From: Eubacteriales bacterium
GTDB lineage: Bacteria; Bacillota; Clostridia; Oscillospirales; CAG-272
Direction: 5' to 3'
Assembly: GCA_045593965.1 (NCBI GenBank)
Contig: JAZNXP010000032.1
Location: forward strand, 1 to 38,699
DNA: 38,699 nucleotides
Shown here: one piece after another, positions 1 to 38,699 of the stretch
Position numbering within the stretch: the stretch's first letter is position 1
Layout: each line of letters begins with the position of its first letter
Notes under the pieces: model-generated
The model's input: the letters and a program-made list of their open reading frames with translations, nothing else
What the model was told of the DNA's origin: nothing
Database searches by the model: none
Program-made: the position numbers and the translations under genes

Positions 1-165
1 ACCGTGCGCGGCAGGATTGAGGCAAAATGGGAAAGAAAAGACGGAGCGATCGAATATACCGTCGCGGTTCCCGAAACGGTCTCGGCTTCTTATCAAGGAT
101 ACGATCTGAAAACGGGAACAAACGTTTTCCGCGTTTGCGGCGAAACGGTTCAAAAAATTCTGTAA
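1..165 (+). CDS. 3' end of a probable alpha-L-rhamnosidase (GH78)-like glycoside hydrolase, partial
   Basis: Frame 1 is open from base 1 to TAA at 163-165: TVRGRIEAKWERKDGAIEYTVAVPE..., resembling the 'TxxGxIxxxW...VxVP' C-terminal domain of GH78 enzymes. Not in the ORF track. Confidence 0.55.
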   Translation, partial: TVRGRIEAKWERKDGAIEYTVAVPETVSASYQGYDLKTGTNVFRVCGETVQKIL

Positions 166-186
166 TTCATCGGGAGGACAGCTGAT

Positions 187-924
187 ATGATGGAATTTGC
201 TAAAAAGATGGAGAGAAAATCCAAAGACCTGCACGGACAGCCTTCGCCAGTCCTTGCGGTGATCGGCGACAGCAATACGCAAGGGTGCTTTGAGGTTTAC
301 ACAACAGGTCCCAATTCCTTGGAGACGGTGTTCGAGCCCGAGAAGGCGTACGGCGTTCGTCTGAAGGAGCTTTTACATATTCTTTATCCCAACGTTCCGA
401 TCCAGCTCATTCCCGCGGGAATCAGCGGTGACAGTGCCGCAGGCGGCGTAAAACGCTTGGAGCGTGACGTTTTGCGGTTTCACCCCGATCTGACCGTCGT
501 GGCGTTCGGCACAAATGATGCTGCAGGTAACGGGGTCGAGGGGATTGCGACATATGGCGAAAACCTTCGTTATATGTTCCGAGAGCTGAAAAAGGACGGC
601 GGAGAGGTTATTTTTCTGACGCAGATGTTTATGAATACCAAGATCAGCCCACATCTGAAGGATGAGCTCTTTTTGAAGCTGGCAGAGCAGTTTGCCAAGG
701 TGCAAAACAGCGGTCTTTTGAAAGCCTACTATGAGGAAGGCAAGCGTGTGGCAAGAGAAGAAGGCGTGCTCGTTTGCGATCTGTATTCGGTCTGGGAAGC
801 GATGGCAAGCGCGGGAGTGGATACTACGGCACTGCTTTCCAACCATTTAAACCACCCCTTCCGTGAGTATCACTATTACATCGCGATCAAGCTCATGGAA
901 ATGATCCTGGGCGTTCAATTGTAA
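187..924 (+). CDS. SGNH/GDSL hydrolase (probable carbohydrate esterase)
   Basis: Blocks GDSNTQG, GISGD, FGTND and NHLNHP; GGAGG RBS at 173-177. Confidence 0.85.
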   Translation: MMEFAKKMERKSKDLHGQPSPVLAVIGDSNTQGCFEVYTTGPNSLETVFEPEKAYGVRLKELLHILYPNVPIQLIPAGISGDSAAGGVKRLERDVLRFHPDLTVVAFGTNDAAGNGVEGIATYGENLRYMFRELKKDGGEVIFLTQMFMNTKISPHLKDELFLKLAEQFAKVQNSGLLKAYYEEGKRVAREEGVLVCDLYSVWEAMASAGVDTTALLSNHLNHPFREYHYYIAIKLMEMILGVQL

Positions 925-958
925 AAATCAAAACAATTTACATATGGAGGAAAGAAAA

Positions 959-1534
959 ATGAAAACCGTAAAAGGAAAGTATTTGGTTGTAGGTGCTGAT
1001 TTTGCAGGCTACCCTTTAAAGGAAGCGGTCGTTGCTCACCTGAAGGCAAAGGGCTGGAAGATCACGGATCTTGGCGTGGTTGCGGACAGTGATCCCAACG
1101 ATACCGAGAATATGTTCCATCGCGTTGGATTGCGCGTCGGAAGCCGTATCTCCGAGGGTGAATTTGAACGCGCGCTCCTGTTCTGCGGCACGGGAATGGG
1201 CATTCATATCGCCGCAAGCAAGTGTCCTCACGTGCATGCAGGTGTGGTAGAAAGCGTCCCCGCAGCTCTCAGAGCGATCACGGGCAACGGCGTTAACGTG
1301 CTTGCAATGGGTGCGTTTTACGTGGCTCCCCAGATGGGATGCGATATCGCGGACGCATATCTGAACGCAGAGCTCGGCAGCGGCTATGAGTGGTGGTATA
1401 ATTTCTACGAATTCCATAAGCTTGCGATCGATGAGCTGGAAGCGTTCGATTATGAGACCTATAAGGCAAACGGCTTTAAGATGGAGCATCTCGGCGATTA
1501 TCCGCTGAAGCTGGAAACCAAGCCCGAAAACTAA
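959..1534 (+). CDS. RpiB/LacA/LacB-family sugar(-phosphate) isomerase, divergent paralogue
   Basis: GADFAG, FCGTGMG and NVLAMG motifs. GGAGG at 946-950 favours ATG 959 over 944. Confidence 0.85.
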   Translation: MKTVKGKYLVVGADFAGYPLKEAVVAHLKAKGWKITDLGVVADSDPNDTENMFHRVGLRVGSRISEGEFERALLFCGTGMGIHIAASKCPHVHAGVVESVPAALRAITGNGVNVLAMGAFYVAPQMGCDIADAYLNAELGSGYEWWYNFYEFHKLAIDELEAFDYETYKANGFKMEHLGDYPLKLETKPEN

Positions 1535-1558
1535 TATCCATCAATAAATAAACAATTT

Positions 1559-1608
1559 TGCGCAGAGGTATTTTTCGTCAAAAGAAACCTCTGCGCACCT
1601 TTGTTTTT
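1559..1608 (+). terminator. Intrinsic terminator closing the sugar cluster
   Basis: TGCGCAGAGGT (1559-1569) pairs with ACCTCTGCGCA (1587-1597), followed by a T-rich tract. Confidence 0.75.
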
Positions 1609-1651
1609 GTAAAAAATGTCTCAATTTATGACGAAAATTACAAAAATCCTA

Positions 1652-1680
1652 TTGACGAATTGGGTATTTTGTGGTACAAT
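1652..1680 (+). promoter_or_regulatory. Sigma-A promoter of rsmE
   Basis: TTGACG-N17-TACAAT with extended -10 TG. Confidence 0.7.
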
Positions 1681-1708
1681 AAAATCACTATTTCAAAGAG
1701 AGGTATCT

Positions 1709-2491
1709 ATGCCGAGATTTTTTGTCCGAGCAGAGCAGATCAGCGACGGTACCGTTACGATCCTCGGTGATGACGCGCATCACATTTCCAGATCCTTGCG
1801 CATGGCAGTGGGAGAAAGCGTGATCGTAAGCGATATGCAAAAGAACGAATACCTTTGTGAATTGACGGATTTTTTGCCCGATCGCGTCATTGCAAAGGTT
1901 CTCGAGGTTCACCAAAGTGACACCGAGCCGCCGTTCTTTGCGACGGTGCTTCAAGCACTTCCGAAGGGCGATAAGTTGGATTCTATTATCCAAAAGGCTG
2001 TTGAATGCGGTGCTTCGAGGGTGATCCCGTTTGAGAGCGAACGTTGCGTTGTTCGCATGAAGGACGGCGCTGAAGAGAAAAAAACGGAGCGACGCGCTCG
2101 AATTGCTTTTGAAGCTGCTAAGCAATGCGGCAGAGGCGTGATCCCAACGGTTCAGCCGACATTCACCTTTGCAAAAGCCATCGAAGAAGGCTCCAAAGCA
2201 GATCTGGCACTGTTTTGCTACGAGGGAGATCAAACCAGACCGCTACCGTCCGTTTTGCGGGAATGGAGATCCTCAAGATCACAAAAAGATGATGCTCCTG
2301 TGACCGTTTCAATTATGATCGGAAGCGAAGGCGGTTTTTCCTTGTCCGAAAAGGAGCGCGCGATCGAGAAGGGAATGATCCCCGTTGGCTTGGGAAAACG
2401 GATTCTGCGGACGGAGACCGCGGCATCGTTCGTTTTGGCTTGTCTCGTTTATGAATTGGAGCTTAGCAAGGATTGCGGTGATTGTTTGTAA
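1709..2491 (+). CDS. rsmE: 16S rRNA m3U1498 methyltransferase
   Basis: MPRFFV start after GAGAGG; HHISRSLR, EAAKQCGR, IGSEGGFS, LGKRILRTETA. Confidence 0.95.
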   Translation: MPRFFVRAEQISDGTVTILGDDAHHISRSLRMAVGESVIVSDMQKNEYLCELTDFLPDRVIAKVLEVHQSDTEPPFFATVLQALPKGDKLDSIIQKAVECGASRVIPFESERCVVRMKDGAEEKKTERRARIAFEAAKQCGRGVIPTVQPTFTFAKAIEEGSKADLALFCYEGDQTRPLPSVLREWRSSRSQKDDAPVTVSIMIGSEGGFSLSEKERAIEKGMIPVGLGKRILRTETAASFVLACLVYELELSKDCGDCL

Positions 2492-2582
2492 ATGCTTTTT
2501 TGAAAAATGCAGATTTTTTCTACCTTACAGACAATTTGCATGAAAAAAAAGAAAAAAATTATGAAAAATATTGAAAAACCTA

Positions 2583-2611
2583 TTGAAAAATCACAAAAAA
2601 TAGTGTAAAAT
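2583..2611 (+). promoter_or_regulatory. Sigma-A promoter of the CdaR-family gene
   Basis: TTGAAA-N17-TAAAAT, preceded by phased A-tracts. Confidence 0.65.
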
Positions 2612-2667
2612 ATGTGTAGTTTTTTCTGAATATTGTTTTTTAATCACAACAAGAGGAGAAGTAAAAA

Positions 2668-3753
2668 ATGTCTAACAGGTTGTTTCAGGGTGTCATTCAT
2701 CAAATGAAGGATGCGATCGATCGCGTGATCGGAGTGATTGACGAAAACGGAGTGATCATTGCTTGCTCGGAATTGGTAAAGATCGGAGAAATTCGTCAGG
2801 GAGTACGTGACGAACTGAACTATACCAGTGATATTATTACGGGTAGCGGTTATACCTACCGTCCCATGACGAACGGTCCTAAAACGGATTACATCGTATT
2901 CGTTGAGGGAGAGGATAAGATGGCAGAGAAGATGTCGAAGCTTCTCGCGATCTCTCTTGGCAACATCAAAAATCTGTATGACGAAAAATACGATAAAGGC
3001 TCCTTTATCAAAAATATCATTTTAGACAACATTCTCCCCAGTGATATCTATATCAAATCCAAGGAATTGCATTTCAATACCGAGGAATTGCGCATCGTGT
3101 TCCTGATCAAGTTCTTTGGCAAGACCGACATGATGCCCTTCGAAATGCTTCAGAATATGTTCCCCGACAAATCCAAGGACTACGTGATCAGCGTCGGCGA
3201 GCACGACATTGTTCTTGTTAAGGACGTCAAGGCAGGGATCGACAGCAAGGAGATCGAAAAGATCGCCACAAATATCGCGGATACGCTTTCGACCGAGTTT
3301 TATACCAAGGTTGCGATCGGTATTTCGACTGTGGTTGAGAACATCAAGGATCTGGCACGCGCATATAAAGAGGCGCAGGTTGCGCTTGAGGTCGGAAAGG
3401 TATTTGAGACCGAGAAAAATATTATCAGCTATGAAAATCTCGGCATTGGTCGCTTGATCTATCAGCTTCCCACAACGCTTTGCGAGATGTTCCTGCAGGA
3501 AGTGTTCAAGCGGGGAAGTCTTGAATCGCTTGACCGTGAGACTCTGATGACCATTCAATGCTTCTTTGAAAATAATCTGAACGTATCCGAAACCTCCAGA
3601 AAGCTTTTCGTGCACAGAAACACCTTGGTTTACCGTCTGGATAAGATCCGTAAGTTGACGGGATTGGATCTGCGCGAATTTGAGCACGCGATCACCTTCA
3701 AGGTCGCTCTGATGGTTAAAAAATATCTGAATTCCAAGCCGATCAAGTTCTGA
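2668..3753 (+). CDS. CdaR/PucR-family transcriptional regulator
   Basis: N-terminal sugar-diacid-recognition-like segment (IGVIDENGVIIAC) and C-terminal HTH NLNVSETSRKLFVHRNTLVYRLDKI; GAGGAG RBS. Confidence 0.92.
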   Translation: MSNRLFQGVIHQMKDAIDRVIGVIDENGVIIACSELVKIGEIRQGVRDELNYTSDIITGSGYTYRPMTNGPKTDYIVFVEGEDKMAEKMSKLLAISLGNIKNLYDEKYDKGSFIKNIILDNILPSDIYIKSKELHFNTEELRIVFLIKFFGKTDMMPFEMLQNMFPDKSKDYVISVGEHDIVLVKDVKAGIDSKEIEKIATNIADTLSTEFYTKVAIGISTVVENIKDLARAYKEAQVALEVGKVFETEKNIISYENLGIGRLIYQLPTTLCEMFLQEVFKRGSLESLDRETLMTIQCFFENNLNVSETSRKLFVHRNTLVYRLDKIRKLTGLDLREFEHAITFKVALMVKKYLNSKPIKF

Positions 3754-3783
3754 TAAGAGCTTTTTTACCGACATTTTATGATG

Positions 3784-3836
3784 ACAGAAAGCGAAATGCA
3801 CCAAGTGTGACGGTGTATTTCGCTTCTGTACTGTTT
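3784..3836 (+). terminator. Stem-loop terminator after the CdaR gene
   Basis: ACAGAAAGCGAAATGCACC pairs imperfectly with GGTGTATTTCGCTTCTGT; weak T tail. Confidence 0.55.
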
Positions 3837-3845
3837 GGTTATTGC

Positions 3846-3875
3846 GTATAAACCGCATTTGATCGTTCATAAAAT
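3846..3875 (+). promoter_or_regulatory. Possible sporulation (sigma-E/G-type) promoter of the S41 protease
   Basis: GTATA-N17-CATAAAAT fits ATA-N16-18-CATAnnnT; no clear sigma-A pair in this gap. Confidence 0.45.
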
Positions 3876-3930
3876 AGAGGATAGCGGCGTTTGAATAAAA
3901 ATATTACAAGCGCCAAAAGAAAGGATAAGA

Positions 3931-5406
3931 ATGCAGGATAACAGAAGAGATTATTATCCGGGTGAATGGGATTGGAATACGCCACCAACTCCCGAAGAGC
4001 CTTCCTCCAAGCAAAAAAATACGCGCCGTGGCATGACGGTTGGTGCATGGCTTTGCGTGCTTTGCGTGGTGGTGGCGTTTTCGGTCCTTCTGACGTTTGT
4101 TCTGACCACGATCTCTAATCAGGATTATTACACTGCACTTTTACGTGAAAAGCAAGCGCAGATTGAGCTTTTGCAATCACAAACAGGCGATCCTTCACAA
4201 GGATCCGCTTCATCCCCCGAGGCACAGCAGCTGGAAACGCTGCAAAGCATTTTTGAAAAGTATTCCTATTATTACGGCAAAAAATCCGACGAGGAATTGA
4301 TGGAAGCCGTGATGAAGGCATACGTCAATGCGACGGGTGACCGTTACGCGGAATTTTATACGGTAGAAGAGTATTCTGCTTTGGTAAGCGATCGCAACGG
4401 CGCTTCCGTCGGCATCGGTATCAGCATCGTGCAGACAGAATGGACGGTCAACGGAGTGGCTTATCAAGGATTTCAGGTAAGCGCCATTTTCAAGAACGCT
4501 CCTGCCGAAAATTCGGGACTTCAGATCGGTGATCTGATTTACAGAATTAAAGTCAACGGTGAGTATAAGACTGTAAACGAGCTGGGATATACCGAAGCTA
4601 CCAATGCGGTTCGCGGCGAGGTCGGAACGGTTGCGGAGCTGTCCGCGTTCCGAAAGACGAACAACGGATATAGCAACCACGATTTTTCAATCCTTCGCGG
4701 AACCTATGAAAAGGAGTCGGTATCTTACAGGCTCTCCCAAACCGATGAAATGGTTGGCATCATTCATATTTCCGAGTTCGATCTGACAACGCCTCGTCAG
4801 TTTAAGGCTGCTGTCAAGACGCTGATCGCATCGGGAGCCGAACGCTTTGTGTTTGACGTTCGGAATAACCCCGGGGGAGATCTGCAGTCGATCAAAGCTG
4901 TGCTGACTTACTTTTTAAAGCCTGGGGACATGATCCTCTCATCCATTACCCGCGACGGTAAGGTCGCCGACACATACGTGGCAGAGGTGATCAACTGGAA
5001 GGGCGATTATGCCGCTTGTAACGTTTCCGCCGACGAGATCGGCATGTTTGCGGGGCTTGATATGGTCGTTCTTTGCAACGGGAATACCGCGAGCGCGGCT
5101 GAGGTCTTTACCGCAACGATGCGCGATTACGGACTTGCAAAGATCGTCGGTGAGACCACGTTCGGAAAAGGCATTATGCAAACGACGCTCACGATGACGA
5201 AGGCAGGCAAGCCGATCGGATACGTCAAGCTGACAACGCACGCATACGTCACAAAATGCGGCATTACCTATCACGAGATCGGTATTGCACCGACGTCGGG
5301 ATATGAGGTCGCGCTTTCCGAAGAAGCAAAGCAATATAATTTCTATATTTTGCCCGAGGAAGTTGACAATCAGCTTCAGTTGGCAATTCAAGCAGTAAAA
5401 TCTTAA
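3931..5406 (+). CDS. S41-family carboxy-terminal processing protease (CtpA/CtpB-like) with N-terminal TM anchor and PDZ domain
   Basis: DVRNNPGG, catalytic TASAAE and TTFGKG, PDZ segment GIGI...APAENSGLQIGD. Confidence 0.93.
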   Translation: MQDNRRDYYPGEWDWNTPPTPEEPSSKQKNTRRGMTVGAWLCVLCVVVAFSVLLTFVLTTISNQDYYTALLREKQAQIELLQSQTGDPSQGSASSPEAQQLETLQSIFEKYSYYYGKKSDEELMEAVMKAYVNATGDRYAEFYTVEEYSALVSDRNGASVGIGISIVQTEWTVNGVAYQGFQVSAIFKNAPAENSGLQIGDLIYRIKVNGEYKTVNELGYTEATNAVRGEVGTVAELSAFRKTNNGYSNHDFSILRGTYEKESVSYRLSQTDEMVGIIHISEFDLTTPRQFKAAVKTLIASGAERFVFDVRNNPGGDLQSIKAVLTYFLKPGDMILSSITRDGKVADTYVAEVINWKGDYAACNVSADEIGMFAGLDMVVLCNGNTASAAEVFTATMRDYGLAKIVGETTFGKGIMQTTLTMTKAGKPIGYVKLTTHAYVTKCGITYHEIGIAPTSGYEVALSEEAKQYNFYILPEEVDNQLQLAIQAVKS

Positions 5407-5441
5407 ATCATAAAATCATAACTTAAGGAGAATGGATCATC

Positions 5442-5924
5442 ATGGCAAAGGGAAAACAGATCTATACACAGCAAGGCTACGACGAATTGGTAAAAGAGCT
5501 TCATTATCTGAAGCATGAGAAAAGAGAGCAGATCAAGAATGATATCGCTGTTGCTCGTTCCTTTGGCGACCTTTCGGAGAACGCGGAGTACGATGAAGCG
5601 AGAAACGAACAGGCAAAGAACGAAGCGCGTATCACCGAGCTTGAGGAATTGCTTGAAAATGCGGTGATCCAGGACGAATCCCAGATCGATACAAAGGTCG
5701 TCAGCCTCGGATCGACCGTAAAGGTGTTCCACGAGCAAATGAATGCTGAAATCACCTATAATCTGGTTGGATCCAATGAATCCAATCCGATGGAAGGAAA
5801 GATCTCCGATCAATCTCCCATTGGTGCAGCTTTGATCGGAAAACGTGCGGGTGACACCGTGAAGGTCGAAGTGATTGCAGGAAGTATCAGCATGAAGGTT
5901 CTGGAAGTTTCCAGAACGCGCTGA
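5442..5924 (+). CDS. greA: Transcription elongation factor GreA
   Basis: ARSFGDLSENAEYDEA and ISDQSPIGAAL. Confidence 0.97.
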   Translation: MAKGKQIYTQQGYDELVKELHYLKHEKREQIKNDIAVARSFGDLSENAEYDEARNEQAKNEARITELEELLENAVIQDESQIDTKVVSLGSTVKVFHEQMNAEITYNLVGSNESNPMEGKISDQSPIGAALIGKRAGDTVKVEVIAGSISMKVLEVSRTR

Positions 5925-5939
5925 TTTGCGTTGAATGAC

Positions 5940-5977
5940 AACGGCGGAACGGAGTCTTTTCTCGCGTTCCGCTGTTT
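5940..5977 (+). terminator. Stem-loop after greA
   Basis: AACGGCGGAACG pairs with CGTTCCGCTGTT (one G-U); short T tail. Confidence 0.5.
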
Positions 5978-5997
5978 GATTATGGAAGGATAAAAGC

Positions 5998-6750
5998 ATG
6001 AGAGATCATGAGGAAAAGATCGACGGTGCCGAAATCGCCGTCACAAAAAACAAATTTTTATCATGGTTGGATAATTTTTGGTATCATTACAAATGGCCCA
6101 CGCTGATCATTGCGTTTTTCATCATCGTGGGCGTATTCGGCTTTGTGCAATGCAGCACCAGAGAGACAGGAGACGTCAACGTGGTGTTTGCGGGCGGATA
6201 TTCCATGAATGCTTCTCAAAAAACAACGCTGTCATCCGCTTTGAGTCTGTTGGTACCGAAGGAAGGAAAGGAAGGTGAGACCGTAACGGCGGTCGTGCCC
6301 GATTATCCTGTTTTTTCCGATGAAGAGATCAGAGAGATGTTCACCGATGAAAACGGCAATTTTTCTCTTTCCGCGTATGAAAATTTGCGTCAACAGTGCG
6401 TTCAGAATATGAATACGCTGGGGGACTACATCATGACGGGTGAATGTAGCATTTATTTGGTGCGTGAATCGGTGTATCAGGCGAAGAATTTAGCTGCTCT
6501 GGCAGTTCCGCTGTCGCAGCATTTTCAAACAGCTCCCAACGGTGCGCATGACGAATATGCCGTTCGCATCGGAGATACCGAGTTTTACCAATACTACGAG
6601 GCATTGCATTTTATTCCTGCCGATACGTTGATCGTTTTGACGAAACCGTATATTTACGGGGCAAGCAGTCAGCCCGAAACGTACGCGCAAAGTGAAGCAC
6701 TCTTTCTGGCAATTCTCAATTTCAAAGCCCCCACGTCCGTAAATTCTTAA
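5998..6750 (+). CDS. Uncharacterised single-pass membrane protein (WLDNFWYHYK motif)
   Basis: AAGGA RBS; aromatic juxtamembrane motif, one TM helix, about 200-aa predicted extracytoplasmic domain. Confidence 0.8.
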   Translation: MRDHEEKIDGAEIAVTKNKFLSWLDNFWYHYKWPTLIIAFFIIVGVFGFVQCSTRETGDVNVVFAGGYSMNASQKTTLSSALSLLVPKEGKEGETVTAVVPDYPVFSDEEIREMFTDENGNFSLSAYENLRQQCVQNMNTLGDYIMTGECSIYLVRESVYQAKNLAALAVPLSQHFQTAPNGAHDEYAVRIGDTEFYQYYEALHFIPADTLIVLTKPYIYGASSQPETYAQSEALFLAILNFKAPTSVNS

Positions 6751-6756
6751 ATATAA

Positions 6757-6793
6757 AAAATACACGCTCTGCTATTTGCAGAGCGTGTATTTT
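6757..6793. terminator. Bidirectional intrinsic terminator between convergent genes
   Basis: Perfect 16-bp inverted repeat AAAATACACGCTCTGC / GCAGAGCGTGTATTTT with a 5-nt loop. Confidence 0.85.
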
Positions 6794-6798
6794 ATGTT

Positions 6799-7473
6799 TT
6801 ACAGTACAAAGGGATGAAGAGCCGCTTGCTCGCGCATTTTGGTGATCACCTCACGCGGCTTTTTGGCTTTGAAGATCGCCGAGCCTGCAACGATGATATT
6901 GGCTCCCGCAGAGGTTGCCAGAGCAACATTATCGGCAGTCAGCCCGCCATCTACCTCGATGTCAAGCTTGTTCAAACCATGCTCTTGTGCGTAGCGACGG
7001 ATCGCGGAGACCTTTTTCAGGGTTGCGGGGATCAGTGCCTGCCCGCCAAATCCGGGAACTACCGTCATGACCAAGACCATATCGATCTCGGAAAGATAGG
7101 GGAAAACGTCTTGGACGGGGGTTGAGGGAGAGATCGCGATCGCGCAACGCACCTCACGCTTGCGGATCTCATGCAACGTTTCGCGGATCTTGTTTGTGCT
7201 TTCCAAGTGGATCGTAATGATATCCGCGCCCGCTTTTACAAAATCGTCAATATAACGGATCGGCTCCTGTATCATCAAATGAACGTCAAAGATCAGCTTG
7301 CTGTAAGGACGCAGAGCGCTGATCACGGGAGCACCGAAGCTGATGTTCGGAACAAAGCTTCCGTCCATCACGTCCAGATGCAGATAGTTTGCGCCTGCTT
7401 CGGCAATGCGATGTACTTCTTTGGAAAGATTGGCAAAATCAGCGGCAAGCAGGGAAGGAGCGACGTAGATCAT
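6799..7473 (-). CDS. rpe: Ribulose-phosphate 3-epimerase
   Basis: APSLLAADF, HLDVMDGSFVPNISFG, DVHLMI, MTVVPGFGGQ, IEVDGG, VAGSAIF. Confidence 0.97.
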   Translation of the reverse strand: MIYVAPSLLAADFANLSKEVHRIAEAGANYLHLDVMDGSFVPNISFGAPVISALRPYSKLIFDVHLMIQEPIRYIDDFVKAGADIITIHLESTNKIRETLHEIRKREVRCAIAISPSTPVQDVFPYLSEIDMVLVMTVVPGFGGQALIPATLKKVSAIRRYAQEHGLNKLDIEVDGGLTADNVALATSAGANIIVAGSAIFKAKKPREVITKMREQAALHPFVL

Positions 7474-7637
7474 AATGGATCCTTTCTGTCAGAAAAATGA
7501 TCTGACGAATATTGTTACTTTTTGTCAAAGTCCGCATATACTGTCAAGGAAGATATGCGCTTGGAATACGGTCGGGAAGTCATTCAAAACGGATGTTTGT
7601 GCAAAAATCCGTAGGAAAGGCGCTTTTATATAGTGCT

Positions 7638-8126
7638 TTATTGCACCTTTTGCAAGAGGCAGACCGCATGGGCGGCAATGCCGAGCTTTTCACCCGTAAA
7701 GCCTAAGTGTTCCTCGGTCGTGGCTTTGATGCTGATGCGGTCAATTTCCATGTGCAGAGCGTTTGCAAGCAGCTCTCGCATCTTGGGAATGTGGGGAGCA
7801 AGCTTTGGAGCTTGTGCCAAGACGGTTGCGTCGATATTGCCGATCGACCATCCTTTTTGCTTGATGAGAGAAGCTACGTGCTCTGCAAGCTTCAAGCTGT
7901 CGGCACCGAGATAGTTGGGGTCGGTATCGGGAAAGTGCTTTCCGATATCGCCCAGTGCGAGTGCGCCAAGCAACGCATCCATGATCGCATGGGTCAGAAC
8001 GTCGGCATCGGAATGACCGAGCAATCCCGTCTCGTGGGGGATCAAAACTCCGCCTAAGATCAAAGGTCTGCCTTCGGTTAATCTATGCACGTCGTAGCCG
8101 TGTCCGATTCTCATATCGGTGATCAT
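7638..8126 (-). CDS. ispF: 2-C-methyl-D-erythritol 2,4-cyclodiphosphate synthase
   Basis: [28 protein letters not shown]. Confidence 0.97.
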
Positions 8127-8150
8127 GGAAAAGCTCCTTTCAAAAGAAGA

Positions 8151-8909
8151 TTATTGATTGGATGTCTGTCTTCTGCGATATTGCAGGATCGCTTCTGCCA
8201 GAGGAAGATCCTCGGGCGTCGTGATCTTCAAGTTTTCAGCACCGCACTCCACGAGCTGGATCTGATATCCCATGTGCTCCAGCAAGGAATTGTCATCCGT
8301 GCCTTCAAAGGCATCAGCTTCCGCTTTTTGAAGTGCCGCTGCATATAGCGTCGTATGGAAGATCTGCGGTGTTTGCACCTGCCACAAATGCGTGCGGTCA
8401 ACTGTTTCCTTCACCGCGCCTGTAACCGTCGCGCGTTTGACGGTATCGCTGATCTGATGACCCGCGCTTGCCGCCTCATAGCGATATGCGCGGAGCGCGA
8501 TCTTGGCGATCTGTTGCGGTGTTGTCAGGCAACGCGCACCGTCCGCGATTGCAACGTATTTGATCTTTGCGTCAAGCTTCGCAAAGCCTTTTTTTGCGGA
8601 TTCCTGACGGGTGCTTCCGCCTGCGACGATGTGGCGGAGCTTTTTAATTTTATAGGTCTGCGCGATGCTGTAGATGTCTGCAAAGTCCTCGGGACGTGCA
8701 ACAACGACGATGTCCTGAATGAGAGAGCATTGTTGATAAGCCATTAACGTATGTGCCAGAACGGGGAACCCATCTACCAAACTGGTCTGTTTGTTGACAT
8801 TTTCACCCATCCGAGTGGAATTGCCCGCGGCAAGGATAACAGCCGCAGTGGGGTTCTGAGAAATGTTTTTTGCAAGGATCTTTGCAAGCTTTTTCATTTT
8901 TAAAGCCAT
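8151..8909 (-). CDS. ispD: 2-C-methyl-D-erythritol 4-phosphate cytidylyltransferase
   Basis: ILAAGNSTRMG, GGSTRQES, DGAR, QTPQIF, TDD, NLKITTPEDL; directly upstream of ispF. Confidence 0.95.
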   Translation of the reverse strand: MALKMKKLAKILAKNISQNPTAAVILAAGNSTRMGENVNKQTSLVDGFPVLAHTLMAYQQCSLIQDIVVVARPEDFADIYSIAQTYKIKKLRHIVAGGSTRQESAKKGFAKLDAKIKYVAIADGARCLTTPQQIAKIALRAYRYEAASAGHQISDTVKRATVTGAVKETVDRTHLWQVQTPQIFHTTLYAAALQKAEADAFEGTDDNSLLEHMGYQIQLVECGAENLKITTPEDLPLAEAILQYRRRQTSNQ

Positions 8910-8935
8910 GGCGACCTCCTAAAATATATGTTCTG

Positions 8936-9394
8936 TTAATTGTTTTCGGATTGTTCGATCGCGGTGATCATATCTACGCGACGTTGGTGCTTTCCACCCT
9001 CAAAATCAGCATCGATGAAGCTATCGACCAGATCGCAGGCAAGTCCCATGCCGACCACGCGTTCGCCAAAGCAAAGCACGTTTGCATCGTTGTGTAAGCG
9101 CGTCAATCTTGCGCTGAAGGTGTCGGAGCAAGCTGCGGCACGAATGCCCTTGTGCTTATTTGCTGCCATCGACATTCCAATTCCCGTTCCGCAGATCAGA
9201 ATTCCAAGCTCGGTAACACCGTCCTGCACGTTTTTGCAGACTGCGTGCGCGAAATTCGGGTAATCACAGCTCTCTGAAGAATCGGTTCCGACGTCAATGA
9301 TCTCGATGCCTCTCTCGCGAAGATGCGCGATGACCTTCAGCTTCAATTCGTATCCTGCGTGATCGCAGCCGATGGTGATGATGTTGTTTTTCAT
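8936..9394 (-). CDS. rpiB: Ribose-5-phosphate isomerase B
   Basis: GCDHAG, ICGTGIGMS, RLHNDAN, FEGGKHQRR. Start moved to ATG 9394 behind AAAGGA. Confidence 0.95.
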   Translation of the reverse strand: MKNNIITIGCDHAGYELKLKVIAHLRERGIEIIDVGTDSSESCDYPNFAHAVCKNVQDGVTELGILICGTGIGMSMAANKHKGIRAAACSDTFSARLTRLHNDANVLCFGERVVGMGLACDLVDSFIDADFEGGKHQRRVDMITAIEQSENN

Positions 9395-9413
9395 GGCGGA
9401 AATCCTTTCTTTG

Positions 9414-10121
9414 TCAGCAATTTTGCGCATTTGCCCGTTCGCGTTCCATGCGTTCACGCTCTGCCTGGGAGAGACGAAGATACACGGGGGAAAGCTCGGT
9501 ATCGGTGGTGCGCACTCCGTCGTCATACATCCTTTTAGCCACCTGCGCGACGGAATATGCACTTTGCGGACGCAAGCGTGCGGGTGTTGGGATGATGCTG
9601 TGTGTCAACAGATCAAGTGTCATATCATAGCCGTCACCGCAAAGCCTGACGGGTTCATCATATGCGGAAAGAATCTGATCCAGCTCCGAGATCGCGATCG
9701 CGGAATCGGGCATCAAACGCTCCAAATTACCGTTTTTACAGCGGAAGAGAGCCGTATAGACCTGCTTTCTTCTCGCGTTCATGACAGGACAGATCAATCC
9801 GTCAGCCACCGTCAGATTGGTAGCGAGTGCCTCCAGGGTCGATACGCCGATGCAAGGCTTATTGCGTCCGAACGCCAACCCTTTGACGGTTGCCGCGCCG
9901 ATGCGGACACCTGTGAAGGATCCGGGTCCTGCGGAGAGTGCGAAGAGATCAATCTCGTTTGGGGTAAGCCCAAAGTGCTTGAGCAGGGATTCCACCATCG
10001 GAAGGAGGGTCTCGCTATGGGTATTTCCGTTTTGAATTGTATATTCGCCAAGCAGAGCATCATCCTCGCAAAGCGCGACGGATGCTGCAATGGCGGTGCT
10101 GTCAAGTGCCAATATTTTCAT
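9414..10121 (-). CDS. tsaB: tRNA t6A biosynthesis protein TsaB
   Basis: MKILALDST, GPGSFTGVRIG, NARRKQVY, PVYLR; start 10121 behind AAGGAG. Confidence 0.95.
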   Translation of the reverse strand: MKILALDSTAIAASVALCEDDALLGEYTIQNGNTHSETLLPMVESLLKHFGLTPNEIDLFALSAGPGSFTGVRIGAATVKGLAFGRNKPCIGVSTLEALATNLTVADGLICPVMNARRKQVYTALFRCKNGNLERLMPDSAIAISELDQILSAYDEPVRLCGDGYDMTLDLLTHSIIPTPARLRPQSAYSVAQVAKRMYDDGVRTTDTELSPVYLRLSQAERERMERERANAQNC

Positions 10122-10123
10122 AG

Positions 10124-10585
10124 TTACAGATTCTCCTTGATCCATTCCGCCGTGATGGTGCGCAGGTCGGGATTGGAAGCATCGCTTTTTCGAATCGTTA
10201 CGCGAAGATGCTCATCGGGAATGGCATAGGGGATATTTTCACTCCATTCCACAAGACAAATGCCCGAACGGTCCAAATAATCGTAAAAGCCGATAGACTC
10301 CAGATCGTCCTCACTTTCAATTCGGTACATATCGAAATGGAAGAGGGAGCGCGGCTTTGCGCGGTATTCATTGACCAGCGCAAAGGTAGGGGAACGGACG
10401 GTTGACGTCGGGGAAATGACGGATGCAAATCCACGGACAAATGCGGTCTTTCCCACTCCAAGATCTCCGTAAAGCGCGATAAAGCTCGGCAGAGAAGGAT
10501 CCTCGTTCAATGCGTTGGCAATGCTTGCTCCGAACGCTTCGGTCTCTTTCGGGGAAGCTGTTATCAATTCTTTTGGGAATAACAA
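10124..10585 (-). CDS. tsaE: tRNA t6A biosynthesis ATPase TsaE
   Basis: GDLGVGKT, SPTF, HFDMYR, LVEW; probable TTG start at 10585 behind GAGGAGG. Confidence 0.95.
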   Translation of the reverse strand: MLFPKELITASPKETEAFGASIANALNEDPSLPSFIALYGDLGVGKTAFVRGFASVISPTSTVRSPTFALVNEYRAKPRSLFHFDMYRIESEDDLESIGFYDYLDRSGICLVEWSENIPYAIPDEHLRVTIRKSDASNPDLRTITAEWIKENL

Positions 10586-10621
10586 GCCGATCCTCCTCAC
10601 TTTTTTATCATTCTTAATTCA

Positions 10622-10650
10622 AGTATAACATATTTTGTCACGTTTGTAAA
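10622..10650 (-). promoter_or_regulatory. Sigma-A promoter of the tsaE-tsaB-rpiB-ispD-ispF operon
   Basis: Minus strand TTTACA-N17-TATACT with extended -10 TG. Confidence 0.65.
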
Positions 10651-10696
10651 GAGTTTTTACGTCGATTTCTTACATAAAACGTATAAAATCAAGCTC

Positions 10697-10912
10697 TTAT
10701 TTCTTCTTATTTTTCAGTTCGGGCAACGATTGGCGGGAGCCGTCGGGGTACTCGATGACGGTGTGCTCCAGAACGCCCGTAAATTGCGCGCGAAAATCTG
10801 CGATATACTCGGCGCGCAGCTTTGCCTGTTCTTGTTTCTCCTCGTCGGTCAATCCAACGGTCTTGGCTTTTTTTGCCAATTCATTGATGCGCTCGACCTT
10901 TGCTTTTTCCAT
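10697..10912 (-). CDS. DUF896/UPF0291 (YnzC-like) small protein
   Basis: [28 protein letters not shown]; ATG 10912 behind AAGGAG. Confidence 0.9.
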
Positions 10913-10934
10913 TACAGAATTCTCCTTGTTTCGG

Positions 10935-11651
10935 TTAAATAATAAAGACGGTACCCGTGTCCAAAAGAGGGGAGGCGGTAAGCGATATCGGAATGCGATC
11001 ATGCTCCTTGCAAAACTTTATGATCTGCTCGGCTTGCGGATGAAGATCAATGCATCCGCAAAAGTACAGCTCTCTGATCGGATGATAGGGGGAGTGGGAG
11101 GTTGCGCCGCCGATAAAGCCCGTATCATATCCTTCCAGCTCGCATCCTTGTTTGTTGACCCAAAGCGTATCCACGCCGAACTCTTGCGCGACCTTTGCGA
11201 TGGATGGGTCGGCTGTGATCAGCGCATTGTCGGAAATCGGGATCACGGAGCATTTTGCGTATCCCTGACGCGTTGAACAAAGCTCATAATCCGATCGTTC
11301 AAGAATCTGGCGCGCTACATGTTTGGGGTTGCAGAACAGCTTCTTTCCGATCGCAACGGCATTAAAAGATATTTCATTTTCATATCCCTTCGAAAGCTCA
11401 CGGTCGCAAAGGCATATCGGTCTGCCTGTGATCGAAGAAATCAAATTCAGCTCTTCCTTGGCGATTTGCGCATAGAGTTTTGTGGTATAAATGACATCGG
11501 CAGCAAAGAAGAGGAGCATATCGGGATGAGATGCGATCGGGGAAGGAAGAAACGGATGCGCGGGCAGAAGGATCGGAACGTATCCACGCTTGAAGATCAC
11601 TTCGCAAAGCTCCGTCGGTGCCCGTTGATCCAGAATGGCATGCGTTGGCAT
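10935..11651 (-). CDS. Conserved clostridial hypothetical protein (DUF6873-like, possible pentein/GME fold)
   Basis: [28 protein letters not shown] and DTGT motifs recalled for this family; AAGGAG RBS. Confidence 0.7.
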
Positions 11652-11666
11652 GAAAATCTCCTTTTA

Positions 11667-11696
11667 AAAATAAAGGGCAGACACGCCGTGTCTGCC
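11667..11696 (-). terminator. Terminator after rpmB
   Basis: GGCAGACAC-GCC-GTGTCTGCC hairpin followed on the minus strand by CTTTATTTTT. Confidence 0.7.
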
Positions 11697-11723
11697 ATAA
11701 TCTTTATTTGCACGATGCGGCAA

Positions 11724-11894
11724 TTACGCCTTCTTCAGGGTGCGCAGGCAACGAGAGCAAACACTGATTGCTTTGCTGCCTTCAAGCTTTACCTTGCGAA
11801 TATTGGGCTTCCAGGTTCTGTTCGTCTTGCGGTGAGAGTGAGAAACGTTCTGACCGAAAACAACGCCTTTGCCACAGATACAACACTTTGCCAT
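11724..11894 (-). CDS. rpmB: 50S ribosomal protein L28 (zinc-ribbon form, 56 aa)
   Basis: Hand translation: MAKCCICGKGVVFGQNVSHSHRKTNRTWKPNIRKVKLEGSKAISVCSRCLRTLKKA; AGGAGG RBS. Below the ORF-track size cut-off. Confidence 0.96.
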   Translation of the reverse strand: MAKCCICGKGVVFGQNVSHSHRKTNRTWKPNIRKVKLEGSKAISVCSRCLRTLKKA

Positions 11895-11966
11895 TTTTGA
11901 CACCTCCTAAAAAACCTTTTACCGAAAAATCGACTTCGGTATGCAATTTACTTTACAACAAGGGTA

Positions 11967-11995
11967 ATTATACCATAAGTTTTTTGAAAATGCAA
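11967..11995 (-). promoter_or_regulatory. Sigma-A promoter of rpmB
   Basis: Minus strand TTGCAT-N17-TATAAT with TG extension. Confidence 0.75.
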
Positions 11996-12023
11996 GACTT
12001 TTTTTGAATTTTTTTAGATTTTT

Positions 12024-14147
12024 TTAATCTTTTTTTATTTTATTGCATATTTCTTCCAAATTCGTCTCCGTAAGTCCGTTTGCAAGGCAAACATCCGCAT
12101 CCTTTGCGTCCTTTTCGAAAGCGATGCACACCCCACCCATTTTTTTCATCACGGTGAGCGCAAAACGGATCTCTCTGTCGTCCGATAGGCTCGTTTCCTT
12201 GCAAAGCATCAGAACGTCCGCATTGAGGATCGAACGAGCAAGCGTTGATGTTTCGGTTTGATCGGAGAGCAAAAGCGTTACCTCTGCGCCGTGTCTGTTC
12301 AAAAGGGATGCGAGTGCTTGCGCGGCGGTGTCCTCGCCTTTGGCAAGAACGGTGATCATTGTTTTTTCAGACGGGATCAGGGAAGTCTTGCGAACGATTT
12401 GGATCGTTTCCTCTTCTTCGGAGGGATGCTCGTTGGATTGAACGGTTCCGATCTCACAAAGCGGAAGCTCTTCTTGGCTTTCAATCAAAAACGCGAGTGA
12501 AAGCGGTCCTTCGCCCGCAATTTTTTGGTCGGTGATGTGACACATCAGACCGTTTTTGCTCATTTGTGCCAAGGCATCCGTCGGGCTCTGACCGAGGATC
12601 ACACTACCGCTTTGAAGCTTTTTGGCTTTTGCCCATACGGTGATCTCGTTCAAGAGCTTTCTCAACGCGATGAAGACGGGAAGTCCGTTTTCATCGGTGG
12701 GAACAGAGACAAGATAAATACGGTTTCCGACCGTTTGCAAAGAATTCGGAAGCGGAGATTGCTTGGGTGCGCTTGCAAAGACCGTTGCTTGCGGATGCTC
12801 CGCGTTGCCTTTTGCAATCAGCTGATTGGAGTGCGCGGTAAGCGCCAGCTCTGCCTGCGCACGGTAAATACCGAGAATGGTGGCACAAGCTTCCCCAACG
12901 AGCGGATCGCGATACGCTTCCGTCGGAAGATTGATGCCGATCGAGAGCGCTTGCTTGGAATAATCACAGCCGCACAATGCGAGCACACAAACAGGCACAA
13001 GTGTCGTATAGAGTGCGTTCAGAAAGAAATTGTTGCTCGTTTTCGAGGAAGCATTCGCAACAAGAAGGTCCTTGATCGGGATCGCTTGCGTTTTGGGAGC
13101 GGTGGCGGGAAAAGACAGATAGGGATTGTCGATCAACGCTCCCGCAGAATGGGTAATGCAAAGAGGAGACGTGGGATCCTCACTTGCCAGATGTGCCGAT
13201 ACGGGACGCAGCAGAGGAAGCGCGCGTACGAAAGATGCATCCACGAAGAAGGTTTCTTTATTTACGCGAGTGATCTTCAGCATCGGTTGTGCGAGCACGT
13301 CGGCAAAATAGAGCACGTGAACGCCCTTGAGCGAGGCAAAGCGATAAAGATCCTTCAGGCTTTCTTTTGGTACACGCGCGATATATGTGCCCTCATAGCC
13401 ATCAGTCAGCAGAGAGAGCGGAACGGATTCGCCTGTTTTGGAGAGACATGAGAGATTGATCCATGCACCTGCCGAAATGGAGAGCACGGCTTTGATTAAT
13501 CCGCAACGGTCGACTGTTTTCAGACTTGTGATCTGATCCGTAACGGCGGAAGCGTTAAGAAAAGCACCCAATGCGCAGTGATAGTCTCCGGCGGATTGCT
13601 TCTCTCCTTGCGTGAGCATGACGATGCAGTCATCGGTCTCTTGTTTTTTTGTTTGGTGAGAAAGCACGCGGATGCGAAAATCAGAGCCGAGCGGCAGAAG
13701 GGTGTTTTCTTCTGCGTTGGAAAGGGAAAAGGCGGTACGATCTTCAAGAAGCGGCAGAGAAGCGGTGGGATCGGTGTGTTTTCCGATCCGATCGAGATAC
13801 TCCGTTATCGTTTGGAGTGCTTCACCGAAGCCGCAGGGGGCTTTGATGCTCTGATGACACAGCTCGCGCTTTTTCATCAGATCGGCATACGTCTGTGCCA
13901 CAAAAGCATCGTTCGTCAAAAGCTCGGTCGGAGCGATCGCCGATGCGTCCGAGGACATCTGTGCGAAAAAGTGATCCCAAAGCATCAGCTCATCGATCTG
14001 CGGATCTCTCTTTGCCTTGGTACGATAATATGAAGATGCGAATTGAAGTGCCTGCACAGGCATTTTCAAATTCAGATCCTTTTTCATTTGCTCCAGCTGA
14101 GGCACTTGGTAGGAGCGAAAATTTTTAATCAAACCCAAAAGTTCCAT
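12024..14147 (-). CDS. Degenerate PurL (FGAM synthase)-like protein, probably catalytically inactive
   Basis: Collinear similarity to clostridial large PurL (LNLKM..LQFASSYY..KRDPQIDEL; CATILGIYRAQAEL; GNRIYLV..DENGLP; truncated glutaminase-like C-terminus), with active-site motifs absent; AAAGGA RBS. Confidence 0.7.
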   Translation of the reverse strand: MELLGLIKNFRSYQVPQLEQMKKDLNLKMPVQALQFASSYYRTKAKRDPQIDELMLWDHFFAQMSSDASAIAPTELLTNDAFVAQTYADLMKKRELCHQSIKAPCGFGEALQTITEYLDRIGKHTDPTASLPLLEDRTAFSLSNAEENTLLPLGSDFRIRVLSHQTKKQETDDCIVMLTQGEKQSAGDYHCALGAFLNASAVTDQITSLKTVDRCGLIKAVLSISAGAWINLSCLSKTGESVPLSLLTDGYEGTYIARVPKESLKDLYRFASLKGVHVLYFADVLAQPMLKITRVNKETFFVDASFVRALPLLRPVSAHLASEDPTSPLCITHSAGALIDNPYLSFPATAPKTQAIPIKDLLVANASSKTSNNFFLNALYTTLVPVCVLALCGCDYSKQALSIGINLPTEAYRDPLVGEACATILGIYRAQAELALTAHSNQLIAKGNAEHPQATVFASAPKQSPLPNSLQTVGNRIYLVSVPTDENGLPVFIALRKLLNEITVWAKAKKLQSGSVILGQSPTDALAQMSKNGLMCHITDQKIAGEGPLSLAFLIESQEELPLCEIGTVQSNEHPSEEEETIQIVRKTSLIPSEKTMITVLAKGEDTAAQALASLLNRHGAEVTLLLSDQTETSTLARSILNADVLMLCKETSLSDDREIRFALTVMKKMGGVCIAFEKDAKDADVCLANGLTETNLEEICNKIKKD

Positions 14148-14183
14148 TTTTTGATCCTTTCATTCGTCTTCGCGCGTATTCGA

Positions 14184-15497
14184 TCAGATCCGAAGCGTTC
14201 CAATGCATCGGTTGCCGTTATGGCGTTCAATATGCACGGGAAGCGTACACGCCTGCAACGCGCGGTCGGCTTGGCATGCCACTTCAATAAATTCTGCGGT
14301 ATGACCGTATGCGATATGATCTGTGTAGGTTTCAAATAAAACGTCCACCGTTTTTCCGATCATGCTTTCCAGAATGGAAGCTCTTGCGCACGCGGCGACA
14401 TCGGAAAGACGGGTGACACGCTCATGCTTGATTTGCTCGGGGATCTGTCCGTCCATCGTTGCGGCAACGGTTCCTTTTCGCTTGGAATAGGGAAATACGT
14501 GTACCATCAAAAAGCCCGCTTCCTTGACAAATTCAAGAGAGTCTTCAAAATCCGCTTCGGACTCGTGCGGGAAGCCCACGATCATATCGGTCGTGAACTG
14601 CACGGTCGGAAACGCCTTCCTTAAACGTTCCATGCCGTCCAAAGCCATGCGGCGATTGTATTTCCGCTTCATCAAGGCAAGTATTTTATCCGATGCGCTT
14701 TGCATGGAAAGGTGAAAGTGCGGTGCCAAGGATTTCAAGGTCGCGATGCGATCCACAAAATCCTGTTTCATCAGGGACGGATCAAGAGAGCCGAGTCGGA
14801 TCCGCCCGACGTTGGGGATCCGATCGATCTCGCAAAGCAGGTCGGCAAGCCCGTAGCCTTCAAGGTCTTTGCCGTACGAAGCGGTTTCGATGCCCGTCAG
14901 AACGATCTCGCGGCACCCGTTTTCGGTCAGCACGCGCACTTCCTCAAGTACCTGATCGGGATCCTTGGAGCGCACCGTTCCGCGCGCGCTCGGGATGATG
15001 CAATACGCGCATTTGTTCTCACAACCGTCCTCAATCTTCACGTATGCGCGTGTACGGTCAAACCGTGTGATCTGCATGCGCTCAAAGCCGTTTTGATCGG
15101 GGGTGGAGAGCTTCATGATGGGAGACGGTGCTTTTTGTCCGTTTTTCAAAAGCTCCAGCGCCGCCGTCACGACCGAGAGCTTATTGGAATTTCCTCCAAC
15201 GTAGTCCACGCCCTTGATGCTTGCTACCTCTTCGGGGGATACCTGAGAAAAACATCCGATCACAAGGATGTATGCTTTTGGATTGTTTCGGATGGCACGG
15301 CGGATGAATTGGCGTGCTTTTCTGTCCGACTCCGCGGTCACCGTACAGGTGTTGATCACGTAAACGTCGCATACCTGCGAGGGTGGGAGTATACTTGCGC
15401 CGCGTGCGATAAACGCTTCGGCGATCGCCTCGGATTCATATTGATTGACCTTGCAACCGAGGGTATAGATCCCAACGGAAAAAGAGGAATGTGACAT
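14184..15497 (-). CDS. mtaB: tRNA ms2t6A37 methylthiotransferase MtaB
   Basis: TLGCKVNQYESE, NTCTVT, radical-SAM CENKCAYCIIP..RG, HVFPYSKRKGT. True start is ATG 15497 behind AAGGAG. Confidence 0.93.
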   Translation of the reverse strand: MSHSSFSVGIYTLGCKVNQYESEAIAEAFIARGASILPPSQVCDVYVINTCTVTAESDRKARQFIRRAIRNNPKAYILVIGCFSQVSPEEVASIKGVDYVGGNSNKLSVVTAALELLKNGQKAPSPIMKLSTPDQNGFERMQITRFDRTRAYVKIEDGCENKCAYCIIPSARGTVRSKDPDQVLEEVRVLTENGCREIVLTGIETASYGKDLEGYGLADLLCEIDRIPNVGRIRLGSLDPSLMKQDFVDRIATLKSLAPHFHLSMQSASDKILALMKRKYNRRMALDGMERLRKAFPTVQFTTDMIVGFPHESEADFEDSLEFVKEAGFLMVHVFPYSKRKGTVAATMDGQIPEQIKHERVTRLSDVAACARASILESMIGKTVDVLFETYTDHIAYGHTAEFIEVACQADRALQACTLPVHIERHNGNRCIGTLRI

Positions 15498-15528
15498 AAA
15501 AGCTCCTTGGATAAAAACGTTCATCTCT

Positions 15529-15557
15529 ATTGTACCATGTTTTTTTTGAATTGTAAA
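15529..15557 (-). promoter_or_regulatory. Sigma-A promoter of mtaB (and probably the PurL-like gene)
   Basis: Minus strand TTTACA-N17-TACAAT with TG extension. Confidence 0.65.
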
Positions 15558-15598
15558 GAAAAAACACAAAAAAAGAATGTCGAATTTGCAAATTATAC

Positions 15599-15627
15599 TT
15601 GAAAAGAGAGGAGAATCGGTGTATAAT
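15599..15627 (+). promoter_or_regulatory. Sigma-A promoter of upp, divergent from mtaB
   Basis: TTGAAA-N17-TATAAT. Confidence 0.75.
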
Positions 15628-15656
15628 GAAGGTAATAAAAATAAAGGAGTGCGGTT

Positions 15657-16286
15657 ATGAGTGAATTGCATATTGTAAATCATCCCCTGATCACCCACAA
15701 GCTTTCGATCATGCGCAATAAGAAAACGGGTTCCAAGGATTTCCGCGAAATGCTGAACGAGATTGCGATGCTGATGGGCTATGAGCTGACGAGAGATCTC
15801 CCCTTGGAGGACATTCCGATCGAAACGCCTTTGACAAAAATGAAAGCAAAGATGATCTCGGGCAAGAAGCTGGCGATCGTTCCGATTCTGCGTGCGGGAC
15901 TCGGCATGGTGGACGGTCTTCTGGATCTCATTCCCGTGGCGAAGGTAGGTCATATCGGTCTTTACCGCGATCCCGAAACACATCTGCCGGTCGAATATTA
16001 TTGCAAGCTTCCGCCTGACATTCACAACCGCATCGTTATTCTCGTGGATCCGATGCTGGCAACGGGTGGCTCTGCGGTCGATGCGTTGAATATGCTCAAG
16101 GCAAAGGGCTGCTGTAACATTCGTTTCATGTGTCTGGTCGCAGCCCCCGAAGGTGTGAAGAAGGTGCAGGAGGCGCATCCTGACGTGGATATCTATACCG
16201 CTTCCTTGGACGATTGTCTCAACGAGCATGCCTATATCGTACCCGGATTGGGAGATGCGGGTGACCGTATTTTCGGAACTCTGTAA
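15657..16286 (+). CDS. upp: Uracil phosphoribosyltransferase
   Basis: [35 protein letters not shown]. Confidence 0.98.
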
Positions 16287-16341
16287 GTAAAAAAAGGAGA
16301 ACGGGGAAGCTTTGATAAGGTTCCCCGTTATTAAATTATCT

Positions 16342-17307
16342 ATGAGGATCATAACTGTCCGCAAAAACGATGCGGGACAACGGCTTGATAAGTTCCTTTC
16401 AAAGGCGATCAAGGGATTGCCGATGTCGATGATGTATAAATACATCCGAACAAAGAAGATCAAGGTCAACCGTGCGCGTACGCAGCAGAATTATATGCTT
16501 TGCGAGGGAGATGAAATTCAGCTCTTTATCAGAGAAGAGTTTTTCGGCTCTCCGGAGGAGGACAAAGGCGCGCTTTTCCGTATTGTTCCGAAGCTGAGCA
16601 TTCTTTATGAGGATGAGCATATCTTGCTTCTGAACAAGCGCCCGGGAGTTCTTGTGCATGAGGACACCGCTGCTGCCGAAAATACGCTTTTGATGCATAT
16701 GCAGGCATATCTTGCGCAAAAAGGAGAATACGATCCCGAGAATGAACAGTCCTTCGCCCCCGCGCTTTGCAACCGCATCGACAGAAATACGGGTGGCATC
16801 GTGATCGCGGCAAAAACGGCGGAAGCGTTACGTGAAATGAATGAAAAGATCCGATTGGATCAGGTGAAGAAATTCTATCTGTGCGCCGTCCACGGCATTC
16901 CGCAAAAAACTTCTGTTACGCTGCATGGATGGCTCCGTAAGAACAGCGCGGAAAACATGGTGGAGATCTCGGATGAAAAGCGACAGGGCTTTAAGGAGAT
17001 CATCACCAAATACCGTGTTTTGAAAAAGAAAAACGGAAACGCATTGCTGGAGGTGGAGCTGGTCACGGGAAGAACACATCAGATCCGCGCGCATCTTTCT
17101 CATATCGGACATCCGCTCTTGGGAGACGGAAAATACGGTATCAACCGTGCGGAGCGCACAGCGGGATATAAGTATCAGGCGTTGTATGCGTACCGTTTAA
17201 AGTTTGTATTTGAAAACAGCGAAGGAGCTCTTGGATACCTGAACGGGAAGTCCTTTGAGCTTCCTTTGCGGGAAGTTTGGTTTTTAAAGGATTTTGATCA
17301 TGAATGA
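16342..17307 (+). CDS. RluA-family pseudouridine synthase with S4 domain (RluC/RluD-like)
   Basis: GQRLDKFL S4 motif, NKRPG, catalytic RIDRNTGG, TGRTHQIRAH, GDGKYG. Start is ATG 16342 or TTG 16312. Confidence 0.93.
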   Translation: MRIITVRKNDAGQRLDKFLSKAIKGLPMSMMYKYIRTKKIKVNRARTQQNYMLCEGDEIQLFIREEFFGSPEEDKGALFRIVPKLSILYEDEHILLLNKRPGVLVHEDTAAAENTLLMHMQAYLAQKGEYDPENEQSFAPALCNRIDRNTGGIVIAAKTAEALREMNEKIRLDQVKKFYLCAVHGIPQKTSVTLHGWLRKNSAENMVEISDEKRQGFKEIITKYRVLKKKNGNALLEVELVTGRTHQIRAHLSHIGHPLLGDGKYGINRAERTAGYKYQALYAYRLKFVFENSEGALGYLNGKSFELPLREVWFLKDFDHE

Positions 17308-19030
17308 GGAAAGAATACAATCATCTGTTCGTGAAAGAAGGCGAGAAAGACGCAGAGAAGCGGTCTCGTTCTTTTTCGTGACGCACAGATTTTTGTGGCT
17401 GATGATCACGGGGGCGCTTTTGACGGGGCTGACCGTGATCTTTCCTCAAATCGGTTTTCTGCAATGGCTGACGATGATCCCGCTCTTTTTGGGAACATAT
17501 CGCTTTGCCGACAGTCTGGTTGCATCCGCAAAGCGTGCGTACGTCTACGGCTTTCTGACTGTTTTTTGCTATTATCTCGTGATCTATCATTGGTTCTTGT
17601 GTATGTATCCGATGGATTTTGTCGGACTGACAAACGCGGAATCCGTGTTCGTGGTGATTCTGGGATGGTTGGGGCTTTCTATCGTACAGGCACTCCCGGG
17701 CGGCTTGATGTTTCTTTTCTATCATTGGCTGAACCAAAAAGGCGTTTTTGAAATGCGTCCGTTTATGCGTCCGTTCATATTGCCGATCCTATGGGTGATC
17801 TTGGAATGGATCTCCACGATCGGTTGGACGGGTGTTCCGTTGGGACGCTTGTGCCTGGGACAGATCAAGCTTCTGCCGATCATGCAGAGCGCATCGCTTC
17901 TGGGATCTTATTTCGTAAGCTTTTTATTGCTTCTTGTCAATGCGTTGCTGGCGTATGCGTTGTACGTTGCGGCAAAGCGCGTTCTGTGCGTTGCTTTGTC
18001 GGGAGCGATCCTTGTTGCGTCTCTTGCGTTTGGCTTTGTCCGTATGGCGATCCGTAAAAATGAAACTCATGACCGAACCGTTTCGGTAGCGGTGGTACAG
18101 GGAAATCTGAGTGTCTATGAATCATGGGACGATAACAGCTATCGCTTGATGAAGGAGGTTCATGCCACGCTTACCAAGCAAGCGGTTAAGGAAGGCGCGG
18201 AGCTTGTGATCTGGCCAGAAACGACCTTTCCTTATACGCTTTCCGAGCTCCCCGATCTGCAGGCGTTTGCGTCGAATCTTGCGAGAAGCTGCCAAGTGCC
18301 GCTGATCATCGGTGCGCTGGATACCGATGAAGAGGATAACGACTATAACGTTCTTTATTTCGTTGAGAAAAACGGAACGATTCGTGAAGAGACTTATCAA
18401 AAGCGGCGTTTGGTTCCGTTTGGTGAATACGTCCCGATGGGCGATTTCTTTTCGATCCTGCTGCCGCCCTTGGCGGATATGATGGCGCTCGGCGCGGGAC
18501 TGACTGCGGGAGAGGACGCTACGTATTTTGAGACCGAATGGGGAAATGCGGGCGCGTTGATCTGCTACGACTCGATCTATGAGGATTTGACGCGTGACAG
18601 CATTCTGGCAGGTGCGGAATGGATGATCGTTGCAAGCAACGATTCATGGTTCCGCAATTCTGCTGCGGTCGATCTGCATCAGGCGCAGGCTCAGCTGCGT
18701 GCGATCGAAAGCGGACGCTATTTTGCGAGCGCGGTCAATACGGGAATTTCATCCCTGATCACGTCCGAAGGTGAGATCATCGGTTGGTTGGAAAAGGACG
18801 TCAGCGGTTATGCGATCGCTGAGATCTCCGCACGGAACGATCGAACGCTTTATATGACGGTTGGAAATCTGTTCGTATATTGCTGTATACTTTTATGTGC
18901 AGCACTTTGGATCTACGGGCTTTATTTACGAAAGCATCTTGCAAACATCAAAAGAGAACGGTATTTGACGGAAAACGCGGACGACGCTTCCGAAAGCACA
19001 CCGTCAGACGAAAGGGACGCCGAGGAGTAA
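17300..19030 (+). CDS. lnt: Apolipoprotein N-acyltransferase
   Basis: Multi-TM N-terminus plus nitrilase domain with E-K-C triad: WPET, YQKRRLVPFGEYVP, ICYD; also NDSWF, RAIE, NTGIS. Confidence 0.92.
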   Translation: MNEERIQSSVRERRRERRREAVSFFFVTHRFLWLMITGALLTGLTVIFPQIGFLQWLTMIPLFLGTYRFADSLVASAKRAYVYGFLTVFCYYLVIYHWFLCMYPMDFVGLTNAESVFVVILGWLGLSIVQALPGGLMFLFYHWLNQKGVFEMRPFMRPFILPILWVILEWISTIGWTGVPLGRLCLGQIKLLPIMQSASLLGSYFVSFLLLLVNALLAYALYVAAKRVLCVALSGAILVASLAFGFVRMAIRKNETHDRTVSVAVVQGNLSVYESWDDNSYRLMKEVHATLTKQAVKEGAELVIWPETTFPYTLSELPDLQAFASNLARSCQVPLIIGALDTDEEDNDYNVLYFVEKNGTIREETYQKRRLVPFGEYVPMGDFFSILLPPLADMMALGAGLTAGEDATYFETEWGNAGALICYDSIYEDLTRDSILAGAEWMIVASNDSWFRNSAAVDLHQAQAQLRAIESGRYFASAVNTGISSLITSEGEIIGWLEKDVSGYAIAEISARNDRTLYMTVGNLFVYCCILLCAALWIYGLYLRKHLANIKRERYLTENADDASESTPSDERDAEE

Positions 19031-19110
19031 CGGCGTTCCTTTTCGCGCTTTTTATGCATTTTTCAACAAAAGACGGGTTGAAAAAATGATAAAATAGAGA
19101 AAGTTGGATA

Positions 19111-20638
<1,528 letters not shown>

Positions 20639-20646
20639 AAACAATT

Positions 20647-20684
20647 GCAGGCAAGATCTTTTTCGATCTTGCCTGTTTTTTTTT
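20647..20684 (+). terminator. guaB terminator
   Basis: CAGGCAAGATC / GATCTTGCCTG stem followed by 9 T. Confidence 0.88.
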
Positions 20685-20712
20685 ACTGCTTATCGATTTT
20701 AAATTGAGTATC

Positions 20713-20746
20713 AAAAAGCACAGCGAATATTCATCCGCTGTGCTTT
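20713..20746 (-). terminator. Terminator of the MacB-like ABC gene
   Basis: AAAGCACAGCG / CGCTGTGCTTT stem with a T-run on the minus strand. Confidence 0.75.
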
Positions 20747-20759
20747 GTTTTGATCGTGT

Positions 20760-23700
20760 TTATTCGCTTCTGAGTGCTTCCACGGGGTTGCGCTTTGCCG
20801 CAATGCCGGCGGGGAAGAGTCCTGCGATCAAGGTCAGTGCCATACTGATCAAGACGAGTACAACTGCCGCACCGATGGGAAGAACAGCCTTGAGAGAGGG
20901 AATCTGCGTAAAGTGGAACAGGATCATATTGATCACGATATTCAGACCGAGTGTGGCAAGAATACCGATCATACCCGCCACAAAGCCGACGATCAAGGTC
21001 TCCGCGTTGAAGACGCGGCTGACGTCGCGCTTGGATGCGCCGATGGCACGCAGGATGCCGATCTCCTTCGTTCTTTCCAATACCGAAATATACGTGATGA
21101 TACCGATCATGATCGAGGAAACAACCAAAGAGATTGCAACAAATGCGACCAGAACGTAGGTGATCGCGTTGATGATCGTGGTCACAGAGGACATCATAAC
21201 GCCAACGATATCGGTATACTGAAGCTTATCCATTTCGTCAACACTGTCATTATAGGTGGAAATAAAGCTTTCGATCGTATCCTTGGATTCAAAATCCACA
21301 GCGTAAAAATTGATCGATGCGGGGGAAGCTTTTTCAGCATCCCCAAGCTCCTTGAGCACGGAGGTATAGGTCGCATCGGTCTGCGGTGCGAGTTTATAGA
21401 GCATTTCCTCAATCGCCACGAACTGATCGTCGGGAATGAAGTTACCTTGCATGAGCAGATAGAAGCTTTCCTCGGTGATCGTCAGAGTTTTGATCTCCTC
21501 GGTCATTCCCGCATAGATCGCCTGCATGGTCTCCTCACCGCAAAGCGTGAGCAAGCCCTGAATGGGGGGCATCATGGAGTCGGGTGCTTGCGGAATTCCT
21601 ACCAACGTCATCATTACTTGCTCGATGCTGAAAATCGGATAAAGCTTGATGAAATCGCTTGCCGTGAGCGTGTTGGAAAGTCCCGCATAATTGCTGAGCA
21701 TGGTCATGATCGGGATCAGGCTGACACCGTTCGCATCCTTTTGCAGAATGGAGTCCAGCATGGCGCTTACCAACTCCAGCTGATATTCCTGGGGCATGAT
21801 CGCAAAAAATCCGAGGAAGGATTCCTGACTGTTTACAACCAACTGATCCGAAAATTCCTCATTCTTCAGAATTTCTTGCGTCATATAAGCGTAGATCTGT
21901 TCCATGGTGGAATCATCGACCTTGTCGATCAATTCCTGGATGTTCTCTCTGGTATAAGGAATTCGTTCGAACTTCAAGCCCGAAAGAACGTTATAATCGG
22001 GAGTTGCTTTTTGCTGATTGATCACTTCGCTGGTCGTGTTCTTTTCCAAAATCAGATCGGTCAGCGCTTTGGTGTAGCCGATCGCACCTGTGATCGAGGT
22101 TGCGGTCGCACCCTCCTTGGGGCGCACGATGCCCGAAATCACGAGCTTGGTGCCATTGGCGGTCACAAAATCAGTCTGATTGAAGGCGCCGTCGCGGAGA
22201 TTGTACCAGATGGGGTATTCCACGCCGTTGACCGTATAGGTCGCACCGTTCTTTTTCGCATAGAAATCGGAGGTGTTAAGAATCTTGAATTCCATACCGA
22301 GGAAATCCGAGAGATTATAAGGCTCCAGGGGAGTGGTGTCGTATTTTCCTTCGGTCATCAGAGCCTTCATGATGTCCTCCAACTCGGATTGATCAAGAAC
22401 GCCAAGCATATAAAGCGTCATTTTGCTGATCTGATTGTTCTGATTGACGACCAAAACAACCTCGTTTGCGTTCTGCGGCCAATGGCTTCCTTCGCCGATC
22501 AGCTCGTATTGCTCGTCAAGAAGCGCTTGATTGTTGATCATTTCGCTCATGACGTTGAAGCCCGTGTTGCCCATGGTGTCCATCATTTCACTGATTCCCG
22601 CGAAGGAGTCACCCATGTTATCAAAAATGGTCGTGGGGCTGACTTGCGTTTTTCCGTCTGCCGTGAAGATTTGCAGATCAAAATCATAGGTGTACTGAAT
22701 ATCGCTTACCGCGTCCTTGATCTGATCGTAATTTTTATCAAGATAGTCCTTGAAAAGCGTTAGATTATTACTGGTCGTTGCGCTCATCGCGGACATCATC
22801 GTTCCGAGCGAATCGTCAACGTAGATCTTGTTCGGATCGATCTCACCCTCTTGCATTTTCTTGACTTCTGTCATTGCGGAGAGCATCGCTCCGAAATCCT
22901 GCGTTTCCTTTTGAAGGGTCAAAGGATAGGTTGAAAGTGTGTCTCGCTGTACCGCGGTGATATAGTTGCTGACACCGGTGGATACGGAAAGGATCAGCGC
23001 GATGCCGATGATACCGATCGAACCCGCAAAAGAGGTCATGAAGGTACGCGTTTTCTTCGTCATCAGGTTGTTGAGCGAAAGGGAAAGAGCTGTTAAGAAG
23101 GACATGGATCTTTTGCCGGCTTTCTTCTTGTTCTTTTCCGAACGGATGACACCGCTTCCGCCGAGCGTCGCGCCATCCACGTCCTTTGCGTTGATCTCAA
23201 AGGGGTTGCGGAATCTTCTTTTCTTGGGAGCAGCTGCGGCAAGAATGGAGGTCGACTGCGGTTTGGGATCATACGGAGCCGTATCTCCGACCACACGACC
23301 GTCCAGAACGCGAATGATACGGGAAGAATACTGTTGCGCCAGCTCGGGGTTATGGGTTACCATAATGATGAGCTTTTCCTTTGAGATCTCGCGCAAAATA
23401 TCCATGATCTGGATACTTGTTTGCGTATCGAGCGCACCCGTGGGTTCATCCGCCAAGAGGATATCGGGATCGTTGACGAGCGCACGCGCGATCGCCACAC
23501 GCTGCATTTGTCCGCCCGACATCTGATTGGGACGTTTTTTCAACTGATCTCCGAGTCCTACCTGCTTTAACGCGTTGACGGCGCGCTCACGGCGTTCCTT
23601 TTTGGAAATGCCCGAGAGGGTCAGTGCCAATTCAACGTTTGCAAGCACGGTCTGGTGAGGGATCAGGTTATAGCTTTGAAATACAAATCCGACCGAGTGA

Positions 23701-23945
23701 TTCCTGTAGGTATCCCAATCGGCGTCACGGTATTCCTTAGTGGATACACCGTTGATGATCAGATCTCCGCTGGTGTACTGATCCAAGCCACCGATGATGT
23801 TCAGAAGCGTGGTTTTTCCGCATCCCGAGGGACCTAAAATCGAGACGAATTCGTTCTCGCGAAATTTCAGCGAGACTTTGTCCAAGGCGCGGACAGAGGA
23901 ATCCCCTGTTGTATAGTCCTTGGTAATTGTGTTCAGCTCAAGCAA
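20760..23945 (-). CDS. Fused ABC transporter ATPase/permease, MacB/FtsX (type VII) family
   Basis: GPSGCGKT, MSGGQMQR, LLADEPTGALD, VTH; TM1, large extracytoplasmic domain and C-terminal FtsX permease (ERTKEIGILRAIGA, PVEALRSE); TTG start behind AAGGAGG. Confidence 0.93.
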   Translation of the reverse strand: MLELNTITKDYTTGDSSVRALDKVSLKFRENEFVSILGPSGCGKTTLLNIIGGLDQYTSGDLIINGVSTKEYRDADWDTYRNHSVGFVFQSYNLIPHQTVLANVELALTLSGISKKERRERAVNALKQVGLGDQLKKRPNQMSGGQMQRVAIARALVNDPDILLADEPTGALDTQTSIQIMDILREISKEKLIIMVTHNPELAQQYSSRIIRVLDGRVVGDTAPYDPKPQSTSILAAAAPKKRRFRNPFEINAKDVDGATLGGSGVIRSEKNKKKAGKRSMSFLTALSLSLNNLMTKKTRTFMTSFAGSIGIIGIALILSVSTGVSNYITAVQRDTLSTYPLTLQKETQDFGAMLSAMTEVKKMQEGEIDPNKIYVDDSLGTMMSAMSATTSNNLTLFKDYLDKNYDQIKDAVSDIQYTYDFDLQIFTADGKTQVSPTTIFDNMGDSFAGISEMMDTMGNTGFNVMSEMINNQALLDEQYELIGEGSHWPQNANEVVLVVNQNNQISKMTLYMLGVLDQSELEDIMKALMTEGKYDTTPLEPYNLSDFLGMEFKILNTSDFYAKKNGATYTVNGVEYPIWYNLRDGAFNQTDFVTANGTKLVISGIVRPKEGATATSITGAIGYTKALTDLILEKNTTSEVINQQKATPDYNVLSGLKFERIPYTRENIQELIDKVDDSTMEQIYAYMTQEILKNEEFSDQLVVNSQESFLGFFAIMPQEYQLELVSAMLDSILQKDANGVSLIPIMTMLSNYAGLSNTLTASDFIKLYPIFSIEQVMMTLVGIPQAPDSMMPPIQGLLTLCGEETMQAIYAGMTEEIKTLTITEESFYLLMQGNFIPDDQFVAIEEMLYKLAPQTDATYTSVLKELGDAEKASPASINFYAVDFESKDTIESFISTYNDSVDEMDKLQYTDIVGVMMSSVTTIINAITYVLVAFVAISLVVSSIMIGIITYISVLERTKEIGILRAIGASKRDVSRVFNAETLIVGFVAGMIGILATLGLNIVINMILFHFTQIPSLKAVLPIGAAVVLVLISMALTLIAGLFPAGIAAKRNPVEALRSE

Positions 23946-24027
23946 TGCTTGCTCCTCCTTGTTTATAGTATAGCATATATATTGTAAAAAGTTTTTTTAA
24001 GTGAATGTGAAGAATTGAAGAAAATGA

Positions 24028-25785
24028 TCAATTTGCAAATTGGCTGTTATAAAGATGATGATAGAAGCCTTTTTGCGCCAGAAGCGAGGCATGATTGCCT
24101 TGCTCGATGATGTTTCCGTCCTTCATGACCAGAATGATATCTGCTGACTCAATGGTGGAAAGTCGGTGCGCAACGATGAATGAGGTACGTCCTTTCATCA
24201 TTCGGGCGAACGCGTTTTGAATTTTCAATTCCATACGGGTATCGATCGAGGAGGTCGCTTCATCCAAAATCAGCATGGGAGGGAGACACAGCATCACGCG
24301 TGCGATACAAAGGAGCTGCTTTTGTCCTTGAGAGAGGGAACCGCCGCCTTCTCCGAGCACGGTATCGTAACCGTTTGGAAGGCGTTTGATGAAGGAATGC
24401 GCATGCGCGGCTTTTGCAGCGGCGATCATTTCCTCATCCGTAGCGTCGGGCTTTCCAAAGCACAGATTCTCGCGGACGGTACCGCTTCTGAGCCAGGTAT
24501 CCTGAAGAACCATACCCCAGCTTGCACGTAAGCTTTGGCGCGTAAGGCTTTGTATATTATTGCCGTCAATTTCTATTTTGCCCGATTTTACGTCATAAAA
24601 ACGCATCAGAAGATTGATCACGGTGGTTTTTCCGCAACCGGTCGGACCGACGATCGCAACGCGTTGTCCGGGATGGACGGCAAGGTTGAAGCCTTTGATC
24701 AAAGGACGCTCGGGAACGTAAGAAAATTCCACGTCCTTCAAAGCGACATTTCCTTGCGGATGCTCCAAAGAAACAGCGTCGGGAGCATCGTTGGGAACGT
24801 TTTCTTCATCCATCATTTCAAAAAGCCTTGCGGCGCAGGCAATGGCATTTTGCAGCTCGGTCAGAACTCCCGATATTTCATTGAAGGGCTTGGTGTACTG
24901 ATTTGCGTAGGATAAAAATTTCGAAAGTCCGCCAATCGTAAAGCCGACGTTGCCGCCGATGCAGATCAATGCTCCCGTAAGGGCAACACCTGCGTAGACA
25001 AGATTGTTGACAAACCGCGTGGAGGGATTGGTAAGAGAGGAGAAGAAGGTCGCTCTCAAGGACGCCTTTCTGAGGCGTTCATTGACCTCTTCAAAATCGG
25101 CCTGTGCTTCGTTTTCGTGTCCAAAAGCGACAACGGTTTTGTGCTGACCGATGTATTCGTCGATCATCGATGTCTGTTCCGCGCGTGTTTCGGATTGCTT
25201 GCGGAACATATCGTATGTTTTTTTTGCGATGAACGCGGCAACAAAAAGGGAAAGAGGGGTAACAAGCACAACCACCAGAGCGATCGGTACGCTCAAAACG
25301 AACATGATGACCAGTGTGCCGACGATCGTCAGGATTCCGGTGAAAAATTGGGAAAAGGCGAGCAGAAGTCCGTCAGCAAACTGATCTACATCCGTCATCA
25401 TTCGGCTTACGATGTCACCAACGGAATGGTTGTCGAGATAGGAAAGCGGAAGCTTCTGAATCTTTTCGAAGGCATCGCGGCGAAGCTTTCGCACCATACC
25501 GTAAGTAATGTAGTTATTGATGACGTTCATCACCCATTGCAAAAGCGCACAGCAGAGCGTACAAATGCCGATCAGAAGGGCAATTTGGGTCACTCCCGCG
25601 ATATCAACGCGGTCTTTTCCGATCATCAAATCGATCGCGTCACCCGTCAGAATGGGGATGTAGAGCGTCAGCGCAACGCTTGCGGCGGCGAAGAGTAAAG
25701 AAAAGAAAAGACCGATGCGGTAATGCTTGATCTCACGCAGAATACGTCGTATCGTTTTGATATCAAAGCCGTTCTTCTTTTTCAT
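24028..25785 (-). CDS. ABC exporter half-transporter (TM288-like subunit)
   Basis: 6-TM domain plus NBD: GPTGCGKT, LSQGQKQ, LDEATSSID, AHR. Confidence 0.95.
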   Translation of the reverse strand: MKKKNGFDIKTIRRILREIKHYRIGLFFSLLFAAASVALTLYIPILTGDAIDLMIGKDRVDIAGVTQIALLIGICTLCCALLQWVMNVINNYITYGMVRKLRRDAFEKIQKLPLSYLDNHSVGDIVSRMMTDVDQFADGLLLAFSQFFTGILTIVGTLVIMFVLSVPIALVVVLVTPLSLFVAAFIAKKTYDMFRKQSETRAEQTSMIDEYIGQHKTVVAFGHENEAQADFEEVNERLRKASLRATFFSSLTNPSTRFVNNLVYAGVALTGALICIGGNVGFTIGGLSKFLSYANQYTKPFNEISGVLTELQNAIACAARLFEMMDEENVPNDAPDAVSLEHPQGNVALKDVEFSYVPERPLIKGFNLAVHPGQRVAIVGPTGCGKTTVINLLMRFYDVKSGKIEIDGNNIQSLTRQSLRASWGMVLQDTWLRSGTVRENLCFGKPDATDEEMIAAAKAAHAHSFIKRLPNGYDTVLGEGGGSLSQGQKQLLCIARVMLCLPPMLILDEATSSIDTRMELKIQNAFARMMKGRTSFIVAHRLSTIESADIILVMKDGNIIEQGNHASLLAQKGFYHHLYNSQFAN

Positions 25786-27524
25786 GCGTTTTCTCCCTCC
25801 TTTCGGAATTGTGAGTCGTGGATCTCACGGTAAACCTCGCAATTTTCCAAAAGCTCCTTGTGCGTTCCGATTCCCACGCAGCTTCCTTCCTCCAAAACCA
25901 TGATGATATCCGCATGGCGAATGGAGCTCGTTCTTTGGGAGATCAAAAAGACGGTTGGAGAATAGGGAAGAGAGCGTAATGCTTTGCGTAAGGATGCATC
26001 GGTCGCATAATCCAATGCAGAGGAGCTGTCATCAAGGATCAGAATTTTGGCTTTGCGCACCAAAGCACGCGCAATGGTCAGGCGTTGACGCTGACCGCCC
26101 GAAAAGTTTCTGCCGTTTTGCAGGACCTCGGCATCGAGTCCGCCTTCCTTCTGCATCACAAAATCCTTTGCCTGTGCGGCTTCAAGCGCGCTCCAAAGCT
26201 CTTCGTCCGTGGCGTTTTCATTGCCCCATAGCAGATTGGACCGAACGGTTCCTTTAAAAAGAACCGCCTTTTGAGGAACAACACCGATCATATCGCGAAG
26301 TTCCTCGGGGGAATACGAACGAACGTCCTGACCGTTTACGAGGACTGCGCCTTCCGTTACGTCATAAAATCTCGGGATCAGATTGACGACCGAGCTTTTG
26401 CCGGAGCCCGTAGATCCGATGATGCCGACAGTCGCGCCGGACGGAACGTTTAAGCTGATGTCAGAAAGTGAATGCTCCGCATTGCCCGCATACGTAAGTC
26501 CTGCGTTTTGGAAGGATACGGCGTATGTATTCTCGGGATTGGAAGGGAGCTCCCGTTCATTTTTGGGCATTCCGCTTGGCGTGTCAAAAACAGTATTGAC
26601 ACGGTCTGCGCAGGCAAGCGCCTTGTTGACAATGAAAACGGTGTTTGCGAATTTTACCAATTCAACGAGAATCTGTGCCATATAATTTGTCAACGCAACA
26701 ACGTCGCCGCGGCTCATACCGCCGATCTGCACGAATTCCGCGCCCGAAAGCAGCAATAGGATCACACCGAGGTTGACAAGGATCAAGGTCAAGGGGTTCA
26801 TCAAAGCGGAGATCTTTCCAACAAAGTTTTGTCCGCGGTTGTGCTCTTCGTTGGCTTGTTTGAAGCGTGCTTCCTCTTCCTGCTCCTTGCGGAATGCGCG
26901 AATGACGCGTACACCCGTCAGATTTTCGCGGGTAATTTCGGTAACACGGTCCAGGTCGCGCTGTACGTTTTTATGAAGAGGGATGCTTCGAAGCATGATC
27001 GCAAAGATCACGATCGCCAAAAGCGGGATGATCAGCACGAAGATCCATGCGCTTCTTGGGTCAACGGTAAACGCCATGATCAGCGAACCGAGGACGATGA
27101 TGGGAGAACGAAGAAAGAGTCGTAACGTAAAATTGACGGCTGACTGCAATTGATTGACGTCTGCGGTCATGCGCGTGATCAGAGTCGACGTTCCGATCCG
27201 ATCGGTTTGCTCATAAGAAAAGGACTGAATATGGGAAAACAGATCCTTTCGCAGATCTGCCGCAAATCCGACGGCGGCACGCGCGGCGAAATATTGCGCC
27301 GTGATCGCAAACACAAGGCCGATCGCGGCAAAAGCGACCAAAATGCCGCACATTTTGAAAATATACGGCTTGTCCGCATTATGAATATCCGCAATTCCAA
27401 CGTCTATGATCAGCTTGACGACGATCGGTACCAGCAGATCGAAGATCGCCTCAAGAAGCTTGAACAGCGGACTGAGAACAGTTTCTTTCTTATACGGTTT
27501 TAAGTATCGTAGCAGTCTTTTCAT
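25782..27524 (-). CDS. ABC exporter half-transporter (TM287-like subunit, degenerate Walker B/H-loop)
   Basis: GSTGSGKS, FSGGQRQR, LDDSSSALD, SQR; ATGA overlap with its partner gene. Confidence 0.95.
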   Translation of the reverse strand: MKRLLRYLKPYKKETVLSPLFKLLEAIFDLLVPIVVKLIIDVGIADIHNADKPYIFKMCGILVAFAAIGLVFAITAQYFAARAAVGFAADLRKDLFSHIQSFSYEQTDRIGTSTLITRMTADVNQLQSAVNFTLRLFLRSPIIVLGSLIMAFTVDPRSAWIFVLIIPLLAIVIFAIMLRSIPLHKNVQRDLDRVTEITRENLTGVRVIRAFRKEQEEEARFKQANEEHNRGQNFVGKISALMNPLTLILVNLGVILLLLSGAEFVQIGGMSRGDVVALTNYMAQILVELVKFANTVFIVNKALACADRVNTVFDTPSGMPKNERELPSNPENTYAVSFQNAGLTYAGNAEHSLSDISLNVPSGATVGIIGSTGSGKSSVVNLIPRFYDVTEGAVLVNGQDVRSYSPEELRDMIGVVPQKAVLFKGTVRSNLLWGNENATDEELWSALEAAQAKDFVMQKEGGLDAEVLQNGRNFSGGQRQRLTIARALVRKAKILILDDSSSALDYATDASLRKALRSLPYSPTVFLISQRTSSIRHADIIMVLEEGSCVGIGTHKELLENCEVYREIHDSQFRKEGENA

Positions 27525-27650
27525 TGAATTTATTCGGATTCCTTTCCAAATAATGTGCTTAACTTATTTATTATACTCTATTTATGGCTTTTTTGGAAGA
27601 TTAGAGAATGAATTTTGTGTGAAAGTTTCATGAATAAATTGTTTTAATAC

Positions 27651-27683
27651 AAAAAAGGCGTAAAATCACAAGGATTTTACGCC
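27651..27683 (-). terminator. Terminator after the TIGR04086-like gene
   Basis: GGCGTAAAATC / GATTTTACGCC stem plus T6 on the minus strand. Confidence 0.85.
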
Positions 27684-27688
27684 AAAGA

Positions 27689-28162
27689 TCATCGCAAATG
27701 TGATTTCTTCTTTTTCTTAACACTCATGCGGGGAAGCCCGACAAAAGCTCCAAGGACGGAAAGCAACAAAAATGCGATGTGCAGGAGTGCCGAGAGCCAT
27801 ATGGGATCGTTTGATGCGTGTTGAACGAAGAAGAGTGAGAGGAGCATCAAAATTCCCATCGTGACGGAGCCGTTCAAAAGTCCGCAAAGAAGTGCAGAGT
27901 GTTTATGTAACCGTCCCGAAGCAATGCCGCCCGCAAAAGCCGTCATTGCCGCTCCCAAAAGTCCGAGAGGGCGAATCAGGGTGTTTGGGTCCTGCATAAA
28001 ATATGCCAACAAAGAAAGAATAAAAATCAGACCAATTCCGATCCCGAGGGTGATCGCAACGCTTTTGAAAACGTGTGCGCATAACAGTGCCGCGCTATCC
28101 TCCTTATGCTGCGGCGATTGTGCAAAGCGCTTTGTTGAGGAGTGATACTTTTTGTTACTCAT
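27689..28162 (-). CDS. TIGR04086/YrzE-like four-helix membrane protein
   Basis: Four hydrophobic helices, GGxxSG and GLLNG patterns, Lys-rich tail; lies downstream of yajC; GGAGG RBS. Confidence 0.75.
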   Translation of the reverse strand: MSNKKYHSSTKRFAQSPQHKEDSAALLCAHVFKSVAITLGIGIGLIFILSLLAYFMQDPNTLIRPLGLLGAAMTAFAGGIASGRLHKHSALLCGLLNGSVTMGILMLLSLFFVQHASNDPIWLSALLHIAFLLLSVLGAFVGLPRMSVKKKKKSHLR

Positions 28163-28209
28163 AAAAAAACCTCCGTGCGAGCTTGTTAAAGCATATTCGC
28201 AAGGAGGTT
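28163..28209 (-). terminator. yajC terminator overlapping the RBS of the next gene
   Basis: Minus strand AACCTCC-T-TGCGA...TCGCA-C-GGAGGTT followed by T5 and then ATG. Confidence 0.6.
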
Positions 28210-28242
28210 CTTTTATGAATGCTTTTTCGAAAAAAACAGGGG

Positions 28243-28575
28243 TCAGTCCTCTGCGTCCTCGGCCTTCACATCCACGCGGCTGATTGCCGTTTTCAGAATG
28301 CGGATCTTTGTGCGTTCGTGTGTGGTTTCGATCACGCAGGTTTCTTCTTTGATGCTGACGATCTTTCCGATGATTCCGCCGATGGTCGTGATCTCATCAC
28401 CAACGGTCAGTGCGTTTCTCATCGCGTTCTGTTCTTTTTCCTGCTTCTTTTGCGGACGAATCGCAAAGAAATAAAAGAAAATGAAAACGACCGCGAGCAT
28501 CGCGATGCTGATCCAGGAAGAGGCTGCGCTCGCTGATGCATCCGGTGCTGCTTCCAAGCCAAAAATGAAATGCAT
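28243..28575 (-). CDS. yajC: Preprotein translocase subunit YajC
   Basis: FYFFAIRPQKK, LTVGDEITTIGGIIG, KTAI. Confidence 0.95.
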   Translation of the reverse strand: MHFIFGLEAAPDASASAASSWISIAMLAVVFIFFYFFAIRPQKKQEKEQNAMRNALTVGDEITTIGGIIGKIVSIKEETCVIETTHERTKIRILKTAISRVDVKAEDAED

Positions 28576-28614
28576 AATTTTTTCCTCCGAAAATAATGAT
28601 ATTCAATTTCCATT

Positions 28615-28643
28615 ATTGTAAACGATTTTTCCAAAATATGCAA
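28615..28643 (-). promoter_or_regulatory. Sigma-A promoter of yajC
   Basis: Minus strand TTGCAT-N17-TACAAT. Confidence 0.6.
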
Positions 28644-28734
28644 GTACTAAATTGTAAATATTTTCTGCAAACTGTATTTTTTTCAAAAAAGTCGGGATTT
28701 TGGAAGGCAATTCTTCGAAAAAGTGAACAACTTC

Positions 28735-28763
28735 TTGCATTTTCTCAAGAAGTGTGATATACT
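28735..28763 (+). promoter_or_regulatory. Sigma-A promoter of rimM-trmD
   Basis: TTGCAT-N17-TATACT with TG extension. Confidence 0.7.
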
Positions 28764-28830
28764 AATATTGCTTTTGAAGCATCAGCCTGTATCAAAAAAC
28801 GTACTTTTCGGAAAGGACATCCTTTTGCAT

Positions 28831-29355
28831 ATGAAGAAACAGTATCTGGAATGCGGAAAGATCATCAATACACACGGCTTTCGCGGAACCGTGAAGCTGG
28901 AATCATGGTGCGATTTTCCGCAGATCCTTGCACAGTTACCGTATTTGTATATCGAAAAAGGGAACGATTATCTTCCCATGAAGGTATTACATACCTCGAT
29001 CTTCCGTCAGTTCGTACTGGCGGATCTGGAGGGGGTAGACTCCGAAGAGGCGGCAAATCGCTTGCGCAATACGGTCGTTTTCGCATCCCGTGACGATATT
29101 CCCGTTGAGGAAGGCAGTCATTTTATCGTGGATCTGATTGGGCTTCCCGTGAAGGATGCCGATAGCGGAGAGCTACTCGGTACCCTGACGGACGTCAATA
29201 CGCGCGGTGCGATCGAGCTTTATATCGTCCGCACTCCTACGGGAGAATATATGGTTCCCGCGGTAGAGCAATTTATTGATCGTATTGATCTTGAGGATGC
29301 GATCTATATACGACCGATCCCGGGACTTCTGGACGGAGGCGCGGAAAACGTATGA
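28831..29355 (+). CDS. rimM: Ribosome maturation factor RimM
   Basis: GKIINTHGFRGTVK, DLIGL, MVPAV, IPGLLD; start ATG 28831. Confidence 0.95.
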   Translation: MKKQYLECGKIINTHGFRGTVKLESWCDFPQILAQLPYLYIEKGNDYLPMKVLHTSIFRQFVLADLEGVDSEEAANRLRNTVVFASRDDIPVEEGSHFIVDLIGLPVKDADSGELLGTLTDVNTRGAIELYIVRTPTGEYMVPAVEQFIDRIDLEDAIYIRPIPGLLDGGAENV

Positions 29356-30071
29356 GATTTGACATTATGACTCTGTTTCCCGACCTAGTCAATACGGTGC
29401 TGGGAGAAAGCATCATCGGGCGTGCGCAGAAAAGCGGAGCGATCACCGTTTGCACGCATAATATTCGGGATTATTCCGAGGATAAGCACAAACGCGTGGA
29501 TGATACCCCATACGGCGGCGGAATGGGAATGCTGATGATGGCACCGCCGATCTATAATTGCTATACCGCCATTCTCGACCGCCAGAAGGATGAGGGGTTC
29601 GAGGCGAAGGCACGTCGCGTGATCTATCTCTCTCCGATGGGAAAGGTATTGACGCAATCGCGTGCCGCAGAGCTCGCAAAAGAGTATGATAATCTGATCC
29701 TTCTTTGCGGACATTACGAAGGGGTTGACAGACGCATCGTGGATGAGATCGTGGATGAGGAGATTTCGATCGGTGATTACGTTTTAACGGGCGGAGAGAT
29801 CCCTGCGTGTATCCTGACCGACTGCGTTTCAAGACTGCTTGACGGTGTTCTGTCCGATGCGGAGTGTTACGAAAAAGAGAGTATTTCCTCGGGAATGTTG
29901 GAATATCCCCAATATACGCGTCCATATGAATACCACGGCGTTCGCGTCCCCGATGTGCTCATCTCGGGGCATCATGCCAATATCGAGCGATGGAGAGAGG
30001 AACAAGCCTTGCAGCTGACGCAAAAATTGCGTCCCGATCTTCTCAAAAACCGAAATAAGGAAAATGAATAG
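29352..30071 (+). CDS. trmD: tRNA (guanine37-N1)-methyltransferase
   Basis: VDDTPYGGG, CGHYEGVD, SIGDYVLTGGE, LEYPQYTRP. Confidence 0.98.
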   Translation: MRFDIMTLFPDLVNTVLGESIIGRAQKSGAITVCTHNIRDYSEDKHKRVDDTPYGGGMGMLMMAPPIYNCYTAILDRQKDEGFEAKARRVIYLSPMGKVLTQSRAAELAKEYDNLILLCGHYEGVDRRIVDEIVDEEISIGDYVLTGGEIPACILTDCVSRLLDGVLSDAECYEKESISSGMLEYPQYTRPYEYHGVRVPDVLISGHHANIERWREEQALQLTQKLRPDLLKNRNKENE

Positions 30072-30118
30072 TTCAAGCCTCTACATATCCTGCATTGCAG
30101 CTTATGTGGAGGTTTTTT

Positions 30119-31972
30119 ATGCGCCGAGAGAAGAAAAAAAGTATAATATGGGAATTGGGAGCTCACGCTTCCAAATGGATCCGCATATTTTGCGGACGAA
30201 GTAAAATTTTGCAAGGCATGAGTAAAATTTGGGATCATTTGACAAGAAGAACGGAAGAAAGCATATTCTTTTCCTTGCAAAGCTCAAACCGCAGGCGCAT
30301 CGCACCGTCACCATTATATTATCATTCTTTAAAAGCACATGAAGAAAGTCTTTTGCTCGGATTTGGAAGGCGCACGTTGCGCAGTTTTTTGTCGCTCTCC
30401 TTGAATTCCGTCGGGTTCTTTTTGTTGCTATACGGCGGCTTTTCCATTTTGCTCGCTTTGCTTCAAGCGCATCTTGGAAAAAGTGGAGATACGGTATATT
30501 TGCCGTTTTTGACAATTCTTTCATCCGTTCCGCTGTTGCCGTCAAGAAAAAGCATTTACGGCGCGCTTTGGTCAAGCAGGATCGGCAGGTGGTTTATGAC
30601 GGATATTTTGGGGATCACTCAAGAACGCCAAACAGATCCAACCGAGCATGGGAAAGAACGTCCCGCGGGTGCGCTTCTTTGCGCGGCTTTGGCAAGTGCG
30701 ATCGGGTTGCTTCTTCCGTTTCCGAGTCTCTTGTTGATCGTTTTGCTCCTGAACCTACTGTGCATCTTTGCCTTTTTGCCCGAATTATTGTTTCTGACGA
30801 TTCTCTTTTTATTTCCGTTTTTTTCCATGCTCCGTCACAGCACGCTCCCGCTGCTTGGAGGAATGCTTTTGTTCTTCGTGCTTTGGCTGCGAAAGGTCTT
30901 TTGCGGCAAGCGCATCCTTCATTGGGGAATCGTTGAAGGAACCGTTGGACTCTTTGCGGTCGGATACGCTATTTCGGCTGCTTTTGGAAGTCGATCGGGA
31001 ATGCTTTTCGGCTTGACGTCTGCCTTCTTTGTAAGCAGCTTTTTTCTTGCGCAAAGTCTTTTTTCAAGACCGATCTGGAGAGAACGGGCGGTTATAGCCA
31101 TGCAATGCGGTGGGATTTTATGTGCGATGATCGGTATTTGGCAGGCAATCGGAGGTAAACTTGAATTGCGTTGGGTAGATCTCAACCGCTTTTCTTCCGC
31201 TCCTACGCGTGTGGTCGGGACATTTTCAAACCCCAATTTTTTGGCTCTCTATTTGGTATTCCTTTTGCCGATCGCGCTTGCCGGAATGTTAAATACGTCT
31301 TATTCCGTACGACGCAGAAGCTTTTTTGCGTTCTCGTTTTTTACGGAAGGAATTTGTATCGTCCTGACTTATACGCGCGGCGCGTGGGTCGGAGCATTGA
31401 TCTCTGCTTTTTTATTCTTACTTCTTGCCGATCAAAAAACGAATACAGCATTGATCTTGTCCCCGATTGTGTGGCTGCCGTTGATTCCGTTTTTACCAAA
31501 TCAGATCCGCGAACGCTTTGCAAGCATCGGAATGCACGCGGATTCTTCGGTCAGATATCGGTATGCCACGTGGAAAAGCACACTTCGCATCATTCGGGAG
31601 CATCCGTTTGGAATCGGTATTGGCGCGGATGCGTTTTCGGCGGTCTATCCTTATTATGCGATCAGCGGAACGGAAACCGTTATGCACGCGCATCAATTGG
31701 GACTGCAGCTCCTTTTGGAGCTTGGAATTTTCGGTGGAGTTTTGTTCTGCGCGCTTGTTTTTTTGTTTCTTTGCGCATTGACTCGAGAATGCTTTGTGTC
31801 GGAGGGGAAGGAGCGCTTTGAGAGCTTGGGACCCGCTTGCTCCTTGATCGCGGTTTTGATCATGGGACTGTTTGACCACATTTGGTATCATCAGGGCTTA
31901 TTCGCGCTGTTTTGGATCATTTTGGCACTTTTTTTTGCGCCGATTGCCGAGAAAAATACAAATTGGAGGTAA
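30119..31972 (+). CDS. O-antigen ligase/Wzy_C-family (IctB-like) polytopic membrane protein
   Basis: RVVGTFSNPNFLA, LTYTRGAW, DSSVRYR, GIGIG, HAHQ..LELG; ATG 30119 behind GGAGG. Confidence 0.85.
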   Translation: MRREKKKSIIWELGAHASKWIRIFCGRSKILQGMSKIWDHLTRRTEESIFFSLQSSNRRRIAPSPLYYHSLKAHEESLLLGFGRRTLRSFLSLSLNSVGFFLLLYGGFSILLALLQAHLGKSGDTVYLPFLTILSSVPLLPSRKSIYGALWSSRIGRWFMTDILGITQERQTDPTEHGKERPAGALLCAALASAIGLLLPFPSLLLIVLLLNLLCIFAFLPELLFLTILFLFPFFSMLRHSTLPLLGGMLLFFVLWLRKVFCGKRILHWGIVEGTVGLFAVGYAISAAFGSRSGMLFGLTSAFFVSSFFLAQSLFSRPIWRERAVIAMQCGGILCAMIGIWQAIGGKLELRWVDLNRFSSAPTRVVGTFSNPNFLALYLVFLLPIALAGMLNTSYSVRRRSFFAFSFFTEGICIVLTYTRGAWVGALISAFLFLLLADQKTNTALILSPIVWLPLIPFLPNQIRERFASIGMHADSSVRYRYATWKSTLRIIREHPFGIGIGADAFSAVYPYYAISGTETVMHAHQLGLQLLLELGIFGGVLFCALVFLFLCALTRECFVSEGKERFESLGPACSLIAVLIMGLFDHIWYHQGLFALFWIILALFFAPIAEKNTNWR

Positions 31973-31975
31973 AGG

Positions 31976-32470
31976 ATGGAAAAGGAAAGAAAATCACGCC
32001 TTTCGGGAGTGGATTGGGCGATCATACTGCTCATGCTGATCTTGGTCATCGGAGGTGCTTTCTTTGTTTACCGCTCCTTGATTGGAACACAAAATGCAAC
32101 GACGATTTCTTATCGGATCTGTCTTTCGGGACTTTCGGATGAAGAAGGGCAAGGCATTTGGAGAAAACGCTTGACCATGGGAGCTCCCGTATATTCCGAA
32201 AACGGTACGGCATTTCTCGGCACCCTTATCGCGGTTGAAATCCGAGAGCATAAAGATGTGACGTTGGTTGAAAACGAGATCAAAACGGTGAATGTTCCGC
32301 AAAAATATGACGTATTTGTAACCGTCAAAGCCGAGGCAACGCTGCAAGCGGGAAACGGCTTTCGTGTTTCGGACATCCGAATTGCCGCAGGTGGTAACGG
32401 TACGTTTCGGATCGGCAGCTACTATGCAAAAAATGTAAAAATATATTCCGTAAAGGCGGTGGAAGCATGA
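31976..32470 (+). CDS. DUF4330-like membrane-anchored protein
   Basis: N-terminal 'VDWAIILL' TM anchor and beta-rich domain (LGTL..VE, YDVFVTV); GGAGG RBS. Confidence 0.7.
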   Translation: MEKERKSRLSGVDWAIILLMLILVIGGAFFVYRSLIGTQNATTISYRICLSGLSDEEGQGIWRKRLTMGAPVYSENGTAFLGTLIAVEIREHKDVTLVENEIKTVNVPQKYDVFVTVKAEATLQAGNGFRVSDIRIAAGGNGTFRIGSYYAKNVKIYSVKAVEA

Positions 32471-32958
32471 AGCCGAAGAAAGGAAATCTTTTGGACCTTT
32501 TTTTCATTTTGGCGGTGTTGCTGGGTGGAGTCGGTGTGATAATGCGAGGGGTTTCGGAACGTGAGAAGATCGCTTCGGATACGCTGGAAAGCTACACGGT
32601 GTTGCTTGAGGCGAAGAGCGTTCCGTACGAGGTTTCAGATTGCATCTTTGATGAAGCTTCGCTTTATACGCTGCAGGGAGAATATTTCGGTACTTTGGAG
32701 GAGCATCAGATCACGCCTGCTAAAGTCAGTATCCGCAAGGACGGACAGGATCATTCGGGATATTGGCAGGAGGACACTTTTTGCGACGTCCGTTTGTCCG
32801 TACGAGTGGAGGGGCTTTTGAGTGACCACGGCTTTTTGCGTGGAGGGCAGTATGCTATTTTGTGCGGACAGGAGATGACGTTGTATTCTGATCACGCCCA
32901 GATCAGCTGCGTTGTTCTCGATTTTTATTCAAATATGGATAGAATTCGTGCTTTTTAA
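32467..32958 (+). CDS. DUF4330-like membrane-anchored protein (tandem paralogue)
   Basis: 'NLLDLFFIL' anchor, FGTL and CDVRLSV parallel to the previous gene; ATGA overlap. Confidence 0.7.
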   Translation: MKPKKGNLLDLFFILAVLLGGVGVIMRGVSEREKIASDTLESYTVLLEAKSVPYEVSDCIFDEASLYTLQGEYFGTLEEHQITPAKVSIRKDGQDHSGYWQEDTFCDVRLSVRVEGLLSDHGFLRGGQYAILCGQEMTLYSDHAQISCVVLDFYSNMDRIRAF

Positions 32959-33024
32959 CCGAAAATGTATGAATTTTGCACGAAAAAATGTGCTTTCAAT
33001 TGTCAAAATACGCTATATTGCCTA

Positions 33025-33053
33025 TTGATTTTCGTTTTTTGATTTGTTATACT
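33025..33053 (+). promoter_or_regulatory. Sigma-A promoter of ptsH
   Basis: TTGATT-N17-TATACT with TG extension. Confidence 0.65.
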
Positions 33054-33118
33054 ATATGTAATATTAAGTAAACTACCGTCATTGACGGATAAAATCCTAA
33101 CATTTTGGAGCAACAAGT

Positions 33119-33385
33119 ATGATTTCAAGAGATATCGTTATCAGCAATGCCAGCGGACTGCACGCGCGTCCCGCAACCTTCTTCATTCAGAAGGCAAATT
33201 CCTATAAAAGTTCCATTTGGATCGAAAAAGAAGATCGAAAGGTCAATGCAAAGAGCTTGCTTGGCGTTTTGTCTTTGGGTATTGCTAAAGGAATGACCAT
33301 CACGCTGATTGCGGACGGTCCTGACGAGAATGCTGCCATCACAGGTTTGGTAGAATTGATCGACAGCGGTTTTTCGGAAATCTAA
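33119..33385 (+). CDS. ptsH: HPr phosphocarrier protein
   Basis: GLHARPA (His15) and NAKSLLGV (Ser46). Confidence 0.95.
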   Translation: MISRDIVISNASGLHARPATFFIQKANSYKSSIWIEKEDRKVNAKSLLGVLSLGIAKGMTITLIADGPDENAAITGLVELIDSGFSEI

Positions 33386-33397
33386 ATCTGATAGAGC

Positions 33398-33445
33398 AAA
33401 GCGGTGTGGTTGACGGACGGATTCGTTTGTACACACCGCTTTTTA
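33398..33445 (+). terminator. Terminator/attenuating hairpin between ptsH and uvrC
   Basis: AAAGCGGTGTG / CACACCGCTTT outer stem, extendable inner pairing, T-run. Confidence 0.7.
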
Positions 33446-33475
33446 TAACGCTACGAATGAAACGGAGGGATCGCA

Positions 33476-35341
33476 TTGGCAATGACGGAAGAGATCCGAC
33501 AAAAGCTTTTGGAAAAAGCCAATACACTACCGCTTTGCTCGGGCGTTTATTTGATGAAGGACAAAACGGGAAAGGTGATCTACGTCGGCAAATCCCGTAA
33601 GCTCAAGCAGCGCGTTTCTCAATATTTTCAGAATGGTGAAAAGAACGTCAAGACCGCGAGAATGGTATCGTTGGTGCGGGATTTTGACTATTATCTTTGC
33701 GATAATGAGATGGAAGCACTGTCCCTTGAAAATACGTTGATCAAGCAATATACACCAAAATACAACATCCGTCTTAAGGATGCAAAGTCTTATCCGTATA
33801 TCAAGCTGACGAACGAGCTTTATCCGCGTCTGCAATTTACGCGCCGCCGATCAAGCGACAAAGCCAAATATTTTGGTCCCTATTCAGGCTCTTCAACGGC
33901 GTATTCCTTGATTGAACTGTTACGCAAGACCCTGCGCCTTCCGTCCTGCTCACGCAAATTTCCACGCGACATCGGCAAAGGTCGCCCTTGTATGAATTAT
34001 CAGATCAACCGTTGCTGCGGTGTTTGCACAGGTCAGGTTTCTCCCGAGGAATACGCGCAAATGATCCAAAACGCGATCGAGATCCTGGGCGGAAAAAGCA
34101 ATGCGGTCAAAAAACGTTTGGAAGAGGAAATGTATGCTCATGCCGAGGCGGAACGGTACGAGGCGGCGGCAAAGTGCAGAGATACGATCCATGCGCTGGA
34201 TGCAATCGGACAGAAGCAAAAGGTCGTAGCCGCTCCCGATATCGAGCAAGACGTGATCGCGTTTTACGCCGACGAGCTTTGCTCTTGTGTGTCCGTGTTC
34301 TATATTCGCTCGGGCGTGCTGCAGGACAAGGCGGATTTTCTCTACGGTGCGGATAGCATTTTGGAAGCCGAGGATATGAGCGCGTTTATTTGTGAGCATT
34401 ATAAGATGCGTGAATATATTCCGCCACAGGTTCTGCTTGCATTTGAGCTTGAAGACGAGGAGTTGAAGATGCTTTCCGAGTATTTGAGCAATTTGGCAGG
34501 ACACAAGGTCACGGTTCGTGTTCCCGAGCGCGGCGCATGGAAGACCTTCTGCGATCTGGTCGAAAAGAACGCGGCGGATCGCGCAAAGCTTTATAAGATC
34601 AACACGGAGCGCAATGAAGGAACGCTGATGCATCTTGCCGAGCTGCTACGTCTGGAAAGCTATCCGACACGCATCGAGGCGTATGACATCTCCAATTTCG
34701 GAAGCGAGCATTTGACGGCGGGAATGATCGTTTGCAAGGACGGAAAATTCTCAAAAGCGGATTACAGATATTTTAATATCCGTTCTGTTACGGACAGCAC
34801 GGATGACTATGCCTCCATGCGAGAAGCGTTGGAACGCCGTCTGGAGCATCTGACCGATGCGGACGGTTCGTTTGCGGAATTGCCCGATCTGATCCTTCTG
34901 GACGGCGGCAAGGGACATGTTTCAACCGTCCTTGGGCTATTGGAAGAAAAGGGAATCGATATTCCCGTGTTCGGCATGGTGAAGGATGATTATCATAAGA
35001 CGCGCGCACTTTGTACGGATTCCGACGAGATCAGTATCGCAAAGGAGCAAGACGTATTTTCGCTGATCTACCGCATTCAGGAAGAGGTGCATCGGTTTAC
35101 GGTGAGTCGCATGAGTCAAGCCAAGCAGAAAACACTCAGGACGTCTTCCTTGACAAAGATCGCGGGGATCGGAGATACAAAGGCGAAAAAGCTATTATCG
35201 GCATTCGGCGGCATTGGAGCAATCAAAAAAGCGACGGTGGATGAGCTGAAGGCAACCAAAGGCATATCCGCACGGGATGCGGAAACGGTATGGAAGTATT
35301 TTCACAAAGAGGATGACGGAAAGGAGAAGACTGCATTATGA
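33476..35341 (+). CDS. uvrC: Excinuclease ABC subunit C
   Basis: GIY-YIG (GVYLM..IYVGKS), Cys-rich segment, ERYEAAAKCRD, IEAYDISN, PDLILLDGGKG, HhH tail. Confidence 0.97.
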   Translation: MAMTEEIRQKLLEKANTLPLCSGVYLMKDKTGKVIYVGKSRKLKQRVSQYFQNGEKNVKTARMVSLVRDFDYYLCDNEMEALSLENTLIKQYTPKYNIRLKDAKSYPYIKLTNELYPRLQFTRRRSSDKAKYFGPYSGSSTAYSLIELLRKTLRLPSCSRKFPRDIGKGRPCMNYQINRCCGVCTGQVSPEEYAQMIQNAIEILGGKSNAVKKRLEEEMYAHAEAERYEAAAKCRDTIHALDAIGQKQKVVAAPDIEQDVIAFYADELCSCVSVFYIRSGVLQDKADFLYGADSILEAEDMSAFICEHYKMREYIPPQVLLAFELEDEELKMLSEYLSNLAGHKVTVRVPERGAWKTFCDLVEKNAADRAKLYKINTERNEGTLMHLAELLRLESYPTRIEAYDISNFGSEHLTAGMIVCKDGKFSKADYRYFNIRSVTDSTDDYASMREALERRLEHLTDADGSFAELPDLILLDGGKGHVSTVLGLLEEKGIDIPVFGMVKDDYHKTRALCTDSDEISIAKEQDVFSLIYRIQEEVHRFTVSRMSQAKQKTLRTSSLTKIAGIGDTKAKKLLSAFGGIGAIKKATVDELKATKGISARDAETVWKYFHKEDDGKEKTAL

Positions 35342-35931
35342 TGCGTATCATTACGGGAAAAGCGCGCGGAACCCAGCTCAAGGCTCCCGCGGGAGAAACG
35401 ACGCGTCCTACGTCGGAACGCGCAAAAGAAGCGATTTTCTCCATGCTTCAGTTTGAGCTGCAGGGAACAGAGGTGCTGGATCTTTTTGCGGGCTCGGGAC
35501 AAATGGGCTTGGAAGCACTCAGCAGAGGCGCGGCTCATGCCGTCTTTTGCGACTCTTCCAAAAGCGCACAGCAGATCATTCAGAGTAACTCGCTCAAAAC
35601 GAAGCTTGCTTTGCAATGCGAGATCTTTTCGAACGATTACCTGGCGCTTTTAAGATCCTTTCGCAAAAAAAGAAAATTCGATATCGTGTTTTTAGATCCG
35701 CCTTATGCGCTTGGTGCATTGCCGAAGGCGCTTCAAGCCTTGGTCGATTACGGTCTTTTATCGGACGGCGCAAAGCTGATTTGTGAAAGCGGGGCGGAGA
35801 ATGACGTTTTTGCTTCTGACGAAGCCTTAAGATCACATTTTGAGGTTTTGAAGGCTTCGCATTACGGCATTGCCTACGTGACGGTTTTGGCATATCGCGC
35901 AAAAGCGGAAGAAGAGGTGGGGAACGTATGA
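35338..35931 (+). CDS. rsmD: 16S rRNA m2G966 methyltransferase
   Basis: MRIITG, TRPT, LDLFAGSGQMGLEALSRGA, FLDPPY. Confidence 0.96.
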   Translation: MMRIITGKARGTQLKAPAGETTRPTSERAKEAIFSMLQFELQGTEVLDLFAGSGQMGLEALSRGAAHAVFCDSSKSAQQIIQSNSLKTKLALQCEIFSNDYLALLRSFRKKRKFDIVFLDPPYALGALPKALQALVDYGLLSDGAKLICESGAENDVFASDEALRSHFEVLKASHYGIAYVTVLAYRAKAEEEVGNV

Positions 35932-36425
35932 GTCTTGCAATCGTTCCGGGAAGCTTTGATCCCATGACGCTCGGTCACCTTGACTTGATTCGTGAAGCGG
36001 CAAAACGCTATGACGAGGTCGTTGTTGCCGTGATGATCAATGCGGAGAAGAAATATCTGTTTGATATGAAGGAACGGATCCGAATGGCAGAGCTGACGGT
36101 GTCGGAGCTGCCGAACGTGCGTGTGCTCGGAGATAGCGGAATGCTGATCGATCTTTTTGATCGGTTGCACGCAACGGCAGTTTTCAAATCCTATCGCAAT
36201 CAATCGGATCTGGAATATGAAACAAGCATGGCAGTTTGGAATCGGGAGCACAATCCTCGCTTCGTGACCGAATTGATCGAGGCAAAGGGCGAGCGTGCTT
36301 GCCTGAACGCGACGCAGGTTCGCGACGCCATGAAAAACGGAGAAATTCCGATAAATGACGTGCATCCTCTGATCCTTCCGATCCTGCAGGCAAAAATCAA
36401 CGAATGGAGTAAATCAGCATTATGA
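35928..36425 (+). CDS. coaD: Pantetheine-phosphate adenylyltransferase (divergent C-terminal motifs)
   Basis: PGSFDPMTLGH, DLEYE; conserved rsmD-coaD adjacency. Confidence 0.88.
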   Translation: MSLAIVPGSFDPMTLGHLDLIREAAKRYDEVVVAVMINAEKKYLFDMKERIRMAELTVSELPNVRVLGDSGMLIDLFDRLHATAVFKSYRNQSDLEYETSMAVWNREHNPRFVTELIEAKGERACLNATQVRDAMKNGEIPINDVHPLILPILQAKINEWSKSAL

Positions 36426-37057
36426 AATTGATGGATACGAAAAAATACGTTTTGAGCAGCATCATAACGTCCGCGATCTTTGGAATCATACTTGGTGTAT
36501 TGCTTCTGGTCATTCCCACAGATTTCCTTTTGAACGTTGTTTTTATCATCATGGGAATTGTGACGATCTTGAATAATATCCCCACGTTCACGATGGGCAT
36601 CGTTACGTTTTCCACTTTTGAGGGAAAGGTTTCCTTCTTTACGTCCTTGCTTTCCATGGTGATCGGCTTTGTGATGATCTTCTGGCGGATCAAGCTTTTG
36701 CTTTACGTTCTGGGAGCATATCTGATCCTGATGCCCGTCATCGATATTCTGTTTGCGGAGAAGAAGGTGGAGCGTCTGAAGGCGGAGATTCCCAAGCTGA
36801 TTTTAGGCGCGGTCATGCTGCTTTTAGGTCCTGCGCAAAGCTTGGATATTCTGTTTGACATTGCAGGCTGGGTCGTGATCGCGCTGACGGTCATATACGT
36901 TATTTCCATGATGATCACGATGAAGAAAAAGCAAAACGTGACAGGCTCTCGAGTTTTTGCAGATACGGACGGTGACGGTACGATCGATACTGTTTACGTA
37001 GATACAACGGGCGATGGCAAGGCAGATACCGCGATCCCCTATGATGACCGTTCATGA
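36422..37057 (+). CDS. HdeD/DUF308-like multi-pass membrane protein with C-terminal DxDxDG repeats
   Basis: About six hydrophobic helices with 'GIILGVLLLVIP' repeat style; tail DTDGDGTIDTVYVDTTGDGKAD; ATGA overlaps on both sides. Confidence 0.7.
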   Translation: MKLMDTKKYVLSSIITSAIFGIILGVLLLVIPTDFLLNVVFIIMGIVTILNNIPTFTMGIVTFSTFEGKVSFFTSLLSMVIGFVMIFWRIKLLLYVLGAYLILMPVIDILFAEKKVERLKAEIPKLILGAVMLLLGPAQSLDILFDIAGWVVIALTVIYVISMMITMKKKQNVTGSRVFADTDGDGTIDTVYVDTTGDGKADTAIPYDDRS

Positions 37058-38466
37058 ACGACCGTTATAAAAAATTAGTATCAAACGCGGGAATTATTTG
37101 GCTCGGAACCTTCGGTTCAAAGCTATTGGTATTTCTGCTGATGCCGCTTTATACGGCATATCTTTCCACGGAAGAATACGGTACCGCCGAATTGATCACG
37201 GCAACGGCAAATCTGCTCATTCCTCTGGCTTGCGTCGGAGTGACCAATGCGGTATTCCGTTTTTGCGTGGATCGGGAAAGCGATAAGCAAGCCGTCTTTT
37301 CTTCAAGCGTTGCTTTGTTGCTTTGCGGTCTGTGTGCTTTTGTTGCGCTGTCGCCGCTGTTGCTTTTGAGCAACTATTTTTCCGCGCACCTTGGTCTGAT
37401 CGTGGCATACGTTGTTTTTGCCGATATTCAGGCGATCTGCGCGCAGTATGTCCGCGCGGTTGATAAAACACGGCTTTTTGCGATCCAGGGCATTTTCAAC
37501 ACGGGGATCACGATCCTTTTGAACCTGCTGTTTTTGATCGTTTGCAACATGGGCGTGACGGGATACGTTCTTTCTGTCATCGTTGGCAACATTCTCACGA
37601 CCGTATTTCTCGTGATCGCGGCAAAGCTTTGGCGCGTGTTCTCATGGAAGCGCATTCAAAAGGGACTGATGCTGGAAATGCTGCGCTTTTGCGCTCCTTT
37701 GATCCCAACAACGGTCTGCTGGCTGATCACGGATCTTTCCGATCGATATATGGTAACGTATTTTTGCGGAAGCGACGTCAACGGCGTTTATTCCGCCGCA
37801 TATAAGATCCCGACAGTGATCAATTTGCTTTCCACCGTTTTCCTGACGGCATGGCAGTTTTCGGCAGTATCCGAAAGCTCGGACGAGGATGGCTTGCGTA
37901 AATTTTATACGAATGTCTACAGCGGTTTTACAGCATTGATCCTTGGCGGAGCCTCCGTATTGATCTTGCTTTCGGGCGTGCTGACAAGGCTGCTTTTGAA
38001 CTCTGCTTATCACGGTGCTTGGAAATATATGCCGACCTTGATCTGCGCCGCTGCGATCGAGGCGATGGTGTCCTTTTTGGCAACGGTTTATCTTGTGCGC
38101 AAAAAGAGCATGCATTCATTGATTTCGGCACTGCTGGGAAGCGTTGTGAATGTTCTTCTTAATCTTTTGTGGATCCCTAAACATGGAGCACTCGGCGCGG
38201 CAGTGGCTACCTTGGCGGCATACGGTGCGGTCTTTGTATTCCGCATGATCGATACGCCGCGAATGATCCGCTTTCAAACAAGCTTTGTAAGGCTTGCCAT
38301 CAGCATCGCAGTTTTGCTTGGGCTTTCTGCCGTTATGACCGTAGAACAAATTCCGTGCCGCTATCTTTGGGCAGGTTTGTTGACTGCGATCGTTGCTCTT
38401 CTCAACGCTCCCGCGCTTTGGAAAAGCATCAGAGGGTTGTTTGCAAAAGGGAAAAACGCAACTTGA
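37054..38466 (+). CDS. Wzx/MOP-family polysaccharide flippase
   Basis: FLLMPLYTAYLSTEEYG, SDRYMV, GVYSAAYK, LNLLWIPKHGALGAAVAT; 12-14 TM helices. Confidence 0.9.
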   Translation: MNDRYKKLVSNAGIIWLGTFGSKLLVFLLMPLYTAYLSTEEYGTAELITATANLLIPLACVGVTNAVFRFCVDRESDKQAVFSSSVALLLCGLCAFVALSPLLLLSNYFSAHLGLIVAYVVFADIQAICAQYVRAVDKTRLFAIQGIFNTGITILLNLLFLIVCNMGVTGYVLSVIVGNILTTVFLVIAAKLWRVFSWKRIQKGLMLEMLRFCAPLIPTTVCWLITDLSDRYMVTYFCGSDVNGVYSAAYKIPTVINLLSTVFLTAWQFSAVSESSDEDGLRKFYTNVYSGFTALILGGASVLILLSGVLTRLLLNSAYHGAWKYMPTLICAAAIEAMVSFLATVYLVRKKSMHSLISALLGSVVNVLLNLLWIPKHGALGAAVATLAAYGAVFVFRMIDTPRMIRFQTSFVRLAISIAVLLGLSAVMTVEQIPCRYLWAGLLTAIVALLNAPALWKSIRGLFAKGKNAT

Positions 38467-38505
38467 TCGGTTTTACCCCCCCATTTGCTCGAATCATACC
38501 AATAA

Positions 38506-38543
38506 AAGAAAAGGGCTTTCTCTCATGACAAAGCCCTTTTCTT
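38506..38543. terminator. 14-bp inverted repeat, probable bidirectional terminator
   Basis: AAGAAAAGGGCTTT / AAAGCCCTTTTCTT with a 10-nt loop. Confidence 0.75.
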
Positions 38544-38573
38544 GATTGTTGACAATAAAAGTTAAACGGGAAT

Positions 38574-38696
38574 TTCGCCTTCGCGAAGATCCTTCGCCTT
38601 GTCGGCGCCTCGCAAGCGAGCGACCGCTCTGCGGCGAGGATGCGAACCCAATTCCGCTTCGCAGGCTCGCGGAGTGGGTTCTTCGTACGGGTGCCA
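38574..38696 (+). repeat. GC-rich multi-hairpin non-coding element ending in a tRNA-3'-like CCA
   Basis: Palindrome CTTCGCGAAG, stem ATCCTTCGCC/GGCGAGGAT, stem GAACCCAATTCCGC/GCGGAGTGGGTTC, terminal CGTACGGGTGCCA. Repeat status cannot be shown from one window. Confidence 0.4.
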
Positions 38697-38699
38697 AAA

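Follow-up and report, generated by a model that had tools for sequence, protein, structure and literature searches.

The window analysed here (38,699 nucleotides) carries, directly behind the tRNA-modification gene mtaB, an open frame for a 707-residue protein (P0001, hereafter X) that derives from the large purine-biosynthetic enzyme PurL and has lost its functional motifs. This locus raises the question of whether X is a pseudogene in decay or a pseudoenzyme kept by selection and, in the latter case, for which role it is kept. Many pseudoenzymes have been described from eukaryotes and viruses, but few have been traced in bacteria. What is new here is that a functional purL lies behind mtaB in relatives of this organism and that both the stages between enzyme and relic and natural MtaB-X fusions survive.

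Gene organization

The X gene starts with ATG, preceded at 6 nt by an AAAGGA Shine-Dalgarno sequence, and has no internal stops. The earlier note on this DNA had described an intact 707-codon frame with a good ribosome-binding site located 36 bp downstream of mtaB on the same strand, and the sequence reading agrees on each point (Table 1). The mtaB stop codon occupies positions 14184-14186, and a scan of the 36-bp gap found no terminator-like site. MtaB is the ms2t6A tRNA methylthiotransferase; 21 orthologues align to the 436 residues encoded by 14187-15494, with 54-71% identity in the 22-sequence alignment. The mtaB frame as listed, 14184..16469, is too long, its Pfam domains beginning only at residue 332. 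On the other side of X, rpmB has its own predicted promoter-like site, and the terminator at 11676-11696 belongs to it; on these predicted signals, the mtaB-X unit ends on its 3' side before rpmB. A DUF6873 gene is the second gene downstream of X, beyond rpmB; a PDB sequence search with its product gave no match and a literature search found no paper on it. Rfam and tRNA scans across the window found nothing.

Table 1. Features of the mtaB-X region (positions in the window; domain boundaries given as residues of X)
Feature	Position	Strand	Basis
X, candidate PurL-derived pseudoenzyme	12024..14147 (including stop codon)	-	ORF, hhalign, AF2, Foldseek, VIA
X 1-125, linker-like domain (FGAR-AT linker counterpart)	13773..14147	-	hhalign, X 15-125 versus PurL 166-285
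X 126-320, A1 vestige and B1 (AIRS_C-like) subdomain	13188..13772	-	gaps, aligned motifs, model secondary structure
X 321-575, A2-B2 half, complete PurM-like fold	12423..13187	-	TIGR01857 match 372-573, VIA, conservation
X 576-707, first-half remnant of class-I glutaminase domain	12027..12422	-	MAFFT columns, VIA to StPurL 1295
mtaB-X spacer, 36 bp, with AAAGGA ribosome-binding site	14148..14183	-	sequence read and scan
mtaB, radical-SAM methylthiotransferase, 436 aa, first of the two-gene unit	14184..15494	-	Pfam UPF0004 and Radical_SAM
Predicted promoter-like site 5' of mtaB, TTTACA-17-TACAAT with TG	15529..15557	-	consensus scan only
rpmB (ribosomal protein L28)	11724..11894	-	Pfam Ribosomal_L28 E 2.2e-19 and sequence
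Predicted extended -10 promoter-like site of rpmB, TGGTATAAT	11967-11975		by eye
Terminator of rpmB	11676-11696		terminator scan

Homology to PurL

X is a true homologue of the clostridial-type large PurL, and chance resemblance is excluded. The NCBIfam model TIGR01857 matches X with an E-value of 1.4e-6 and 26.1 bits, which does not reach the curated equivalog cut-off of 1057 bits that the true PurL of this genome passes with 1851 bits; all 24 of 24 members of the X family match this model (best E 6e-22). Alignment of the X family with the genome's own PurL using hhalign (99.6%, E 2.2e-24) pairs X residues 15-657 with PurL residues 166-1031. The AF2 model of X (pLDDT 86.8, pTM 0.81) retrieves FGAM synthetases as all of its top 26 Foldseek matches (best E 3e-19), and VIA gives Z scores of 21.7 to 3viu and 21.1 to 6jt7, with model residues 1-704 matched to chain residues 155-1295. 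All three methods place the linker domain and the duplicated PurM-like fold in X, in line with the earlier proposal of a PurL paralogue collinear with the large clostridial enzyme, for which structure prediction and a Foldseek comparison had been suggested.

PDB sequence searches with X alone and with the X family profile gave nothing significant, in contrast to the structure-based searches, which alone recovered PurL. Pfam returned no family for X at E-values up to 10, AIRS and AIRS_C included, and precomputed Pfam domains are absent from all 27 listed proteins (X and 26 homologues). No described family or paper matching X was found in Pfam or in the literature search, as the earlier note had supposed. 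A search of the ESM Atlas yielded only `hypothetical protein' and AIRS_C-bearing clusters at 0.84-0.90, a lead that is compatible with PurL ancestry and goes no further.

Domain organization and loss of the active sites

From the linker onwards, X and large PurL share the domain order linker, A1/B1, A2/B2 and glutaminase, together with the elements RDP..E....D, LG..RAQ.E/D, GLPDF and a glutamate at the end of B2. X differs in length (about 700 residues compared with about 1240): its PurS-like N-terminal domain is missing, as are the greater part of subdomain A1 and the second half of the glutaminase region. The missing PurS-like part had been noted from the sequence by eye, and the alignments begin accordingly at PurL residue 166 and StPurL residue 155.

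The SDHCRH, ETHNHP, DFGAGG, SESQER and GGKDS motifs form the synthetase active site of PurL. Eight motif strings were scored, including these five, GICNG and SHGEGR. None of the eight is present in X, whereas all eight are kept in 17 of 19 true PurLs from the same bacterial family and the five synthetase strings are kept by the 19 (the ETHNHP region being masked in L056). In both the hhalign and MAFFT alignments DTYWSDHCRH reads DHFFAQMSSD, DFGAGG reads TVDRCG, SESQER reads DGYEGT and GGKDS reads HSNQL, and the ETHNHP region is deleted; of the glutaminase motifs, PGGFS reads CKET(S), GICNG reads AFEKD and SHGEGR has no counterpart. These alignments reproduce the replacements first read by eye, including a chain end ahead of the catalytic His-Glu pair. 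The glutaminase triad is thus absent: the MAFFT column of the nucleophilic cysteine holds a glutamate, and the chain stops before the SHGEGR column.

Conservation among 150 representative X sequences is uneven along the chain. The linker-like domain has lost SDHCRH but keeps RDPxxxEL..xD; no other part of X is as constrained, this domain having the lowest dN/dS (0.10-0.29), with Arg47, Pro49, Glu53, Asp58, Thr86, Tyr87, Asp89 and Lys93 conserved. The A1 vestige spans about 45 residues compared with about 180 in PurL, the GRTGRDG loop being deleted along with ETHNHP, and the adjoining B1 subdomain carries the altered DFGAGG and SESQER positions. In the A2-B2 half, which contains the HSNQL replacement, LGxYRAQxEL, Gly393, Arg496 and Glu556 are conserved, and model residues 336-574 match single-domain PurM-superfamily proteins in VIA (Z scores of about 15; 14-15 for single PurM-fold proteins and 19.2-21.7 for small PurL). 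The acidic cluster of the PurM superfamily binds metal and ATP; no conserved aspartate cluster of this type was seen in residues 321-575 among the 150 sequences. The glutaminase remnant has the highest dN/dS within X (0.45), with neither a nucleophilic cysteine at the GICNG position nor a His/Glu segment, and it is dispensable, since it is missing from X forms of about 570 residues. A case in point is locus L014, whose X protein is 65% identical to that of L007 but where the gene after X begins about 354 bp nearer to the X start than in L007.

Origin of the mtaB-linked gene

The earlier note had called for a check of whether a separate purL exists, and an intact copy is present on contig C149 of the same genome, behind purD and away from mtaB-X. 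At 18 of 18 loci, and again at each of the 12 further X loci that were read, X is the gene immediately following mtaB, so that the suggested synteny with mtaB holds at every locus read. A functional purL, however, occupies the same position in relatives: of the 101 genomes sampled from this bacterial family, at least 15 have it directly behind mtaB, and outside the family, but within the order, three of 12 loci do. The 15 cases were counted among the 83 sampled family genomes with a purL match, the mtaB-linked gene being the sole purL match of its genome and lying within about 200 nt downstream of mtaB; coordinates were cross-matched by hand, with one case confirmed by locus L039. In two further family genomes purL lies within about 900 nt downstream of mtaB.

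The mtaB linkage of X is thus inherited from purL, and this adjacency alone is uninformative as to function. The coupling to mtaB put forward in the earlier note therefore does not represent an association evolved by a new paralogue, although a link with MtaB is independently supported by the fusion proteins described below. The proximity of tsaE/tsaB and guaB, taken earlier as a hint of a connection between nucleotide status and tRNA modification, lends no such support: the block of tsaE/tsaB, rpiB, ispD/F, rluD, lnt and guaB is collinear in all relatives within the one bacterial family, and between X and the genes downstream stands rpmB, which carries a predicted promoter and a terminator of its own.

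In the phylogenetic tree the X sequences form one group (support 100), and X together with the intermediate forms forms one group (97) outside all true PurLs; by similarity, all but one of 16 sequences of X and the intermediates fall marginally nearer to the PurL type linked to mtaB than to the other. A recent duplication of the resident purL as the source of X was considered and rejected, as the resident gene groups with PurLs from other families in a clade (99) that excludes X and the intermediates. Judged from gene order and the tree, X is best explained as the remnant, still in situ, of a purL that was linked to mtaB and has been superseded by a second purL. Nearly all examined X-bearing genomes also have a true purL; in G023 (94% complete) and G004 (92% complete) X is present and purL was not found, but congeners have it.

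Intermediate stages and fusions

A graded series connects PurL with X, every member lying directly after mtaB. The open frame in G065 (1374 residues) keeps SDHCRH and GGKDS and has lost the glutaminase cysteine; that in G072 (1246 residues) has none of the eight motif strings, although Pfam still detects GATase_5 and AIRS_C, and G041 probably has a further full-length eroded copy. A form of 980 residues in G022 retains the PurS-like N-terminal domain, and shorter forms have about 700 and about 570 residues, so that the series shrinks from about 1250 through 980, 700 and 570 to about 380 residues in fused tails. Read directly from this series, the order of loss is the glutaminase triad, then the synthetase motifs and then whole subdomains.

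In G029 MtaB and X are encoded as a single frame of 835 residues. The same fusion, at 897 residues and in a cluster of 41 members, is present in the database, together with a second one that has only 39% identity in its X part; Radical_SAM and UPF0004 domains occur in both, and hhalign matches the X family to the fusion tail at 98.7% (E 2e-16). The fusion is found in one of 401 sampled genomes of the bacterial family, and neighbouring genes may fuse by chance. The fused tails end shortly past the helix that bears Arg429 and Glu433, without B2, and by-eye reading gives K/G and S/S at the two aligned positions in the two fusion proteins. Prediction of a complex between MtaB (436 residues) and X 1-563 returned `no answer' (score 0.00), a result that is neutral on association.

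Selective constraint

The frame of X is stop-free at 52 of 52 matched places in 49 genomes and 15 genera; among 18 further X loci a single in-frame stop was found (L003, codon 77). For three pairs the dN/dS of X is 0.23, 0.17 and 0.38, and the mtaB genes of these pairs give 0.13, 0.07 and 0.27 (NG86), the values being rough because dS is about 1 or higher (~1-1.7), and every domain of X lies below 0.6. A set of residues is conserved at 96-100% in the 150 representatives, including Arg429 (100%), Glu433 (99%) and Asp89 (98%). The frameshifts or stops and the dN/dS near 1 that mark a pseudogene are thus not seen in X, and the earlier proposal of a selected protein rather than a decaying pseudogene, for which dN/dS on orthologues had been advised, is upheld by these data. 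Since the motifs are lost yet an open frame and a folded core are kept by selection, X is very probably a pseudoenzyme and not a pseudogene.

X nevertheless evolves fast. Its identity is 28-34% within its own genus, and 27-34% where the products of neighbouring genes are 59-81% identical; with P0001 as the query it is found in 15 of 97 genera of the bacterial family. Rapid evolution, loss of parts and absence from most genera would also fit slow loss under weak constraint.

Comparison with known systems

The vGAT/vFGARAT tegument proteins of gammaherpesviruses (e.g. MHV68 ORF75a-c) are PFAS/PurL homologues without the catalytic triad which reportedly do not complement purine synthesis, are viewed as pseudoenzymes with a protein-binding role and recruit cellular PFAS (PMC7605207). 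As they are described there, these proteins are viral and captured from the host, whereas X is a heavily truncated protein encoded on a bacterial chromosome in linkage with mtaB. The prozymes of trypanosomatids (AdoMetDC and deoxyhypusine synthase) are dead duplicates kept beside an active copy (PMC5201418, PMC3663545); they reportedly bind and activate their own active paralogue, whereas the only evidence for a possible association of X points to an unrelated enzyme, MtaB.

Possible function

The history that accounts best for these observations can be outlined as follows. An ancestral purL would have lain directly downstream of mtaB, with X as its descendant in situ, and a second purL of a different subtype, behind purD, would have taken over FGAM synthesis. 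The mtaB-linked copy would then have shed its catalytic motifs and, stepwise, the PurS-like domain together with the bulk of A1 and half the glutaminase domain, with selection keeping the open frame and a folded core made up of the linker-like domain, B1 and A2-B2. Presumably co-transcribed with mtaB, and fused to it in one lineage, X could serve MtaB as a non-catalytic accessory, either a separate protein or a domain, e.g. a stabiliser or docking surface, of which the well conserved linker-like domain might be the working part. This accessory mechanism is proposed tentatively; weighed jointly with the pseudoenzyme status of X, the explanation as a whole appears somewhat favoured. That a PurL scaffold was exapted as a dedicated MtaB accessory subunit, fused as a domain in one lineage and with every stage preserved among relatives, is a rather doubtful proposition.

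X might instead be a slowly decaying relic without a function of its own, its frame held open by weak or indirect constraint, such as a need for continued translation along the mtaB transcript, and heading for deletion. The progressive shortening, patchy distribution, low identity and L003 stop described above, together with a dN/dS 1.4-4 times that of mtaB, would all suit such a relic. We consider it improbable, however, as 2-kb frames have stayed open at all 52 places despite saturated synonymous sites, every domain has a dN/dS well below 1, the near-invariant residues persist and the AF2 fold is confident; the fusion tail, down to 39% identity, has likewise kept its frame where a stop would just restore a normal MtaB, and polarity offers no explanation when no gene follows X in its unit and rpmB has its own predicted promoter. 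It is similarly improbable that X serves the purine pathway, as the earlier note proposed, by binding the true PurL or another purine enzyme in the manner of a prozyme or by sensing a nucleotide or FGAR-like ligand. The PurL scaffold is kept, including the A2-B2 half that in large PurL holds a structural ADP (described for StPurL), true purL coexists with X in nearly all genomes, and the prozymes reported to activate AdoMetDC and DHS and the vGAT reported to recruit PFAS provide precedents. However, the acidic residue of the A2 helix (VVES/VIES/VVDS), present in ten of the 11 true PurLs compared, is Val, Pro, Ala, Ser or Thr in six of the seven X sequences compared (Asp in L023), and the GGKDS-type loop is lost. 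A role as a nucleotide sensor was rejected on this ground and on that of the missing acidic cluster in A2-B2. Conserved polar residues specific to X are few, X lies outside the purD-purL cluster, and the two X-bearing genomes in which purL was not found argue weakly against a regulator of the true PurL. Neither role suggested in the earlier note, nucleotide sensor or PurL regulator, is therefore supported.

Still less probable is a cryptic enzyme with a different activity on the PurM-like scaffold, acting possibly on t6A-modified tRNA or a sulfur intermediate. The superfamily is chemically versatile, and PurM, ThiL, SelD and HypE are structural neighbours of X at Z scores of about 15. Arg429, Glu433, Asp89, Lys93, Arg496 and Glu556 are invariant charged residues, but most of them are common to true PurL and lie outside the eight compared motifs; the A1 helices that bear the ATP/metal site of the fold are deleted, the typical aspartate cluster is lacking from residues 321-575 and the fused forms, which have no B2, differ at Arg429 and Glu433. 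The role for which selection keeps X is possibly that of a putative MtaB accessory.

The single slot behind mtaB, which holds a functional purL in certain genera and, in others, graded remnants whose losses can be read in order, forms a natural system in which to ask what keeps a dead enzyme alive. For annotation, X-type `hypothetical proteins' of about 570-800 residues are not to be labelled PurL and provide no basis for inferring purine prototrophy. If the accessory reading is true, X would be the first pseudoenzyme derived from PurL in bacteria and a new partner in ms2t6A synthesis; should the fusions reflect a real partnership of MtaB with X, the machinery for ms2t6A tRNA modification in uncultured gut Clostridia would gain a component that was not expected.

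PurL ancestry and loss of the catalytic motifs

X, the PurL-like ORF behind mtaB (protein P0001), contains no Pfam family at E values up to 10, and sequence-based searches of the PDB found nothing. It matches NCBIfam TIGR01857, the model of the clostridial-type single-chain FGAM synthase (PurL), only weakly (E = 1.4e-6, 26 bits; cut-off 1057). A database search produced 26 homologues (561-761 aa, 24-59% identity), which carry no precomputed Pfam domain and only the name 'hypothetical protein'. TIGR01857 is matched by all 24 aligned members of the X family (best E = 6e-22), and profile comparison of the family with the PurL of the window genome gives a probability of 99.6% (E = 2.2e-24) over X residues 15-657 and PurL residues 166-1031. 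The AF2 model of X is confident (pLDDT 86.8, pTM 0.81), each of its top 26 Foldseek matches is an FGAM synthetase (best E = 3e-19) and VIA aligns it with 3viu (Z = 21.7, 481 residues, 4.5 A) and 6jt7 (Z = 21.1, model residues 1-704 with chain residues 155-1295). The homology to PurL that the earlier note had proposed by eye is real, with profile, predicted structure and VIA all matching PurL.

Nineteen true PurLs extracted from the same GTDB family served as the reference for motifs. SDHCRH, DFGAGG, SESQER, GGKDS, PGGFS and GICNG are kept in all 19; the ETHNHP region is masked in one and HGEGK replaces HGEGR in one. At the aligned positions X reads AQMSSD for SDHCRH, TVDRCG for DFGAGG, DGYEGT for SESQER, HSNQL for GGKDS, CKET for PGGFS and AFEKD for GICNG, while ETHNHP is deleted and the chain stops before the SHGEGR position; the earlier by-eye mapping of these motifs was right in every item. 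The PurS-like N-terminal domain is also missing, subdomain A1 comprises ∼45 residues in place of ∼180 and the glutaminase fold at the end is represented by its first half only. X is a PurL descendant that lacks the PurL catalytic motifs. Full-text searches of the literature yielded neither a bacterial PurL pseudoenzyme nor an mtaB-purL link; the nearest described case is that of the gammaherpesvirus vGAT pseudoenzymes, which derive from PFAS/PurL (PMC7605207).

The mtaB-X unit and its surroundings

The start of X lies 36 bp from the mtaB stop, with AAAGGA before it as ribosome-binding site, and scanning showed nothing like a terminator in this spacer. The true extent of mtaB is that aligned by 21 orthologues. 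Downstream of X, rpmB has its own extended -10 element (TGGTATAAT, read by eye), Shine-Dalgarno sequence and terminator; the unit is therefore mtaB-X, and the operon does not continue beyond X. The DUF6873 gene occupies the same place in ten of the 14 related loci whose sequence extends to this point and in three more distant X loci; its product has no sequence match in the PDB, and a literature search found no description of it.

Coordinates of features in the window and, with locus names (L), elsewhere
Feature	Position	Strand	Remarks
X ORF	12024-14147	minus	707 codons, ATG start, no internal stops
mtaB ORF as listed	14184-16469	minus	Over-extended by ∼325 codons; Pfam domains start only at residue 332
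mtaB, true extent	14187-15494	minus	436 aa; real start 15494
Promoter-like site 5' of mtaB	15557-15529	minus	Scan
rluD-type pseudouridine synthase gene	16312-17307	plus	Divergent; overlapped by over-extended mtaB frame
Flank with rpmB signals	11920-11995		
Hairpin and T-run in rpmB 5' leader	11941-11920		
rpmB (L28)	11894-11724	minus	56 aa; unlisted gene between X and DUF6873
Terminator 3' of rpmB	11696-11676	minus	Strong hairpin; terminator scan
DUF6873 protein gene	10935-11651	minus	After rpmB; Pfam E = 1.4e-49
TPR + TIR-domain protein gene	L001:3-1385	minus	3' of true purL, window genome (G000) contig C149; TIR_2, E = 4e-11
In-frame stop in X	L003:8229-8231		Codon 77
G072 PurL-like copy	L044:1879-5616		1246-aa open frame
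G065 PurL-like copy	L045:1296-5417		1374-aa open frame
G029 mtaB-X fusion	L076:1663-4167		Contig C47; single open frame, 835 aa

In each of 18 loci X comes behind mtaB, within a block that is collinear throughout (lnt-rluD / mtaB-X-(DUF6873)-tsaE-tsaB-rpiB-ispD-ispF-rpe); the 12 further X loci read all show the same mtaB-X order. The window genome also has a separate intact purL, directly 3' of purD on contig C149 (1233 aa, 1851 bits). The TPR and TIR-domain protein encoded 3' of it is possibly defence-related.

Origin of X

In G018, a family member without X, exactly the X slot is taken by a full-length purL with complete motifs, whose identity to the window-genome PurL is 60%. When mtaB and purL coordinates were cross-matched by hand in a 101-genome sample, the only purL match lay within ∼200 nt 3' of mtaB in 15 genomes (G018, G030, G039, G044, G045, G047, G050, G054, G068, G071, G079, G081, G082, G085 and G092) and within ∼900 nt in two more (G011 and G001). 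Of 12 loci belonging to other families of the order, three (G405, G409 and G437) also have the pair. The ten X-bearing genomes of this sample with a purL match at the threshold used, counted apart from G004, G023, G029 and G032, have purL on another contig (64-73% identity to that of the window genome).

Besides a canonical purL elsewhere, three genomes (G065, G072 and G041) have a diverged PurL-like gene of the full-length type. The G065 copy (37% identity), directly after mtaB, retains SDHCRH, GGKDS and near-motifs of the synthetase site and has lost the glutaminase Cys (GLGEGF), with ASKAGR at the SHGEGR position. The G072 copy (34%), likewise directly after mtaB, matches none of the eight motif strings, although GATase_5 and AIRS_C are still recognised by Pfam. 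In G041, a PurL-like piece (L032, contig C136; 27%) reaches the contig end with its C-terminal 720 aa visible and the Cys lost, and an X-like start, itself cut by a contig end, lies behind mtaB on a second contig; the two pieces are probably one gene. G022 has a 980-aa form with a PurS-like N-terminal part and a glutaminase-like C-terminal part without motifs.

In a quick maximum-likelihood tree (48 rows, 645 columns; SH-aLRT support), X forms one group (100) and joins the two intermediates in another (97) outside all true PurLs, its exact attachment point being unsafe because of long branches. The PurLs encoded elsewhere form a supported clade (99) mixed with those of other families, the window-genome PurL grouping with one from family f20. 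Two PurL subtypes coexist in the family. The one not linked to mtaB is nested among PurLs from other families in the order, suggesting that purL has been replaced horizontally. In 15 of 16 X and intermediate sequences, mean identity to the mtaB-linked type exceeds that to the other type by 0.3-3 points. Taken together, genomic position, the intermediates and this similarity strongly indicate that X is what is left, in situ, of a purL that was linked to mtaB and became redundant.

Conservation and selection

Searching 1.84 billion representatives with the X-family profile gave 353 proteins at E values up to 1e-30, a count in which some true PurLs may be included; the 150 best all score above 239 bits and span 250-819 aa, mostly ∼700 or ∼570. 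In their alignment R429 (100%) and E433 (99%) stand out, the best conserved positions of the linker-like domain are R47, P49, E53, D58, T86, Y87, D89 and K93, and others are D173, G216, G393, G426, Y428, R496 and E556. Many conserved residues are shared with true PurL outside the eight motifs compared. P0001 as query finds X in 49 of the 401 genomes sampled from the GTDB family (15 of 97 genera), including all seven species of its own genus at an identity of merely 28-34%. None was found in 283 genomes of the order outside the family at E values up to 1e-33, a strict threshold set to keep out PurL itself.

No stop codon occurs in the 52 X places listed for the P0001 query. A single in-frame stop occurs in one of 18 MAG loci (L003), in a gene that is otherwise conserved; the stop falls within the conserved TELLTND motif of the orthologue and reflects either recent inactivation or an error in the assembly. 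The three pairs with the least saturation give dN/dS values (NG86) of 0.23, 0.17 and 0.38 for X and 0.13, 0.07 and 0.27 for mtaB, which are approximate since dS is ∼1 or more. Every X domain remains below 0.6, from 0.10-0.29 in the linker-like domain, the lowest, to 0.45 in the C-terminal remnant, the highest. This remnant is dispensable: X is 580 aa long in locus L014 and 721 aa in L007, the two sharing 65% identity, and in L014 the next gene lies ∼354 bp closer to the X start. X is, as the earlier note had argued, under purifying selection; it lies in a two-gene unit with mtaB, and the genome has a working purL elsewhere.

Possible function

The family is conserved yet fast-evolving, and set beside the dN/dS values and intact frames, slow decay under weak constraint is an unlikely account of it. 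A role as a purine-pathway partner or sensor, an idea of the earlier note, is equally improbable: the acidic A2-helix residue of true PurLs is not conserved in X, no conserved acidic cluster was seen in its A2-B2 half, and purL was not seen in two genomes that carry X (94 and 92% complete), although their congeners have it. That X has acquired a new activity is less probable still.

The fusions are the sole evidence for association with MtaB, the radical-SAM tRNA methylthiotransferase, that is independent of gene order. In G029 the X part is short: after MtaB come a ∼20-residue spacer, the linker-like domain, B1 and a portion of A2. The database fusion P0170 (897 aa, in a cluster of 41 members) is the same as this one, at 99% identity; in a second, P0171 (820 aa), the X part is 39% identical. 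The two fusion proteins are 58% identical overall, with the MtaB part much more conserved (alignment read by eye); both database entries carry Radical_SAM and UPF0004, and the X-family profile matches the fusion tail (98.7%, E = 2e-16). Any stop in the tail would restore a normal MtaB, yet the tail persists at 39% identity, which argues that it is useful when tethered to MtaB. This evidence is modest because just one of the 401 family genomes has the fusion. We tentatively favour, at somewhat less than even probability, a putative non-catalytic role in which X would act as an accessory of MtaB, centred on the linker-like domain. The main interest of X lies in the preserved series of stages and in the MtaB fusions.
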